Below, one piece after another: positions 1 through 64,000 of a stretch of DNA of 64,000 nucleotides. Under the pieces are notes generated by a model, which ran no database searches, was not told the origin of the DNA, and saw nothing but the letters and a program-made list of their open reading frames with translations. Position 1 is the first letter of the stretch. Every line of letters starts with the position of its first letter. Source of the DNA: Candidatus Bathyarchaeota archaeon (GTDB taxonomy: Archaea > Thermoproteota > Bathyarchaeia > Bathyarchaeales > Bathycorpusculaceae); assembly GCA_963707955.1 (NCBI GenBank), contig OY970176.1, positions 2,240,001 through 2,304,000 on the forward strand. The letters are read 5' to 3'. The position numbers were made by a program, and so were the translations under genes.

Positions 1-2
1 TA

Positions 3-542
3 CTTGCGCCTTCAACGGTTGGTTCTCTGAAGGAAGAATGCAAGCCTGGAGACGTGGTGTTCGTCGACCAGTTCATAGATAGAACGACCAAACGAGAAGA
101 GTCATTCTATACACGAAAGCGCGTGTGCCACATATCAGTGGCCGAACCAATGTGTCCAGAGTTAAGGCGAACTCTGATAGAAGCAGCTGACAACGTAGAC
201 GTCAAAACTCACAACGCTGGCACGTATGTTTGTATAGAAGGGCCAAGGTTCTCGACGAAAGCGGAATCTAGATTGTTCAGGACTTGGGGAGCAGACGTCG
301 TAGGTATGACTCTTGTTCCAGAGTGCGTTCTTGCCCGAGAAGCGGAGATTTGCTATTCTTCAATTGCGACTGTTACTGACTACGACGCGTGGAAGGACCA
401 GCCTGTTACGGCGAATGAAGTTTTGAAGATTATGAGGGCGAACGTGGAAAAAGTCAAGAGCATAATTGCTGAAGCAGTTCCAAACATACCGAGAGAAAGA
501 AGATGCGAATGTAAGAGCGCATTGCAGAGTGCTCTGATCTGA
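3..542 (+). CDS. mtnP: S-methyl-5'-thioadenosine phosphorylase (5' end outside window)
   Basis: Motifs VGSL..PGD.VF.DQFID.T, YVCIEGPRFSTKAES, DVVGMT.VPE, VTDYD; frame open from position 3. Confidence 0.93.
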   Translation, partial: LAPSTVGSLKEECKPGDVVFVDQFIDRTTKREESFYTRKRVCHISVAEPMCPELRRTLIEAADNVDVKTHNAGTYVCIEGPRFSTKAESRLFRTWGADVVGMTLVPECVLAREAEICYSSIATVTDYDAWKDQPVTANEVLKIMRANVEKVKSIIAEAVPNIPRERRCECKSALQSALI

Positions 543-562
543 ATTGGCTTAGTAACAAGGGA

Positions 563-1102
563 ATGAAGAATGAAAACATGAGTCTCAGGTCGAAGATAAG
601 GCGAATACCCGAATTCAAAGGCGTTGTTTTCTGGGACATAACCCCGCTTTTGAAAGACAAGCACGCTTTTCGAGAATGCATCAAACAGTTGGCTGACCAT
701 TTTCGAGACAAAAAAGTGGACGTTGTAGTATCAAGTGAGGCTAGAGGTTTCATTTTGGGAGCAGCGGTAGCCTATGAACTTGAAGCCGGTTTTGTTCCTA
801 TCAGGAAGAAAGGAAAACTGCCTTCGAAGACGGTGAACCTGACTTACCAGAAGGAGTATGAGTCAGACACCATCGAGATTCATGAAGATGCTGTCGAACC
901 TGGTCAGAACGTTCTCCTTGTTGATGATTTGCTGGCAACAGGTGGCACTATCAAGGCAAACGCTGAATTAGTTGAAAAACTGGGCGGAAACATCGTTGGC
1001 ATGGGCTTTCTGATTGAACTCGGGTATCTTCACGGGAGAGAATCTCTCGGAGACAAATATGAAGTGTTCTCGATCATAAACTACGAGACCCCCAAAGAGT
1101 AA
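563..1102 (+). CDS. apt: Adenine phosphoribosyltransferase
   Basis: F.DITPLL, EARGFI, IRKKGKLP and PRPP-binding VLLVDDLLATGGT. Confidence 0.95.
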   Translation: MKNENMSLRSKIRRIPEFKGVVFWDITPLLKDKHAFRECIKQLADHFRDKKVDVVVSSEARGFILGAAVAYELEAGFVPIRKKGKLPSKTVNLTYQKEYESDTIEIHEDAVEPGQNVLLVDDLLATGGTIKANAELVEKLGGNIVGMGFLIELGYLHGRESLGDKYEVFSIINYETPKE

Positions 1103-1140
1103 TTCCCGCTGCCTACTTCTAAATAGTGGTCGTATGAGCT

Positions 1141-2214
1141 CTATTCCGTTAGTCCTCGGTTGTGTAGACGTTCGTGTTCCCATGTTGCGAAGTCTTGTGG
1201 TGGGCTGATGATTTGGTTGTCGGGTTTGCGTTTGAGTTGTGCTGCGTTGTTTGGGCAGCCGGTTACGCATAGTCCGCAGCCGATGCATCTTTTCTTATCC
1301 ACAACGGATGCGCCGTCTTGTTCAGTGATTGCGTGTACTTGGCATCTGGTTCTGCACGTTCCGCAGTTTAGGCATTCGTTTGGGTCTATTGTGGAGTAGT
1401 AGTTTGCGTGGGCAACGGAGTTTTCTATGCCCCATTCGTTGATGCCTCTGAGTATGCCGCAGCAGCAGCCGCAACAGTTGCACACGTAGCCCACACCCTT
1501 CATCACGTTACTGACGGTGTGAACTAACCCTATTTCCTCAGCCTTGTCGAGGAAAGCCAATGCTTCCTCTTTGGAGATGGTGTACCTGTGTGGAGGGCGC
1601 TCGTACGGCGAAAAGAACAGACAGGTCGTTAATGGAAACTTGCATTTGTGGCCGAGGTGCTTCTGCTGTATCCTGCAGACGCAATCACGTAAGCCAAACG
1701 ATTTGGACTCTAACAGTATTGATTTGACATCGTCGTATGGAAGAATAAGTTCGGATTTCATAGCTTTCTGCGCGGGGACTACACGGTGGAGAGCCGGCTG
1801 AGGCTTCATTATGCCGACTGCACCTCCATTCGCCAAGTATTCTTCGACGAGGTGAGCTAGTTCATGGTCCATGGTTTCCAGTTGGTCTTCGTAGATTCCG
1901 ACGACGAAGGGAGCGAGTCTAAAGGTCGGTCTTCCTTCTTTGTAATCACGCCACACGAGCCCCCGTCTGGCCATTTTTGTCAACTTTGCTTCAGCCTCTT
2001 TAACTGAGAGCCCAACCCTCTTGGCGATCGATTCGACTGGTTCTTGGGAACCGCTTAGCTGACTTGCGATCGTTGCCTCTTCAGGTGAGAATATCTTCTT
2101 CAGGACTCGAATCTCAACGTTTGATGGTGTTCTGGGAAAACCGTTCGGAAGGTGGTTCAAGGCTTCTGCAAGTTGATCATAAACTTCATCGACCAAACCT
2201 GTGTCTCTCCTCAC
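1141..2214 (-). CDS. 4Fe-4S dicluster-domain protein with N-terminal HTH-like region
   Basis: CxCR, CNCCGCCCG, two C-terminal CxxCxxCxxxC ferredoxin motifs. Confidence 0.85.
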   Translation of the reverse strand: MRRDTGLVDEVYDQLAEALNHLPNGFPRTPSNVEIRVLKKIFSPEEATIASQLSGSQEPVESIAKRVGLSVKEAEAKLTKMARRGLVWRDYKEGRPTFRLAPFVVGIYEDQLETMDHELAHLVEEYLANGGAVGIMKPQPALHRVVPAQKAMKSELILPYDDVKSILLESKSFGLRDCVCRIQQKHLGHKCKFPLTTCLFFSPYERPPHRYTISKEEALAFLDKAEEIGLVHTVSNVMKGVGYVCNCCGCCCGILRGINEWGIENSVAHANYYSTIDPNECLNCGTCRTRCQVHAITEQDGASVVDKKRCIGCGLCVTGCPNNAAQLKRKPDNQIISPPQDFATWEHERLHNRGLTE

Positions 2215-2348
2215 GTGAGAATCTTTCTTACATGCTTATTTAACGATAGTGCGCCGTTTGGCAAGAAACAACAGGATGTAATCTGCTAGAATCGCAGGTT
2301 TTCTTTTCTACGATTTTCGGGAGCGCGTGCTGCGATATTGTGTGTGGG

Positions 2349-2930
2349 CTAAGGTGTTTTGAGCATGCTGTAGTAGAATTCTTGCAGTTTGGTGATTTTG
2401 GGGGCGATGACTATCCTGCAGTAGGCTTGTTCTGGGTGACGTTTGAAATAGTCTTTGTGATAGTCTTCGGCCTCGTAGAAGGCTTTGAAGGGCTCTACTT
2501 TTGTCACTATGGGTGCATCCCACAGTTTTTCTTCAGTTATTTCTTTGATCACCTGTTCGGCGATTGATTTTTGTTCGTCGTCGTGGTAGAATATGACTGA
2601 ACGATACTGAGTACCAACGTCAGAGCCTTGGCGGTTTAACGTCGTCGGGTCATGCATGGTGAAGAAGATTTCCAGTATCTGCTTGAAGGAGATGACGTTA
2701 GGGTCAAATGTTATGTGCACAACTTCCGCGTGCCCTGTTGTCCCCGTTGACACTTGCTCATAAGTCGGGTTTGCCATGGTGCCGCCGGAATAGCCTGATT
2801 CAACTTTTTCCACACCTTTCAATTCGCTGAATATAGCTTCCATGCACCAGAAACAACCCCCTCCAAGGGTTGCCACTTCTCTTCGCGTCTGAGACGTGGG
2901 CTTCAGCCGTTCTTGACTCATGGTATTCAC
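2349..2930 (-). CDS. msrA: Peptide-methionine (S)-S-oxide reductase
   Basis: GGGCFWC active site, [30 protein letters not shown]. Confidence 0.96.
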
Positions 2931-3063
2931 GGTGGATGCTAAGATAATAAAGGGTTTGTATAGGCCAGTGACGGAGAAAGGATGTCGTGTGAGCCGAAGT
3001 TTTCAAAGCGCGCTCGCGAAAGTCAGAGCTCAAATCCTTAAAAGGCCCTTGCCTAAGTAACTA

Positions 3064-3732
3064 TTGTCTGCTTCAGCTATTGGGTGGTTTGAAAGGGTGT
3101 CTCGAGTGAAGAACGCACGTGAGTTTGATTTTCTCAGAACTTTGGCTTTGAATTTTGGGGCCACAGAGGCAAGAGTGATTCCTGCAGGTGCGGTGGTTGT
3201 TGAAAACAGGGTTGTTCTCAAATGCAGACTTGGATGCGACGATTATGGAAAGAAGCTGACCTGTCCACCATTCACTCCGAAGGTTGACGAATTTCGAAAA
3301 ATGTTGAAAGACTACAAATATGCTTTGATCGTCAAGTTCGAGTCTCCAGCCGAGGCTGACAAGGATGTTTCAAGAAGCCTGCTGAGAAGCCAATATGACT
3401 CCACGATGAGTAGAGCTCTGCGAGAAAAAGCATCAAAATTCTGGTCTGACTGGAAGAACGACAAGAAGAGAATCCTTCTGGCCGTTCTTGAACTTGAGAA
3501 GGCTGCTTTCAACAGAGGATATACGTTTGCAGTTGGATTCACTTCTGGTTCATGCGGCTTATGCGAAAAATGCAACGTGGAAGCTGGAATCTGCCTCCAC
3601 CCGACGATGGCCCGTTGTCCAGAACACGCCGTCGGAGTGAACATGAAAAAGACAACTGAAAAAGCAGGTATGCCCATAACCTTTCCAATCAAGGGAAAAC
3701 CCGAACCCACAGCGCTGCTGTTGATAGACTGA
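3064..3732 (+). CDS. DUF2284-family predicted metal-binding protein
   Basis: KC..GC..YG..LTCPP and G.C.LC..C....C.HP..AR...AVG patterns. Confidence 0.8.
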   Translation: MSASAIGWFERVSRVKNAREFDFLRTLALNFGATEARVIPAGAVVVENRVVLKCRLGCDDYGKKLTCPPFTPKVDEFRKMLKDYKYALIVKFESPAEADKDVSRSLLRSQYDSTMSRALREKASKFWSDWKNDKKRILLAVLELEKAAFNRGYTFAVGFTSGSCGLCEKCNVEAGICLHPTMARCPEHAVGVNMKKTTEKAGMPITFPIKGKPEPTALLLID

Positions 3733-4119
3733 GCATTCGTTTTCACTCGTCTGACCGTGGGTTATTCAGGGCGCGCAAACATAGTTGTGACAAATCGAAA
3801 TGCGCGTGACGCTACAAGTGCTCAGAAACCTGTACATTGGAAGAGTGATGCACGCTTCGCCAGATCAGTGGAAAAGGGACGTGATAGACCTGCTCAGGTT
3901 CAACTTGAAGACGCAGAATGAATGAGCGAAATGGGAAAAGAAAGAATCCGCCGAGAACCTGGCTTCCTAGAAGTCCGAGTCCAACGGCGTCAGTTTAAGG
4001 GTCAACATCATCTGTTGCCATGAAGGCTTACAGCTGCAAATCTGCTGGTTTACGATGAGTCTTTGGTCTTCAAGAATAGCGAGCTGCGTTGGACACTGCA
4101 AGAAGAATTGGCTTTTTCT

Positions 4120-4203
4120 TTACTTTCTTCTTACGTAACCCTTGACGTGTACTGTCTTGTGCTTATTGCCTGGTTTGGCTCGTCTGTACGCTTGTACTTT
4201 CAT
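4120..4203 (-). CDS. Candidate 27-aa basic micro-protein MKVQAYRRAKPGNKHKTVHVKGYVRRK
   Basis: Manual translation: ATG..TAA, two related V.(A/G)Y.R motifs, fills an otherwise empty intergenic gap. Confidence 0.45.
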   Translation of the reverse strand: MKVQAYRRAKPGNKHKTVHVKGYVRRK

Positions 4204-4408
4204 TTTCTCACTTGTGCATGATCAGAACGCTTATGCTAGAAAAGAGTTGTGAAGCGACGATTCAGAGTTCAAGTCTATGTTTTTGGCAGCTAGGATGGTT
4301 GTCGAATAATGTTTTGGATATCCCCTTGTACTTGGTCCGAGGACGCATACTCGTATTTTGATCCTTTTTGAAGAAGTGTTATAAGTTCAATGTTGGAACC
4401 ATCAGCAT

Positions 4409-4831
4409 ATGCCAGACAAGGTTCATTGCGCCCACATTCTTGTGAAGACAGAGCAGGAAGCCAAGTCCGTGCTCGACCATCTGAATAAGGGCGAAAAGTT
4501 CTCGAACGTAGCGAGGGAGGTGTCCCTGTGCCCGTCTGGAAAGCGTGGCGGAGACCTTGGAACTTTCACGAGGGGGAAGATGGTGCGAGAGTTCGAGACG
4601 GTCGCGTTTGCGCTTGAGAAGGGCCAGACGTCAGCCGTGGTGAGAACGAAGTTTGGTTGTCACATCATAAAGCGGTCTGGAGTAGAACACCAGATTTGCG
4701 GGATCGGATACTACCAGCCTTGCGCTCATACTCATTCAAGTACGACAGCGCGCGCGACAAACCAACTAGCGTGCACTGGGGGTTCCAGGTCCCGCATATA
4801 CTACTTATATTCGTGGGATTTGTTAAATTGA
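4409..4831 (+). CDS. Parvulin-type peptidyl-prolyl isomerase (tail apparently extended by a 1-nt insertion near 4677)
   Basis: HILVK, S.CPSG.RGGDLG.F.RG.MV.EFE..AF, T.FG.HIIK; removing one T gives the usual KRLE-stop at ~4685. Confidence 0.88.
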   Translation: MPDKVHCAHILVKTEQEAKSVLDHLNKGEKFSNVAREVSLCPSGKRGGDLGTFTRGKMVREFETVAFALEKGQTSAVVRTKFGCHIIKRSGVEHQICGIGYYQPCAHTHSSTTARATNQLACTGGSRSRIYYLYSWDLLN

Positions 4832-4844
4832 AAATGTAAATAAT

Positions 4845-5534
4845 ATGAAATCTGCTAAGATATTTTTTGATGAGTTCTCGAAGCAATATGAAGCTCAGAG
4901 TAGGAACAAATATCTATTCTACAGATGGACTGCAGATAATGTTATCAAACAAATAAACAAACAAAAATCTGTGATACTGGATTTGGGAACTGGAAACGGT
5001 GAAATAGCGATAAGGGTTGCGTTAAAGTTTCCCCATTCGAGCGTCATAGGAATAGACGTTTCTTCGGGCATGATAAATGAGGCAGAAGAGAAAGTGAGAA
5101 AAATAGGATTAAAAAATGTGAGATTCGTTGTTTCGCCAATGGAGAACTTGAAAATAGAAAGAGCCGGTTTTGTGGTATCTCACTTAGCCTTTCACCATGT
5201 TAAAAACAAACTATCAGTAGTGACAAAGATCTACAAAATTCTTCTCAGAAAAGGTAGAGTGATAATCGGTGACTGGTTCAAACCAACCATAGAATATGAA
5301 AAGGAAATAGAAAAGTTAAGAGCAAAGAATCCAACGTTATCGAAGAAATTCGACGAAAGTTGGCAAGATTTCATATCCGAGCCAAGCATGAGAGAATATC
5401 AAGAAAAACATCCGAAGGAATACCCCATCAGCCAGATTAAACTAAAAAACATGATAAAAAAAGCGGGGTTTAGAAAACAAGAAATAATCAAGATGCCAAT
5501 GGCTACGTTTGCAGTTGTTGTTGGAGAAAAGTAG
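4845..5534 (+). CDS. Class I SAM-dependent methyltransferase
   Basis: ILDLGTGNG, GIDVSSGM, AFHHV; AT-rich relative to flanks. Confidence 0.88.
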   Translation: MKSAKIFFDEFSKQYEAQSRNKYLFYRWTADNVIKQINKQKSVILDLGTGNGEIAIRVALKFPHSSVIGIDVSSGMINEAEEKVRKIGLKNVRFVVSPMENLKIERAGFVVSHLAFHHVKNKLSVVTKIYKILLRKGRVIIGDWFKPTIEYEKEIEKLRAKNPTLSKKFDESWQDFISEPSMREYQEKHPKEYPISQIKLKNMIKKAGFRKQEIIKMPMATFAVVVGEK

Positions 5535-5812
5535 GTTATCGCAATGGGTGGCGTGCATGTCTGTTCGGAAAATGGTCAAAATTCGGCTTTCACAACTGAG
5601 AATAGGACTGCCCTTACGTAGAAGATACGGAAACTCAAGCAATTCAAAACCGTTCTCAAAGCTCAAAAAGGAACAAAAATCATTTTTAGCCAATTTCGGG
5701 ACAAGGCAGCGCGCTTCGTAAACAAGTTCGAGCAACCGTTGATCGCGGTTTGAAGCAAAGTCTTATACAATTTGGGTCAAAACTAGCTATTCGCGGGTCT
5801 CAGGGGTTGTTC

Positions 5813-6556
5813 ATGGTCGGGTATGAGCATAGAGGCAAGACTTCAAAACCGTTTGTGAGTTTTTGGGAATCAATTACAAGCAAGGAAGGAGCAAAGGAGA
5901 GGGCACGCTGCGTGCTGGAACTCGTAAATGAATACTGCAAGCAGGCAAAGAAGATACTGGAAATAGGCTGCGGAATCGGAGAGGTCTTGGTTAATCTTCC
6001 TGAGAGATACGCTGTTTACGGTTTGGACGTTGAAAGAGACTACGTTGAGGTTTGCAGAAGGAGAATGCCCAGGGGCAAGTTTTTTGTTTTCAGCATGCAC
6101 AACTTTGAGATTGATGAGAAATTTGATGTCATATTCTCTGCTAACGATGCCGTTAACTTTTTGAAAGATTTTGCCCAGTGGAAATCAACGTTCAAGACGG
6201 TGAATGAGCATCTTAACAGGGATGGTCTGTTCATCTTTGATGTGTATACTCCGAAGATGCTGAGAGATACTGTTCATTGGTTGGAAAAATACAACAGGTG
6301 CACTTCATCCGTCAGGGAATTTGCCAAAGGATTCTACTATGACAGAGAATTAGTGAAGGGCAACACGCTGACCTGGGATTCTAGAATCTTTGAAAGACTT
6401 CCAAATGGACTTTATCAGCTTCACAAATACAGGTTTAAGGAAACAATGTACCCGGTTGCAAAGATGAAATCTGCCCTGTCTGAGTATTTCGAGATTGTTG
6501 AAGCCGATTTGAGAGAAGAAGGCAGGAAGATTCTGTTTGTCTGCAGGAAAAATTGA
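5813..6556 (+). CDS. Class I SAM-dependent methyltransferase
   Basis: ILEIGCGIG, GLDV, FDVI, HLN.DGLFIFD. Confidence 0.88.
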   Translation: MVGYEHRGKTSKPFVSFWESITSKEGAKERARCVLELVNEYCKQAKKILEIGCGIGEVLVNLPERYAVYGLDVERDYVEVCRRRMPRGKFFVFSMHNFEIDEKFDVIFSANDAVNFLKDFAQWKSTFKTVNEHLNRDGLFIFDVYTPKMLRDTVHWLEKYNRCTSSVREFAKGFYYDRELVKGNTLTWDSRIFERLPNGLYQLHKYRFKETMYPVAKMKSALSEYFEIVEADLREEGRKILFVCRKN

Positions 6557-6580
6557 AAGCGCGCGCTATAGGTCCCCTTT

Positions 6581-6655
6581 TTAGTGGCGAACCCCTGTTA
6601 CCCGTCGTCTAGCTTGTCTCTTCAAATATTTCGTGTACCTTCTGTGATAAGGCAA
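6581..6655 (-). CDS. Candidate 24-aa Arg-rich micro-protein (TTG start) MPYHRRYTKYLKRQARRRVTGVRH
   Basis: Manual translation; strongly basic composition. Confidence 0.3.
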   Translation of the reverse strand: MPYHRRYTKYLKRQARRRVTGVRH

Positions 6656-6908
6656 GTCTGAATCAACAAAAGAAAAATGGCAATCACCATAGGGCCCGTT
6701 TTGGCAAAACTGCATCAGGGCTCGTTTCAGAACTTGGAAAACTCTTATGGACCCGTTGTGAATCGTATCCGACGGAAAGTAACAAGGAGAACAATCCGAC
6801 GAAGAGGTAACAGAACCCTTTTGCAAAACAAGTCATCTCTGAGCAACAAGCTATCCATCTGGTCAAAAGGTTTTATTCTTGATGAACTATTATAAATGGT
6901 AAAGTGAG

Positions 6909-7277
6909 ATGACATTGGTCAAAGTGACGATCAAGCCTTGGGAAGAAATAGTGATCCATGAGTCTATCCGTTACGAGCTTGATGATTTCATTAAATTGTG
7001 TTGTATTGGGATTCAAGCTGGTGGTTTGGCTGAACCGTTGCAGTGGGCTGACGGTGTAGTTTTCCGTCACATGCCTATGCCCCCGACTGAGGATGTAGTT
7101 AGGGAGATGCTTGCGGGCAAAGTGCATTGGAACGCAATTGGGTGGGCTTTGATGCCTAAGTATCAGCCCGTTTACATCATTAACGAGATAAATGCGAGGA
7201 TTCCGATAGTCAATGTGAGTACCACGGCAGGGATAATTGATGTTGTTAAGGCACTCAAAGATTCGGTGAAAAGTTAG
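6909..7277 (+). CDS. Hypothetical protein (archaeal-type, ~120 aa)
   Basis: Clean ORF with upstream TTATAAA box; PWEEIVIHE...L.WADGVVF pattern. Confidence 0.7.
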   Translation: MTLVKVTIKPWEEIVIHESIRYELDDFIKLCCIGIQAGGLAEPLQWADGVVFRHMPMPPTEDVVREMLAGKVHWNAIGWALMPKYQPVYIINEINARIPIVNVSTTAGIIDVVKALKDSVKS

Positions 7278-7384
7278 CATCAACCGATTTTTGACAAGGA
7301 CAAGCATCAACCGCAGACTTGACAGAACCTCACGGTTCACACTTTAAATAATAGGCTGAGTGCGGTTATAGGTAGACGATAAGA

Positions 7385-7486
7385 ATGATTGAAGAACCTA
7401 TTTTTGACGATGATGAACCGTGGCTAGATGACGATGAAGACCAAGATGAACCGCAAGAACCAATTGAAGGGACTGAAGAGTCATAG
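7385..7486 (+). CDS. Candidate 33-aa acidic micro-protein MIEEPIFDDDEPWLDDDEDQDEPQEPIEGTEES
   Basis: Manual translation; upstream TTTAAATA box at ~7343. Confidence 0.4.
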   Translation: MIEEPIFDDDEPWLDDDEDQDEPQEPIEGTEES

Positions 7487-7700
7487 GTGAAAAACAGCAA
7501 ATGCTGCATCCCTTGATTTTCACAGGAGGGCAATATCAACGGATTTTTTAGAGCTCATCTGGTTGTGCATGGTGTTCGGCAGACGAACAGTATGGGCTCG
7601 TTTTCCGTGCGCGAACCATATAAGATTGCTTATGTAGATTGTAGGCTCTAACCTATCAGACCTATAAGAAACAATGGACATAGATAGACTCGGTAAGAAT

Positions 7701-7760
7701 ATGCCAAAGAAAAGAGCACACGCAGGACTCAAGAAGAAGAAGAAACGTCAAGAAACATAA
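7701..7760 (+). CDS. Candidate 19-aa basic micro-protein MPKKRAHAGLKKKKKRQET
   Basis: Manual translation; upstream TATAAG at ~7663. Confidence 0.3.
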   Translation: MPKKRAHAGLKKKKKRQET

Positions 7761-7959
7761 TCAACGCACCGCGCTAATAGAATGAGAACAATATCGCCTC
7801 CATCACCCGACTGTTAACACGAAGAACGATCACCCGCCAAGTTACCAGAACCGAAGATAAGAAGAGATTTAAGAATCATCTAGGCAAAGCACTGAAACAG
7901 GTTGATTCTTCAGATCAACTGGCACTGATCTAGAGCTCCGATTGAGGGATAGTAGAAAA

Positions 7960-8745
7960 ATGTGTGGAATATTCGGTTTTTCATTAAGAAAACCTGTGTC
8001 CATGAACAAAGTCTTCAAGGTTCTTCAAAAACTGGAGGTCCATCAGCTTCCGCATGAGCCACGGCCCGTCGGCGGTTACGGTGCCGGCGTCGCCGTGCTC
8101 CTGGAAGATGGCGACCTCCTAGTCGAAAAAGTTGGAAAGATCGATGGATCCCCTGCTTGCCACCTGCCTGAAATCGTCAATGTCAAGAACGCCTCCGTCC
8201 TGCTTGGACACGTAAGAATGCCGAGCCCAGAGTTCATGAGCACGGCTAAGTTCAAAGAGACTGCACAGCCCTACGTCGTTGAACGCGACCCAGGGTTAAC
8301 AGTAGCCTCAGTTCACAACGGGAAAATGGAAAATTATGAAGAGATCAGAAAAAAGTTCGGTGCCGGACACGTTTTCGAATCTGAGAAGGTTGAACTCATC
8401 GATTCAGAGGTCATTCCGCATTTTTTCGAAGAGATGCTCAACGAAAAAGGAGACGTTACTGAAGCCCTTTACGGGTTTTTCTGTGCGTTGAAGGGCTCAA
8501 ACGCAGTGGCTATGCTGCAGCTAGGAGAGGAGAACTCATTTCTGCATCTGGTTCACAAAGGAAAAACGAGGGGCCTAACGGTCTGGACCAGCGAAAAAGG
8601 CGAGGTAATCTTCTGCTCAAGGAAACCACCGTTAGTAGAGGAATTCGGGAAAACACTTGAAACAGGAAAGTTCAGAGAGACGGTTTCAATACGGTACCGC
8701 GAAAGCGTTGGTCTGATACTGTCCTACCCGTTGCCGCGAAGATAA
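7960..8745 (+). CDS. Class II glutamine amidotransferase-domain (Ntn) protein
   Basis: N-terminal MCGIFG, GHVR, AQP, VHNG..EN, DSEVI. Confidence 0.88.
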   Translation: MCGIFGFSLRKPVSMNKVFKVLQKLEVHQLPHEPRPVGGYGAGVAVLLEDGDLLVEKVGKIDGSPACHLPEIVNVKNASVLLGHVRMPSPEFMSTAKFKETAQPYVVERDPGLTVASVHNGKMENYEEIRKKFGAGHVFESEKVELIDSEVIPHFFEEMLNEKGDVTEALYGFFCALKGSNAVAMLQLGEENSFLHLVHKGKTRGLTVWTSEKGEVIFCSRKPPLVEEFGKTLETGKFRETVSIRYRESVGLILSYPLPRR

Positions 8746-8779
8746 AGAATAAAACTTTCGATCACCATCGTTTCAGCTT

Positions 8780-10486
8780 GTGAGAATGCCTAAACGCCAA
8801 GCGAACTCAGAAGTGTTCAACCAGCTCGCGAAACCCATTCGTGACTCTTTGTCTGAGCTGGGCTTCACCGAGCCCACTTTACCCCAGACAATGGCCATTC
8901 CCCACGTAGCAAAGGGCCAAAACGTCCTCCTGATAGCTCCCACGGGAAGCGGCAAAACAGAGGCGGTTCTGCTCCCGATTTTCTCAGACTTGATTCAACA
9001 AGAAACGAGGAAGGGCATAGCCGTGATTTACATCACGCCTTTGAGGGCCTTGAATCGTGACCTGCTGAAGCGCTTATCCTTCTGGTCGTCAAGAGTGGGC
9101 ATTTCAATCGAGGTGCGACACGGAGACACCGAAATGAAGCTTCGAAGAAGACAAGCGCTTTTTCCACCTGAAATGCTTGTGACAACCCCTGAAACGCTGC
9201 AGGCCATTCTGCCAGGCTCACGAATGAGACAACACTTGGCCAACGTAAGGTATGTTGTCGTTGACGAAGTGCACGAACTTGCGTCAAGCAAGCGCGGTGT
9301 TCAGCTTGCAGTCGCCTTAGAAAGACTTCAAGAAATCGTTGGAAAAGAGTTTCAAAGGATAGGCTTGTCAGCAACTGTTGGCAACTCCGACGAAGTGGCC
9401 CAGTTCATCGCTGGAACAGGCAGAAGCATCGAGGTGGTAGAAGCCTCTTTTCTCAAGGGCTACAGATATCATGTTGAAAACCCGAGCCCAATCGAGTCAG
9501 ACTTCGACCTAGCTGCGAAGCTCAACACGGCGCCTGAGGCAGCTGCAAGAATAAGACGCATAACTGAGCTTGTTGATAGTCACAAGTCAACCTTGATTTT
9601 TGTAAACGCTCGAACGATTGCTGAGATGCTGGGCTACAGGTTCAATCAGCTCGGGCGCAGTGACGTTGCTGTTCATCACGGGTCCTTGTCCAAAGAAGAG
9701 CGAGCCCAAATTGAAGACGAGTTTAAAGCAGGTGCCTTGAAAGCGATAATCTGCACGAGCACTCTGGAGCTCGGCATAGACATTGGAAGCATTGACTTGG
9801 TGATCCAGTATCTTTCGCCCAGACAGGTCAGCAGCTTGATTCAGAGGGTCGGCCGAAGCGGCCACCGATTGGACATGCTGTCAGAAGGCGTCATTGTAAC
9901 CGCGTTTCCAGACGACACGTTGGAGTCGATTGCAGCGGTGAGGAACGCTTGCAAGAACAAGCTTGAACCCGTCGTGATCCACGAAGGTGCCTTGGACGTT
10001 TTGGCTCATCAAATCGTTGGAGCAGTGATGGATAAAGGATTGGTAGAGTCGAAGGAACTATTGTCAATTTTACGGCGAGCCTATCCCTACAGGAAGATTT
10101 CACGAGGCACTTTTTATGAAGTGGTATACTTTTTAGAGCGCTTGGGAAACATAAGAATAGGGGAAGAAGGCAGAGTTTTGAGAAAGGCTCGGAAGACTAG
10201 AAGCTACTATTATGAGAACCTATCCATGATTCCAGATGAGAGACGCTATCCAATCGTGAACGTGATTTCTGACAGAAAAATCGGAACCTTGGGCGACGAA
10301 TTCATGGCTTTGAAAGCCAGAGTGGGCTTGAACATCATCGTCAAGGGCAGAGTGTGGCGAATCGTCCAGATTGAGCAGGAAACTGGGGTTGTCTACGTTG
10401 TTCCTTCGGAGGAGGAAAAAAAACTGGGGTTGTGTAAGTTGTTCCTTCGGAGATCCTCTGGCCGCGATTCCAGGATGGGACGGTGA
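8780..10486 (+). CDS. lhr: Lhr-family DEAD/DEAH helicase, N-terminal part (frameshifted)
   Basis: APTGSGKT, TPLRALNRD, TTPETL, DEVH, SAT, HHGSLS, TSTLELGID, QRVGRSGH. Confidence 0.92.
   Translation: MRMPKRQANSEVFNQLAKPIRDSLSELGFTEPTLPQTMAIPHVAKGQNVLLIAPTGSGKTEAVLLPIFSDLIQQETRKGIAVIYITPLRALNRDLLKRLSFWSSRVGISIEVRHGDTEMKLRRRQALFPPEMLVTTPETLQAILPGSRMRQHLANVRYVVVDEVHELASSKRGVQLAVALERLQEIVGKEFQRIGLSATVGNSDEVAQFIAGTGRSIEVVEASFLKGYRYHVENPSPIESDFDLAAKLNTAPEAAARIRRITELVDSHKSTLIFVNARTIAEMLGYRFNQLGRSDVAVHHGSLSKEERAQIEDEFKAGALKAIICTSTLELGIDIGSIDLVIQYLSPRQVSSLIQRVGRSGHRLDMLSEGVIVTAFPDDTLESIAAVRNACKNKLEPVVIHEGALDVLAHQIVGAVMDKGLVESKELLSILRRAYPYRKISRGTFYEVVYFLERLGNIRIGEEGRVLRKARKTRSYYYENLSMIPDERRYPIVNVISDRKIGTLGDEFMALKARVGLNIIVKGRVWRIVQIEQETGVVYVVPSEEEKKLGLCKLFLRRSSGRDSRMGR
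10381..10452 (+). repeat. Imperfect tandem duplication inside lhr
   Basis: aactggggttgtctacgttgttccttcggag (10381-10411) vs aactggggttgtgtaagttgttccttcggag (10422-10452). Confidence 0.9.
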
Positions 10487-10487
10487 G

Positions 10488-11753
10488 ATGCTTCCCGTCC
10501 CTTTTGATCTCGCACAGGCAACGGGCAAACTGCGCGAAGAAATTGCAGATCAGCTGAAGAAGACGAAAAACGCGGAGGCCGCAGCGGAAACGCTTGCATC
10601 GAGACTCTCAACCGACAGGTCTGCGTTGCTTGCAACAGTCAAAGAGGTTGAAGAGCACATGAAAACTGGAGCGCCACTGCCCACGCATAATCATATCGTT
10701 GTCGAATCTTTCGACAAGTACTTGATAATTCACGCTTGCTTCGGTGAACTGGTGAATCGCACTTTGGGCTGCGTTTTTGACGCTGTGCTCTCTGAGCGGG
10801 AAGTGATAGTCGGCTGGTGGAACGACGGTTACCGCATACTCATCGAGACGCCCAGAAAACTGAACCCGAATGAGACTGAAAAACTGTCTGAAACGTTGTT
10901 TGGATTGACAAGTAAAGAGGTTGACAAGGCTTTCGAGGATTACTTGGAAGCCAAGTTTCCCTTCTCTTACAAGATGAAGTTTGTTGCTGAAAGGTTCGGT
11001 GTTTTGCCACGGGGAAAAACCATGAGCTATGAAAGGTTGAGCCAGCTTCCGAGACGATTCGGCGATACCCCTATTTATGATGAAACACTGCGAGAGGCGA
11101 TGATAGAGAAAGTCGACAAAAAGAGAGCCAAAGAGATCATGCGACATGTTAAGAGCGGCCTAGTAAAGGTCAGCACCGTGTGCAGCTTGGAGAAACCAAC
11201 ACCGTTGGCTTATCACATACTCGCAAAGTTTTCAGACATGTCAGAGCTGATGGCTCCTGAACAGGTCTTGCTAAGCAACATAGACAGGATGAAAATGGCA
11301 ATAGAGGCCAGAACAGCAAGGATGCTCTGCATGTCTTGCGGCGAATTCGCAGGCGACCTGAAAATTAGAGATATGCCTGAACAACCGTCATGCAGGAAAT
11401 GCGGATCGAAGCTTCTGACGGTTCTGTACACAAGCCAAGACGCAGACCATTTGGGCGAATTGCTTAGAAGAAGACGAGAAGGCAGCATGCTGACGGAGGA
11501 AGAGCTGAAGGAGTTAACTCAGGCAAGACGAGCCGCGGACCTGGTGCTGAGCTACGGAAGAAAAGCGCTCATTGCCCTTGAAGTCAAGGGTGTAGGCCCT
11601 GAAACTGCCTCAAGAATTCTTGGAAAAATGCATCCGAAAGAAGAAGAGTTTTTCATGGACCTTCTGAAGGCGAAGATCCAGTACCTGCGAACCCGCGAAT
11701 TCTGGGAAGAAAAAGAAAATCGCAAAGAATTCCGCAGTGTTGATAGCTCATAA
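10488..11753 (+). CDS. lhr: Lhr helicase, C-terminal part
   Basis: Continues IPGW.GE.LPVPF, IHACFG..VNRTL, CxxC..CxxC zinc ribbon, GVGPETA.RIL; joins the N-part if the 40-bp duplication at ~10412-10451 is removed. Confidence 0.88.
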   Translation: MLPVPFDLAQATGKLREEIADQLKKTKNAEAAAETLASRLSTDRSALLATVKEVEEHMKTGAPLPTHNHIVVESFDKYLIIHACFGELVNRTLGCVFDAVLSEREVIVGWWNDGYRILIETPRKLNPNETEKLSETLFGLTSKEVDKAFEDYLEAKFPFSYKMKFVAERFGVLPRGKTMSYERLSQLPRRFGDTPIYDETLREAMIEKVDKKRAKEIMRHVKSGLVKVSTVCSLEKPTPLAYHILAKFSDMSELMAPEQVLLSNIDRMKMAIEARTARMLCMSCGEFAGDLKIRDMPEQPSCRKCGSKLLTVLYTSQDADHLGELLRRRREGSMLTEEELKELTQARRAADLVLSYGRKALIALEVKGVGPETASRILGKMHPKEEEFFMDLLKAKIQYLRTREFWEEKENRKEFRSVDSS

Positions 11754-11757
11754 CAAG

Positions 11758-11983
11758 ATGAACAGTTCCCAAGGTGAAAACTTGGCTGATCTCACGGGGA
11801 AGCTCAAAGATTTCGTCAAAAAGAAAGGAGCAACACTCGTAGGAGTTGCAACCGCCAAAAGATTCTCAAGAGCGCCGAAAGGCCATCGTCCGAGAGACCT
11901 CTTGCCGAACGCCAAAAGTGTCATCTCCATAGGTCTAAGAATAAACAAGTCTTCAATTCTTCAACTTCCAAAAACCATGAGAG
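11758..11983 (+). pseudogene. Epoxyqueuosine reductase (QueG)-like Fe-S protein, 5' part
   Basis: GA.LVGVA...RF..AP.GHRP.DLLP.AKSVIS; joins in frame (PKT-MREY) to 13522 after removing the insertion. Confidence 0.88.
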
Positions 11984-11990
11984 GATACTG

Positions 11991-12278
11991 TTAAGTTATT
12001 TGACCCAGTTCTTCTTTGATTTTTAGAACTAGGTCGCAGAACTCTGAAAAATGGTCAAAAGGGATGTTTAGTTTCTCTCGATAGCGCCATTTTCCTTTTT
12101 TGCTTTTGGATATTCGCTGAAATTTAATACCATGCCAGAACGGTTCTTCTGTGTCTACATCGTAATGAGTAACATCAAGAACTCTGATTCTATTATCTGC
12201 TCCCAATGCTCTTACCGATAACAAGATGACCTCTTGATACCATTCACCAAACTCTCTGATCTTGTCATTTTTTGACAT
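11991..12278 (-). CDS. Small hypothetical protein, possible PC4/PUR-like ssDNA-binding fold
   Basis: GIKFQR....KGKW....KLNIPF..F.EF pattern resembles PC4-like beta-beta-helix; stop codon lies in the TIR. Confidence 0.55.
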   Translation of the reverse strand: MSKNDKIREFGEWYQEVILLSVRALGADNRIRVLDVTHYDVDTEEPFWHGIKFQRISKSKKGKWRYREKLNIPFDHFSEFCDLVLKIKEELGQIT

Positions 12279-12297
12279 GCAATCACCAGTTTTATTT

Positions 12298-12525
12298 TTA
12301 TGCCAACAAGAGCAGGATGCTCAAGGGAACAACAACATAATTTCTTCCGATTTCTAGCTGAGTCCTTGATGTCAAAATTCCACACTTATGTGAACAACCA
12401 GTTTTCATAAAGTCATAAATTCTGTTTACGTCATCACGTTGAACATTGTCTGAGTATTTTACTTCAATAGGTAGAAACCTGTTATCTATGTTAATAACAA
12501 AATCTACTTCTCTTTTCTTGCCCGA
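12298..12525 (-). pseudogene. C-terminal remnant of an AAA-ATPase/DUF4143 (PD-(D/E)XK) protein
   Basis: KREVDFVI......PIEVKY ...VPL..LL; no N-terminal ATPase. Confidence 0.7.
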
Positions 12526-12556
12526 TAAAATGCATCGATCGATTCCTGACGATAGC

Positions 12557-13300
12557 TCATAGTTTTGATTTGTAGGTAGGATCAGTGGCAGTTCGACGTC
12601 CTTGTAACTCGAGAAGATCGGGATACAATTCAATGAATTCTGCAAACTTGAAGACTCCATAAGATTTGGGGTCGAAAGCTGGGTCAAGGCGTCTTAGAGC
12701 AGTGCTTAATGCTGCTCCCTTCACGAACCCATTTTCATCTTGCGCGGCCTTTATTGCCCTTATTAAGAGTTCTCGCCCTTGTTCCTTTGTTGGTTCTGCG
12801 TTCGTTGCCTCTGCAGAACCTTGAACATTCTCTGATTGAATCTCCCCTTTTTCGACCGCGACCTCTCCTATGAGATTTTCGAGTAACAAGAACTCGTCAC
12901 ACGCATTAACGAATGCTGGAGGAGTAACTCTGCGACCCACGCCTATAACTCTCAAACCTTCTTCGCGAATTCGTGTGGCCAATCCTGTAAAGTCACTGTC
13001 AGAACTCACCAGCACAAATACGTCGACATCCTTCGAATGAAGAATGTCCATTGCGTCGATTGTCATGGCTGAATCAGTGATGTTTTTACCCGATGAGAAC
13101 CTAAACTGCTGAATCGGTCTTATAGCGAACTCCCTGAAAACCGAAATCCATCCTTGCAAGTTCGGTGACGTCCAATCACCATATGATCGTTTGATAATCA
13201 CACGCCCATATCGTGCGCACGCATCAAGTATTGCCTTAACGTAATCCTTTGAAGTATTATCGGCGTCGAAGAGTACCGCCAAGTTGCTCTTTTCGGTCAT
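12557..13300 (-). CDS. NYN-domain (LabA/DUF88 PIN-like) RNase with C-terminal OST-HTH/LOTUS
   Basis: AVLFDADN, YGDW, GKN.TD..M.IDAMD, LVSSDSDFT.LA.RIRE.G, DP.FDP.SYG..KF. Confidence 0.92.
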   Translation of the reverse strand: MTEKSNLAVLFDADNTSKDYVKAILDACARYGRVIIKRSYGDWTSPNLQGWISVFREFAIRPIQQFRFSSGKNITDSAMTIDAMDILHSKDVDVFVLVSSDSDFTGLATRIREEGLRVIGVGRRVTPPAFVNACDEFLLLENLIGEVAVEKGEIQSENVQGSAEATNAEPTKEQGRELLIRAIKAAQDENGFVKGAALSTALRRLDPAFDPKSYGVFKFAEFIELYPDLLELQGRRTATDPTYKSKL

Positions 13301-13521
13301 TGCGAAGTCTTTGCCAACGGAGTCAGAAGTCTGACTTGCACCCAACATTCCTCACCTGAAAGATAGTGAGCACAGTTGGCTAATAAGTCTAGTTTTTTAT
13401 GCTGGTTATGTTCTTTCAATTGCCTAAAATAATAGTATGAGCAATCCATCCTAGAATTCATATCCGCGCCACCACAGCAAACTTCAGTACCAGGTTGGGT
13501 CAAATAACTTAACAGTATCCC

Positions 13522-14013
13522 ATGAGAGAGTACAAGATAAACTATGATGTGGCAAACCTCAAGCTTAACAGCCTAGCATGGGAGACAGCGCGATTTCTCG
13601 AAGACCTTGGATACGAAGCTTTAGCGATTCCAGCCAGCTCACCGTACGATAAAAAGAAGAATTTCGGGGATATGTCGCACAAGCACGCTGCCGTTGCAGC
13701 TGGCCTGGGCAGATTTGGAATGAACAATCTGGTCCTGACACCAGAGTACGGGCCTTACGTACGTTTTGTCACAGTCATAACAAGCGCCGCGCTCAGACCT
13801 GACAGACCCTTAACCGAAGACATTTGCCTTCTGGACAAGTGCCTAAAATGCGTCAAGGCCTGTCCCGCCGGAGCCCTGGAAAACCCAGTCTACGATGCTG
13901 CTGAAGGATGGCTGATAGACAAGGAGAAATGCCACGAATACATTCACATCGTCTCTGGCAGAGACGTATGTGGCCTCTGCATCAAAGCGTGCCCAATAAC
14001 GAGACCACAATGA
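13522..14013 (+). pseudogene. QueG-like Fe-S protein, 3' part
   Basis: SHKHAAVAAGLG.FG.N.L..TPEYGP.VR, C..C.KC..ACP, CG.CIKACP. Confidence 0.88.
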
Positions 14014-14059
14014 CCCGCGATCAAAACCCAACGACTAAGGGCCATTAAGGATAGAGAAC

Positions 14060-14125
14060 ATGACCAGAGATCCACGCTGAAGCCGACGTTAGGACTGCTC
14101 AACGCCACGGCCTAAAGCCTAGGAT
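14060..14125 (+). pseudogene. Degraded 5' stub of an APC-family permease
   Basis: TLKPTLGLLNATA.SLG matches the APC N-terminal LK..LGL..A.A..(V/L)G pattern; ends at CGCGCGCTA. Confidence 0.55.
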
Positions 14126-14565
14126 CGCGCGCTAAATGAGGATTAGCAGAAAAGCATGGACTTTTGTAACAATTTTGCTGTAACAATCTGTCACAAACTC
14201 AGTTTTTCTAGAATTCCCAGAATTCCAATCAACACGATGGACTTTTTGAGGTGTCGTGACACTTCACAAAAAAGAGACCAGTTCTCAAAGAATTAAGCTC
14301 TTTTTTGCGTTAACACATGGAACTATTCTCAAAACTGCATTAACGTAGCGCGCTACCATGGTTTAAGAGTGCAGAACATGCCTGAAATTAGGTGCGGTCT
14401 TCTGGAAATAGAACGATTAGGATTTACAACATGTAAGCGCGCGCGCTCAAGACTATTACGAGTTTTTTTAAATTGCCGCCCGCGCTAAATGGACCTATAA
14501 TGGCGACATAAAATCTTTTATTACTAGATCGTGAATCAGCTAAGCAACTTCACAGAGGACAGTCA

Positions 14566-15492
14566 TTGTCAAAAGTCAAGAAAACAAAGGAAGACGCGCC
14601 TCGACGTTGTGACTACATCATTACCAACTACAGAAAGGCGCGTCAAAGCATTGACCAATCAAAGCTGAAGTTGAACGACACGTCTAGAGAACTCGATGAA
14701 GTGATCAACAAGTATAGCATGCTGAACAAGTTTTGCGGCCAAGTCTCAGCGATGCCAACCGGTTCTTTCTCGCAATTCCAAAAGGCGAACCTCGAAAGCC
14801 TTCTTGTTTCTGGAGCTGACAACGCGACAATGGCCTTAGGAAGGGCGAGGGAGATCGAGAAGACCATTCCACATTTTTCTGCAGTAGTTTCTTCGGGAAG
14901 CGCACTTGTTCTTGGCATTGCTGAAATCGCAAGAAACATTGCTGAAAGCTCTGAGGACACAAGGAAACTGGTCGCAGGATGGAATCTGCCCACGCCCAGG
15001 GAAAATCAGAATGCGCTCACTTCGAGGGTTCATGAGATTGAGCCACGTCTTGAGGTTAAACTCAACGGAGCTTGGCAAACCTTGTTCGACAGAACCAAAG
15101 TTGATAGGTTTCGTCAATCTTCAAGCTCGATGAGAGAGCTAATCTCTGACACTTTACAGGTTTTGGCTCCAGATTCAGGAATACAAGAGACTTCTTGGTT
15201 TTCCCAAAACGGTCCCAACAGAAAGCCGACTCAAGCAGAGCGTGCCTACTATGCCATTGTTGGAAAGAATCCAGCGGTTGAACAAAAGGATCTGAAGTCA
15301 GCAGCAGACCTAGCCAAGAATATTCGCGAATCATATGAAAAGCTCAACAAATATACCCACGAAAGAACAAGCCATCCAGAGATAAAACCTGAGGATCTCG
15401 AAAGCCAATTGGTCAGCGTTTTCAATGAGACGCAGATCTACCTTCTGGAAATCCTCAGAATGCGAGAGAAGTTTTTCAGAGACCTAATATAG
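14566..15492 (+). CDS. Hypothetical protein with C-terminal pPIWI-associating nuclease-like (HEPN-like) domain
   Basis: R(Q)...SMREL....L..LAPD..I....W.......KPT...R..Y and LNKYTH. Confidence 0.65.
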   Translation: MSKVKKTKEDAPRRCDYIITNYRKARQSIDQSKLKLNDTSRELDEVINKYSMLNKFCGQVSAMPTGSFSQFQKANLESLLVSGADNATMALGRAREIEKTIPHFSAVVSSGSALVLGIAEIARNIAESSEDTRKLVAGWNLPTPRENQNALTSRVHEIEPRLEVKLNGAWQTLFDRTKVDRFRQSSSSMRELISDTLQVLAPDSGIQETSWFSQNGPNRKPTQAERAYYAIVGKNPAVEQKDLKSAADLAKNIRESYEKLNKYTHERTSHPEIKPEDLESQLVSVFNETQIYLLEILRMREKFFRDLI

Positions 15493-15604
15493 ACTTTCGC
15501 CCGATGTCTTTGTCATTGGCTTACGTCTGTACTGATATCCCGAACCATTTCTCATAAGCATAGAAAACTTGGATGACTGCGATTGTCTTGGCTTTGTTGA
15601 AGAG

Positions 15605-16258
15605 CTATCTTAATAGAGGTTGGATCAGTGCTCTCACTTTTTCCAGCGCACTCACGACTCCACCTACGGTAGCGACGCATTTTAGCACATTCCACGCTGT
15701 TCTGAGTATACTTCGGTCTGGATTTGATTTCAATAGCTGGCTCTTAATGGTTTCAATTTCAGCCTGATAATTCAACTTCTCTTCGTCAGAGAGTCTATCG
15801 GTTTGTCGAATTTCTTCCCCAAGCAAATCGAGACTCCGGTAAAGATTACTGTACTGATTATACACGTAATTGCCATCCCCGATCACTGTAACCCCTTGAA
15901 TGTTGGTTATGTTGATACCTGTTAGCTTCGGAGTCCGTTGGAATTTGGAAGGGCCTTCAAAATGATTAATGCCTTTATCAGCTATTCTATAAGAGACGTT
16001 CTCTGCCCTTATGGTTGCGCTACCTCTAGTTATCGGGAACGTTTTCCTTTCTTCATTTACCCAACCGCTCTGAATTAGATAGTAGAGGTTACTAGCTACC
16101 TCTTGTTCGTTGAGTCCCTTTTCCTTCAATACTTGTTTTATCTCTCTCCTTCTAACGCCCGCTCCACTCACACTTCTGGATTTTTTGTACTTTGAGTACA
16201 GATATTCCAGGATAAGTTCTCTTATTTCATCGCTAGTTCTGTCTAGGGCAAGTGACAT
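15605..16258 (-). CDS. Hypothetical protein: winged-helix N-terminus, N/G-rich linker, helical C-terminus
   Basis: IL.YLY...NL.YL...GWV...YRI..KGI wHTH pattern; 217-aa clean ORF. Confidence 0.7.
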   Translation of the reverse strand: MSLALDRTSDEIRELILEYLYSKYKKSRSVSGAGVRRREIKQVLKEKGLNEQEVASNLYYLIQSGWVNEERKTFPITRGSATIRAENVSYRIADKGINHFEGPSKFQRTPKLTGINITNIQGVTVIGDGNYVYNQYSNLYRSLDLLGEEIRQTDRLSDEEKLNYQAEIETIKSQLLKSNPDRSILRTAWNVLKCVATVGGVVSALEKVRALIQPLLR

Positions 16259-16448
16259 TTACCAGATCCGTTCCTACCAATAATGCAACTTTGCGATGGG
16301 TCTAAAATAGATAGCGCATCCTAAATCTAGATGAATGATCAACATCGTAACAGCCGGGTTTGCGACCATCATCGTATAGCGCCAATTTGATTTGGTAAAA
16401 AGTAATAAAGGGATATAAAGGCAAATCTGAAAATGACCCTGAGGCGGC

Positions 16449-17534
16449 ATGAAGTACTGGGACTGGGTAGGACGATCTCACGAAGGAATGTCCAGAGATT
16501 TCCCTAATGGTGAGGAGGGCTATAGGGCTGTTTGTTTCATTCGATCCTTTTTTGAGGGAATCGGAATCGAGGAACTACCCCGAAACCATCCGCTTCACAA
16601 CAGACTGCGTATAGGCATGGCTCCGAACTACTCATGGCTAGTACAATATGCACGAAAACTGCTCACTGCCAGTCAACTGTCAGGGTTCGAGGAGATTGCA
16701 AGAAGATTTGCAGATCCTCGGGAATACTTGGCTGCAAATGCTGAGACTGAGGTTGCTCTAAAGATGTACTTAGAAGGACTGGATGTTTCTTTTTCCAGAG
16801 TGGCCTCTCAGCCTACGTGTGACCTGACTGTGAATTTGGGTAGCGAAGTGATTAGAATTGAGGTAACTTCCCTGAATCCGCCTGATGAGGAAACGCGCGT
16901 TTGGACATTGGTCGACCAAGTTAACACCTTAGGTTTCATGAAAGAAGTCGCAACAGGTGGATTCGTAAGCAGGGTTCCATCGCCCAAAATACTTGAAGAC
17001 GTACTAAAACAAGTGAATCGGGCCATTGACGAGACTAAAGATTCGCGCAAGGTTAAGAAGTTCAATTACGAGGGAGTAGCGACAATTTATCTCGCTCCAC
17101 ATGATATGGTAGACCAGATGCCCGAGGATTCCAGACACACTCTTTGCTTTGTTCAACCTCCCCGCAAGCTTATAGAGGAGCAAATAAAAAGAAAGATAGA
17201 AGAGAAAAACAAACAACTAAAACACCACAATGAACCTGGGATACTTTTTCTTTATACGCAGATGATACGCAGACAATCAGTTTCAAAGTTATTTGAACAA
17301 CCAATGGATCATGTCTCAGTTGCATTGGCCTCTTATTCAAAGCTGTTGGGATTAGTTTTGACAGTTCCACATATGGGGATTGAAGTCGCAAACGCTGTGA
17401 AGACGGAAGACCTGAAAAAAGAGCGCAGAGGGGGTAAGCTCTTTCTGGAGACTGAAGCTGGTTCCTACCAGTACGAAAGTTCGTTACTCTGGAAGAATTT
17501 GCATGCTGACCGAGGTTTTCCAGAGAACTTGTAA
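16449..17534 (+). CDS. Hypothetical protein, possible PD-(D/E)XK fold
   Basis: 361-aa ORF; E..VA...CDL.V......IEVT motif. Confidence 0.65.
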   Translation: MKYWDWVGRSHEGMSRDFPNGEEGYRAVCFIRSFFEGIGIEELPRNHPLHNRLRIGMAPNYSWLVQYARKLLTASQLSGFEEIARRFADPREYLAANAETEVALKMYLEGLDVSFSRVASQPTCDLTVNLGSEVIRIEVTSLNPPDEETRVWTLVDQVNTLGFMKEVATGGFVSRVPSPKILEDVLKQVNRAIDETKDSRKVKKFNYEGVATIYLAPHDMVDQMPEDSRHTLCFVQPPRKLIEEQIKRKIEEKNKQLKHHNEPGILFLYTQMIRRQSVSKLFEQPMDHVSVALASYSKLLGLVLTVPHMGIEVANAVKTEDLKKERRGGKLFLETEAGSYQYESSLLWKNLHADRGFPENL

Positions 17535-17765
17535 CCGCGCTAGAGAACTATTCCTCAAACCTAAGGAAACTTTCGCCTCTTCAAGAGTCTTTTGCCGGGT
17601 TGAGGACGACTAGCTGAATTCCTATCGCCAATGGTTTGTAGCGCGCGCTGGTCGTACGCTATTTTTCTTCGTGCGCGCAGTTTTTGATTCAATACTTTTC
17701 GATAGGGAACCGACTAAATCAATGTTTGAGTTTGATATTCAAAAAAGGTCCAAGAACAGCGCGCA

Positions 17766-18173
17766 TTACCTTAGGAATCTGAAGATTTTCTTATACCAAG
17801 GCGTCATTCTATCTTGGATGATTTCACAGAGTTGATTTGCAAGAATCTGCGGGTTGTTGAAGACATCTTCATTGCGGCGTCGGAGCACCTTTATGCCCCG
17901 CCGCGCTAGGTTTGAGTCTCTTTGCCTGTCGTATCTTCTCCGGTCATCATGTATGCTACCGTCAATTTCTAAGCCTAATCGCAGTGTTGGACAGTAAAAG
18001 TCAAGGATGTACCCATATGCCACGAACTGTCGGTGGAAGATATGATTTGGAAAATTAGGCATCACTTGACCTTTTATGATTTCCCACATGCGCGCCTCTG
18101 CTGGTTTCGGATTGTGTCGCATTTCATAGGCTTTTTCGAACTTGAAAGGCGCACTTCTTCGACGGCGATACAT
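17766..18173 (-). CDS. DUF559/Vsr-like endonuclease-domain protein
   Basis: AE..MW, F.RQ....YILDFYC....L.LEIDGSIH......D..RD..L...GI.VLR. Confidence 0.9.
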   Translation of the reverse strand: MYRRRRSAPFKFEKAYEMRHNPKPAEARMWEIIKGQVMPNFPNHIFHRQFVAYGYILDFYCPTLRLGLEIDGSIHDDRRRYDRQRDSNLARRGIKVLRRRNEDVFNNPQILANQLCEIIQDRMTPWYKKIFRFLR

Positions 18174-18269
18174 ACCAACCAGGCTACTATTTAATCTCTG
18201 CTAGCGCGATAAGGATTATGAAAACCCTGTAAAGATTGAAACTCAATTGAAAACCACGCAAGTTGCCTT

Positions 18270-18399
18270 TTTTGTTTGGGTTTGAGCTGGGATAAAACTT
18301 TACCCTTTTTCTCTCTCCTGCTAACTCTCTCGCTCACTCTCTCTAAAAAAACAAACAAATAAAAAACACACACACGCAGACAACAAACAAAAACACACA
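18270..18399 (+). repeat. Box + G-poor tract element, copy 1
   Basis: GGATAAAACTTTACCC at 18290-18305 followed by CT-rich then CA-rich tract; fused directly to truncated cas1. Confidence 0.85.
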
Positions 18400-19360
18400 G
18401 AAGTCAGAGACAAAAACGGGCAGACTGAACGTTATCCGCATTTTGAGAAGGAAATAGGCGAAGCTGTCCTGAAGAGCGGAAGTTACGTTTCCGTTGACGC
18501 CCTAATTGACCTTGCACTCTGGAACATAGACACCTACATTATGACTAGGAAAAACAGAGTTGTAGCAGTTTTGAAGAACCTTGAAGATGACTCTCACGTT
18601 AAAACTAGGCTCTGTCAATATGAGGCTCTCAGCAACGGTAAAGGAATTGCTATAGCTAAACAGTTTTTAATCTCCAAGATTGAAGGTCAAAACTTCGTTT
18701 TTAAGAAATATGGTCTGAAACGTCTCAATGTTGATGCTAGGCATCAAATCGGTAATATTCAATTTGAAAGTCTAGAATCAGCTAGGAAAAAGCTTGTCTT
18801 AATTGAGAGCCATAATGCTAAGCTGTATTTCAACCAGATTTTCAACTTGTTTCCTGAAAAGATTAGACCTGAAAAGAGGACAGGCTATGCGGCGTAAGAT
18901 GGCTTGAACAACGTCTTTAATTTTGCGTATTATGTTTTGAAGTGCAGAGTTCATAAGACATTGTTGAAAGCTAAGCTTGAACCATACCTAGGATTCCTTC
19001 ACTCTGTTCAAGTTGGAAAGCCTAGTCTAGTATGCGACTTTCAAGAACTTTACCGCTACTTGATAGATGACTACCTGATAGAACGGTGTCAGAAATTGCG
19101 TAAGAAGGATTTTGTGCTTGTTACAGATTTTATGATGCGTCTCAAAATGGGAAAGAGGATTCACCTATGTGAATTTGAAACTAATGATTTAGCTGAAGGT
19201 TTGAATTTGCTTTTTGAACGGCATAGTTGAGATTCCAAGAATCAGGCATGGCAGTAGGCAGACTCTTGACACGTTGATTAATGAAGAGGCTTACTTGTTT
19301 GCAAAGTTTCTGAGACATGAACGGGAAACATGGGCTCCAAGAATAGCGAGCCTAGCCTGA
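18400..19360 (+). pseudogene. cas1: Solo CRISPR-associated endonuclease Cas1 (5'-truncated, TAA at 18895-18897, frameshift near 19222)
   Basis: VRDKNG.TERYP.FE.EIGE..LKSG, R..QY, IE...A..YF, N..FNFAY..L, L.PYLGFLH, SLVCDFQE.YR..IDD; no cas2 or array nearby. Confidence 0.9.
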
Positions 19361-19514
19361 TGGAAATAAGTAGTGATATCCCGATGTGGGACTTGGCGTG
19401 CGCTAATTTGTCAGAGTCCTCTGATCTGCGCTATTCTGTAAAGTCTGCTTGCTGGGAGTAAGAATACAAAGAGTTTTATCCTCATATCTTCAACTAAGTT
19501 GGCGGGATTGATAT

Positions 19515-20174
19515 TTGGAAAAACTTCAAACAGTAAGGCCTGAACGTACTGAAGAATTCAGGAAAAGATACCATGTGCTTCTTAACATCTCTGACGAGAA
19601 AATCAATGATATACTGAAACTGGTTGATTACGGACGACTTCTGCCTGATATCTGGAAAGATAAGCGAGAGGAGGAATTCAACCGGAAGATAGCTAAGATC
19701 TGTCAATTTGATGACCAAAAAGCAAGTTTGGTCATGTCATCGATAATTGGCATTTTGCGTAATGTGAAGAAAAAAGAGTTTGTTTTGAAAAGAGAATCAG
19801 ACCTGCTGAAATTGAAGTTTAACAAAACTGAGATTGAAAGATACGGAAAATTAGTGAACACATTGAGGAAAAAAGGGGGTCACGATGAAGTCAGAGAAGT
19901 CGATCAATGGCAATCTCTGACTGCGGAAGTCTTGCCATCTTTGGCTTCTATTGAATGCTCGTTTGACATACGGTGCGGAATCAAGAAAGACCAAGTATCG
20001 ACGTATATCCCTATTGTATTGTTAAAACTCAGAGCGACGAATGAAGGAGGGAAATCCTCAGAGTTTGTATTCCAAACTGACATTGGCACCCTAAGACGTA
20101 TAACTCGCGTTTTGACCGAAACATATAGAAACTCCAGTGTACTTAGGAAATATACACTCAAACGTGAGGACTGA
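19515..20174 (+). CDS. COMMD-like protein (helical N-domain plus C-terminal COMM-like domain)
   Basis: LPSLASIECSFDIR...PIVLLKL.......SEFVFQ.....L..I...L follows the COMM-domain pattern; ~220 aa as in COMMDs. Confidence 0.6.
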   Translation: MEKLQTVRPERTEEFRKRYHVLLNISDEKINDILKLVDYGRLLPDIWKDKREEEFNRKIAKICQFDDQKASLVMSSIIGILRNVKKKEFVLKRESDLLKLKFNKTEIERYGKLVNTLRKKGGHDEVREVDQWQSLTAEVLPSLASIECSFDIRCGIKKDQVSTYIPIVLLKLRATNEGGKSSEFVFQTDIGTLRRITRVLTETYRNSSVLRKYTLKRED

Positions 20175-20182
20175 AACTGACA

Positions 20183-20656
20183 ATGCGTCTCAGTCAACGT
20201 GTAGTACTTGAAGAACCGCAACCTGTCGCAGAGCATCAGAGATGTTTTCTAAGTGGAGATAGATACATCATGGATGCAGATCTCTTGGATAATTCCAAGC
20301 GTCGCGCGAGACTAAGACGCGTGCGTGAAGTATGGAAGCCAAATCATTGGTTCCCTGATGAAAGAATATACTTGGTGCATTCAGTCGCTCCAAACTTCTA
20401 TCGACGTGGCGATACGACATGGTCTATTGTTTTAGATGAAGAAAGCGAGACTGACTTAACTGAAACAATTCAAAAGAAGCTGAGAATCAGAAAGACAGAG
20501 GCAGCAGCAATAAAGGATAAACTTTACGAGGAAATTGACCAAATAGCTCAGGCTCGGAACGTTGAACGGTTTTCCTCAAACGAAAAAGACCAGCTAGTAT
20601 TAGCAATAATCAAGACCGCTGACAGTTTGTTGAAGAAGACACTTGATACAAAGTAG
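20183..20656 (+). CDS. Hypothetical protein
   Basis: 157-aa ORF, 8 bp from upstream and 14 bp from downstream gene. Confidence 0.7.
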   Translation: MRLSQRVVLEEPQPVAEHQRCFLSGDRYIMDADLLDNSKRRARLRRVREVWKPNHWFPDERIYLVHSVAPNFYRRGDTTWSIVLDEESETDLTETIQKKLRIRKTEAAAIKDKLYEEIDQIAQARNVERFSSNEKDQLVLAIIKTADSLLKKTLDTK

Positions 20657-20670
20657 TCGGAGGCTGGCAC

Positions 20671-21753
20671 TTGTCATCCTCGGAAGACAAGCAGTCATCC
20701 TTTGCCTATCTTCTCTTGTCATTCCTCGAAGGAAAATTGTTAGAGAAGAATATTGAGATTCCCAAATCTTCTCGTGACATTCTTAATGTAGCAGTGGATG
20801 AGGCTGTCAACCAATATGTCACTATGCATGGCAAAGATATGACGATTGAACCTTTGTCACTTTTTGAGACGGTTTTCATGCTAGGTTTGGAATTCCGCCG
20901 TAAAAATCCTCCAATCATTCTTGTTCGCACCTATCAAGTTGGTTTTGAATCAAAAAAGAAGTCTCCTTATTCAATTGTAGTAGTGCAACCACGTGTTCCT
21001 TCTCAGGATCAGTTTAGAGAAAAGGTTACCAATAATGGAAAACTTTGTATCATTAAAGAAGAAGCGGCTGAAGACATAATGCAGCAACTTTCAGAGATTG
21101 CTGAGAAGCTTGAAGAAAGAGTTGATTTTGTCTGTTTTCCTGAACTATCATTCTTTGATAAGAAAGAAACCTACGATGTTTTGAGCAAAATTGGAAAGGA
21201 AAAAGATTGTTTCATAATAGCAGGATCTTTTCACGATGAAAAGACAGAATCTAATATCTCTGTGATTTTTTCACCCCAAGGAAACTGGTTCAATCAGAGC
21301 AAAATCTTCAGATCCAAAAACGAAGGTATCAATGAGAAACCAATAGAATACTTGAACGAGTTTGATTTCCTTGAAGGAAGATTTTGTGTGTTGATTTGTA
21401 TCGATTCAGAAAGAGAGGATATCAGACAGATACTCAAAGAGAGACTGAAAGACCGCAAGTGCCCTGTGCTAGTCTTCAACCCATCACACACCGAACACCC
21501 AAAAAGGGCGACGGAGCTGCTAGCAAACAATCTCATGGTGCTGATTTCTGCGGCAATAGTTTTCTGTAATACTAACCAGAAAGGGGGTTCAACGGTACTT
21601 GTTCCTTTTGTTGAACTCAAAGATAGAAAATTCCGACTCTTCGAACTACCTCCTTCCGCCAAGACTGAGATTGGAAACGCCCAAGTTGATGTTAACCTCC
21701 TTATGGAAAATAGATTGTCAAAACAAAATGGTGTGGTTTCCATGACGAGATAA
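20671..21753 (+). CDS. Carbon-nitrogen hydrolase (nitrilase-fold) protein with N-terminal extension
   Basis: Catalytic triad motifs FVCFPEL, Q.K, VLICID; IIAGS; F.NT...GGS. Confidence 0.82.
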   Translation: MSSSEDKQSSFAYLLLSFLEGKLLEKNIEIPKSSRDILNVAVDEAVNQYVTMHGKDMTIEPLSLFETVFMLGLEFRRKNPPIILVRTYQVGFESKKKSPYSIVVVQPRVPSQDQFREKVTNNGKLCIIKEEAAEDIMQQLSEIAEKLEERVDFVCFPELSFFDKKETYDVLSKIGKEKDCFIIAGSFHDEKTESNISVIFSPQGNWFNQSKIFRSKNEGINEKPIEYLNEFDFLEGRFCVLICIDSEREDIRQILKERLKDRKCPVLVFNPSHTEHPKRATELLANNLMVLISAAIVFCNTNQKGGSTVLVPFVELKDRKFRLFELPPSAKTEIGNAQVDVNLLMENRLSKQNGVVSMTR

Positions 21754-21811
21754 GACTGCGAGCCGTCAAGGAAAGGATTTGCGCCCGCGCAAAATCACAG
21801 ACTGAACAGTG

Positions 21812-21940
21812 TTATGTGTTTTTCGTTTTATGCGTGTGTGTGTTTTTTATTTGTTTGTTTTTTTAGAGAGAGAGTGAGTGAGAGAGTTAGTAGGAGAGAG
21901 AGAAAAGGACAAAACTTTACCCCCCCACACACACAACAAC
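21812..21940 (-). repeat. Box + G-poor tract element, copy 2 (inverted, near-identical tract to copy 1)
   Basis: Reverse complement of ~21832-21908 matches ~18304-18378 with few differences; box GGACAAAACTTTACCC at 21907-21922. Confidence 0.88.
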
Positions 21941-21984
21941 TTTGGTTCGTGGCTTTTTGGGGTGCCTCGCTGGTCGCTCGGCAC

Positions 21985-22371
21985 CTTTTTCTAAGCAGCA
22001 GGATGACCAGCTATCCTCTTTGAGGCAAAAAACAGACGCTGGTACGCTGATAAAAGAGGTGGGGCATGAGGCACAGCAAATAACCCTACCCACGCTCAAT
22101 AGGAGAATAATATACCCGTTAGAGGCTCTAAAGGGTATATTTCGAGACGTTTTCAGCTCAATTTGATGGCGAATAGAGAATACTCCAAAGCTACTGGAAA
22201 ATCATTAAGAAAACAGCGGTTTACGACAAGGCTCTTGGCAAATTTACAGACGAAGACTCACGCAAAGAAGGTTTCGAAGACATAGCCGAATGCAAGCAGT
22301 TCTGGAAGGAAAACATTGACGCGTGGAATCCCGACAGAATCGTCTGGATTCATGAACATGAATTAGTCTAA
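21985..22371 (+). pseudogene. Degraded ASCH-domain gene
   Basis: C-terminal VYDKALGKFTDEDSRKEGFEDIAECKQFWKENIDAWNPDRIVWIHEHELV-stop; 5' part broken. Confidence 0.6.
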
Positions 22372-22397
22372 GCACACGCCGATTACACTTCATACGC

Positions 22398-23249
22398 TTA
22401 TTCCGTGACCTCGGGTGTATCCGCGAGCACTTTCGAGAAGGAGTTTGCTATCGAATTGACTACCTCTTGGTTAGTGGAAACAATCCCTGCTTCCCAAGAA
22501 ACACCAGCCGATGAATCTGCAAAGAAATTCATTGAAGATATAATAGCTATTGCACGGTCAACTACGATTAATTTCGCGTGTACTTTGGCATCATAAAATA
22601 ATGAAATGCCTTCCTGTTTGAGTTTTGAGTGATAATCCTGCCTTTTCTTAAGATATTCAGGATGCTTGTCCTCTGGAGGGCGAGTAATAATTTGAACGTT
22701 GATTCCGTTTTTACTCGCTTCTATCAACGTATTGCTGAGGTCACAATCTTGAATGTAAGGATTTGCTGTGAGAACATCGAATTTGGCGTGAGAGATTAAT
22801 TCTTTTGAAAAATCATCTAGATGTCTTCGCTCGAGGAAGAAATGTTCATGCTCAATGGAAAAATCAAGATTCCTAATTTCTTTCCATTGCGCTATCCATT
22901 TGACGAGTTCGGTCCTCGGATTATACAACTCCGAATAAATCTGAAAACGTTCGTCAGATATGTAATACTTGCTCTCAGCGTTAGTGTTGCTCTCGATTTT
23001 ATGAATGTCTTCTGAGGAGATAAGTTCGAAAAGTGCCCTGTTCAATGATTTCTTGCCCAAACCAGTTACTTCTTGGATTTCTCTCCAAGTCAAGGGTCTG
23101 CCATTTTGGACAATCGCTCTGATGACTAAACCTTGCCATGACCGAGGTCTCCACTTTGGTCTGGCTGTCGCTTCGCTCTCCAAAGTTGGCTTCTCGGATT
23201 GTTTAATCATTCTGCGGAGCAAGAATAACTCCTGTAACTCTATCATCAT
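22398..23249 (-). CDS. HTH + phospholipase D-family (HKD) nuclease-like protein
   Basis: VHAKLIVVD...AIISSMNF......EAG; N-terminal HTH (LTWREIQEVTGL). Confidence 0.85.
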   Translation of the reverse strand: MMIELQELFLLRRMIKQSEKPTLESEATARPKWRPRSWQGLVIRAIVQNGRPLTWREIQEVTGLGKKSLNRALFELISSEDIHKIESNTNAESKYYISDERFQIYSELYNPRTELVKWIAQWKEIRNLDFSIEHEHFFLERRHLDDFSKELISHAKFDVLTANPYIQDCDLSNTLIEASKNGINVQIITRPPEDKHPEYLKKRQDYHSKLKQEGISLFYDAKVHAKLIVVDRAIAIISSMNFFADSSAGVSWEAGIVSTNQEVVNSIANSFSKVLADTPEVTE

Positions 23250-23411
23250 ACGATTTCTTATAACAATAATGCAGTCATAATCTATAGCACAACTAACGGA
23301 TGCATCGCTTCAAAAATACCTTGGCACCTCTATCATTTTCTTGATCATAAAATGCCCTTCTTTTTGGTATGCCTTGAACATAAGTAAGTAGGCTCTCAAT
23401 GAGAATTAGCA

Positions 23412-23452
23412 ATGTGGTGGTTGTTGGGGTAAAGTTTTACCCAAACCAAACC
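23412..23452 (+). repeat. Box element, copy 3 (short)
   Basis: tgtggtggttgttg GGGTAAAGTTTTACCC aaaccaaacc; box at 23427-23442. Confidence 0.75.
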
Positions 23453-23689
23453 TGACGACGATGTGCTACGTGGAAACAGAATGGCTTCTGAAAGGCAGTA
23501 TACACGATTCAGAGCATAGTGGTTGATCTCTGCAAAAGAGGCTATTACGGGAAATCAGATCATAATAGGGTAGGGATATAGGTAGTATCGGAATCGAGTA
23601 TACGGCCCCCTTTGCGCAGAAGGATTGCGAGAGATGTGTTTGTTCTTTCTGTTTCATAATAGAACAGATTGTTTTGATTGTTATCGAGA

Positions 23690-24775
23690 TCATGAATCGG
23701 CAAGTTTCGTCTCAAGCAGTTCCAGTGTCTTGCTTATGCCGAATGAGCCCTTAATGGGGACTATTCGCTTTTCTTTGGAGAGTGCGCCCCTCAGCTTTGC
23801 TTGAGGAACCAATCTTCGGATTGCTTTTGTAGGCGCTGTAGAGATAACAAAAAGCTGGAGAGACCTATTTGCCACCAGAGACTCATTGATTATTGTATTA
23901 ATCTTCTCGTGCCTGAATGCAAAGCCGACGATGATGCAAATATCCGTCTGCGTGAGTTTATTTTTGAATCTGGCAAACATATCGCCGTACGGATATGGGT
24001 TTTCAGTGTTCGGCTTCCTGCCAAAAAGAACAAACTCGTTGTTTCGGTAAAGTATGGTGTTTGGCGGAACTGGAAACTGTACGGTTATCACCTCAATCTT
24101 TTCTGTCTGTTTGTTCCATACCCAGTTCAGGGAACCATGAAGCTTCGTCAGTGTATATTTTTCGCTGGATGTGGGGGTCACCTGTGGCTCCAAAGTATGT
24201 TCTAGGACCGCATACCTCAGAGCATGCCCAGACTGATCGCAATAATCCTCTATCACGTGATCATAGTTGGTCGTGAATATCTCGAATTCAGGTTTGTTCG
24301 CCATATACGTTTTCATCAAGGAAAAGAAGCGACCGTAATAGTCTTTGATATCATCGAAAAACCCTTGTTTTCGCTGATAATTTGAGAAAGTAGCGGCAGT
24401 TATTTTTTCTTCAAGAGCTCTTGCTAGTCTAACTATCTTATGCCATTCAATTGTACCTTGAAGAGGGTAAGGATGACTATCTTTTCCGAAATCTACAGAC
24501 TCTTTGTACCGTTCAAAGAAATTGTGCATGGAAGAGGCTGTCGAGAGCCGATCTATCTCAAACAGCGAATCGAGAATCTCAACAATATGTTCAATGTCTC
24601 TCACACCGTGCAATTGGCGGAGGGACGACAAGAAACTTCTCTCTTCATCCTTCAAAGTTTTTGAGAAATTTTCCATAAAAGCCTTCGTAGCAGGACAACC
24701 AAACTTTGCAGAAACCCCTGCTCCCAAGAATATTATGATGCTTTTCGAGTGTCCATTATCGACCCTAAGTGACAT
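23690..24775 (-). CDS. SIR2-like (SIR2_2) NAD-dependent protein
   Basis: FLGAGVS...G.P, IFTTNYD, KLHGSLNW, IVGF.FR...IN. Confidence 0.9.
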   Translation of the reverse strand: MSLRVDNGHSKSIIIFLGAGVSAKFGCPATKAFMENFSKTLKDEERSFLSSLRQLHGVRDIEHIVEILDSLFEIDRLSTASSMHNFFERYKESVDFGKDSHPYPLQGTIEWHKIVRLARALEEKITAATFSNYQRKQGFFDDIKDYYGRFFSLMKTYMANKPEFEIFTTNYDHVIEDYCDQSGHALRYAVLEHTLEPQVTPTSSEKYTLTKLHGSLNWVWNKQTEKIEVITVQFPVPPNTILYRNNEFVLFGRKPNTENPYPYGDMFARFKNKLTQTDICIIVGFAFRHEKINTIINESLVANRSLQLFVISTAPTKAIRRLVPQAKLRGALSKEKRIVPIKGSFGISKTLELLETKLADS

Positions 24776-24848
24776 GTGACTAGATTGCTACGGAGACAAG
24801 AAAACGCTTTCGGTTTGTGTTTCTTGGCAGAAATAGTATCTATTTGCA

Positions 24849-26489
24849 TCAGCTCTCCTGAAAGAAGAAAAGATTATCATTCCGAATAGAATCTCTCAAT
24901 TTAACCAGCAGATTAAAGTGCTCGTGAAGCTTCGTTTCTTCTGCTTCTTTTTCTACTGTTTCTATATCTTTTTTCATTGGGAATCCTTCCATTCCTATAT
25001 CCACAGGATATTCTTTCCTTCGGAATTTTGCTATTTTTTGAACACAAATATTGAAGAATCTGATTTCCGACAATAAACGCATGGCAAGATCGAGCACTTT
25101 GTTGTCATAGACTGACTTTATCCAACCCTCAGTTTCGTCTGATTTCGACAATAGTCTCAATTCAATGAAACCAGACGGAGATGACGCAAACTGAAAATGT
25201 CTGATTTCATTTATCTTGGCACTTGTAATGAATAATTCTTTGGTAACGTCGTTGAAAAACAGTCGAAAATCGTGGCAAGGGAAAAACAGTTTATCCCTGC
25301 TCAGTGATGCGACTAAACCCAGTTTGATTCTTTTAGGTATTGACTTTCCGTAATACTCACTTTCAAACACTGAGTTGTTCTGATACAATTTCCTGAAATG
25401 GGAAGGCAGAAACAAAGATTTTTCTAATTCCACACATTTCTTGAAAAGCTTTCTCAAGCTTTTTTCAGCTTTCTGCAGATCTATTTCATCGAAATTATCA
25501 AGAGGAAATGTTATACTGAAATCAAAGTTCTTTGGCAATTTGATTCTTGTCAAGCTAGGGGCCTTTCCGCAAATCTGTTTTAGGGTAGAAAACTCGGATA
25601 TGTTCTTCGTTTTGTATTCGCCTTGCAGCATGAAATCGTCTAACCTGAATTTCTCGATTTTTGGTATGAACGAAAAAACGCCCGAGCTACCTGAGGGTCG
25701 ACCCCAATCTTGCAGTTCATCGGCCAAAATGAGGACAGACAATATTTTCTCTTTTGATGCTTTGATTTTCCTTGTGCCGCGGGAGCTATGAAAAGCAATG
25801 GCTCTGATTACGTCCTCATATTTCTTAATTAGATTCGCATCTTGTTTTAGATAAGATGTGAACTCTAATGCACTCAATATGCCATGGTCAAATTCCTTAG
25901 TTTTGTATTCCTGCAGGATCTCTGGCGGCAAAGATGAGAATTTCTCGATATCAAATCGCAATTTCTTTTCCGCATTCAATAATGCTTCCGAAGCTATATT
26001 GTAACAGTCTTTTATCGCATTTATAGAGAATCGGATGCTCTGGTCTATGTCAGCCAAAGGATATGCGACATCATGGAAAAGGGAAGCCAGGAGCAACTTA
26101 TCCAGATCTTGCGGAGACAAATTGAAAGGGGATTTTTGGCCAATAGCTCTGCCCAATAATGCAACGCGTATCGTATGATTTAGATGATCACGGTAAAATT
26201 TCCTTGCTAACCCTCGAGTTGATATTGTTATTTGCTCCAAACTGGTTAACGCATTACCTAATCGTTTCGACCTCATTCTTCCTTTCGAACTGCAGTCTGC
26301 ACCTAAGATCTTGAGAATCAAATTACTCATTAAGGAGGCTGCTTTCGTTTTCTGCATCTCATAATCAGTTATTTCATTCCAATCTTCTATTTCAGAGCAG
26401 ATGTCTTGGGGCCATTTCCCTAGCTCTATTATCTTTTTGTCGAAAAGCAAACTGACTACGAACGGGTTTTGCTTCGATATGTCTTCCAT
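24849..26489 (-). CDS. HD-domain metal-dependent phosphohydrolase with long C-terminal extension
   Basis: RDH..HT.RV, FHDVAYP, DHG.LSA, AIAFH, LADELQDWGR. Confidence 0.85.
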   Translation of the reverse strand: MEDISKQNPFVVSLLFDKKIIELGKWPQDICSEIEDWNEITDYEMQKTKAASLMSNLILKILGADCSSKGRMRSKRLGNALTSLEQITISTRGLARKFYRDHLNHTIRVALLGRAIGQKSPFNLSPQDLDKLLLASLFHDVAYPLADIDQSIRFSINAIKDCYNIASEALLNAEKKLRFDIEKFSSLPPEILQEYKTKEFDHGILSALEFTSYLKQDANLIKKYEDVIRAIAFHSSRGTRKIKASKEKILSVLILADELQDWGRPSGSSGVFSFIPKIEKFRLDDFMLQGEYKTKNISEFSTLKQICGKAPSLTRIKLPKNFDFSITFPLDNFDEIDLQKAEKSLRKLFKKCVELEKSLFLPSHFRKLYQNNSVFESEYYGKSIPKRIKLGLVASLSRDKLFFPCHDFRLFFNDVTKELFITSAKINEIRHFQFASSPSGFIELRLLSKSDETEGWIKSVYDNKVLDLAMRLLSEIRFFNICVQKIAKFRRKEYPVDIGMEGFPMKKDIETVEKEAEETKLHEHFNLLVKLRDSIRNDNLFFFQES

Positions 26490-26563
26490 TGAGTTGTACT
26501 ATAGATTCACTAGTGTTATATATAATGATTCGAAAGCCTATATTCAGAGGCAGGATGAAATCT

Positions 26564-26923
26564 ATGGGACATCGAAGGGAAGTTTTCAGACCCAGATCTA
26601 CAAAGACGATAAAGAATAGAATTCAACAATCACTCAAAGAGGGGAGGTTTGCAGAAGCTGCCAACATTGCTGCTTTCAGTTATTCATCCAGGCCTATTGC
26701 AGATGATTTCGCCATTTCAATGTTGGCCACAGCCGAAGCTATCACCCTGGGCCGACAAATAAACTGGAAAAAGATTACTGAAGATCTAGTTTCTGCAGGT
26801 ATATCTATCGCTGAACGGAAACTCAATTCGAGAGTCAACAGAAAACGCCTCTCAATAGTCTTTGAATCCATAGCCCGTTCGGTTGAACGCGCTAGAAAAG
26901 AGGAGAGTGCGCGAGATGAGTGA
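26564..26923 (+). CDS. Hypothetical protein (start MGHRR; alternative start 26555)
   Basis: First gene of a tightly coupled three-gene operon ending in QueC. Confidence 0.65.
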   Translation: MGHRREVFRPRSTKTIKNRIQQSLKEGRFAEAANIAAFSYSSRPIADDFAISMLATAEAITLGRQINWKKITEDLVSAGISIAERKLNSRVNRKRLSIVFESIARSVERARKEESARDE

Positions 26924-27266
26924 TCTTGACATTCTCCTTCTGAAAAGCGTAGCTAAAGAAATCATCGAGCATGTTTGGAAAACGGAATTCTACAACGATG
27001 CTGAGAATTATATTTTATACAAAGATTCTAGACGGAAAAAAAACCCTAGGTCGGAGGATGAGATAAGACAGATCGATTCCGAATTGAGTAGATTAAAGAA
27101 CGATCTAATTGACGAAATAGTTGAAGAGTTCAATGCGAACGGGATAAACTCCATGGAGGATATTTCAAAATCCTATGGAAAAGTCCGGGAAATATGTTAC
27201 AAGAAATTTGAAGAGCATAGGAGGCGACTTTGGGATGTCGTTAAACCTGGATTCCCTTCTAAGTGA
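26916..27266 (+). CDS. Hypothetical helical protein
   Basis: Overlaps both neighbours (translational coupling). Confidence 0.7.
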   Translation: MSDLDILLLKSVAKEIIEHVWKTEFYNDAENYILYKDSRRKKNPRSEDEIRQIDSELSRLKNDLIDEIVEEFNANGINSMEDISKSYGKVREICYKKFEEHRRRLWDVVKPGFPSK

Positions 27267-28533
27267 ACATCTGGCAGAAACATCCCCCTTAAGACAATTT
27301 TTCTGGCGAAAAGAAAGGAAAGCAGACGGAATTAGTTATCCTATACCTCTCAAAGAACAATATGTAGATTTCTTGAGACTTGTTTTGGGGCTTCATATAA
27401 TAGAAATCAGACATCTTGAATACGTCAAAGAACTGAGAATGGAAACAAGCTATCCGGATGATTTTCTTTCTATAGTCAATGATTGCGAGTCACTTTTCTA
27501 TTTGTTGGCAAATATGAAGGTAAACCTCAAGATTATTCCAAGCAGTTCCAGACATAGCTGGAGAAAAATCGATGAAGGTACTTTATATAAAGATATCGTT
27601 CCATTTTCCGGTGGATTAGACAGTCTATGTGGCGCTCTTAGTTCATCAAAACATTCAAGAATCATTCTGTCTCACTGCAAGACGAATCTGGTCATCTTTG
27701 GCAAGGTTTTGAAACTTTCAGACATGAATTCTTTCAAAAGGTCCGTTTTATATTGTATGGATGCTACGTCCAAAACACCGATAGCTGGAGTATCCGATAC
27801 GAGGGGATTACTTTTCCTTTCATTCGCTTATGCAATTGCTGCTTCTTTGGACCTAAGATACGTGACATTTTGCGAAAATGGCTCGCAGATGCTTGACGTG
27901 ATGCTAGGTTCATTAGTCTATCCGAATAAACCCGCCACGAAGAATACAAACCCAGTCTATATTGACAAAATTGAGAGCATTTTCAGCAACTTCTATGATA
28001 AAACCTTCAAAATCGAATGCCCTTTCAAGGACATGACAAAGGCTGAAATGCTTCTTCCATTAAAAAATGAAATAAGATTCGAAGATACTTACTCATGTTT
28101 CAGCCCAAGGGGCAGGGCTGCAATGTGCGGGGAATGCTATAACTGCTTCGTAAGAAGACTATCCTTATTGGCAATAAACGTCGCAGAGAAAAATAATGTG
28201 TATGAAGTAAATCCTTTCACGGTTACGCATGAAATACATCACGAGGGAAGCGCTCCGTCAACGAACATCCTATTTCATTTCTTAAGGTTCTATAGCCAAA
28301 TACTAATGAGGAATTCCTCTTCGATGAATGAGATAGAAGTAAGCTCAAGAGGCTATTTTAGAGACCCCTTGGATTTGGCTACTCGATTCGCCGAAGATGT
28401 ATTTCTAGGTGTCAATGGACTATTAGGCGCGATTGGTGAAAACCAGTTGAACGCACTAGGAAAAAAAGCAAGAGAGTTGCTTGATCAGCTTGACAAGAAA
28501 ACCCTGAGAGAAAGAAAAGAGGAATTGACCTGA
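27235..28533 (+). CDS. QueC-like (QatC-type) PP-loop ATPase
   Basis: FSGGLDS, RG.LF...A, ENG, T.P, PF...TK.EM, TYSC, CG.C..C.VRR; extended N- and C-termini unlike housekeeping QueC. Confidence 0.88.
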   Translation: MSLNLDSLLSEHLAETSPLRQFFWRKERKADGISYPIPLKEQYVDFLRLVLGLHIIEIRHLEYVKELRMETSYPDDFLSIVNDCESLFYLLANMKVNLKIIPSSSRHSWRKIDEGTLYKDIVPFSGGLDSLCGALSSSKHSRIILSHCKTNLVIFGKVLKLSDMNSFKRSVLYCMDATSKTPIAGVSDTRGLLFLSFAYAIAASLDLRYVTFCENGSQMLDVMLGSLVYPNKPATKNTNPVYIDKIESIFSNFYDKTFKIECPFKDMTKAEMLLPLKNEIRFEDTYSCFSPRGRAAMCGECYNCFVRRLSLLAINVAEKNNVYEVNPFTVTHEIHHEGSAPSTNILFHFLRFYSQILMRNSSSMNEIEVSSRGYFRDPLDLATRFAEDVFLGVNGLLGAIGENQLNALGKKARELLDQLDKKTLRERKEELT

Positions 28534-28808
28534 TTGGCACCTAGGGGATAATACGCCAAACGAACGTGGCGCACTATCACTTAGAATGTCCTTTCAAGAG
28601 TTCTCGCGCGCGCTATTTGCAATCTTTCGGTTCTAGGAGGTATTTGGGAATTGGTATGGCAGATGCTCTAGATAAAATACTTCAATATGTGGACGTAACT
28701 GTGAAAGAAATCTGTCTTCGTTCATTTCTGGATCTGGATTCACCAGAGCTTTGATTAGCTGTTCTTTATGAAAGTCCTTTAGATTTGGATCTCTCTTGTA
28801 GCGTGCGC

Positions 28809-29741
28809 TCAGATAATCACTGGTTTATTTTTTTGCTTATTTGTTCTTTGTTCCAGTTTTATTAGGACCAGACTTAGTAGTGCCATCGTCGTTGTTCCAA
28901 TGACTATCGGAATCCAATTGGCGGATACAGCCTCAAGATTCGCCCATATGCCCATTCGATAAAGAACAAGCCAAATACCAAGGCAGACAAGACCTGCAAC
29001 GAAAAGGGGTTTTTTCCAGATGTTGCGGTGCTTGATCATCGTTTGGGGAATTATTTTTAGAGGCTCTTTTCTATCTCTCCGGTCTAGTTCGCCCGACCAA
29101 TAAACTAGTCCGAAAAATGCGAACCCTGCAACAAACGGATAGTAAAATGACCATGGTTTGGCGAAGACCTCTAGATTCGATCCATTTGGCACTAGCAACC
29201 AGATTATTGAAAGGAATATTGCTCCTAAAAGGAAACCGCGATCTAATAGGTGACTGTTAAGTGCTGGTCCGTATATTCTCCGCCACGGTGTAGGCTGGTC
29301 ACCGGGCAAGCGAAGATCTGGATCTGCTTGTTCTATGATGCCTCTAGGGTCTTCTTGAAAGAAGTAGACTTTTCCATTTTCAATAGGAAGCTGTGGATTT
29401 CCATCAGCATCAATTGTGCCGCGTTTAACCCATCTTGTTAGGGGATAGAACCATTCACAGCCTCTATCTTTTGCGGTGGTAAACGAGTCCTGCAAGGCGT
29501 GCATAAAAATACCGAGTGAAAAGAAAGGGCTCAAAAGAAACCCTGCCGCCATCACAAACACATTATGAAACCTTGCCCTGTGAGGTTGTTCATCTCGATA
29601 TTTCTTTGCTCGAACAAACCAATACTCTCTGTCCAAATCGGGGACAAAGGCTCCGAGACAAACGAGTAGCGCGGCGTCAGCACGACCAAAGAAAATTAGC
29701 CCTACAGCAAAAGCAAATACAACATGCGTTGTTAACTCCAA
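28809..29741 (-). CDS. YdjM-like membrane-bound metal-dependent hydrolase
   Basis: TH, GA..PDLD, HR..FH, H.LQD.FT, multiple TM helices. Confidence 0.82.
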   Translation of the reverse strand: MELTTHVVFAFAVGLIFFGRADAALLVCLGAFVPDLDREYWFVRAKKYRDEQPHRARFHNVFVMAAGFLLSPFFSLGIFMHALQDSFTTAKDRGCEWFYPLTRWVKRGTIDADGNPQLPIENGKVYFFQEDPRGIIEQADPDLRLPGDQPTPWRRIYGPALNSHLLDRGFLLGAIFLSIIWLLVPNGSNLEVFAKPWSFYYPFVAGFAFFGLVYWSGELDRRDRKEPLKIIPQTMIKHRNIWKKPLFVAGLVCLGIWLVLYRMGIWANLEAVSANWIPIVIGTTTMALLSLVLIKLEQRTNKQKNKPVII

Positions 29742-29910
29742 CTTGCATCAAGCTAATTATTACATCATCCCCAATTTAACTGCTTTCTCAGCTGTCTCAG
29801 GATGTGTGAATATCGTTTCAACGATGTCTACCATCGCCGTAGAATCAGCTATGTTCTTTATTCTCTCTGATCCATTGCCCTTGAATGAAGCTAGTTGTTA
29901 TCCCAGAAGA

Positions 29911-30474
29911 TTATCCGTGGCGCTCGGCTTTTAATTTTTTGGAGAATAAACCTTCCAGGCAGTAGACTGTAAGCTTCTCTTTTTCTGGGCATTTTGCTCC
30001 AAGGTCGCACTTTGGGCAAAGCTGGGAAACATCTTTCACGTTGAGGGTGCCCATTCGTTCGTGCAGGGCATAGAGCAGCTTAAGGTATTTTCCCTCAGCT
30101 ATTCTCGGAACATCATACCGCCTATCTAGCCCATACCACTCATAGAGCCGCCTATCACCCTTGGAAGAGTTACAGCTCTTACAAACCCAGACCGCATTGT
30201 CAGGCAAATCTGGCCCTCCTCTTGACTTCGGCAAAATGTGATCAAGTGTAAGATCTTTCTTGCCACCACAATAAATGCACTCTCCAGTCTTCTCACGCTC
30301 CTTCACGTACTCCCGAATAGAAGTCGACCACAGGATCTCCCCAGAAGCAAGCTTCTTGAACCTGTCCATCACAAAACCGTACTGCCTCTTCCCAGCACCG
30401 GCAGACTCTGAAATGATCTTGGCATACTGCCAGAAAATCAAGTCTCCGACAGTTTTCACGGCACTAGGAGGCAA
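29911..30474 (-). CDS. HNH endonuclease
   Basis: CIYCG....LTLDHILPKSRGG.D...N.V..C..CNSSKG. Confidence 0.92.
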   Translation of the reverse strand: MPPSAVKTVGDLIFWQYAKIISESAGAGKRQYGFVMDRFKKLASGEILWSTSIREYVKEREKTGECIYCGGKKDLTLDHILPKSRGGPDLPDNAVWVCKSCNSSKGDRRLYEWYGLDRRYDVPRIAEGKYLKLLYALHERMGTLNVKDVSQLCPKCDLGAKCPEKEKLTVYCLEGLFSKKLKAERHG

Positions 30475-30522
30475 TAATACACCCAGAGTAACTAGGGTCG
30501 ACAGGCCTTTTATGCTTTAAAC

Positions 30523-30693
30523 TAGCGCGCGCTAACTTTTCCGACACATCCAATGCTGGTTGGATAAAACTTTACACCTCAAACCCAAACCTAAACCCAA
30601 ACGTTTACTGACTAAACTTCTAACTTACCTATACTCTTACTCTCTTCACACATAATACAAGACATAATATACACATAAAACACGCGCGCGCTA
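30523..30693 (+). repeat. Box + G-poor tract element, copy 4, bounded by GC palindromes on both sides
   Basis: TAGCGCGCGCTA 30523-30534; box 30562-30577; nearly G-free tract; CGCGCGCGCTA ending 30693. Confidence 0.88.
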
Positions 30694-30720
30694 CGTACAT
30701 ACGGACCGCATAAATCGGCG

Positions 30721-31668
30721 TTACAATCGATCTTCAGGAGGAGTCGGATTTGGGGATGCCCCGTTTAAATGAGGTAGGAGCGCCCTGTAAATTGTGGAAT
30801 TGATAGGGGTCTCCACCCCCTTCTCTCGACCCAATCGAACAATGGTGCCGATCAAAGCGTCAAGTTCCAGCCGATGACCCGCCATGAGGTCAACCTGCAT
30901 AGACGGCCTAGCCCACGTCGCATACCCCTCTAACATCTTCATAGTGTCATCAACGAATCTTTCAGGTATCGTGACTCCAGACGCCTTTGCCACAGCAACG
31001 TTCTCCTCCATCGTATCGCGTACCAATTGCCAAGAATCAGAGCAATCTCAGACAGGCCCTGCTGGGAGCCTAATCAATGAAAAGACCCCGTTGACCGCTG
31101 AGTTGGAGAGCATCTTCTCCCACAATGCCTGTCGGATATTTGGGTGAAGCTCGGCGGCGATATTAGCTTCTTTGAGAACCTTGGAGATCTCTTCTGTGCG
31201 CCTCGTCACGCCTCCTGCGAGTTCCCCGAATATTAGCCTCGTCGAACCTCCGTGTATGATAACGCCTGGTTTCTCGACTCTGGCGTTCACCCAGGAGACT
31301 CCTCCGAGGACATGCTCTAATCCAACTATATTCCCTATGTGGTCAGCGGCCTCTACGCCGTTCTGAACTGGGATTATGACGGTTCCTTCACTGATAAGTG
31401 GTGACATCTGCTGCGCGGCGGAGTCGAGGTCGTAGGTCTTCACGCAGAACATGATTAGGTCAACGGGGTCAACTTCGGCGGGCCTATCAGTTGCTTTCAC
31501 GGATAATTTGATGTCTCCGAGTGAGTTGGATTTGACGAATAGGCCATTAGCCCTCAGGGCATCCAGGGTTTGCCCCCTAGCGATTAGGGTTACATCGTTT
31601 CCAGCATTTGCGAGAAGCGCTCCGAAGAAGTCGCCTTCACCTCCAATCCCGACGACAGCTATTCTCAT
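30721..31668 (-). pseudogene. panE: 2-dehydropantoate 2-reductase with in-frame TGA at 31048-31050
   Basis: Rossmann start, CVKTYD, QNGVE, LWEK, then in frame SMQVD..AG..LELD...G. Confidence 0.88.
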
Positions 31669-31766
31669 AATTTACAAAATAGTTGAAATAGCATTTATAT
31701 TATTCTTTGTATGTACGATCAGTAATTATTAGCGAGTAATTGAGCTGAAGCCCGAAAATGCTCAGG

Positions 31767-31825
31767 TATGTGTCGGGATTAAATTTTACCCCCCAAACCC
31801 AACCCAAAAAACACACAAAACCCAT
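31767..31825 (+). repeat. Box element, copy 5 (short)
   Basis: GGATTAAATTTTACCC 31776-31791 followed by cccaaacccaacccaaaaaacacacaaaaccc. Confidence 0.7.
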
Positions 31826-31890
31826 GTGAGAAATGCAGAACTGTTATAACAAGAAAAAATAGGGATAGATAGTATGCTTCGAGTAGCGGG

Positions 31891-32340
31891 TTAGCTTGTT
31901 GTGATCGACCACTCGCATGGAATTTTTCCTGTTTTCGCCGTGGCTTTCCATCCCAACAGTTTTGCTGTGTCCACGACTGATGCAGCACAGAATTCGCACA
32001 GTGGTGTTCCAGGACCTCCAACGCCAATTTTTGATGCCCCACATGTGGTTGCTTGAAGAACAACCTTCCTAGGCGACTCTTCAAGAACTTTTATGTCGTT
32101 GCCTACGATCTGAAAGAATGTGCGAGCATAGTTCAGAGCCTTTAATGCTCCCTCTCCTGGCGTTTGTTTCCACACATCCGAGTTAACAGAATCCTTCGCG
32201 AAAGCAGCAAAGAATTTCTTAACCCCTTCGTCACCATAATTGCTTCTGATGAAGGCTATGGCACTTATCATTCCCACGTTGCCGAAAGACCTGGCGCCTG
32301 CAAGCTTCTCCTCTAAAGAAAGAGCTTTGCCCATATTCAT
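31891..32340 (-). CDS. V4R/ATC-hydrolase-like small protein
   Basis: V.EES...VVL..T.C, CEFC, G..PCEW.I pattern. Confidence 0.6.
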   Translation of the reverse strand: MNMGKALSLEEKLAGARSFGNVGMISAIAFIRSNYGDEGVKKFFAAFAKDSVNSDVWKQTPGEGALKALNYARTFFQIVGNDIKVLEESPRKVVLQATTCGASKIGVGGPGTPLCEFCAASVVDTAKLLGWKATAKTGKIPCEWSITTS

Positions 32341-32765
32341 CCCCTCACCCTCTACCATCTCTAGTTTCCACTTATAACATTTTGTATTCAACTAGAAGCA
32401 TTAGTTTGGTAGTAATTTGGCACAACAACTCTGGGAATCCAATTTTCCCTTTCATTTCTCAAATATTTGGCAAACAGTAAAGCCTCTTCATTGATCAGAG
32501 TTTCAATTTCCTGACGCTTACCCATCCTCACCCTTGAAACATCAACCTTGCTCTGGAAGAACGCGCGCTAAGCATTATTACACTAAAGGGATTTCCGCGT
32601 GTCCAAGGCACAAGTTCTACATTCGGACCATACATCGGGAGAAACCTCGCACTCTACATTTCGAAGAATACCCGAAAGCCGAGCTTGAAGAGAACAGCAG
32701 GTCTTCCACTGCGGAGTGGTACGGAAAGGATATAGCTGAACCATACGAGGTAGATTAGTGCAGGG

Positions 32766-33542
32766 ATGGGGAGAGGTTTGAGCGACGACGAGTCCGTTTG
32801 CAAGCCGTCTGACGCCGTCAGTTATGCTGCCAAAAGCAAAAAGGTCTCGATAGAATCGCTAGGAATCCCTCAGCGCCTTGTATTGACTTACCAGAGAAGC
32901 ACGTTTGAATGCGCAAGAAACCTGATCAAAGGCAAATGCGTCGAATGGCTTTATGGTGAAAGCCAGCCTTTCTGCGTTGGGCAGGTAGACGGCTTAGAAG
33001 TTGGAGTTGGTCGCTTCTGGATAGGAACTCCTGCTGCCGGTTTCACGTTGGAGGAAGCCATTGCATGCGGTGCAAAGACTGTTTTTGAAGTTGGCGTCTC
33101 AGGCGGAATCCAGTCTAACCTTCAACCAGGCGACATTGTTGTCGTAACCGGAGCGATTCGTGATGAGGGAACCTCGTACCATTATTTCCCACCAGAAGTG
33201 GAAGTTGAGTCCGACATTCCACTTAGAGACAAGCTGATTGAGCATCTGAAGGAGAAGAGAATCAGACATCTCATCGGTCCTGTCTGGTCGACTGATGGAG
33301 CTTACAGAGAAACCCGAGGAAAACTTGGAAAGTTCAAACAACGCGGAATCCTGACTGTCAATATGGAGACGTCTGCCGTTTTTGCCATTGCTAAATACAG
33401 GAATGTTAAGGCTGCTTCAGCGCAGGTCACCTCTGACATCTTGACTGAGAATGGGTGGCAGCTAGCTTTCGGAGACCAATCAATTAGAGAAAGCACAAAG
33501 GTCCTTTTGAAGGCTGTCATAGAGACTATTTCTGAAGAGTAG
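32766..33542 (+). CDS. Nucleoside (uridine/purine) phosphorylase family protein
   Basis: G.P.A...LEE, GD.VV...AIRDEGTS.HY, WSTD..YRET, VNMETSA. Confidence 0.92.
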   Translation: MGRGLSDDESVCKPSDAVSYAAKSKKVSIESLGIPQRLVLTYQRSTFECARNLIKGKCVEWLYGESQPFCVGQVDGLEVGVGRFWIGTPAAGFTLEEAIACGAKTVFEVGVSGGIQSNLQPGDIVVVTGAIRDEGTSYHYFPPEVEVESDIPLRDKLIEHLKEKRIRHLIGPVWSTDGAYRETRGKLGKFKQRGILTVNMETSAVFAIAKYRNVKAASAQVTSDILTENGWQLAFGDQSIRESTKVLLKAVIETISEE

Positions 33543-33590
33543 CGCGCGCAAAAACGTTAAGCGGTTTTTTCGTGGACCCGCTGCTTGTTC

Positions 33591-34295
33591 TTAAAGTTCT
33601 AAAGTCTGGGAAGCGTAGGGCGCAAGTATGATTACTTTTGTCTGCGGCATTTTCTCCTTTATCATGTTTTCGAATTTGTTGTATTGTCCTTTGGATCCGT
33701 GCATGACCACGACGACGTTTGGCTTTAATTCAGAGGCCATTTTGAAGGAGTTTTCGGGGGACGCCGTTCGAGACCATCGCCCTGTAGGCAGAAAAGCTAG
33801 TTGTGACTGATAATCCTTCACGGGCACGTATCCTGAGTCGCCCGCGTGGAACACGAGAAGGTTCCCCATTTTTACCTGGAAGAGCATTATTGGACCACTG
33901 TGAACTCCTTGAACGGCCTTTACGATGAGGTCTCCATAAGCGTACGTTTGACCGGACGTCGCACTTGTCAGCTTGTCGCCGGGGATTTTTCCTTTCAATT
34001 TGTTGGCGACTTTAGCCTCGGCCAATATAGGCGCTCCAGTCGTCTTGAAAAGTTTCAAAGTCTTGCCTTCACTGAAATGATCCATATGGCTGTGCGTGAA
34101 GAGCAGAAGGTTGACTTCTTTGAGGGCCGCGGCCTCGTCATCCTTCAAAAAGCCTGCCGCGTCGATCAGAACGCTTTGTTTCGAGGTTCTTGCGAGGATT
34201 CCTGAAGCCCCGAGGTACATAACGGCAATCTGGTTCTCAGAAAGCCCTAAAGCAAAAAATTTGCCGATTTCTTCAGCCTTGCTCTGTCTAAACAC
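33591..34295 (-). CDS. MBL-fold metallo-hydrolase
   Basis: THSHMDHF, H, FHAGDS, MHG. Confidence 0.88.
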   Translation of the reverse strand: MFRQSKAEEIGKFFALGLSENQIAVMYLGASGILARTSKQSVLIDAAGFLKDDEAAALKEVNLLLFTHSHMDHFSEGKTLKLFKTTGAPILAEAKVANKLKGKIPGDKLTSATSGQTYAYGDLIVKAVQGVHSGPIMLFQVKMGNLLVFHAGDSGYVPVKDYQSQLAFLPTGRWSRTASPENSFKMASELKPNVVVVMHGSKGQYNKFENMIKEKMPQTKVIILAPYASQTLEL

Positions 34296-34395
34296 AAATT
34301 ATCGCCATTCCTCTGTGGGAGCTACTTACTATAAATATCTTGACCGACCGGCTTGATAATCCTTGATAGGCTGAATTATCTGTATGGTAAACCGC

Positions 34396-35097
34396 CTACG
34401 TTGATGGCACTGCACTTAGTCTCTCCATAATCTCGTCTGCGGATAAGACCATTGCGAACCCTTTTCTCAGAGTCTTCAGCTCTGCTTCGTGGAGAGTTGG
34501 GTCGTCGGTGGAAGTCACGTCGCTTCCAATCACAACCTTGAATCCTCTCTCGTAAGCTTGTCTGGCGGTTGTGCCGCAACAGAAATTCGTCAGTGTACCG
34601 CAAATAATGACGGTGTCCTTGTCCAGGTTCTTAAGGATAGTTTCCAAGGGAGTGTCATAGAAGGCACCGTATGATGGCTTTTGGATAACTATCTCCTCGT
34701 CTAAAGGGGCGATTTCATGCCATATGTTCCCGTCCTTGAACCAAGACGGATCCTTGGATCCTAACTCTCCGTAGCGGTTTGACATAAACTTCCCAGCTAA
34801 TGGGCGATCAAAATAATTGTGGGTCTTTGCAAAGACAGTGAAAATAGCTGGAATCCCCTTGTTCCTGCAGAACTCCAATAGACGCTTTATGCGTGGCACT
34901 TGGCGAGTTGCCTCAGGAACCCAGAAAGGTGTCCAATGAGGTTTCACGAATTCATCCTGCATGTCAATAACCAGCAAAGCGCATCTGACTTGTTTGACAT
35001 CAAAGACAGGGTTCTTCTCATAGGCCTGTTTCGCCAGCTCTAGGACATCTCGCTCTGTGAACTCATGACTATCTGATTGAAATCTTCGCTTCGACAT
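34396..35097 (-). CDS. Isochorismatase-family cysteine hydrolase
   Basis: ALLVIDMQ.EF, K.SYGAFY.T.LE, G..TNFCC.TTAR.A. Confidence 0.92.
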   Translation of the reverse strand: MSKRRFQSDSHEFTERDVLELAKQAYEKNPVFDVKQVRCALLVIDMQDEFVKPHWTPFWVPEATRQVPRIKRLLEFCRNKGIPAIFTVFAKTHNYFDRPLAGKFMSNRYGELGSKDPSWFKDGNIWHEIAPLDEEIVIQKPSYGAFYDTPLETILKNLDKDTVIICGTLTNFCCGTTARQAYERGFKVVIGSDVTSTDDPTLHEAELKTLRKGFAMVLSADEIMERLSAVPST

Positions 35098-35315
35098 ATA
35101 CTTAACGCCGCATCATTTTCGCTTATTTGTCTTTTGGGAGTGGATATTTGTTCCCGGTGTCTCGATACCCGCCAAGTGGAATCAGCGCAGATAGAGCTTC
35201 CAATCACGCTTGCAAACGCCACCTGATCTTCCCATCCTTCTCCCGCAAGAGCGGGACAAAGTCGCGCGCGGCCAATTAGAAGAATTAATAAAGTTACAGA
35301 CTGAAACGGCAAGTC

Positions 35316-36137
35316 ATGATTGATGATTCGTTACTGATACGTTATATTCTAGCATTTGCGGTGGGAAGCTTGTGGGTAACCCTCATAACTATTATTGCTG
35401 AAAGAAGAGACAGTGCAGTCGGCGGCATTCTAGGAGGGCTCCCATCTACATCAGCTTTTGCATTCTTATTCATCGGGCTAAACCAATCTTCATCGGCTGC
35501 AGTTCAGGCCACAACCGTCTTTCCATTAGTGTTCAGCTTCACAAGCGCCTTCCTCTTGTTCTACGCGTTCTTCGCCCGCAAAGGATTCACCGTCGGTTTC
35601 ACCATTTCCCTATTAATATGGTTTTTAGTCTCCGTCATAATCGTCGTGTCGGGCCTGAAAGACTTCGCATTTTGTTTAGGTAGCGGTGTTTTGGTCTCCG
35701 CAGCGGTCTACTACATTTTTGCCAAAAGACTTAACCTTGAAAAATTGACTGGGGAAAAGCGGCCTTATACTCCTATGCAGATTTTAGGGCGCGCAATTGG
35801 CGCTGGCTCTCTCGTTTTCCTCGCGGTACTACTTAGCCAAATTGGAGGTCCCATCATCGGCGGAATCGCCTCCGCGTTTCCCGCGATTTTCAGTTCAACT
35901 TTGATTATCCTTTACAAGAGCGAAGGAACAGAGTTCTCCCGTGCCATGACAAAGCCATTGGTAATATCTGGTATTCTGACAGTTATTCCCTACGGCGTTG
36001 CAGTAAGATACCTGTATCCCAGTATCGGCATCTGGCTCGGGACCCTCAGCTCCTACGCCATAATAGCACCTCTAGCTGTCCTCTCCTACTTCATACTTCA
36101 GCCCAAACGAAAACAAAATCAGATTCTGTTCGATTAA
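35316..36137 (+). CDS. DUF3147-like integral membrane protein
   Basis: GG.L.GLPS and GG..SAFP internal repeat, multiple TM helices. Confidence 0.78.
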   Translation: MIDDSLLIRYILAFAVGSLWVTLITIIAERRDSAVGGILGGLPSTSAFAFLFIGLNQSSSAAVQATTVFPLVFSFTSAFLLFYAFFARKGFTVGFTISLLIWFLVSVIIVVSGLKDFAFCLGSGVLVSAAVYYIFAKRLNLEKLTGEKRPYTPMQILGRAIGAGSLVFLAVLLSQIGGPIIGGIASAFPAIFSSTLIILYKSEGTEFSRAMTKPLVISGILTVIPYGVAVRYLYPSIGIWLGTLSSYAIIAPLAVLSYFILQPKRKQNQILFD

Positions 36138-36219
36138 GGTACATATATGAACGATATTTCGTTGTCTGTTTTTCCCAATTAACAATCACTTTTTTATATA
36201 GGTGCTTTTATTTTTCTAA

Positions 36220-36666
36220 TTGGAGAAGCGTGATTCTGTGGCTACGGTAGACATTACCCAGAAGTACAAAGAAACTCTAAGCAGAATGCGAGACTATTTG
36301 ACTGACAACAATACTATGGCATGTGTAAATAATTCTCAAGACTTGACACATTATTCCAGTTTCCTTGATTTTGATGAAGGTGTTTTCGTTGGCGAATTTC
36401 TTGAGGGAATTTTAGACGATTTTGACAGCATGGTCAAGATGTTTGAACATAAAAAAGAGGAAATTGAACCAACCAAGACCAAGATAGGTTCGCTGATTAA
36501 GTTTCTTCAAACATATTTTCCACCAAAGAATGATAAGGCAAAGGCAGAGTTGTATGACATTTTAGTTTCAACTCGTTCATATGTAACTAGATCATACACA
36601 ACTTTCATGCGAGAAAAAGAAATCAAAGAACCGCCAATGAGAGGCGGATTTGAGACTACTAGCTAG
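36220..36666 (+). CDS. Hypothetical protein
   Basis: 148-aa ORF after TTTTTATATA box. Confidence 0.65.
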   Translation: MEKRDSVATVDITQKYKETLSRMRDYLTDNNTMACVNNSQDLTHYSSFLDFDEGVFVGEFLEGILDDFDSMVKMFEHKKEEIEPTKTKIGSLIKFLQTYFPPKNDKAKAELYDILVSTRSYVTRSYTTFMREKEIKEPPMRGGFETTS

Positions 36667-36691
36667 TGACAGATAGCGAGAGAAAAGAAAC

Positions 36692-37147
36692 ATGAGCGAT
36701 CTGTATTTGCGAAGAAAGAACCCTCAACCACTACATGCCACTCTGCCTAAGTATTATCCAAGAAAAAGAAGGAGAGTGATGCCTCACGGGTACTACAGTG
36801 AGCTATTGAAGCGGGACATCGGTGAACCTATTCGTTTAGAGTTGCATCCTAACATTCCAGCTAGTTATGAAATTGTTGTGGCTGACCTTGAGAGTACACA
36901 GAGACATCTCAAGTCGATGAGTGCTAGACTTGCGAAATTGGAAAGCCGTGTTCCTGAACAGATTGAAGTTAGAGACCTACCGTTGAAAGAAGCTAAGAAA
37001 TTGGTCAAGAATTTCTTGAAGAAATATCTTGAGGAAAATCGAAGAGTTTACCCTAGTGATGTAGCTGATGCGCTTTGCCTAGAATATGAGAGAGTATGCG
37101 AAGTGTTTAATGTTCTAGAGGAAGAGGGAAAACTGAGGAAGGAGTGA
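36692..37147 (+). CDS. Hypothetical protein with C-terminal winged HTH
   Basis: YPSDVADAL.L.YE.V......L.EEG. Confidence 0.75.
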   Translation: MSDLYLRRKNPQPLHATLPKYYPRKRRRVMPHGYYSELLKRDIGEPIRLELHPNIPASYEIVVADLESTQRHLKSMSARLAKLESRVPEQIEVRDLPLKEAKKLVKNFLKKYLEENRRVYPSDVADALCLEYERVCEVFNVLEEEGKLRKE

Positions 37148-37150
37148 AGC

Positions 37151-37348
37151 GTGTCAAAACAATCCTTGATTTGGCACATAAATACGTATGATGCAATAAA
37201 GGGCGAAAGGGTAGTTATTGAAGCAAGAAGGTTTGGCAAGCCACATGAGATAAGCGGGAAAACAAGTAGACATGGTGCGTCAAGAGTGAAGGCTGATAAG
37301 GCAGAGGCTTGGGTAGAACAAGCATATGTTGCTGGCACTAATTGGTGA
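37151..37348 (+). CDS. Small hypothetical protein
   Basis: GTG start 3 bp after the upstream stop, GGAG upstream. Confidence 0.5.
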   Translation: MSKQSLIWHINTYDAIKGERVVIEARRFGKPHEISGKTSRHGASRVKADKAEAWVEQAYVAGTNW

Positions 37349-37829
37349 GAGTGGGAGTAACTGCTAAGCTGTTGTGATATGTCTCACAGCTAGAAAACTG
37401 AACGGTTTTATGCTTCTTGTTCTCTACTTCGTCGTCATTATAGGTTTGAGCCTTTTCAATTGCCTTTTATGGCGTGGTAGTATGGATTTTGAGTTGGCAA
37501 CAGTTAGCGACCCGCGCGCGCTAATCCCCAAAACAGTTCTGTGTCTAACCTTGTCAAGACTTTCTTTTAATGACTACTAAGGGATTACTCATGTTCCTAG
37601 CGCACGCAGAGCATTCGTGTGTGCAATCGCCGGAAGCGGTGTCATCACGGTTATTGCTGCAAGGAACGACACTGACTCACCCGTATGGGTTCTGTGGCCC
37701 TGCGAGAACACCCGTTTGTCGATATCATCGGCATCGATACCCGGCGCGTGGATGTTGTGCGTCAGCATATTGCCTTTTCACTTTGTTTCAAGATGGATCT
37801 CCTTGTCGACCATGGTGCGCGCTGATTGC

Positions 37830-38756
37830 TTAAGCTGGAGTTAGCCATTCCTCGTGTTTGTCCACTTTTCCAGCGACTATGTCCGCGTAGTATCCTGCTA
37901 TGCGCCTCGTCACGGACCCTGGATACTCTTTGCCCAGGGTCAAATCGTCTATGCTGGTTATCGGCGTGATTTCCCCACCGGTTCCGCATAAGAAAACTTC
38001 ATCAGAAGCATAAAGCTCAACGCGTGCAATATCCCTCACTTCAACTGAAACGCCAAGATCTTCTGGTGTTATCTTGAGAAGCGTCTCTCTCGTGATGCTC
38101 TCAAGAATTGAAGCGGTCACTGGTGGAGTTATCACTTTTCCATTTCTCACCACCATAATGCAGGCACCTGTTCCTTCGCTGACAAAACCCCTATTATCCA
38201 GAAATATTGCGCCGTCATAACCCATCCTCGTGGCTTCTCGCAGGGCCAAAGCAGAATTGCCGTAATTCGCCCACGTCTTCGCCTGCGGAGGAAGCGCGTC
38301 GGAAGCGATGCGCCTCCAACTGCTAATCATGAACCTGCGGTTCTTAGAAAACTGCATATTATCTTTTCCCAGCACCGTCTCGAATGTCCAGACTGGAATG
38401 ACAACGTGAACCTCTCCTGGCGCTCCAGCCTTTGGCCAAATTCTGGGTTGAATGTAAACGTTCGTTTGGAAACCGTTTGCCCTGATAGTCTTCCTCGTAG
38501 CCTCCAATAACTCCTCGTCAGTGTAAGGTATTTTCATCCCACAGACTGCCGCAGAACGCTGGAGCCGATCAACGTGAGGCTTCCATTGAAAAATGTTCAA
38601 ACTTCCCCTGCCGTTGACATCGTTTTTCACGTAAGCCTTTATTCCCTCGAAAATGCCAAGATGGATAGGCTCCAAAGCGGAGACAAGCGCCTTTTCAGTC
38701 CCTACGACCTCACCGTTCATCCAACAGAAACCTGCACCATGAAACGCAACAGACAT
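37830..38756 (-). CDS. ilvE: Branched-chain amino-acid aminotransferase (class IV)
   Basis: FEGIKAY, H..RL.RSA, AK..ANY, EG.GA, IL.SITR, EVFLCGT..EI.PI. Confidence 0.9.
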   Translation of the reverse strand: MSVAFHGAGFCWMNGEVVGTEKALVSALEPIHLGIFEGIKAYVKNDVNGRGSLNIFQWKPHVDRLQRSAAVCGMKIPYTDEELLEATRKTIRANGFQTNVYIQPRIWPKAGAPGEVHVVIPVWTFETVLGKDNMQFSKNRRFMISSWRRIASDALPPQAKTWANYGNSALALREATRMGYDGAIFLDNRGFVSEGTGACIMVVRNGKVITPPVTASILESITRETLLKITPEDLGVSVEVRDIARVELYASDEVFLCGTGGEITPITSIDDLTLGKEYPGSVTRRIAGYYADIVAGKVDKHEEWLTPA

Positions 38757-39289
38757 AAGATGACAACCTCAAACAAAACCTAAGCTCGCCACCTTTTCTA
38801 TTTATGAGTTTTGATGCAAGCGCGCGTTGTATAAAAAGAATCAACAAAAGTCAGTGTTCACTTGGTTCAAAGGGCTTCTTTGTTTCGCCACTCCATCGGA
38901 GCCACACGTACATAGCATCCTGCCTTATGGCTTAGTAATTTCAGAGGACAGGAGAGACTAATCGGTTCTCAATTATTCTCTGTTTATTTTTCTCTGCTTC
39001 CATGTTTTCTGTTTTTTCCGTTTGTCCGTTCTAGTTCTTGCTCTGTCGTCGTCCAGTCATAATACCAACATTCTCGATGGTTCGTCCCGTCGTCAGAGCG
39101 AGGCGACAGGACGCATCTACTCAGAGAGGGATATACAGGTCTGGCGAGAAAGTCGCCGAGCGAATCCCTTATGTTGACCTGTGAGTGCCGTCAGTTGTTA
39201 AGGTGTTCGTCGGGTTTTTTCGTTCAACTTCTCGAATCTCTGAGAGCCAGATAGGCCCCTATGATTAATTCAATAGTGCTAAAGGCTTT

Positions 39290-39769
39290 CTAAGCTTCAT
39301 TTCTTTCATCTATGCGGGATGTTTTGACTATGATTGCCATAATTTCATAATCCCATGGAATAGGGAGATAGAATCGCAACGGCCTCCATTCGGTTGTTGC
39401 AGTTTTAACTTCAACAGGGAAAGCTTTGCAAGCTTCGATGAACCACTTTTTATTGAAATAATAAAGATGGTCCGCAGCTTTAGCGCCAGCCCCCATGTGA
39501 TGAGGGCAGTATATCTGCACCTTGTATCTGCTTACTCGGATGAGTTCCTTCAACATCAGAAACGGATTGGGAACATGTTCTATTACGTGATGTGAATAGA
39601 CCATGTCGAAACTGTTGTCCTGAAAAGGCAAATGCTGTGCATCTGCTCTGATAAAATTCTGCATTAGGTGTGGATTAAGGTCGAAGTCTATGCCGCGATT
39701 CACCATGTTAAGGTCTACGTTCACATCTCCTTTGGGATCGGTTCCTCCGCACCCAACGTCAAGAATCAA
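39290..39769 (-). CDS. Class I SAM-dependent methyltransferase (type 11)
   Basis: ILDVGCG, ADAQHLPF.D.SFD, HVIEH. Confidence 0.85.
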   Translation of the reverse strand: MILDVGCGGTDPKGDVNVDLNMVNRGIDFDLNPHLMQNFIRADAQHLPFQDNSFDMVYSHHVIEHVPNPFLMLKELIRVSRYKVQIYCPHHMGAGAKAADHLYYFNKKWFIEACKAFPVEVKTATTEWRPLRFYLPIPWDYEIMAIIVKTSRIDERNEA

Positions 39770-39800
39770 CTTTGTCTGCTCCTAGCTGGTTTTTCTTGCC

Positions 39801-40002
39801 CCGCGGGCGCATCGCATATTATGTCCACATTCCGTCCTTTCTCGATGTCTATCCCTATATGCTCGGTTGGGTGTAATGATTCAACAAAGGGTCTAAGAGT
39901 GCCATTTACATTGCATGAACGAAATTCAATTACTCTCTGTCCTTGAACTCCGTCCTTTGTCAGATTTAACACTCTGAACATAACACAATTTACGCCACAC
40001 AT
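39801..40002 (-). pseudogene. 5' stub of a SAM-dependent methyltransferase
   Basis: RVIE..S.NVNG.LRP...GIDIEKG..VDIICDA then homology stops at GCGCCCGCGG. Confidence 0.7.
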
Positions 40003-40206
40003 GCTATTCCATTCGTTAGTTAGACTATATTTTACAATTATGAATTTGGAATAAGTATTGGTAGTATACCGCGCGCTAAAGCATTTACCTGACAAGCAAA
40101 TTCACGTTTTTGGGGTCGGGAGCACTTTGACCATGCACCTGATGTTTTATGCTGGTGCAGATTCGGTTGACAGTTCTGGTTGGAGAAGAAAAGCGGCGCG
40201 CGTTGG

Positions 40207-40659
40207 TTAGGGTTGCATTGTTCGGCGGGGCATGAATTGTTGTTGTTGTTGCATCGGGTCAGGAAACCTGGAGTAGTGTTCGTGGACCACTTTCCATCCT
40301 GAATCTTGTTTGTTGAGGACGGATGTGACGCGTGAAGTCACGTCGAATGTCCTGTTTCTCATCACTGCTCGATAATGTATGATGAATGTGGCGATCGCCG
40401 TGTTCCCGAGAATGTTGGCTTGAAAATCCCTCAACTCGTAAGTGTAGCTGGACATTACCTTGAACGCGTCGAACTCGTTCTCTAAGGCTTTCGAGCCTTC
40501 CTGCCTCTCATAGGGGGGCCAGTCGTCAAATTTGTTGTAGTGCTCATCAACGATTGCTTTGACCGCACCCTCGTCCTTGTTCTTCATGGCGTCGAGCCGA
40601 CTAACTATAACATTCCTTATTTCATCCTGCGCGGGTGATCCGACTGTAGTCTGTGCCAT
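40207..40659 (-). CDS. SnoaL/NTF2-like (DUF4440) protein
   Basis: G.TA.A.F...Y, R.T.V......WKVVHEH.S. Confidence 0.85.
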   Translation of the reverse strand: MAQTTVGSPAQDEIRNVIVSRLDAMKNKDEGAVKAIVDEHYNKFDDWPPYERQEGSKALENEFDAFKVMSSYTYELRDFQANILGNTAIATFIIHYRAVMRNRTFDVTSRVTSVLNKQDSGWKVVHEHYSRFPDPMQQQQQFMPRRTMQP

Positions 40660-41202
40660 TTTGACACCTCACCTTAAGGCGCTTGTTCTTCTCTCTTCAA
40701 AACGCGCTAGCATCTTATGTTTCTTTCTCAAGCGCGCGCCCTTTTCTTCACTTTGCATTTCTAGCATAAACGGTAGTGCGCGCGCTTCTCTAAGAATCAA
40801 CGTACAGTGGCATTTGCACTTCTCCACTGCCAAGCACGTACTCTCCATTTATCCCTTCCACTCCACTCACTAACATCAAAGTTCCTTGTGCACAAGTCTA
40901 CCTCACCCCGTCTGTAAGTCCTAGACGGTCTCAATATATAAGAGCTATAGTGAGCGCGCGCGGTTGTCTAATGTGGTTTTTACCCTTTCATCTTAAACAT
41001 TCTTGTCCTGGAAATGGAAACACGAAATGGGGTACTGTTTAAGACGACAATTGCTACTTAATCTCGACCGCTTCGCGCGCTGGGAGACCCAAACAACTTC
41101 AGGTTCGAATCCAATTAATTTCGCTGGGTTCCAGCTAAGGCATTCTGATTTGATGGACAAAATGGAAATTGCTAATACTGGCAGCCTGAATTGTCACGCG
41201 GG

Positions 41203-42546
41203 CTAATTTTGCCTTGCTAACGTTCCCATAGGATCCCAAGGTGGAAGAACAACAGGTTCGGTGCAGAGAACACTCAAGAGTTCTGGAGAGAGGTATTTTT
41301 TTCTAACAGTTATTTCGAACAGGTATTCGTCGAACCACTTATCCATCATATACATATAACCTCTGTCCCCAATCGTGGCCCCCCAACTGTTTTCAACTCG
41401 CCATTTTTTCGGTTTTCCTTTTTCGTCAAGATCCACACCTGTCAGTACCATAGCGTGTGTCATCTCGCTATTCCTGTATTCCAATCTTCCGGCCTTATCT
41501 AGCTTAAAATCTGTTCCGTAGACGATGTCATAATCATACACGTTCAAATCCATTGCGCCCATGTCTGTTTCAAGCATCTGGCCCACGTCACAGCCAAACC
41601 AAACCGCATGGTTGTCCTTTATCATGTCAACGGCAGCTTTCTTCAATGTGTCTATATCAACGTTTAAGTAATGGACTGGACGTCCACCGATAACGTTACC
41701 GAGATACTGCACCGTGTAGAGTTTATTGTAGGGTTTGTCCTTGGTTGGGGCGTTTATTAGGCAGACTAGATCATCCAGGTCGACGTTCACATATTTCTTG
41801 TAGAACTCTCTCGGTGTCATATTACCATCCCTGTGGAATCTTTTGTCTTTGTCTCGCCATTCCCAGTAGAAGCTGCTCGGAGGTTTCCCTAAGTGAATTG
41901 CAAGCATTCGATAGAACTCCTCAAGTAACTCGCGCTTTGACTTTCGCAATTCCTCTGCAGAAGAGCCCTGAGCATGCATCTCCCTGAGCAACTTCGCATA
42001 TTCCCTCAGCTTGGAGACTAGCAGAGTGTTCATAGAATCGGAATCGCTGCTACTGAATGTCTCCGGCATAAAAGACTTCGGCACAACCCCGTACTTGTCT
42101 ACGAGATTCACGAACATGTCCCACTGTCCACCATCGGGAAGTGGATCAGAGAGAAGCGCCAGAATCATCCGGCTGTCCAGTGGCTCATCCCTGGTCTCGA
42201 TGATGCTCTCAAGGAAATAATTTGCCTTCTCCAATTTATCCCAGAACATCTGGTAGACCTCGGAGAGTTCAAAGGTCTGAAGGTTCAACTTTTTCATAGC
42301 TTCCAGGCAGAGGAGACTAAGCCCAGAGAACAACCAACACCGCCCTGACCGCTCTTGATTAGTAGCCTCCGGTGACTCTATGAGATTACTGAATGTGTAG
42401 TTAATTCGATCGATTTCTTTTCGACTCAAAGCCACAGCTGCAATACCGTTCTGGGTCACCGCGTTCAACGCAAGAAGATTCTTAGGGTCCCTATCAAAAG
42501 ATGCTAAAAATCGCTTAATATCCTCATTCGTGACACTTTGCATCAT
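41203..42546 (-). CDS. pepC: Aminopeptidase C / bleomycin hydrolase (peptidase C1B)
   Basis: NQ..SGRCWLF, FWDKLEKAN, DGGQW, HAMVLTGVD, WRVENSWG, PWDPMG.LA. Confidence 0.95.
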   Translation of the reverse strand: MMQSVTNEDIKRFLASFDRDPKNLLALNAVTQNGIAAVALSRKEIDRINYTFSNLIESPEATNQERSGRCWLFSGLSLLCLEAMKKLNLQTFELSEVYQMFWDKLEKANYFLESIIETRDEPLDSRMILALLSDPLPDGGQWDMFVNLVDKYGVVPKSFMPETFSSSDSDSMNTLLVSKLREYAKLLREMHAQGSSAEELRKSKRELLEEFYRMLAIHLGKPPSSFYWEWRDKDKRFHRDGNMTPREFYKKYVNVDLDDLVCLINAPTKDKPYNKLYTVQYLGNVIGGRPVHYLNVDIDTLKKAAVDMIKDNHAVWFGCDVGQMLETDMGAMDLNVYDYDIVYGTDFKLDKAGRLEYRNSEMTHAMVLTGVDLDEKGKPKKWRVENSWGATIGDRGYMYMMDKWFDEYLFEITVRKKYLSPELLSVLCTEPVVLPPWDPMGTLARQN

Positions 42547-42681
42547 AATATTTCCCGACCATTTGGGATACATTAACTTAGATATCAATCGAACTAAGTT
42601 AAAGTTTTTGACCAAGTCTGAATTAACAAGTTACCTAACTAATTCATGGAGCTTTACATCGCGCGCGCTTAAGCCAAGCTT

Positions 42682-44139
42682 TCAAGTCTGCCTCTTACCA
42701 GTGACTCTTCTATAGAAATGTTTAATGTGCTGCAAAGCATGCGCCAGAAACGTCTGTTCTTGCTCATGTGCCCTCTTCAAAACAGCCTCTCGGGAAAGCA
42801 ACTCTTGCTTGAGTTCAGCTATCTCTTTCTTCGGGGAATACTTGATGTAGATGGGCACTCCCACGAGAAGCAAGAGCAGACCTAATGCGATCTGCGTCAG
42901 ACTGCACTGTGTGATCAGGTACAAAGAAAACCCTGCACCCAGAACTGGAATGATCAGCCCACCTCTGAGACGGAAACTGGGCTGTGAGACCTTTCTGCGC
43001 AGGAAAAAGATCGAGGCACTGGTTGCAAGGTAAGAAGCCGCCATGAAAAACACTGAAACAGCAATCAGCATACCGAGACCGCCAATAGTCGGAGCCACTG
43101 AAGCTGCAACAAACGCCGCGGCACCCTCAATTATTATCCCCAGGTAAGGAGTCTTGAACCTTGCATGAACCTTCGCAAACACTTTAGGAAAGAGACCGTC
43201 TGCAGCAAGCGCATACCCAAGTCTTGACGTACCTATCATTCCAGACTCATCAGACCCAGCAACTGAAACCAACGCCCCACCCCCGACTATGTATAGACAT
43301 ATCGCTGCCAAGATCGGCAATGAGACAAGCGCCGCCGTTGTCGCATCGGCCAAAGGAGCGTTGGAACCACCCAACTTGTAAGATGGCATTATTCCAAAAA
43401 GCAAAATGTTCGTTATCAAATAGAAGATTGTCACGATTGTGATCCCAACCACTATGGCCTTCGGAATCGTTTTCCCAGGATCCTTTATCTCCCCTGCTGG
43501 TATAGTTGAGATTTCGAAACCAGCATAGGCCCAGAACACCAGAACGACAGTTATCCCGAAACTTCCCAACCCACCTGGCAAGAACGGCGTAAAATTCCCG
43601 GCTGCTGCAATAGGATGTAGAACCACGAAGAATATGCCAATAATCGCGAAAAGAACCAGCGGGACCAGCTTAACCACAGTCAAGACGTCATTCGTCTTCC
43701 CAGCTGCTTTGACCCCAACGACATTCGTTATGACCAGAAAAGCCACGAACAGTCCCTTGACAAGCGTCTGAATAGGAAAGGAAAGGCTGAGAAAAACCCC
43801 CAAATACTGCACGAACGCCAATGGAAAAACAGCTAACGATACCCATTCAGCCAGCCACAGCGACCAGCCGACCGTGAATCCGGCAAACGGTCCCCAAGCT
43901 TCTTTCGCGTATGCATATGGACCACCGACTTTCGGAAGCAGGGCAGCACACTGAGCGAAACACAGGGCGATCACGATCGCTATGATTCCACAGAAGACCC
44001 AGACCACCAACGAGAAAGGTCCCAAGTATTTGGCTCCAAACGCTGAAGCCACGTAAATGTCAGCACCTATGATGGCTCCAACAACCAGATTCGTCACGTC
44101 AAAAAGTGTGAGCTCCGACTTAAGATCAACCTTAGACAT
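42682..44139 (-). CDS. APC-family amino acid permease
   Basis: VGAIIGADI, GGPY.Y, WAYAGFE, E.KDP..TIPKA, ~12 TM. Confidence 0.93.
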   Translation of the reverse strand: MSKVDLKSELTLFDVTNLVVGAIIGADIYVASAFGAKYLGPFSLVVWVFCGIIAIVIALCFAQCAALLPKVGGPYAYAKEAWGPFAGFTVGWSLWLAEWVSLAVFPLAFVQYLGVFLSLSFPIQTLVKGLFVAFLVITNVVGVKAAGKTNDVLTVVKLVPLVLFAIIGIFFVVLHPIAAAGNFTPFLPGGLGSFGITVVLVFWAYAGFEISTIPAGEIKDPGKTIPKAIVVGITIVTIFYLITNILLFGIMPSYKLGGSNAPLADATTAALVSLPILAAICLYIVGGGALVSVAGSDESGMIGTSRLGYALAADGLFPKVFAKVHARFKTPYLGIIIEGAAAFVAASVAPTIGGLGMLIAVSVFFMAASYLATSASIFFLRRKVSQPSFRLRGGLIIPVLGAGFSLYLITQCSLTQIALGLLLLLVGVPIYIKYSPKKEIAELKQELLSREAVLKRAHEQEQTFLAHALQHIKHFYRRVTGKRQT

Positions 44140-44305
44140 CGAAACAAGTTAACAGCAAAACTCACATATAAGATATTTCGCTTCGATGCCTAAGCGCGCG
44201 CTTGCCACAAATCAACAGGAAATTGCTTGAATATTCAGATTACATTCGTTCTGAAAAACGGAACATAGCCCAACATCCAACGAGGATTTTTAGTCAAAAG
44301 GAAGC

Positions 44306-44406
44306 TCAGACATGGCAGTAGGCAGACTCTTGACACGTTGATTAGTGAAGAGGCTTACTTGCTTGCAAAGTTTCTGAGGCATGAACGGGAAACATGGGTT
44401 CCAAGA
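44306..44406 (+). pseudogene. cas1: cas1 3'-end fragment, copy 2
   Basis: Near-identical to ~19242-19342 (RHGSRQTLDTLI.EEAYL.AKFLRHERETW.PR). Confidence 0.92.
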
Positions 44407-44646
44407 GAAGAGAGCGCACGCGACGTCAAAGAAGTGAAAGAAATACTTGATGGAAAACGAGATTACGCACTGAATTATGAACCTCCAATAGACGTGAACC
44501 TGAATGAAAAGAAAGAACAGCAGAAAAAACGTGTTTGGACAATTGACTTAGACACTCTTACAGGTCACAGAGCGCGCGACATACTTGCGGATTTCCTTTC
44601 TTTTTCGAAATAGCTTGACTTGCACATGTCACAGACCTTCTTAGAT

Positions 44647-45426
44647 CTAGATTTTATCAGGCTTGGCAGATGCGTCTTGTTTGTACGATTTGTCGTAGAA
44701 GAGATCTGGATCCATCTTCAGATACTCCACGTACAATTCTATTAGCTGTCTTAACTTGACTAGCTCAAGCGTGGCTTCTCCAACCTTGACAGTTTTCATT
44801 ATTCCTCGTGCAATACAAGGATTCGTCAACTTTGCAAAATCTGGGTAAGGACCAAAATCCCATTCCCACTCGCCCTCAGGATACTTCTCAATGAGCCAAT
44901 GTGGCGGAGTGATCTTCTCTAGGATGCGCTCAGGGAGTTGGACAAGTTTCTCAGCCAAGTGCATGGCAGTACAGCTTTCTAGGCCGACGCCGATGAGCAG
45001 TATGTAACCGTCCCGGTCAAGCAGTCTATGCCAGCCTTCTGACAGTTCTTTTGCGTTCGGTCCTAGAGCTGCGATAGAGTTGCTGGGATGAGAGCCGCGG
45101 ACTACACCCTTCCTCTTTCTAAAAGTCTCGGGAATTATGCCCGTTCTTACGGGTGTCTCCTTAGGATCATACGGTAGAAGCTTAAGCAACCATGAAACCC
45201 CTATCGCAATCTCCTCAGGTGTCCTTCGATCTTCAGACACGTTTGCAGAATGCGTCGACATTACTATGTTTCCTTCCTGCCCAACAATCTCCAAGAGAGC
45301 ATCGATAACAGCATCAGCCCCGCCCTCAACGTGCCCGAAACGCCTCAAGGAGCTGTGAACGCCAACAGAGTCGCCTTTCTTCAACCCCAGTGTCCTTAGG
45401 CCAGCCTTAATATGCTCCTTATTCAC
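44647..45426 (-). CDS. AAC(3)-family N-acetyltransferase
   Basis: LG...GD...VHSSL..FG.V.GG, G.IPE.FR, HP..S.AA.G, LLIGVG....T..HLAE. Confidence 0.9.
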   Translation of the reverse strand: MNKEHIKAGLRTLGLKKGDSVGVHSSLRRFGHVEGGADAVIDALLEIVGQEGNIVMSTHSANVSEDRRTPEEIAIGVSWLLKLLPYDPKETPVRTGIIPETFRKRKGVVRGSHPSNSIAALGPNAKELSEGWHRLLDRDGYILLIGVGLESCTAMHLAEKLVQLPERILEKITPPHWLIEKYPEGEWEWDFGPYPDFAKLTNPCIARGIMKTVKVGEATLELVKLRQLIELYVEYLKMDPDLFYDKSYKQDASAKPDKI

Positions 45427-45466
45427 TGACTCCAGATTTCCCTCTCCGCTGCATTCATTCGACGCT

Positions 45467-45632
45467 TAGCGCGCCGGCTAACTTTTCCGACATATCCAAT
45501 GTTGGTTGGTTTGGATAAGACTTTACCCTTTTTCTCTCTCCTACTCTACCTTCCTCTCTACCTCTCTTATTCTACTCCTCTTCTCACAAAACTGCACAAT
45601 AAACTATAACTCACACACAAAGAGCGCGCGCC
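45467..45632 (+). repeat. Box + G-poor tract element, copy 6
   Basis: First ~60 nt nearly identical to copy 4; box 45513-45528; tract with a single G over ~95 nt; ends in AGCGCGCGC. Confidence 0.88.
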
Positions 45633-45737
45633 CGCCCCGTAGGAGAAAAGTGTTAGCGATGGAGATGGACGTTGAAGCTTCTTTCGTAAACTTTTTACCA
45701 CTGCAAGTTCACCTATTGCTTAGAGAGAGGAGTTAAA

Positions 45738-48700
45738 TTGTCTAGGAAGACTGTTTCTGCAATAATGCTATTTTTGTTGGTGATAAGCACATTAACATTG
45801 GCATTTAAGATTCAATCAGTCAAAGCAGACGATGGAACTGTCTACGTTAATGCTGACGGAAGCATAAGCCCGATCAGCGGCAATGTTGTCACAAATGTCA
45901 CTTCGTTCGAGGCCATTAGATGGCAGGAAAAAACGTTCTTCGCTGCTGGAAGGTACTGGCTTTTTTATGTTGACGGAGGTTACCCCACAGAGAGCTCCTT
46001 GCCGAGCTCCACGATGTATTATACGACAAGCACGGATGGAGTTTCTTGGACCCCTCCGACCGCACTTGCATCTGGTCTCAGTGAAAACTCTGGAGAAAAC
46101 GTACAGGCATTTCTAAGCAATAGTGGATATCTCCAAGTTTTTTATAGGATTAATAATGAGCTTTTCTACCGCATGGGGAGTCCCAACTCAGACGGTTCAA
46201 TAACGTGGGCGACACCTAGCTGGCAACTCGTCTTCAATGCTAATGCAGCAGAAGGAGAAGCAAGCGGTACGTGTGACTTTTTCGCAATAGTCGACTCTAA
46301 CAATTATCCTTGGGTTTCTTGGGGGTACGTCCAAGAGCCGATACAGTTGCTCAATCCTTCAGACACTAAAATGTACGTTTGGAAAGACGCGTTTAACAAT
46401 GGCACGTGGCAGACTGCCTCAGGCTTTCCCTATAACGTAGGCACTGGCAACTATACAAACGACTTGATGATTCCGCTTTCGAACGGTCAAAATTACGTAA
46501 TGTACTTTCTTGATAATCCCCCCTTAAGCGGTCAGATCTATGGTGAACTGTGGAACGGCACTGCGTGGGGGCCTCAGGAAACATGCACAACCAGTCAGGT
46601 GAATGAGCAATACGTTTGGGGACAGGAATCCTGGGACAGAACTGCAGTTGCGGATTCAAACGATAACATATACCTGGCTTTTTTGTCCACAACACTGAAC
46701 TTGGTTTTTGTCGAGCGCACGATGAGCGGTGGATGGACTAGCGAAACAATCGTGCAAGGTGGCTGTGGCATTTATTCGTCTCCTTCATTCAACTTATACG
46801 ACGACAACCTGCGACTGTTTTGGATTAACAGTTCCACCTCAATATGCTACAAGAAATACGTTGGCGGCGTATGGGATACTGACCCGACTTTGATAGTGAA
46901 TGAAACAAACTCTCAGATTGCAGTCGGCACCTCCGTCGACGGCACGGATGATGGACGTTTAAACGCTTTCACAATGTCTCTTGATGGTAGCATTGGCTTG
47001 TTGTGGGTAAACAATCAAACAGTGACGAACACTGGTCAAATAATGTTCGGGCTTCAACCGCAGACAGCACTGACATTCTCAAACATCGGTTTAAGCAGCA
47101 CAGTAGCAAATTCGACTTGCACGTTCAGCTGTTGTTGGACCGACACGCAAGGACTTGGTGCGTTCATTTTCTCGACAAACAATACCGGCAACTGGCAGAA
47201 CGACTCCACGGTGAGTCTCAGTGGCACTGTCGCGTGGACAAACGTGACGAAGACTTTGAACCCCATAGTGGGCACGGTCGTCGGTTACGAATGGTTCGCA
47301 AACGACACGAATGGCAACTGGGCATCGACAGGAATTCAAACATTAACAACACACGCGCCCGCTGGTTATATCTCGACCGAACCCATTTACATACAGGCCG
47401 ACGGAAGCATACAACCGTCAACAGCGCCGATTTCCAGCGTTGACAACGTGACCTACACGTTAACAAACGATATCACGGCAAACGTCACAGCCAGTTCCAG
47501 CGCAATCATCATACAAAGAGACAACATCACAATAGACGGAGCAGGCCACACGCTGCAAGACTCAGGAGCTTCAGACTCCGAAGGAATAGATTTGACAGGA
47601 AGAAGCAACGTAACAATCAAAAACATGCAAATCACAGCATTCTATTATGGCATCGATCTCAATTCTTCTTCTAACAACAGCGTGAGCGGAAACAACATAA
47701 CAAGCAACAGCTGGGCTGGCATCTGGCTCGATTCTTCTTCTGATAATAATAGCGTGAGCGGAAACTCGTTTGTTAATTGCGGCTTACTTGTGTTTGATTC
47801 CTATGGGAATGTGGTGACTGATAACTTGGTGAACGGTAAACCCTTGGTCTATCTTGAAGATGTGTCAGACTATGCGGTTGGGGACGCTGGGCAAGTCATA
47901 CTCGTCAACTGTAACAACGTAACCGTGGAAAACCTCAACCTATACAACACTAACACAGGCGTTGAACTATGGGAAACAAACAACACCACAATCTCAGATA
48001 ACGACATAACAGCAAACACCAACGACGGTATCTCGTTCTATTCTTCTGCTAATAATAACGTGAGCGGAAACAACGTAACAAACGACGGTGCTGGCGTCGA
48101 TTTCGATTCTTCTTCTGCTAATAATAGTGTGAGCGGAAACAACATAACAAACGACGGCTATGGCATCATGCTCTTTTCTTCTGCTAATAATAGCGTGAGC
48201 GGAAACAACATAACGAACAACGGCTATGGCATCATGCTCTTTTCTTCTGATAATGATAATAGCGTGAGCGGAAACAACATAACGAACAACAGCTGGGCTG
48301 GCATCTATCTCCTTTCTTCTGCTAATAATAGTGTGAGCGGAAACAACATAACGAACAACGGCTATGGCATGATGCTCTTTTCTTCTGCTAATAATGGCGT
48401 GAGCGGAAACAACATAACAAGGAACAGCTGGGCTGGCGTCTATATCGATTATTCTGATAATAATAGTGTGAGCGGAAACAACATAACAAACAACAGGGTT
48501 GGCATTGAGATAGATTCTTCCTCTAAGAATACAGTCTACCATAACAACTTCATAAACAACACCGGCCAAGTTTATTCTTCTGGCTCGACTAGTGTTTGGG
48601 ATGTTGGCTATCCCATTTGTGGAAACTACTGGAGCGACTACAACGGCACAGACTTGTACAGCGGGCAATATCAGAATGTGACTGGAAGCGACGGCATAGG

Positions 48701-49136
48701 CGACACACCATACGTTATTGACGCCAATAACACGGATTTTTACCCTCTGATGGGAGGATTCTCAGACTTCAATGTTGTACAAGGCGTTGATGTTCAGGTT
48801 GTGAGCAACTCCACGGTTTCTGATTTTCAGTTCAACGGAACCGCTATACTCTTCAACGTTTCAGGTACGAATGGGACAACGGGCTTCTGCAACGTGTGCA
48901 TACCAACAGCCCTGTTAAACGGCACTCTCAGCGTGTTCGTTAATGGGACGCAGGTTCAATACAACCTCTTGCCCGTCTCAAACAGCAGTATCAGCTACCT
49001 GTACTTCACCTACGGCCACTCAGCAGAACAGGTCATAATAATGCCCGAGTTTCCTGAGCCTCTCATCCTAGCAATGTCCATGTTAGCGACACTGTTGACA
49101 ATTGCAATCTACAAGAAAAAACATAGCCGTTCTTAG
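45738..49136 (+). CDS. Secreted NosD/right-handed beta-helix repeat surface protein with PEF-CTERM-like anchor
   Basis: Signal peptide, PbH1 repeats (NNSVSGNNIT), GNYWSDY.G.D...DGIGDTPY, C-terminal PEFP + TM + basic tail. Confidence 0.92.
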   Translation: MSRKTVSAIMLFLLVISTLTLAFKIQSVKADDGTVYVNADGSISPISGNVVTNVTSFEAIRWQEKTFFAAGRYWLFYVDGGYPTESSLPSSTMYYTTSTDGVSWTPPTALASGLSENSGENVQAFLSNSGYLQVFYRINNELFYRMGSPNSDGSITWATPSWQLVFNANAAEGEASGTCDFFAIVDSNNYPWVSWGYVQEPIQLLNPSDTKMYVWKDAFNNGTWQTASGFPYNVGTGNYTNDLMIPLSNGQNYVMYFLDNPPLSGQIYGELWNGTAWGPQETCTTSQVNEQYVWGQESWDRTAVADSNDNIYLAFLSTTLNLVFVERTMSGGWTSETIVQGGCGIYSSPSFNLYDDNLRLFWINSSTSICYKKYVGGVWDTDPTLIVNETNSQIAVGTSVDGTDDGRLNAFTMSLDGSIGLLWVNNQTVTNTGQIMFGLQPQTALTFSNIGLSSTVANSTCTFSCCWTDTQGLGAFIFSTNNTGNWQNDSTVSLSGTVAWTNVTKTLNPIVGTVVGYEWFANDTNGNWASTGIQTLTTHAPAGYISTEPIYIQADGSIQPSTAPISSVDNVTYTLTNDITANVTASSSAIIIQRDNITIDGAGHTLQDSGASDSEGIDLTGRSNVTIKNMQITAFYYGIDLNSSSNNSVSGNNITSNSWAGIWLDSSSDNNSVSGNSFVNCGLLVFDSYGNVVTDNLVNGKPLVYLEDVSDYAVGDAGQVILVNCNNVTVENLNLYNTNTGVELWETNNTTISDNDITANTNDGISFYSSANNNVSGNNVTNDGAGVDFDSSSANNSVSGNNITNDGYGIMLFSSANNSVSGNNITNNGYGIMLFSSDNDNSVSGNNITNNSWAGIYLLSSANNSVSGNNITNNGYGMMLFSSANNGVSGNNITRNSWAGVYIDYSDNNSVSGNNITNNRVGIEIDSSSKNTVYHNNFINNTGQVYSSGSTSVWDVGYPICGNYWSDYNGTDLYSGQYQNVTGSDGIGDTPYVIDANNTDFYPLMGGFSDFNVVQGVDVQVVSNSTVSDFQFNGTAILFNVSGTNGTTGFCNVCIPTALLNGTLSVFVNGTQVQYNLLPVSNSSISYLYFTYGHSAEQVIIMPEFPEPLILAMSMLATLLTIAIYKKKHSRS
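47660..48500 (+). repeat. Coding tandem repeats (~66-69 bp units) of the beta-helix
   Basis: Recurrent gtgagcggaaacaacataac units in frame. Confidence 0.85.
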
Positions 49137-49325
49137 CGTCCGCTTTCTGTCTGTGACTGTCTGTCAGTTTGCGTGTGTTTTTTTTGTTTGTTTGTGTCAA
49201 GGTGTAGAAAGTAAGAGAGATAATTAATAGTAAGTAGAATAGTAGAAGGAAGAAGAAGAAAAAGGCTAACTTTAACCCAAGCCAACCAACAAGACTGAAC
49301 AAACAGAAAAGTATAGACCGCGCTA
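49134..49325 (-). repeat. Box + G-poor tract element, copy 7
   Basis: Degenerate box 49264-49278; tract runs toward and ends on the TAG stop of the NosD gene; CCGCGCTA at 49318-49325. Confidence 0.78.
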
Positions 49326-49326
49326 G

Positions 49327-49560
49327 TTATCTGTGCAATTTTATGACTAACTTGAAATGCTTTGATTCCTTTTGGTTGGTAAAGACCTTGCAAGCTTCCA
49401 AAATGGCCGCGCAGTGCTTGCATTGAAAAAAGGTCGATTCGCGCTTTGCGATGAGCCAAAAACCTTCAGCAGATTTGCACTCTGGACAAGCTGCTGGTGA
49501 TTTGCGGAAGTCTTCAATTTCCCCCAAGCTCAACCTTTCTCCCGAACTGTTTAGAATCAT
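49327..49560 (-). CDS. Small zinc-ribbon protein
   Basis: CPEC...CKHC pairs; start uncertain. Confidence 0.55.
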   Translation of the reverse strand: MILNSSGERLSLGEIEDFRKSPAACPECKSAEGFWLIAKRESTFFQCKHCAAILEACKVFTNQKESKHFKLVIKLHR

Positions 49561-50024
49561 GGTCCGATTTATCCCTTATGCGGTCCCGCCAATTCATGTC
49601 AGCGAGTCCCCCGTAAACGAGGGATCTGTCTTCATCTTGCATTGGGCGAATGCTTATTGCGCGTCTAGCCGTCACGTTCCTAATCAAACTTGAGCTTGCT
49701 TTAAAAGTTTGGTTGAGAAGACTGCGTCTCACCAGCATACTTCAGCACATAGTTTCGTGACGAGCCAGCGCGCTAATACATTAGTCCATGCCACCGCTAA
49801 GTATTAGTGCTTTTCAGTCTAGCAATTTCTTGAAAACTCTCATTGACTAGAGATTACTTCTATCACTCCTTTTATGCCAGTTTGACGCGTTTATCCCTTG
49901 GAAAAAAACGGTCATGCTAAGACGGACTTCGGGAGATATCTCCACTTTGTGTTTGGTGCAAACCTTCTGAGTGTGCCGTTTTACTAAAATACAAGAGTTA
50001 GCCCCTATTCTATTGGGACCCGCT

Positions 50025-50927
50025 ATGCCCATAAACGAGCTTGACCTTCTTTTAACTTACAAATGCAACCTAGAATGCGATCATTGCTTTGTCTTCGGGA
50101 GCCCAGATGCAAGAGGTGTGATGAAAATTGCTGACATACGAAAAATATTGAAAGAAGCAAGGAAGATCAAGAGCATTGACTGGATATATATTGAAGGTGG
50201 CGAACCTGTTCTTTACTATCAGATTCTCTTGTGGGGGTTGCGTGAAGCAAAAAAGCAGGGGTTCAAGACAGGGTTTATTACGAATGCTTATTGGGCGACG
50301 TCGATTGAAGATGCAAAAGAATGGCTGAAACCTATTTCAGAAATAGGCATATCTAACGTGATAATAAGCGATGACCTCTTCCACTACGGCAAGGAGGAAG
50401 AAAACCTTTCGAAATATGCTTTTCAGGCAGCCAAGGAGTTGCGAGTTGCTGTAAGCAACATCAGTATAGAGCAACCCAAAGAATACATGACTAGGAAAGA
50501 ATGGAAGGGGAGACCTGTCACAGAAGGAGCTGTGCTATTCAAAGGGAGACCTGCTGAAAAACTCGTTGAAGGCTTGCCGAGGAGGCCATGGGAGAAATTT
50601 GACAAGTGCTTAGACGAGGATTTCTCCAATCAGAAGCGGGTACACATCGACCCCTTCGGGTACGTTCACCTGTGTCAAGGCATAACCATGGGAAACATGA
50701 ATAAGACCCCACTGCACCGATTGTTTGAACAGTTCGACCCATACCAGCACCCTATATGCAAACCAATTCTAAAAGGAGGCCCAGCTGAACTTGTCAGAAC
50801 ATATCATGTTAATCACGAAGAAGCCTATGTGGACGAATGCCACCTCTGCTACTTGACCCGGCTGAAACTGCGAAAGATGTTCCCAGAGATTCTTGCACCC
50901 AACCAGATGTATGGAATCTTCACCTGA
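50025..50927 (+). CDS. Radical SAM protein
   Basis: CNLECDHC, GGEP, TNAYWA, C-terminal C..C.LC. Confidence 0.92.
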   Translation: MPINELDLLLTYKCNLECDHCFVFGSPDARGVMKIADIRKILKEARKIKSIDWIYIEGGEPVLYYQILLWGLREAKKQGFKTGFITNAYWATSIEDAKEWLKPISEIGISNVIISDDLFHYGKEEENLSKYAFQAAKELRVAVSNISIEQPKEYMTRKEWKGRPVTEGAVLFKGRPAEKLVEGLPRRPWEKFDKCLDEDFSNQKRVHIDPFGYVHLCQGITMGNMNKTPLHRLFEQFDPYQHPICKPILKGGPAELVRTYHVNHEEAYVDECHLCYLTRLKLRKMFPEILAPNQMYGIFT

Positions 50928-51246
50928 AACGCACACGCATCTGCATTTCCACGAAGTTAGGGCATGTGACAGACTTGACCCCCTCTTCCAAGCGCATTTC
51001 GCACGCGCGACTTAGACCCGAATGGGTTTGAGTCCACTGCTTTAAAAATCCTGTAACCAGCATTCTCTTTGTTCAGGCCAACTGGTTCAGAGCTACTCGA
51101 CCCCATACCCAAAAGGGTTCAGGTCCTAGCATGCGCGGCGCAGTGCCCAAACCAAGAACGCAGCACGTGCTATATGTCGGTTGGCTATTTGTTTCGTTCG
51201 AGAAGTCTTATAAGGACAGATATTGGATATTCAAAAGCCAAGGAGC

Positions 51247-52029
51247 ATGATAGATTTGAAGAAGGCATTTGTAGCGGCATTGACAGTTGTGATGGTGTGC
51301 ATGTTTCAAATAATGATTCTTCCAGCCATGGCGCAATACGCATGCGGTCTTCAAAGTGGAAAATACGCCAAGTATGACTGGTCAATAACATACTCAGCGA
51401 TGGGGCAAAGCTACAGCATGAGCGGAACCTTGGACGTCAACATTCAATCTGTATCTGGATCTAGTTATTCGGGCACGTTTGAGGAGGCCGTAACTGGAGG
51501 AAGTGTGCCAACAGGCATATTAACTATCCCTGAAAGCAATCAGACCTTTTCAGGGGATGTCGGATCAGGTTCTGGAATCACTGGTTTCATCGATCCTCTT
51601 GCAATACCGGCTAACATGACAGCAGGAAGCAGCATTCCAGGTGTTGGCAGTGTGCAGCAAATCGGAAGTTGGGGCGGCAGAAGCGCAGTCGTACTGTATT
51701 CAAGCGGGCTCAGCCTTGGTCAGGGGAACTGGTATTATGATGAAACCACAGGGATATTCCTGTCTGCAACGACCACATTTGGTTATGGAGGTGTCTATTC
51801 GCTTAATTACAAGTTGGAGATGGTCGGAACTGATCTTTGGAGCGGTGGATTTGGCGGTGGTGGTCTTCTTGGACTTGACCCATGGATATGGGCCGTAATT
51901 ATCGTAATCATAGTGGCTGCTGTTGCTGCTGTTGCTGCTGTGGCAGTAAGGATGCGTAGGAAGAAGCTGCCTACTGCTCCCACTCCAACTCCACTTCAAC
52001 CGCCTCCTCCTCCGACGCCGCCAGCATGA
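51247..52029 (+). CDS. Secreted/membrane-anchored hypothetical protein with Pro-rich tail
   Basis: N-terminal signal, YYD.TTG motif, C-terminal TM, RRKK, poly-Pro. Confidence 0.8.
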   Translation: MIDLKKAFVAALTVVMVCMFQIMILPAMAQYACGLQSGKYAKYDWSITYSAMGQSYSMSGTLDVNIQSVSGSSYSGTFEEAVTGGSVPTGILTIPESNQTFSGDVGSGSGITGFIDPLAIPANMTAGSSIPGVGSVQQIGSWGGRSAVVLYSSGLSLGQGNWYYDETTGIFLSATTTFGYGGVYSLNYKLEMVGTDLWSGGFGGGGLLGLDPWIWAVIIVIIVAAVAAVAAVAVRMRRKKLPTAPTPTPLQPPPPPTPPA

Positions 52030-52479
52030 TCTGACGGAACTACAAGGCATTACAAATTCCCGCACGCGCTTTTCTAATTAGAAATAGAAGCGGCTATTAG
52101 GCTAGGCAAATCCATTCGTTCAATCTTGAAGTCTCGCGCCATCCATTGGACATTTGAGCGGATAATTCTCTTTGCTCAACATTCGTTGGCTGTCGTAACA
52201 TCAAGAAAGACGGAAATGGGGTACTTGCAAGAATTGAAAGAGAATCCTACTCCTTCTAAAAGTCTATAGACTGAAGTTCTGATTGAGTTACAGCATGCTC
52301 TGCTTAAAGGGACGCCCTCGCAACAAAGATTTCTCAAACTCTTGTTAAGATGTCAAAGAACTTGTTGAGCGCGCGCTTTCCAGCAAGATTCACTACAACC
52401 AGCTCAAAACTATTCCACAAGCTTCGGAAACACTTTTTTGTGTAGGCTGACAAGACTGAAGCAGGGTGTAGAGTCGAAC

Positions 52480-53505
52480 ATGCATCATCCAAGGATAAAG
52501 GGTTCATACTGCGAAATGGGATGCAGGTATGGAGCCATACTGCATAGGCATGGCTTCAAAGTTTCAGCACAACCAAAGGAAAAACTTGACTTTGCCCTTG
52601 AATCTGAGTCCGAAGTAAAAAGAATCTTTCCAGAAATATTGGACGAAATACGAGGCTTCGCAGAAGGCTGCCATGCTTCATACCAAGACATGGCATCTTT
52701 CATGATGACAATTGGAGCATTCAAGCCTCAACCAATGTGTAGCAGCTTCGCCGCGTTCAACGGCTCCGATGTGATATTCGGGAGAAACTATGACTTCTTT
52801 TACAGCTTCAAGAAGTACACGGAAAGCTATCTGACTGCGCCGCAGGACGCATTTATCAGTCTGGGGCATTCTGATGTCTTCATAGGAAGAGAAGACGGAA
52901 TCAACGAAAATGGCTTGGCCATCGCAATGACGGGCGTGTGTGAGAAAAAGGTCAAACCTGGAATCAGCTTCGTACTGGCAGTGAGGCTCGTACTCGACAA
53001 GTGCGCAAATGTCAAAGAAGCCGCAAAAAGCCTTTTGAACATGCATGCGTCGGCTGACGCCAACTTTCTGTTAGCTGACAAAGCAGGCGACATGGCCGTT
53101 GCCGAAGTCTCGCCGGACAAGGTTATGATCCGCAAACCAAAGAATGACGAGAACTTCATCGTTTGCACAAACCATTTCGTTCTTCCTGAAATGCAGCAGT
53201 ACGAGGACTTGGAGCGCCGAAGCAGAGAAAATTGGGACACGATACCACGTTACGATGCAATATCTGAAGGCGTACGCAGGGCAGGAAGCAAGATGAATTT
53301 TGAGAAAGCGCAAAGGATAATGTCAGACCACACTGGCTGGGTATGTTCTCATCAGGACAACAAAAAGCTAGGAACGTTATGGTCGATAACAGCTGGCCTC
53401 AAGAATCTTGAAGTGTTCCGAGCTGAAGGAAATCCTTGCCGAACGAAATACAGAGAAGACCCGAGACTCAAAAGAGAAGCTCAGAAACAGAAACGCAAGA
53501 GCTAG
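52480..53505 (+). CDS. C45-family peptidase / acyl-CoA:6-APA acyltransferase-like Ntn hydrolase
   Basis: EI.G.A.G, CSSF, GRNYD, DGINE.GL, CTNHF. Confidence 0.9.
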   Translation: MHHPRIKGSYCEMGCRYGAILHRHGFKVSAQPKEKLDFALESESEVKRIFPEILDEIRGFAEGCHASYQDMASFMMTIGAFKPQPMCSSFAAFNGSDVIFGRNYDFFYSFKKYTESYLTAPQDAFISLGHSDVFIGREDGINENGLAIAMTGVCEKKVKPGISFVLAVRLVLDKCANVKEAAKSLLNMHASADANFLLADKAGDMAVAEVSPDKVMIRKPKNDENFIVCTNHFVLPEMQQYEDLERRSRENWDTIPRYDAISEGVRRAGSKMNFEKAQRIMSDHTGWVCSHQDNKKLGTLWSITAGLKNLEVFRAEGNPCRTKYREDPRLKREAQKQKRKS

Positions 53506-53514
53506 CGTACGCGG

Positions 53515-53583
53515 ACAACTGATGAGTACTGTAAGTTGGTGGAGGCAGGATTCAGCTACGTGTGTGACGTTGGTGATAGTTAG
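53515..53583 (+). pseudogene. Probable C-terminal stub of an archaeal tyrosine integrase
   Basis: TTDEYCKLVEAGFSYVCDVGD resembles the 'T.EEA.KL.EAGF.YVC' tail of Bathyarchaeia-type integrases (recalled pattern). Confidence 0.6.
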
Positions 53584-53723
53584 TTGGGGTAAAGTTTTAT
53601 CTTTCTCTCTCTCAATTTCTTACGCACACGACGACGCTCTAATTCTAACGCGCTAACTCTCCCCTACTCACTCACTCTCTCTACACACACGCACACACAC
53701 AGAGACAGACAAAGCACGCGCTA
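53581..53723 (+). repeat. Box + G-poor tract element, copy 8
   Basis: GGGTAAAGTTTTATCT 53587-53602; CT then CA tract; ends GCACGCGCTA on the stop of the second NosD gene. Confidence 0.85.
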
Positions 53724-55487
53724 GGAACGGTTATGCTTTTTCTTGTGGATTGCTATTGCTGACAGTGTCGCTAACATGGACATTGCTAATATGAGAAAAT
53801 CAGGAAACTCGGGCATTATTGTAATCTGTTCTGCTGAGTGGCCGTAGGTGAAGTACAGGCAGGTGTTACTGCTGTTTGAGACGGGCAAGAGGCTGTATTG
53901 AACCTGCGTCCCATTAACGAACACGCTGAGAGTGCCGTTTAACATCGCTGTTGGTATGCACACGTTGCAGAAGCCCGTCGTACCGTTCACGCCTGAAACG
54001 TTGAAGAGTATAGCGGTTCCGTTGAACTGAAAATCAGAAACCGTGGAGTTGCTCACAACCTGAACATCAACGCCTTGTACAACATTGAAGTCTGAGAATC
54101 CTCCCATCAGAGGGTAAAAATCCGTGTTATTGGCGTCAATAACGTATGGTGTGTCGCCTATGCCGTCGCTTCCAGTCACATTCTGATATTGCCCGCTGTA
54201 CAGGTCCGTACGGTTGTAGTCGCTCCAATAGTTGCCGCCTGAAGGATAGTCGTTGTCCCAAGTGTTGCCGATGGATGTGCTGTCGACTAAAGTCTGGGCA
54301 CCGTTCCCAATGAAATTGTTATGGTATATCGTGTTGTTTGAGGAAGAATTGTCGAGCCAAATGCCACTACCATAACTATTTGCTGTGACGTTGTTGCCAG
54401 ATAGAACATTGCCAGAAGAATTGTCGAGCCAAATGCCAGCATAGTAGTTTGCTGTGACGTTGTTGCCAGACAGAATATCGCCAGGAGAAGAGTAGAGATA
54501 AATGCCATACCAGCCGTTAGCTGTGAGGTTGTTGCCGATGATTTTTGAATCAGTCGTGTTTGCCAGCGTGAGTCCCCCATAATTTCTCGTGAGAGCCAAG
54601 CCTTGCACTGTCACGTTCTTGCAGTTGACGAGGCACACGTACCCAACGCCCTCGGGATAAGTCTGGGGGCTTATCACGATGTTCGACTTGTTCATCAGGT
54701 AGTACACGGGCTTACCCTCCACGAGGTTTGAAGTGTCAACATGATTCACAAAATCGCTCAAAACACTGCCAGAGGCGCTGCCAGAGACGCCAAAGTTGTA
54801 GGTGTTATCTGCTATCACGTTGTCAGACAGAACATTGCCAGAAGAAGCGCGGAGATAAATGCCATAGATGTTTGCTGTGGCGGTGTTGCCTGACACGGTA
54901 TTGTTATCAGAAGAAGAAAAGAGCTCAATACCATCAAAGACGTTTGCTGTACTGTTGTTGCCTGACACGGTATTGTTATCAGAAGAAGAGCCGAGGTTAA
55001 TTCCAAAGCCGTTTGCTCTGACGTTGTTTCCGCTTATGCTGCTGCTGTTAGAATATTCGAGATCGATGCCACCCCCGCTGTTTGCTGTGACGTTGTTGCC
55101 GCTAACAGTGTTGTTTGAAGAAGAGTAGAGATAGATCCCTTCTTGGAAGTTTTCGATGTTGGCGTTTTCGATCGTCACGTTGCTTATGTCCGTCAGGCTT
55201 AGACCATATCCGCTTAGGTTTCCTTGTACAGTGTAGCCGTTTCCGTCGATTACGGTGTTGTTTCTTTCGACGACGATTCCGTTGTAAGCTGGGTAGCTGA
55301 CGTTGCCAGTTAGCGTGTACGTGACGTTGTTAACGCTTGAAATAGGTGCGGAAGACGGAGAAACGCTTCCGTCACTGTTAATATAAACGGTTTCATTTGG
55401 TGCATGGACAAGCCCAATGTTAAACGCCAAGGCGAACGTGCCTGCAAGAAGCAACGACAAAATCATCAAAGAAACAATTCTCCTCAT
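53721..55487 (-). CDS. Secreted NosD/beta-helix repeat surface protein with PEF-CTERM-like anchor (paralogue of 45738)
   Basis: Signal peptide, PbH1 repeats, YPSGGNYWSDY, C-terminus nearly identical to the 45738 gene. Confidence 0.92.
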   Translation of the reverse strand: MRRIVSLMILSLLLAGTFALAFNIGLVHAPNETVYINSDGSVSPSSAPISSVNNVTYTLTGNVSYPAYNGIVVERNNTVIDGNGYTVQGNLSGYGLSLTDISNVTIENANIENFQEGIYLYSSSNNTVSGNNVTANSGGGIDLEYSNSSSISGNNVRANGFGINLGSSSDNNTVSGNNSTANVFDGIELFSSSDNNTVSGNTATANIYGIYLRASSGNVLSDNVIADNTYNFGVSGSASGSVLSDFVNHVDTSNLVEGKPVYYLMNKSNIVISPQTYPEGVGYVCLVNCKNVTVQGLALTRNYGGLTLANTTDSKIIGNNLTANGWYGIYLYSSPGDILSGNNVTANYYAGIWLDNSSGNVLSGNNVTANSYGSGIWLDNSSSNNTIYHNNFIGNGAQTLVDSTSIGNTWDNDYPSGGNYWSDYNRTDLYSGQYQNVTGSDGIGDTPYVIDANNTDFYPLMGGFSDFNVVQGVDVQVVSNSTVSDFQFNGTAILFNVSGVNGTTGFCNVCIPTAMLNGTLSVFVNGTQVQYSLLPVSNSSNTCLYFTYGHSAEQITIMPEFPDFLILAMSMLATLSAIAIHKKKHNRS

Positions 55488-55577
55488 TCTACTCTCCCTG
55501 CCCACTACAAACATAGCCCTAATTAACTTTTAAGTTTATCTAAGCAACAACCAGAAGATTCCTAGACGGCTCGCTCA

Positions 55578-55707
55578 TTAGGCTAGGCTCGCTATTCTTG
55601 GAATCCATGTTTCTCGTTCATTCCTCAGAAACTTCGCAAGCAAATAAGCTTCTTCATTAATCAACGTGTCAAGGGTCTATTTACTGCCATGTCTGATTCT
55701 TGGAATC
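55578..55707 (-). pseudogene. cas1: cas1 3'-end fragment, copy 3
   Basis: Reverse complement reads IPRIRHGSK*TLDTLINEEAYLLAKFLRNERETWIPRIASLA-stop, matching 19231-19360. Confidence 0.92.
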
Positions 55708-55818
55708 GCGCGGTTTACCCAGGATCTTTCGGAGCCGCTTATCTAACAGTCTCTTTTTGGCAGTATTTGTCCACTCGGCAACACTGGTTGGAGATCCCAG
55801 CGGGCGCTAAATAGCGCG

Positions 55819-56811
55819 TTAATTCGATGCTTCTTTAGCGCGCGTTTTCAAAGTTTCTGAGGCCTTTTCTGCCCATTTCGGGTCCTTCCAGAGCGCTCTG
55901 CCCACGGCCACCAGGTCAACTTTGCCGTCTCGAACTAGTCTGTCAGCATGCTCGGCCTCGGTGATTCCTCCTACGCCTATGACTGGAGCATTGACGGCCT
56001 TCTTTATCTCGTAGGCCTGAGGAATGAAGTAGCCCTTGACGTTTCGAAGCTGCTTGGGCTCGCTTCCACAAAGGCCGCCTGACACGTCGATGATGTCGAC
56101 GCCATTTTGCTCAAGCTTCAAGGCAAAGGCAGCCGAATCCTCAACCTGCGTTCCTTTCGGGGCAAGGTCGTCCGCGCCTAAACGGTAGAGTAGAAGTTTG
56201 CCTCTAACTCTTTCTCGAACCGCGTTAACTACCATGAGGGGAAAACGTGTCCTGTTCTCCAAGGAACCCCCGTACTCATCTCGACGCTTGTTGAACAGGG
56301 GTGAGAAGAACTGGTTGAGCAGGAAACCGTGCGCCCCATGAAGCTCCACACCGTCAAAACCGGCTTTAACCGCGCGATCGGCAGCCATGGCGAACTCTTC
56401 TACCAAAGCCTCAATCTCATTTCTTGTCAGTTCGCGGCTCTTCTCCGTTGCAGAGGGGCTCGTAGGCTCTGCGCCGATGATTTTCTCGTTCGCGATGCCC
56501 CCCGCATGGGTAATCTGTACAACGACAGGAGTGTCGACCGCGTGTATGGCGCCCGTAAGCCTCTCTAACCCGTCGATCAACTCGTCATCGTACATGCCTA
56601 GCTGCTTTGAACTCAACTTTCCACTTGCAGAAACGAAAGAGTGCTCCACAATGAGCAGGCCTAGCGCCGCTGAACGCCTAACATAGAACTTGATGAGCCT
56701 GCCAGTGACGGCGCCTTTAACCGTGGCTCGACCTGTTTGCATAGGAGGCATAACTATCCGGTTCCTGAAGATCAGATCCTTCACTTCTAGAGGATCAAGA
56801 AGCCCCACCAA
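55819..56811 (-). CDS. NADH:flavin oxidoreductase (Old Yellow Enzyme family)
   Basis: NRIVMPPM, Q..HAG, AGFDGVELHGAHGFLL.QF.SP..N.R.DEYGGSLENR. Confidence 0.94.
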   Translation of the reverse strand: MVGLLDPLEVKDLIFRNRIVMPPMQTGRATVKGAVTGRLIKFYVRRSAALGLLIVEHSFVSASGKLSSKQLGMYDDELIDGLERLTGAIHAVDTPVVVQITHAGGIANEKIIGAEPTSPSATEKSRELTRNEIEALVEEFAMAADRAVKAGFDGVELHGAHGFLLNQFFSPLFNKRRDEYGGSLENRTRFPLMVVNAVRERVRGKLLLYRLGADDLAPKGTQVEDSAAFALKLEQNGVDIIDVSGGLCGSEPKQLRNVKGYFIPQAYEIKKAVNAPVIGVGGITEAEHADRLVRDGKVDLVAVGRALWKDPKWAEKASETLKTRAKEASN

Positions 56812-57111
56812 CTCCCAACACCAAGAAGACTACAGACTAGTTCACGTCTATAAGAACATAGCACAAGTGCGGTAAGAACAAGGCCACAAAAAGATGTTGC
56901 CTCTCTGCCCTTCCTCAGCGCGCGCCGCACGCTATTCATTGCCTTACATAAGGAAGCTCTGCATATATGCATATCTTTGGTAAGAAACATAAATGCTAAT
57001 GTACTAAACAAAATTGTGGTTGAAATCACACAGAGGACATCAAAATCGAAGAAGTTTTATAACATAGCAACTGAAAGTTAAATGTGCCTCGTACGTAAGG
57101 AGGTGAAAAAA

Positions 57112-57432
57112 ATGGAACGTAGAGCCAACCCATGGGAAATATTCAACGAGGAAAGGCCTGAGGTTGTGAAAGCTTTCCAAGAAATGATGAAGCGCGTTAA
57201 CAAAAACAATGTCCTTGACAAAAAGACGATGGCACTAATCTATGTTGGCATCTGCTCTACGATACGAGAAGCAGGCGCGCTGCGTCATTTCGTCGGTGAG
57301 GCATTAACAGCTGGAGCAACGAAGGAAGAAGTAGAAGCAGCGGCCTTACTTGCTTTCACTACAGGGGTTTCCTCCGCAGAACTAAGCCTACCTATAATCC
57401 TCGATCTCGCCAGGAAAACTAAACAAAAATAG
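57112..57432 (+). CDS. Carboxymuconolactone decarboxylase/AhpD-family protein
   Basis: LD.KT..LI.VG, H...AL.AGATKEE. Confidence 0.85.
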   Translation: MERRANPWEIFNEERPEVVKAFQEMMKRVNKNNVLDKKTMALIYVGICSTIREAGALRHFVGEALTAGATKEEVEAAALLAFTTGVSSAELSLPIILDLARKTKQK

Positions 57433-57563
57433 CGCTACATCGCGTTGAGAGGTCGCAATTGTGTCATAATGGCTGCCAATTCTGCCTCTAAGAAGAGCGA
57501 GCGCTATTGTGCAGCGCGCGCTATCGTAACATGTAAATCTGTCTCCTCACAGCAAATCCTTAA

Positions 57564-58463
57564 TTGTGTATGCGACCAAGAGCGTCGTTGCCGAACTGGG
57601 AGAGGCGCAAGGGATTGATTAAGCGAGTTAGTATCGTTCTTGCGAATTATTGTCCGCACTGTGTACCGTTTTCTCTGCGTAATGCTAACAAAATGTCCAG
57701 AGACCTTGGGGTTCCGCTTCTTACTCTTGACATAGAGATCCCCGAGCAGCTTGAGGCGGCTGACAGGCTCGTCGAAGAACACGGCGATTGGTCGGAGGAT
57801 TATCTTATCCCTCAAGTCTTTGTTGAACACATGGACGGGAGAGTTAATCACGTATTAACTGGTTTTTCAGAGGCAGTTTCGGTGACAGAACGTTCTTGGA
57901 AAGCGCTGTTTTCGAGTAGTTACTATCAAAGTCTCGTACATGGAGAACCGGCTATCTCGTTGCCTCACTCATCATCCCGTCGTAAGTCGTTGAAGGAGTT
58001 TGTGGAGGCATACCTAACGTTCGATGGACAATGTTACAGGCACTGCGATAGCCCTTCCTCCTTCGTAGATCTGCGATCCGACTCGGATAATGTCATCGGA
58101 GCATACGTCTGCCCCGGCGGATACGTGTCTAGGGTTGTCTACTTCAGTGTTTACCCAGATGTCAAGCAATTAAGAAGCTTCCTTATCTCCCAAGTCGGTA
58201 AGGAAATTGTTAACGATCGCGATATCCGTCCAGCCACTAGGCACGGGTGGGAATTGGGAGGTGATGCTTTGGCTGAGATTGGTGAAGTGAGCCCCACCGG
58301 TGTCATAAAGGAGATCTATTGGACAGTCTATGCCAAAACCGAAGACGAGAGAAGACGTGGAGTTTTTATCTGCTCACATCCTAGGAAAGGAATGGGATGT
58401 AACAGACTATTCGTTCAAGACAAGAAGTCAAGAAACAGATTGTGCCCAAAGTGTAAACAGTGA
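57564..58463 (+). CDS. Thioredoxin-like (CPHC) protein with Cys-rich C-terminal region (start probably ~57615)
   Basis: YCPHCVP, DYLIPQVF; C-terminal C..GC...CPKC. Confidence 0.7.
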   Translation: MCMRPRASLPNWERRKGLIKRVSIVLANYCPHCVPFSLRNANKMSRDLGVPLLTLDIEIPEQLEAADRLVEEHGDWSEDYLIPQVFVEHMDGRVNHVLTGFSEAVSVTERSWKALFSSSYYQSLVHGEPAISLPHSSSRRKSLKEFVEAYLTFDGQCYRHCDSPSSFVDLRSDSDNVIGAYVCPGGYVSRVVYFSVYPDVKQLRSFLISQVGKEIVNDRDIRPATRHGWELGGDALAEIGEVSPTGVIKEIYWTVYAKTEDERRRGVFICSHPRKGMGCNRLFVQDKKSRNRLCPKCKQ

Positions 58464-58640
58464 AGCGCGCGCTAAGGCTTTCTCTAATTTGGTGACTAGA
58501 GATAATGGCTTTTGAAAAAGCCGTTTTCCCTATTCCACACCCAACAGGTTTCTAAGCGAAATCCACACTTTAAGGCTTGCCCAGTAACCGCGAGTTAGAA
58601 GATTCTTCTCAATCACCAGCGCGCGCTCCAAGATGATGAC

Positions 58641-59447
58641 CTACTTGATTTTCTCTGCAACTTTTGACTTGATGTATCTTGAACGATACCAATATAGAGC
58701 CGACACGAATGTTAGTGCTAGGATGCATACTGAAAGAATTTGGTAAACAAGAGGAAAAAGAACGATGGAAGGCAAAAGGGTCAAAAGCAAAATACCAATC
58801 AATGTCGGAATGACTGTCTTAAGTTTGCGATTTGTAAGCAGATAATATCCGACAGTCACTAGAAACAGAATGGGTATGGAAACAAGCAATCCCTTAAAAA
58901 GACCAATAAATAACAACACGAATGGAAAGAGCGTAAAAAACAAGACTACGCCAGTAGCGAAAAGCAAGCTACCAACTATTTTTTGGAGAAGAGATGGTTT
59001 GCCCAAATATTCCTGAGTTGGTTTTGGACGTGAAGCCCGTTGTGGCTCAGTTTTCTCTTGCTTCTGTTCAATGCCTTCAATGCGTGCTGTTTGTTGGGGT
59101 TTATGCTTCTGGTAGTATCTCCTGTAGGAAAGAAGGATAATTGAAACCACCAATGACCAAAGAAGAAACTGCGATTCATCGGGAAGCTGGATGAGGAAGA
59201 TTAGACTCGAAGGAACCACAAGCAAAGAACCGCCCAGTAGTGCTATCACAGAACGTCTAAATCCTAAATCGACCAGAAGAAAGCAAGCCTCTCCAAGAAT
59301 AAGAGCAACCAACCAACCGAACATCAAGGCTCAGAGCAAACCGAATCGAAAGACAAACGGGATGCCTAACAAGAGAAGCAAAAATCCCAAAATTATGAGC
59401 AATAGCCCAGTTGTTCTCTTGAGCATCGGCAAGCGATTTCTCCGCAT
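58641..59447 (-). pseudogene. Multi-pass membrane protein with in-frame TGA at 59331-59333
   Basis: Frame extends upstream through TGA to ATG 59447 with another TM helix; two similar hydrophobic halves. Confidence 0.65.
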
Positions 59448-59522
59448 GCTACGTTCTCCTAACCCACGATTAGTTCTATCCGTTAAGTTGCACTATAACT
59501 TTTCTGCACAATAAGAAATACT

Positions 59523-59662
59523 CCGCGTGTCTGTCTGCCTGTCTATTTGTGTGATGTATGTGTGTGATATCTCTGTGTGAGATATGTAAGTAGCTAAGAG
59601 AAAGAAAGAAGAAGAGAGAGAAGGTGTGTGTGTGTTTGGGGGTAAAGTTTAATCCCACACAC
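59523..59662 (-). repeat. Box + G-poor tract element, copy 9
   Basis: Box GGGTAAAGTTTAATCC 59640-59655 inside a GTGTG../..CACAC hairpin; tract ends at CACGCGG. Confidence 0.82.
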
Positions 59663-59737
59663 ATGAAAAAATACAATATTTTTTATGTATCATCAGAATC
59701 AAAGGTAGAACTAAAGAGGAAAGGATGTAGTGGTATA

Positions 59738-60166
59738 ATGAGAATAATCTATGGATTCGTTTTGTTGGCTATCATCTTCGTAGCTTGTTTCGGCTTTCAA
59801 TCATACCTAATAATGCATCTACAGTCACAGTTAGACAATGTTCAGCATCTGAATGACGAGAGCATTAAACCTAAGGTTGTTGTCTTGTCGTATACATGGG
59901 CACTATCTTCATATGACCCATTAGAGAGCATGGTGAGTGCTAACTGCACGTTGCTAAATCTGAGTCCAACCACAGCGGTGAATGTGGAAATAGACATTAC
60001 TGTTTCAGTACAGAATACGACCATAACTTGGGTACGTACCTTAGCTGATTTTGACCCTTGGCATACGGAAAACGTCTATGATATAGTAGTTATCTATAAC
60101 AGTAGTTTAGGAGTACCATTGAACGTTTGGCTTACACCTAGATGGAACGGTATGTATGGATATTAG
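59738..60166 (+). CDS. Membrane-anchored hypothetical protein (Ig-like extracellular part)
   Basis: N-terminal TM, beta-rich remainder; stop TAG is part of TAGCGCGCGCTA. Confidence 0.7.
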   Translation: MRIIYGFVLLAIIFVACFGFQSYLIMHLQSQLDNVQHLNDESIKPKVVVLSYTWALSSYDPLESMVSANCTLLNLSPTTAVNVEIDITVSVQNTTITWVRTLADFDPWHTENVYDIVVIYNSSLGVPLNVWLTPRWNGMYGY

Positions 60167-60243
60167 CGCGCGCTAAGGCTGAATCACGCGTAAAGATTAT
60201 CTGGCCGATCCTAAAACTTTACGGGAGTAAGTGTTGAAGTCAC

Positions 60244-60603
60244 ATGGATGTTAGCGGCGTTGCCGACGAGAAGTACATCTATTTAACAACTAGAGGTAGG
60301 AAGACTGGAAATCCACACACGGTTGAATTGTGGTTTGCGATAGCTGGAAAGAAAATCTATCTTAGCCATGAAGGAGCGTACACTGACTGGATGAAGAACA
60401 TTCTTGAGGATGGTCGAGTCGAGTTTAAGGTCGGAAAGATCCAGTTTGAGGGCATTGCTCGAATTGCTGAAGGTGGGGAGGTTTTTGAATTGGGAAAACA
60501 TGTTCTCTACCTTAAGTATTATGGCAAGGCAGACGAAGACACGATTAACGATTGGTTCTCAGAGTCAACAATAATCGAGATCTCAATGATCGGTAGAGTA
60601 TAA
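60244..60603 (+). CDS. Deazaflavin (F420)-dependent nitroreductase-family protein
   Basis: LTTRGRKTG.PH.VE.WF, DW.KN. Confidence 0.85.
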   Translation: MDVSGVADEKYIYLTTRGRKTGNPHTVELWFAIAGKKIYLSHEGAYTDWMKNILEDGRVEFKVGKIQFEGIARIAEGGEVFELGKHVLYLKYYGKADEDTINDWFSESTIIEISMIGRV

Positions 60604-61226
60604 AGCGCCTATGGTAAGAGGTTGATGAATTGATGAAATGGAAGTCCGTGAACTAAACCTGACGGCGCGCTGAAGAATGAACTGAACCCATTTAGGTCTA
60701 AGTCCGGGCGAGCGCGCTGGCTTTCTCTCTAGGCGAATTACACAATACGCTAAGGACACGTTGGATTCGACCATTGAAACTAGACTTTTGTTGAGTTATC
60801 TGTGATGCCTAAAACGTGTTTTGGCAAATGGGACTGCAAAGAGTTTGGAGACACACTAGTAAGATTGTTCTACCAAGTAGCTAGTGGTTCTTGACAGCAT
60901 TACTAAGTGGAAAATAGCGCGCGTTAATCCACGAAGGCGCTCTCAGCAACCTCGTCAACCAAGCACTGGGAAACACACAGCGTGATACCTATCCTTCCGT
61001 GATCCATAAGCACTATAAAAACAAGCTTGATCTAGACTAAAAATGATCGCGCGCGCAAGAAAACTGCTCAAATCTGGCGAACCCGGTGCAAGAAAAAAAG
61101 GGAATGAGGTTGGGAATGGTTCTAGCTGTATTGGAGGTTTTGTATGCGGCTCTCGTACGAGGTTGTTCCCCAGTAGAACGTGGATGAGGTTATCTTAAGT
61201 TGGCGGTTGTAGACAGCGCGCGCGCT

Positions 61227-61496
61227 GAAGTAATATTCAGTGATGATCTCGCTAACAACGTCTCTCTTGCCTTCGAATCGAAGAGCCCAGATTCGAAAAT
61301 CCTGTTCTTGGGCGATCTTCCATCCGAAGTGCTTGACGTTGTTCACATAGAACCCGGACGATTTCATTTGGTCAAGGCTGCTCACCATGGGACTGAATTT
61401 GGCAGCAATCTCGAGCCTGTTTCTGCCGATTTCGTTTTCATATCAAGAAATGAAAGAGAGTTTAGAAATCAAGGATATTTGTCCGAATTATCTTGA
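61227..61496 (+). pseudogene. 5'-truncated ComEC/MBL-fold hydrolase fragment
   Basis: NN.SL, ILFLGD, VKAAHHG, V.IS; begins at AGCGCGCGCGCT. Confidence 0.65.
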
Positions 61497-62037
61497 CAAC
61501 TTTGGTGCCCATGTGCTGAGCAGTCAGCTGTTGGGTAGCTGTCATCTGAAGAGGATTCTTCAGTTCAGCAGAAGGCAGGCAGAACCGAGATGCTCCGCAG
61601 GATGCATTGTATTTACGGGGAAAGGGAAAGCAATTCGCTTCCTTATGTTGCGTCGCGAGAAAAGTGCCGTTTGGGACTTCCCGAAAGGCAAGGCCAAAGA
61701 CAAGGACAAATCCTCAAGAGAAACGGCACTGCGGGAGGTCGCAGAAGAAACCGGGCTGACCATAAAAATTCTACAAGGATTCAACTGTGTCTCGCACTAT
61801 TCCGATTTGGACCCAGTCTCTGACTGGATCTATCCTTTCCTATATGACGGTGATGTCCGCTTGTTCATCGCGAAAGCGCTAAACACAGAAGTTCACCTCC
61901 AGATGAGTGCTGAACACGATCTTTACGCATGGCTTCCGTTCCAAGAGGCAATGGAAAGATTGACCCTTCAAGACTCAAGAGACGCATTGGCGGAAGCTCA
62001 TGAATTCTTGAAGCCCATGCCCCCTATATTTTCGTAG
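61387..62037 (+). CDS. NUDIX hydrolase (Ap4A-hydrolase-like); start uncertain, possibly formerly fused to the MBL fragment
   Basis: SAG.IVF, WDFPKG, ETALREVAEETGL, EH..Y.W. Confidence 0.85.
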   Translation: MGLNLAAISSLFLPISFSYQEMKESLEIKDICPNYLDNFGAHVLSSQLLGSCHLKRILQFSRRQAEPRCSAGCIVFTGKGKAIRFLMLRREKSAVWDFPKGKAKDKDKSSRETALREVAEETGLTIKILQGFNCVSHYSDLDPVSDWIYPFLYDGDVRLFIAKALNTEVHLQMSAEHDLYAWLPFQEAMERLTLQDSRDALAEAHEFLKPMPPIFS

Positions 62038-62388
62038 CTCGAAAACGCGCGCACAGTGCCATAACTTAGCCTACCCTTGGTGCCCGCGCATTGCATCAAA
62101 CCAGGACTGTTTGCACACGCTAATCATAAATATCAATAGTGTGACATATGACAAGTGATGTTACAATGCCTCGGAACCTTGCTTTGGCAATCTTCGTGGT
62201 TTTTTGATGTTAGGCATTGTCTTAAGTCTAAACGTTTCAACTGCGAAGGCAACGTGGTGACTAGATCTCTGTTCTGTAAAAAAGGGGAGATGCGAGTGAT
62301 ATCCACTGTGGTGGATTCACGTTCCACTTCCGAGACTTCCAACGTACGTCCCTCTGTCTCTGAAAACAGGCTTTGACTGGTATCTTAG

Positions 62389-62607
62389 TTACGAAGGTTT
62401 GACTATTTCCACGTAGTAGCGCCCATCTTTAGTTCTTTTTATTCCACGAATCTTGGCCAGATCGTGGTTCAGAATCCACTCTTCGAGACCTAACTCTTCA
62501 GGCCTTTTAGCAGTTTCTTCTGACACAGCGCCCAGTTCTTTCATCTTTCTCCTGGCCAAATCTGCGCGGATACCTAATCCAACCAAGAGTCCTGCCATTG
62601 CCAACAC
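62389..62607 (-). CDS. Small membrane-anchored hypothetical protein
   Basis: TM then GAVS.ETAK.PEELGL...T.DGRYY. Confidence 0.6.
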   Translation of the reverse strand: MLAMAGLLVGLGIRADLARRKMKELGAVSEETAKRPEELGLEEWILNHDLAKIRGIKRTKDGRYYVEIVKPS

Positions 62608-62623
62608 CTCAGAGAGAGTTGCT

Positions 62624-62987
62624 TTAAGGCGATATAAACCATGGGATGCAAACGGTTGTCGTTATGTCTCCTATCTCATAAGGGCCATAATATTTGTAGC
62701 ATGTTGCCTCCAAATGACCATCAAAGACAACTTCTGTTAAGCCGCACGTCTTAGCGCCAACGGGATCCGATCCCAGGAAGATTAGATCGCTTGCGCTACC
62801 ACCTGTATTGTTATTTGCAATGTAGAAATTTAACTGGCTCTGATATAGGCCGTACTTTTCGCCATAATAGTCGCCGAGAAGGTTGTTCGACGTAAGCTGC
62901 ACATGATGTGTCTGTGCAATTGTTTCGTTGTACCCTGATACTGGCTGTCCTTGCGTATAATCAAAAGCAGTGGCTACTCCCTTCATT
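62624..62987 (-). pseudogene. Startless fragment of a secreted-type protein
   Basis: Protein-like frame begins at the (GC)5 run at 62988-62997. Confidence 0.45.
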
Positions 62988-63983
62988 CGCGCGCGCGATC
63001 CATAGTGCAGGACCGTTTGCACCGTTGCCCCCATTTAAGAAAGTATCGACGCCTTGTGGGTCGTTTTCGAAGACTTGGCCATTGTCAGCCCATATTCCAA
63101 CGGTGTACCAAGAAACGCTTTCATTGTTGACTTTGTCAAAGGTTATCGCGACACCCCATGCTGGATAAATCGCAAAATCGTCTCCTCTGAACATGTCAAT
63201 GTCCCGGAGCCAAGTGAGTGACGCATTCACAGAGACGACCCGCTGTCCGTGTTGTTGCGCGTAGTTTTGGGCAATGGAATTTGCGATGACCTCTGCTTCT
63301 TCCTCTGAGACAGTAATGTTTGTACTTGCAACGTAATAGAGGTCCATGTTATCGGAGATCGAGGTTACTAGGCCGTTCTTTGACACGCATATTCCCAGAA
63401 ATTCCTCAAAATTCGTGTTGTTTATTCTTTTCGCCCATTGAAGGTCGGTGTATCTCCTGTAGTCTTCGGGCGTTGAGCAGTTTGCAACGCATGACGCATT
63501 CAGTACAGTGTCGCCATTTTCGGCAGAGAATTTAGAATTGTTAAGCGCAGCGGGGATCATTTCGGCGAATGTGTCGCCATAGGTCAAGTTCAGGGTTTCT
63601 CCGTATTGTCTGACAGTTCTGCTTGCCACTGCTAAACAGTTGCTAAAAGTTTCATTTCCAGAGAACTGGGTAGTAGGTGAGGTTAAGTCAAACATGGTGA
63701 GTTTTCCATCCTCGAGGAGCATCGAAGCCACGAACGTGTCGTTGTTGACTGTGACCTCCAATTGCATGGGAGTCTCAACGTGTTCAGAACCAGTCATTGT
63801 GCTACCTGTCGTGGAGTTGAAGGAGACGATTTGGAAATTGCTGAATCCGATGACCTTCGTCAGAAAATTCGTGGCGAACTGCCCTGTAACGTCATACGCG
63901 TGCCCATGCACAATCGTAGTCGGCAGGGTTGCCGAGAATACGAGAAAGATGCCTAAGAAAGCCATGATACACTTCTTGCTCAT
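62961..63983 (-). CDS. Secreted hypothetical protein, probably 3'-truncated
   Basis: Signal peptide; YPAW.V...FD, V.IWAD.GQV (PepSY-like); no C-terminal anchor, ends just past the (GC)5 run. Confidence 0.75.
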   Translation of the reverse strand: MSKKCIMAFLGIFLVFSATLPTTIVHGHAYDVTGQFATNFLTKVIGFSNFQIVSFNSTTGSTMTGSEHVETPMQLEVTVNNDTFVASMLLEDGKLTMFDLTSPTTQFSGNETFSNCLAVASRTVRQYGETLNLTYGDTFAEMIPAALNNSKFSAENGDTVLNASCVANCSTPEDYRRYTDLQWAKRINNTNFEEFLGICVSKNGLVTSISDNMDLYYVASTNITVSEEEAEVIANSIAQNYAQQHGQRVVSVNASLTWLRDIDMFRGDDFAIYPAWGVAITFDKVNNESVSWYTVGIWADNGQVFENDPQGVDTFLNGGNGANGPALWIARANEGSSHCF

Positions 63984-64000
63984 GGTTTTTCCCCAAATTG

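Follow-up and report, generated by a model that had tools for sequence, protein, structure and literature searches.

A predicted COMMD-like protein is encoded with a nitrilase-superfamily enzyme in a three-gene cassette carried by an inserted element in a bathyarchaeal genome

Introduction

COMMD proteins and their COMMD-like relatives form homodimers via the COMM domain, and these assemble into rings of 8-12 subunits. In 2026, Liu et al. (Nat Commun, PMC13392464; PDB 9q6a and 9q6c) described COMMD-like proteins in prokaryotes, solved their rings and stated their function to be unclear. According to the same report, the prokaryotic members escape sequence methods, complex prediction of other COMMD-like proteins with the products of neighbouring genes found none, and prokaryotic CCDC22, CCDC93, VPS26C and VPS35L were searched for and none was found. 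The words nitrilase, defence, defense and phage are absent from its main text, and its supplementary context tables may hold more. COMMD homologues are also known from Asgard archaea and, in a second paper of 2026 (PMC12962969), were read as a sign of eukaryote-like compartmentalisation. In the literature available, we found no paper linking COMMD-like proteins to phage or the COMM domain to nitrilases. Prokaryotic COMMD-like proteins as such are already known (PMC13392464, PMC12962969), and a partnership of COMMD-like and nitrilase genes was not found in print, as far as the available portions of these sources extend.

Nitrilases are found in some defence-associated RT systems. According to PMC13275509, the effector of DRT1 is the nitrilase, which is active only when assembled into an oligomer and for which no substrate has yet been named. 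The nitrilases of class 3 RTs are placed in a clade of their own in PMC9226505. Finally, casposons (Krupovic et al. 2014, PMC4046053) are mobile elements with terminal inverted repeats (TIRs) of 25-602 in length and a target-site duplication (TSD) with a median length of 15, and PolB is present in all of those described.

Results

The three-gene unit

The window analysed here is the whole 64,000-nucleotide stretch of contig OY970176.1 (positions 2,240,001 to 2,304,000; Candidatus Bathyarchaeota archaeon), and the assignment of the host genome to the archaea was supported. Three genes lie close together on the forward strand. Gene A (19515..20174, TTG start) encodes a COMMD-like protein of 219 aa with a predicted HN helical domain (residues ~9-137) and a predicted COMM domain (~139-218). 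Gene B (20183..20656) is a 157-aa ORF of no known family, conserved and helical over its last ~65 residues. Gene C (20671..21753, TTG start) encodes 360 aa, comprising a three-helix N-terminal extension (~1-94) and a nitrilase-superfamily domain (~95-360). The ORFs agree exactly with the original prediction, as do the gaps of 8 bp between A and B and 14 bp between B and C. TTG is the start codon of both A and C in the locus L001 as well as in the window.

The expectation that the three genes would occur together elsewhere was borne out. Synteny was counted in three other loci (L001, L002 and L003), all of them on short metagenome contigs; the contigs that encode P0002, P0016-P0034 and most homologues of C lie outside this count. 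The order A-B-C is present in L001 and L002, the two (of two) contigs that reach far enough upstream, and the order B-C in all three, the contig of L003 ending within B. The C proteins of these loci share 38-65 % identity and the flanking genes differ between loci. Two further candidates, L004 and L005, encode other nitrilases sharing 25-29 % identity over part of C; they were rejected as cassette loci and are outside the synteny count. Gene A is the first gene of a conserved and tightly packed unit, A-B-C.

The distribution of this unit is rare and patchy. The A family was found in one of 61 related genomes searched, namely the window's own genome, where A is in single copy, and only 20 relatives of A were found among 1.84 billion representative proteins. 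A search for the C family in a species-representative genome collection gave 69 pattern matches and the same genome-contig search for distant relatives of A gave 73, none of which was confirmed in either case. Viral contigs searched with C, A7 and A3 included no confirmed copies, and tblastn of plasmids with A and C returned no match. No nitrilase was found within ±1.5 kb (±10 kb for L034) of the more distant COMMD-like genes in the same phylum and, hence, the pairing of A with a nitrilase is specific to A's subfamily.

Gene A encodes a predicted full-length COMMD-like protein

The AF2 model of A (pLDDT 86.9) consists of eight helices (residues 9-137), three strands and a long helix. In this model, an N-terminal all-helical HN domain is joined to a COMM domain in one chain, and the latter includes the C-terminal three-stranded antiparallel sheet (strands 142-157, 160-175 and 181-188) followed by the long helix (190-218) that define it. 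When the predicted structure was searched with Foldseek and VIA, the top matches were all COMMD or COMMD-like chains. These make up all 11 Foldseek matches listed at E <= 1.3e-5, the best being COMMD2 (E 6e-8), and the TM scores by target against COMM-only chains range from 0.63 to 0.80. With VIA, A aligns to the bacterial COMMD-like octamer 9q6a_A over 197 residues with a Z of 10.0, to human COMMD2 with a Z of 8.8, and to the COMM domain of COMMD9 with a Z of 8.0 (77 residues, rmsd 3.0 Å). The full-length VIA alignments (9q6a_A, 9q6c_A, 8f2r_B and 8p0w_J) cover 185-200 residues at Z 8.1-10.0, and the next unrelated fold is at Z 5.2.

At the sequence level, Pfam COMM_domain (PF07258) matches A alone over residues 142-196 with an E of 0.035 and 14.7 bits vs a cut-off of 22.4. 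Within the A family, 11 of 18 members match COMM_domain at E <= 1 (best 4.8e-6), one member matches Pfam COMM_HN (E 0.011), and the family profile matches human COMMD2 in register (139-209 vs 120-188, E 0.012). The COMM-domain resemblance noted in the original prediction, therefore, holds both at the level of the family profile and in the comparison of AF2 folds. So does the proposed replacement of the usual Trp by Cys, as C148 of A aligns with the Trp of 'EWRLDV' in COMMD2, and a Trp is retained at this position in the family member P0025. No match of A was found in PADLOC or PHROGs. Judged from profiles and modelled structure together, A is a full-length COMMD-like protein and a true relative of the eukaryotic COMMD proteins.

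Gene C encodes a divergent nitrilase-fold enzyme

The structure model of C (pLDDT 74.9, with low confidence at 274-330) has the four-layer alpha-beta-beta-alpha fold of nitrilases. Foldseek returned 213 matches at E <= 1e-3, all those listed belonging to the nitrilase superfamily, and VIA gave a Z of 20.0 to 3p8k_A (230 residues, 3.0 Å), with 213 chains at Z >= 8. E158, K211 and C243 are invariant in all 12 C-family sequences. The Lys of the RKIH motif of mouse Nit2 is the counterpart of K211 in the alignment, and the Cys of the ICYD and ICFD motifs of yeast Nit3 and PH0642 that of C243, residues that we take to be catalytic. Two residues, E218 and E226, both of them invariant, are candidates for the second Glu. 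The earlier description of C as a nitrilase-fold enzyme with an intact E-K-C triad is, thus, upheld by both the fold and the triad.

By sequence, C is not a typical family member. A Pfam scan at E <= 0.1 found no family, including CN_hydrolase (PF00795), and NCBIfam gave a weak match to Lnt (E 1.2e-4). The best and only matches in the defence library were those to the PADLOC models RTasNitrilase (E 3.8e-7) and Drt1a (E 1.2e-6). C is a divergent branch of the nitrilase fold. The N-terminal 98 residues gave only sub-threshold leads against the Atlas. Taken as a whole, the alignments and the model show C to be a predicted enzyme of the nitrilase (C-N hydrolase) superfamily, in which a Glu-Lys-Cys centre is combined with an additional helical domain at the N-terminus.

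Gene B encodes a small orphan protein

The N-terminal half of B is variable, and there is a weak Rho_N-like match at residues 111-145. The gene call in the protein collection starts at residue 30 (P0036, 128 aa), and the longer ORF is retained in L001 and L002. A word-index search for homologues recovered only B itself, no family was found in PADLOC, NCBIfam or PHROGs, and there was no usable match in the Atlas.

Genomic surroundings

Neighbouring genes in the window match a pPIWI-associated nuclease, PDC-M14B, DUF559, a DrmC-like PLD, SIR2, HD, QueC-like, HNH and NYN proteins. The GC content of this island is 0.395-0.42, vs 0.44-0.51 in the flanks. These two properties agree with the placement of the cassette in a defence-like island, as suggested from the sequence earlier. 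The neighbours in L001, which match Mre11-like, PLP-enzyme, NUDIX, HerA and NurA proteins, are of a housekeeping, non-defence type.

The carrier element

In this genome the cassette is cargo of an inserted element of 3.6 kb that also holds a dead Cas1 gene. The element is flanked by 16-bp direct repeats on the forward strand, GGATAAAACTTTACCC on the left (18290..18305) and GGACAAAACTTTACCC on the right (21907..21922), which match at 15 of 16 positions and are a candidate TSD. Immediately inside them are the left (18306..18397) and right (21815..21906) TIRs, to which no strand is assigned. They pair over 90 nt at 77 % and over 66 nt at 88 %, and are 94.4 % identical over 71 columns. On the forward strand the right TIR is T-rich just past gene C. 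The genome has 16 copies of a motif, one of which is split by the direct repeat, the left repeat keeping the motif's usual G-rich left flank and not its usual right flank, and the right repeat keeping the usual C/A-rich right flank and not the left one. The possibility that this 16-copy motif forms a hairpin was rejected as it folds no better than shuffled sequences (z -1.07, 0.31 and 1.37).

The Cas1 pseudogene (18379..19360, forward strand) lacks a start codon and is interrupted by an in-frame TAA (18898-18900) and by a frameshift near 19228. Its match to Pfam Cas_Cas1 spans profile positions 11-270 and includes one TAA, its fragments matching with E values of 4.8e-11 and 2.7e-15. The defects were read in three frames, and the 5' truncation is at the repeat. 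A Cas1 paralogue at G000:862597 has a Tyr at the position of the stop. Several Cas1 remnants are present in the genome, and a simple k-mer scan of the genome found no CRISPR array. No second copy of the TIRs was found in the genome. In contigs from four DNA runs of one study, no joint across the element (an empty site) was found, and the contigs break at the repeats. The inverted-repeat/TSD unit with its Cas1 pseudogene is an observation additional to those in the original prediction.

Discussion

Possible function of the cassette

The original prediction was of a three-component defence system with an oligomeric scaffold. The proposal stands in part. The COMMD-like nature of A, the nitrilase nature of C, their co-occurrence, the rare and mobile character of the unit, the defence-like surroundings and the precedent of DRT1 all speak for it. 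The housekeeping-type neighbours at L001 speak against it, as do the small number of loci, the lack of PADLOC or PHROGs matches of A and B, the lack of copies in the viral contigs and plasmids searched, and the published complex predictions in which other COMMD-like proteins had no partner among neighbouring gene products. Our preferred reading, which is tentative and to which we give slightly less than an even chance, is that the cassette is a conflict system with a nitrilase effector, in which a COMMD-like ring scaffold gates the nitrilase directly or via B. The cassette would act against a virus or mobile element, with C as the effector, like the nitrilase in DRT1. By analogy with its solved bacterial relatives, A probably forms a homo-oligomeric ring, which would then stand in for the RT and its DNA adduct in DRT1. 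Nitrilase subunits would be bound to the ring or set free from it, either by direct contact or via B, such that sensing of an invader would turn a quiescent assembly of the enzyme into an active one or back. Given its variable N-terminal half and conserved C-terminal half, B would be the best candidate for an adaptor or sensor.

A different possibility, unlikely but still to be taken seriously, is that the cassette serves its carrier, as a selfish maintenance or counter-defence module. The nitrilase would then be a toxin restrained by A and/or B, as in addiction, or the module would act against host defences. The location of the cassette between the TIRs and the two TSD copies, beside a Cas1 remnant, is consistent with this, as is its patchy distribution, and the weak TTG starts of A and C in the window and in L001 may reflect the tight control typical of harmful products. 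However, the element is dead, with Cas1 broken and no further TIR copy, yet the three cargo genes A, B and C have remained intact while Cas1 decayed, and at the cassettes in L001 and L002 both long inverted repeats and Cas1 are absent. An addiction module and an abortive-infection defence are, in any case, hard to separate by sequence.

Equally improbable, in our estimate, is an accessory metabolic or protein-modifying role, with C as an amidase or acyltransferase whose substrate would be a small molecule or a protein such as, perhaps, B, and the ring as an assembly platform that has no part in conflict. Enzymes of the nitrilase superfamily are mostly metabolic, the top structural matches of C are Nit2, formamidase and aliphatic amidases, the weak similarity to Lnt points the same way, and the neighbourhood at L001 would suit such a role. 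However, the cassette was found in none of the 60 relatives searched, its surroundings in L001-L003 have no metabolic partner gene in common, C resembles the models of RT-associated nitrilases in sequence and not Pfam CN_hydrolase, and in the window the cassette belongs to a mobile unit within a defence island of low GC.

Far less probable than either is that the COMM likeness of A goes no further than a small fold held in common, of the kind seen in Pur-alpha/Whirly and the chlamydial CT584/Cpn0803, and that A is no relative of the COMMD proteins. A alone does score under the Pfam COMM_domain cut-off, the rmsd of its full-length superpositions is high (8-13 Å), and Pur-alpha (Z 5.2) and Cpn0803 (Z 3.6) are also among its VIA matches. 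However, both domains of A align over nearly the whole chain at Z values well above that of Pur-alpha, and the sequence profiles of the A family and COMM agree in register. The high rmsd is consistent with two domains that each match well but are set at a different hinge angle, as the COMM domain alone superposes at 3.0 Å. Though the number of loci inspected is small, that A, B and C are chance neighbours and functionally unlinked is the least credible reading, as their order and spacing are kept across contigs with such divergent C proteins and differing flanks.

Implications

The operon with an enzyme offers a first testable clue to the function of prokaryotic COMMD-like proteins, and the pairing of A with a nitrilase points to biological conflict rather than trafficking. 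If the preferred reading of a nitrilase gated by the COMMD-like ring is correct, the cassette would be a nitrilase-effector system that dispenses with the RT, and might be a simpler handle on what defence nitrilases hydrolyse, a question posed in PMC13275509. A broader proposal, speculative and unlikely, is that COMMD-like rings serve prokaryotes as scaffolds in conflict systems, that the ring here gates an oligomerisation-dependent nitrilase activation in which no RT takes part, that the vehicle is casposon-derived, and that the ring of eukaryotic Commander has its origin in a scaffold for immunity or conflict. The last step would follow, if true, from the ring-gated cassette together with the T6SS-like link of myxobacterial COMMD-like genes, and would argue against Commander's COMMD ring as an ancient trafficking machine.

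Comparison with known systems

The element resembles casposons in having a Cas1-family gene inside, TIRs of ~90 nt and a 16-bp TSD. It differs from them in that it includes no PolB, is just 3.6 kb long and does not have an intact Cas1. The three PolB matches in the genome are at 0.54, 0.83 and 1.17 Mb, and the element is at 2.258-2.262 Mb.

C is related in sequence to the nitrilases of DRT1 and the class 3 UG-Abi systems, and both are in a defence-island setting. The original prediction had invoked nitrilases as effectors of defence-associated RT systems, and this is proven for DRT1 (PMC13275509). However, C is a protein in its own right, of 360 aa and with an N-terminal helical extension, whereas the DRT1 and class 3 nitrilases are fused to an RT, and the companions of C in the cassette are a COMMD-like protein and B, vs the RT in DRT1. 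Pfam and PADLOC scans of 37 ORFs (A, B, C and 34 others) over ~4.4-49 kb of the window gave no match to an RT domain. Control of the effector via its assembly state is, by analogy, a plausible logic common to the cassette and DRT1.

A has the same two-domain build (HN + COMM) and the same size (~210-220 aa) as the prokaryotic COMMD-like proteins, and is present in a single copy in this genome, as reported for them in PMC13392464, but shares only 13-15 % sequence identity with the COMMD-like chains. Its conserved operon with a nitrilase differs from the contexts given in that report, where the genes of Myxococcota are in T6SS-like clusters and those of Chlamydia and Haloarchaea are near DNA-related genes. 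With the eukaryotic COMMD1-10 of Commander/CCC (PDB 8f2r, 8p0w, 8esd and 6bp6), A appears to have both domain folds in common (VIA Z 8.8, 8.1 and 8.0). However, there is one COMMD-like gene here vs ten paralogues in eukaryotes, the conserved Trp is a Cys in A and, unlike in eukaryotic Commander/CCC, the partners of A are an enzyme and a small orphan protein.

Gene content and host genome

Three open reading frames, all on the forward strand, occupy 19515–21753 as originally predicted: gene A (19515–20174, 219 aa), gene B (20183–20656, 157 aa) and gene C (20671–21753, 360 aa), with intergenic gaps of 8 bp (A–B) and 14 bp (B–C). The host genome, a single contig of 2.35 Mb, is archaeal. The archaeal Rfam model gives its SSU rRNA 1474 bits and beats the others of its clan. 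Genes A and C begin with TTG both in the window (19515 and 20671) and in L001 (6854 and 8001), a metagenome contig carrying a relative of C, and C also does so in a second such contig, L002 (1167); TTG is here a conserved weak start codon.

Protein A resembles COMMD proteins

Window A alone matches the Pfam COMM_domain below threshold (E=0.035; 14.7 bits, cut-off 22.4), with residues 142–196 on profile positions 4–57 of 64. A word-index search found a single relative (48 % identity). When 1.84 billion representative proteins were searched exhaustively by HMMER with a profile of two sequences, 20 scored E≤1e-3, 12 of them ≤1e-10, all 88–230 aa long and none a fused form. In an alignment (A4) of 18 full-length members, taken from the searches and two metagenome loci, Pfam COMM_domain was matched at E≤1 by 11 members (best 4.8e-6) and COMM_HN by one (E=0.011). 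The A4 profile also matched human COMMD2 (8f2r_B; E=0.012, 139–209 against 120–188). Three PDB matches ranking above COMMD2 (E ~1e-3), all to AlkD2-type proteins, cover only the helical stretch 50–117 and were rejected as helical-repeat noise. The prediction that the usual Trp is replaced by Cys is correct, because the conserved Trp of the COMMD2 'EWRLDV' motif falls on C148 and one family member, P0025, has Trp in this column.

The AF2 model of A built on A4 (mean pLDDT 86.9) has eight helices (9–137), strands at 142–157, 160–175 and 181–188, and a C-terminal helix (190–218). Foldseek returned 18 PDB matches at E≤1e-3, and each of the 11 listed with an E no worse than 1.3e-5 is either a human COMMD chain or the bacterial COMMD-like octamer 9q6a/9q6c, aligned over 198–220 columns; COMM-only chains come next in the list (TM by target 0.63–0.80). 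VIA-align gave 9q6a_A (Z 10.0, 197 residues aligned), 8f2r_B (Z 8.8, 194 residues), 9q6c_A (Z 8.2, 200 residues), 8p0w_J (Z 8.1, 185 residues), the COMMD9 COMM domain 6bp6_A (Z 8.0, 77 residues at 3.0 Å) and 8esd_N (Z 7.8, 169 residues), and the next fold was Pur-alpha (Z 5.2, 65 residues). Full-length superpositions have a high rmsd (8–13 Å), which fits two well-matched domains at a differing inter-domain angle in a monomer model. The COMM-domain pattern originally seen in A is thus recovered in the Pfam matches of A4, the COMMD2 profile match and the top structural matches, and A is a COMMD-like protein, a new, divergent member of those already published from prokaryotes.

Protein C is a nitrilase-superfamily enzyme of probable defence type

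No Pfam family matched C at E≤0.1. In PADLOC, C matched RTasNitrilase (E=3.8e-7, residues 129–317) and Drt1a (E=1.2e-6), and in NCBIfam there was a weak match to Lnt (E=1.2e-4). The word-index search yielded 13 proteins, C itself included, and E158, K211 and C243 are invariant in a 12-sequence alignment of the family. The family profile pairs K211 with the RKIH lysine of mouse Nit2 and C243 with the ICYD/ICFD cysteine of yeast Nit3 and PH0642, which we take to be the catalytic residues. The E-K-C triad claimed for C stands. The AF2 model of C (pLDDT 74.9, pTM 0.80, 274–330 at low confidence) gave 213 matches in Foldseek at E≤1e-3, and every one at the top of the list belongs to the nitrilase superfamily; VIA aligned 230 residues at 3.0 Å (Z 20.0) within model residues 94–360. 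Residues 1–94 are modelled as an extra three-helix domain with one strand, for which no match was found.

The next-best relatives of the C profile in the phylum are nitrilase domains that end open frames of 1,422 and 1,572 aa. The first is a 1,413-aa archaeal ORF (L041:1679–5920; G276:C31) with a C-terminal nitrilase domain, and it matches PADLOC CARF-nitrilase (E=2.1e-14) and RTasNitrilase (E=1.8e-11) as well as Pfam CN_hydrolase; Pfam gave no match to its first ~1,000 residues. Because of the CARF-nitrilase and RTasNitrilase matches, C appears to belong with the nitrilases of conflict-type multidomain proteins. By profile and model it is a nitrilase-superfamily enzyme, and it appears to be of a defence-associated type. 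A 512-aa metagenome ORF (L005:93–1631), followed by one of 359 aa, is an apparent fusion of a metallophosphoesterase-like N-terminal half, so called by eye from HHP and GHSH motifs, and a nitrilase-like C-terminal half. This is reminiscent of the choice between nitrilase and phosphohydrolase in class 3 UG RTs.

Linkage and distribution

A metagenome scan for the C family gave five confirmed loci from 171 pattern matches. Three hold close relatives of C (65, 51 and 38 % whole-length identity); the two distant loci, which share 25–29 % identity with C along part of its length, encode different nitrilases and were excluded from the synteny count. The A-B-C order and tight spacing are kept in L001 and L002. 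The third contig, L003, includes B-C and is uninformative on A because it ends inside B. Hence, the proposed three-gene linkage recurs elsewhere: A-B-C is present at both loci whose contigs extend sufficiently upstream, and B-C at all three. The flanking genes vary by locus, those in L001 being Mre11-like, PLP-enzyme, NUDIX, HerA and NurA.

No family was found for B in Pfam above the cut-off, in other profile libraries or in Atlas, and a weak Rho_N match at 111–145 (E=0.0012) is below the Pfam cut-off. Conservation of B among four loci is confined to its last ~65 residues. The gene call in the sequence collection begins at residue 30, and the longer ORF, beginning right after A, is retained in L001 and L002.

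In a set of 61 genomes drawn from the host's genus, family and order, the A profile found only the window's own (0/10 in the genus, 0/36 in the family), and at E≤0.01 it matched 12 of 401 genomes of the phylum, again including the window's own, the others being weak (best 1.5e-5). Two of these weak matches, the genes at L008:1266–1883 (reverse strand; hhalign probability 85.5 %) and L017:1276–1902 (forward strand; 70.7 %), align over 174–183 columns and probably represent other COMMD-like subfamilies. The second is also found at 9444–10070 of L034, a larger stretch around L017. Both adjoin IS transposases (rve-type by eye; IS1595 by Pfam) and orphan genes, and there is no nitrilase within 1.5 kb of either, or within ~10 kb in L034. 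Searches of the species-representative genome collection, of viral contigs and of plasmids confirmed no C-family copy. The cassette is rare and accessory.

The cassette lies in an inserted element

The cassette is mobile. It lies in a 3.6-kb unit bracketed at 18306–21906 by terminal inverted repeats (TIRs; 90 nt at 77 %, 66 nt at 88 %, and 94.4 % over 71 columns in a second alignment), no further copies of which exist in the genome. Just outside the TIRs is a direct repeat, GGATAAAACTTTACCC at 18290–18305 and GGACAAAACTTTACCC at 21907–21922; an inverted reading of it agrees at 12 of 17 positions by hand count, and the direct reading is better. The core of this repeat, AAAACTTTACCC, has 16 copies in the genome (11 forward, 5 reverse), the element's two included, and is usually flanked by a G-rich left side (TTTGGGTTTGGG) and a C/A-rich right side (CCAAACCC). 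The left copy at the element keeps the left flank only and the right copy the right flank only, which would be the expected trace of insertion into one motif site with a 16-bp target-site duplication (TSD). Other copies are at about 23427–23438 and 53587–53598 (both reverse strand) in the window and at 12 more places in the genome. Folding of the motif was no better than that of shuffles.

Between the left TIR and gene A is a Cas1 gene (Pfam profile positions 11–270, E=3.1e-36) that is without a start codon, is frameshifted near 19228 and has an in-frame TAA at 18898, a position held by Tyr in a paralogous remnant elsewhere. In all there are four Cas1 remnants in the genome and not one intact Cas1, the others, all partial, being at G000:C1:862528–862974, 227778–228074 and 2026633–2026785 (one close in sequence to the window copy). 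At 19251–19342 the contig depth in the DNA runs doubles because another contig, differing at 4 positions, spans those 92 bases; it is probably the 3′ end of a paralogous Cas1 lying elsewhere. In four DNA runs of a single study, no contig showed a population variant without the element. No CRISPR array turned up in the genome in a simple k-mer scan, whose sole true array-like match was a tandem repeat (47681–48469, ~50–100-nt spacing) inside a 1,132-aa NosD/beta-helix ORF. The three PolB genes of the genome are far from the element.

Casposons as described in PMC4046053 have TIRs of 25–602 nt, a median TSD of 15 nt and always PolB. The ~90-nt TIRs and 16-bp TSD found here fit these sizes, whereas PolB is absent, the unit is 3.6 kb and Cas1 is dead. 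Hence, the element fits a decayed or non-autonomous casposon-like unit and not a casposon. Intact cargo beside a dead integrase gene suggests that the cargo genes are kept for the benefit of the host. The reading in which they form a selfish module, serving the element's maintenance or counter-defence, is unlikely.

The expected defence-like island is present, with defence-type genes at about 12.5–30.5 kb (NYN/OST-HTH protein, PDC-M14B-like, DUF559, HD protein, QueC-like and HNH) and a GC content of 0.395–0.42 between 18 and 28 kb against 0.44–0.51 around it. It includes a pPIWI-associated-nuclease-like gene (14566–15492; Pfam E=3.7e-20), near which no Argonaute was found among the ORFs scanned, a DrmC-like PLD gene (PADLOC E=3.9e-14) and, side by side on the reverse strand, a SIR2 gene (23690–24775; PADLOC Aga_SIR2 E=8.2e-23) and the gene for the 546-aa HD protein (24849–26489).

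Proposed function and comparison with known systems

In DRT1, an RT defence system with a fused nitrilase, the nitrilase domain is described as the effector: filaments keep it quiescent until phage factors free it, it has activity solely in a defined oligomeric assembly, and its substrate is unknown (PMC13275509); class 3 RT nitrilases are described as a clade of their own (PMC9226505). COMMD-like proteins from bacteria and archaea are reported as homo-octameric or homo-decameric rings (PMC13392464). By analogy with this assembly-controlled nitrilase and these rings, we propose that A would form a ring and B would serve as an adaptor or sensor, that together they would control the assembly state of C, and that the cassette would act in defence, probably by abortive infection. 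We hold this proposal tentatively, at somewhat less than an even chance. The two main rivals are each unlikely, to about the same degree: the selfish module, and a role for C as an accessory amidase on an assembly platform.

Neither the pairing of a COMMD-like gene with a nitrilase in an operon nor the mobile defence-island setting was found in print, in a search that took in the main text of PMC13392464. The myxobacterial COMMD-like genes described in the same paper lie in T6SS-like clusters, which are likewise a conflict setting.
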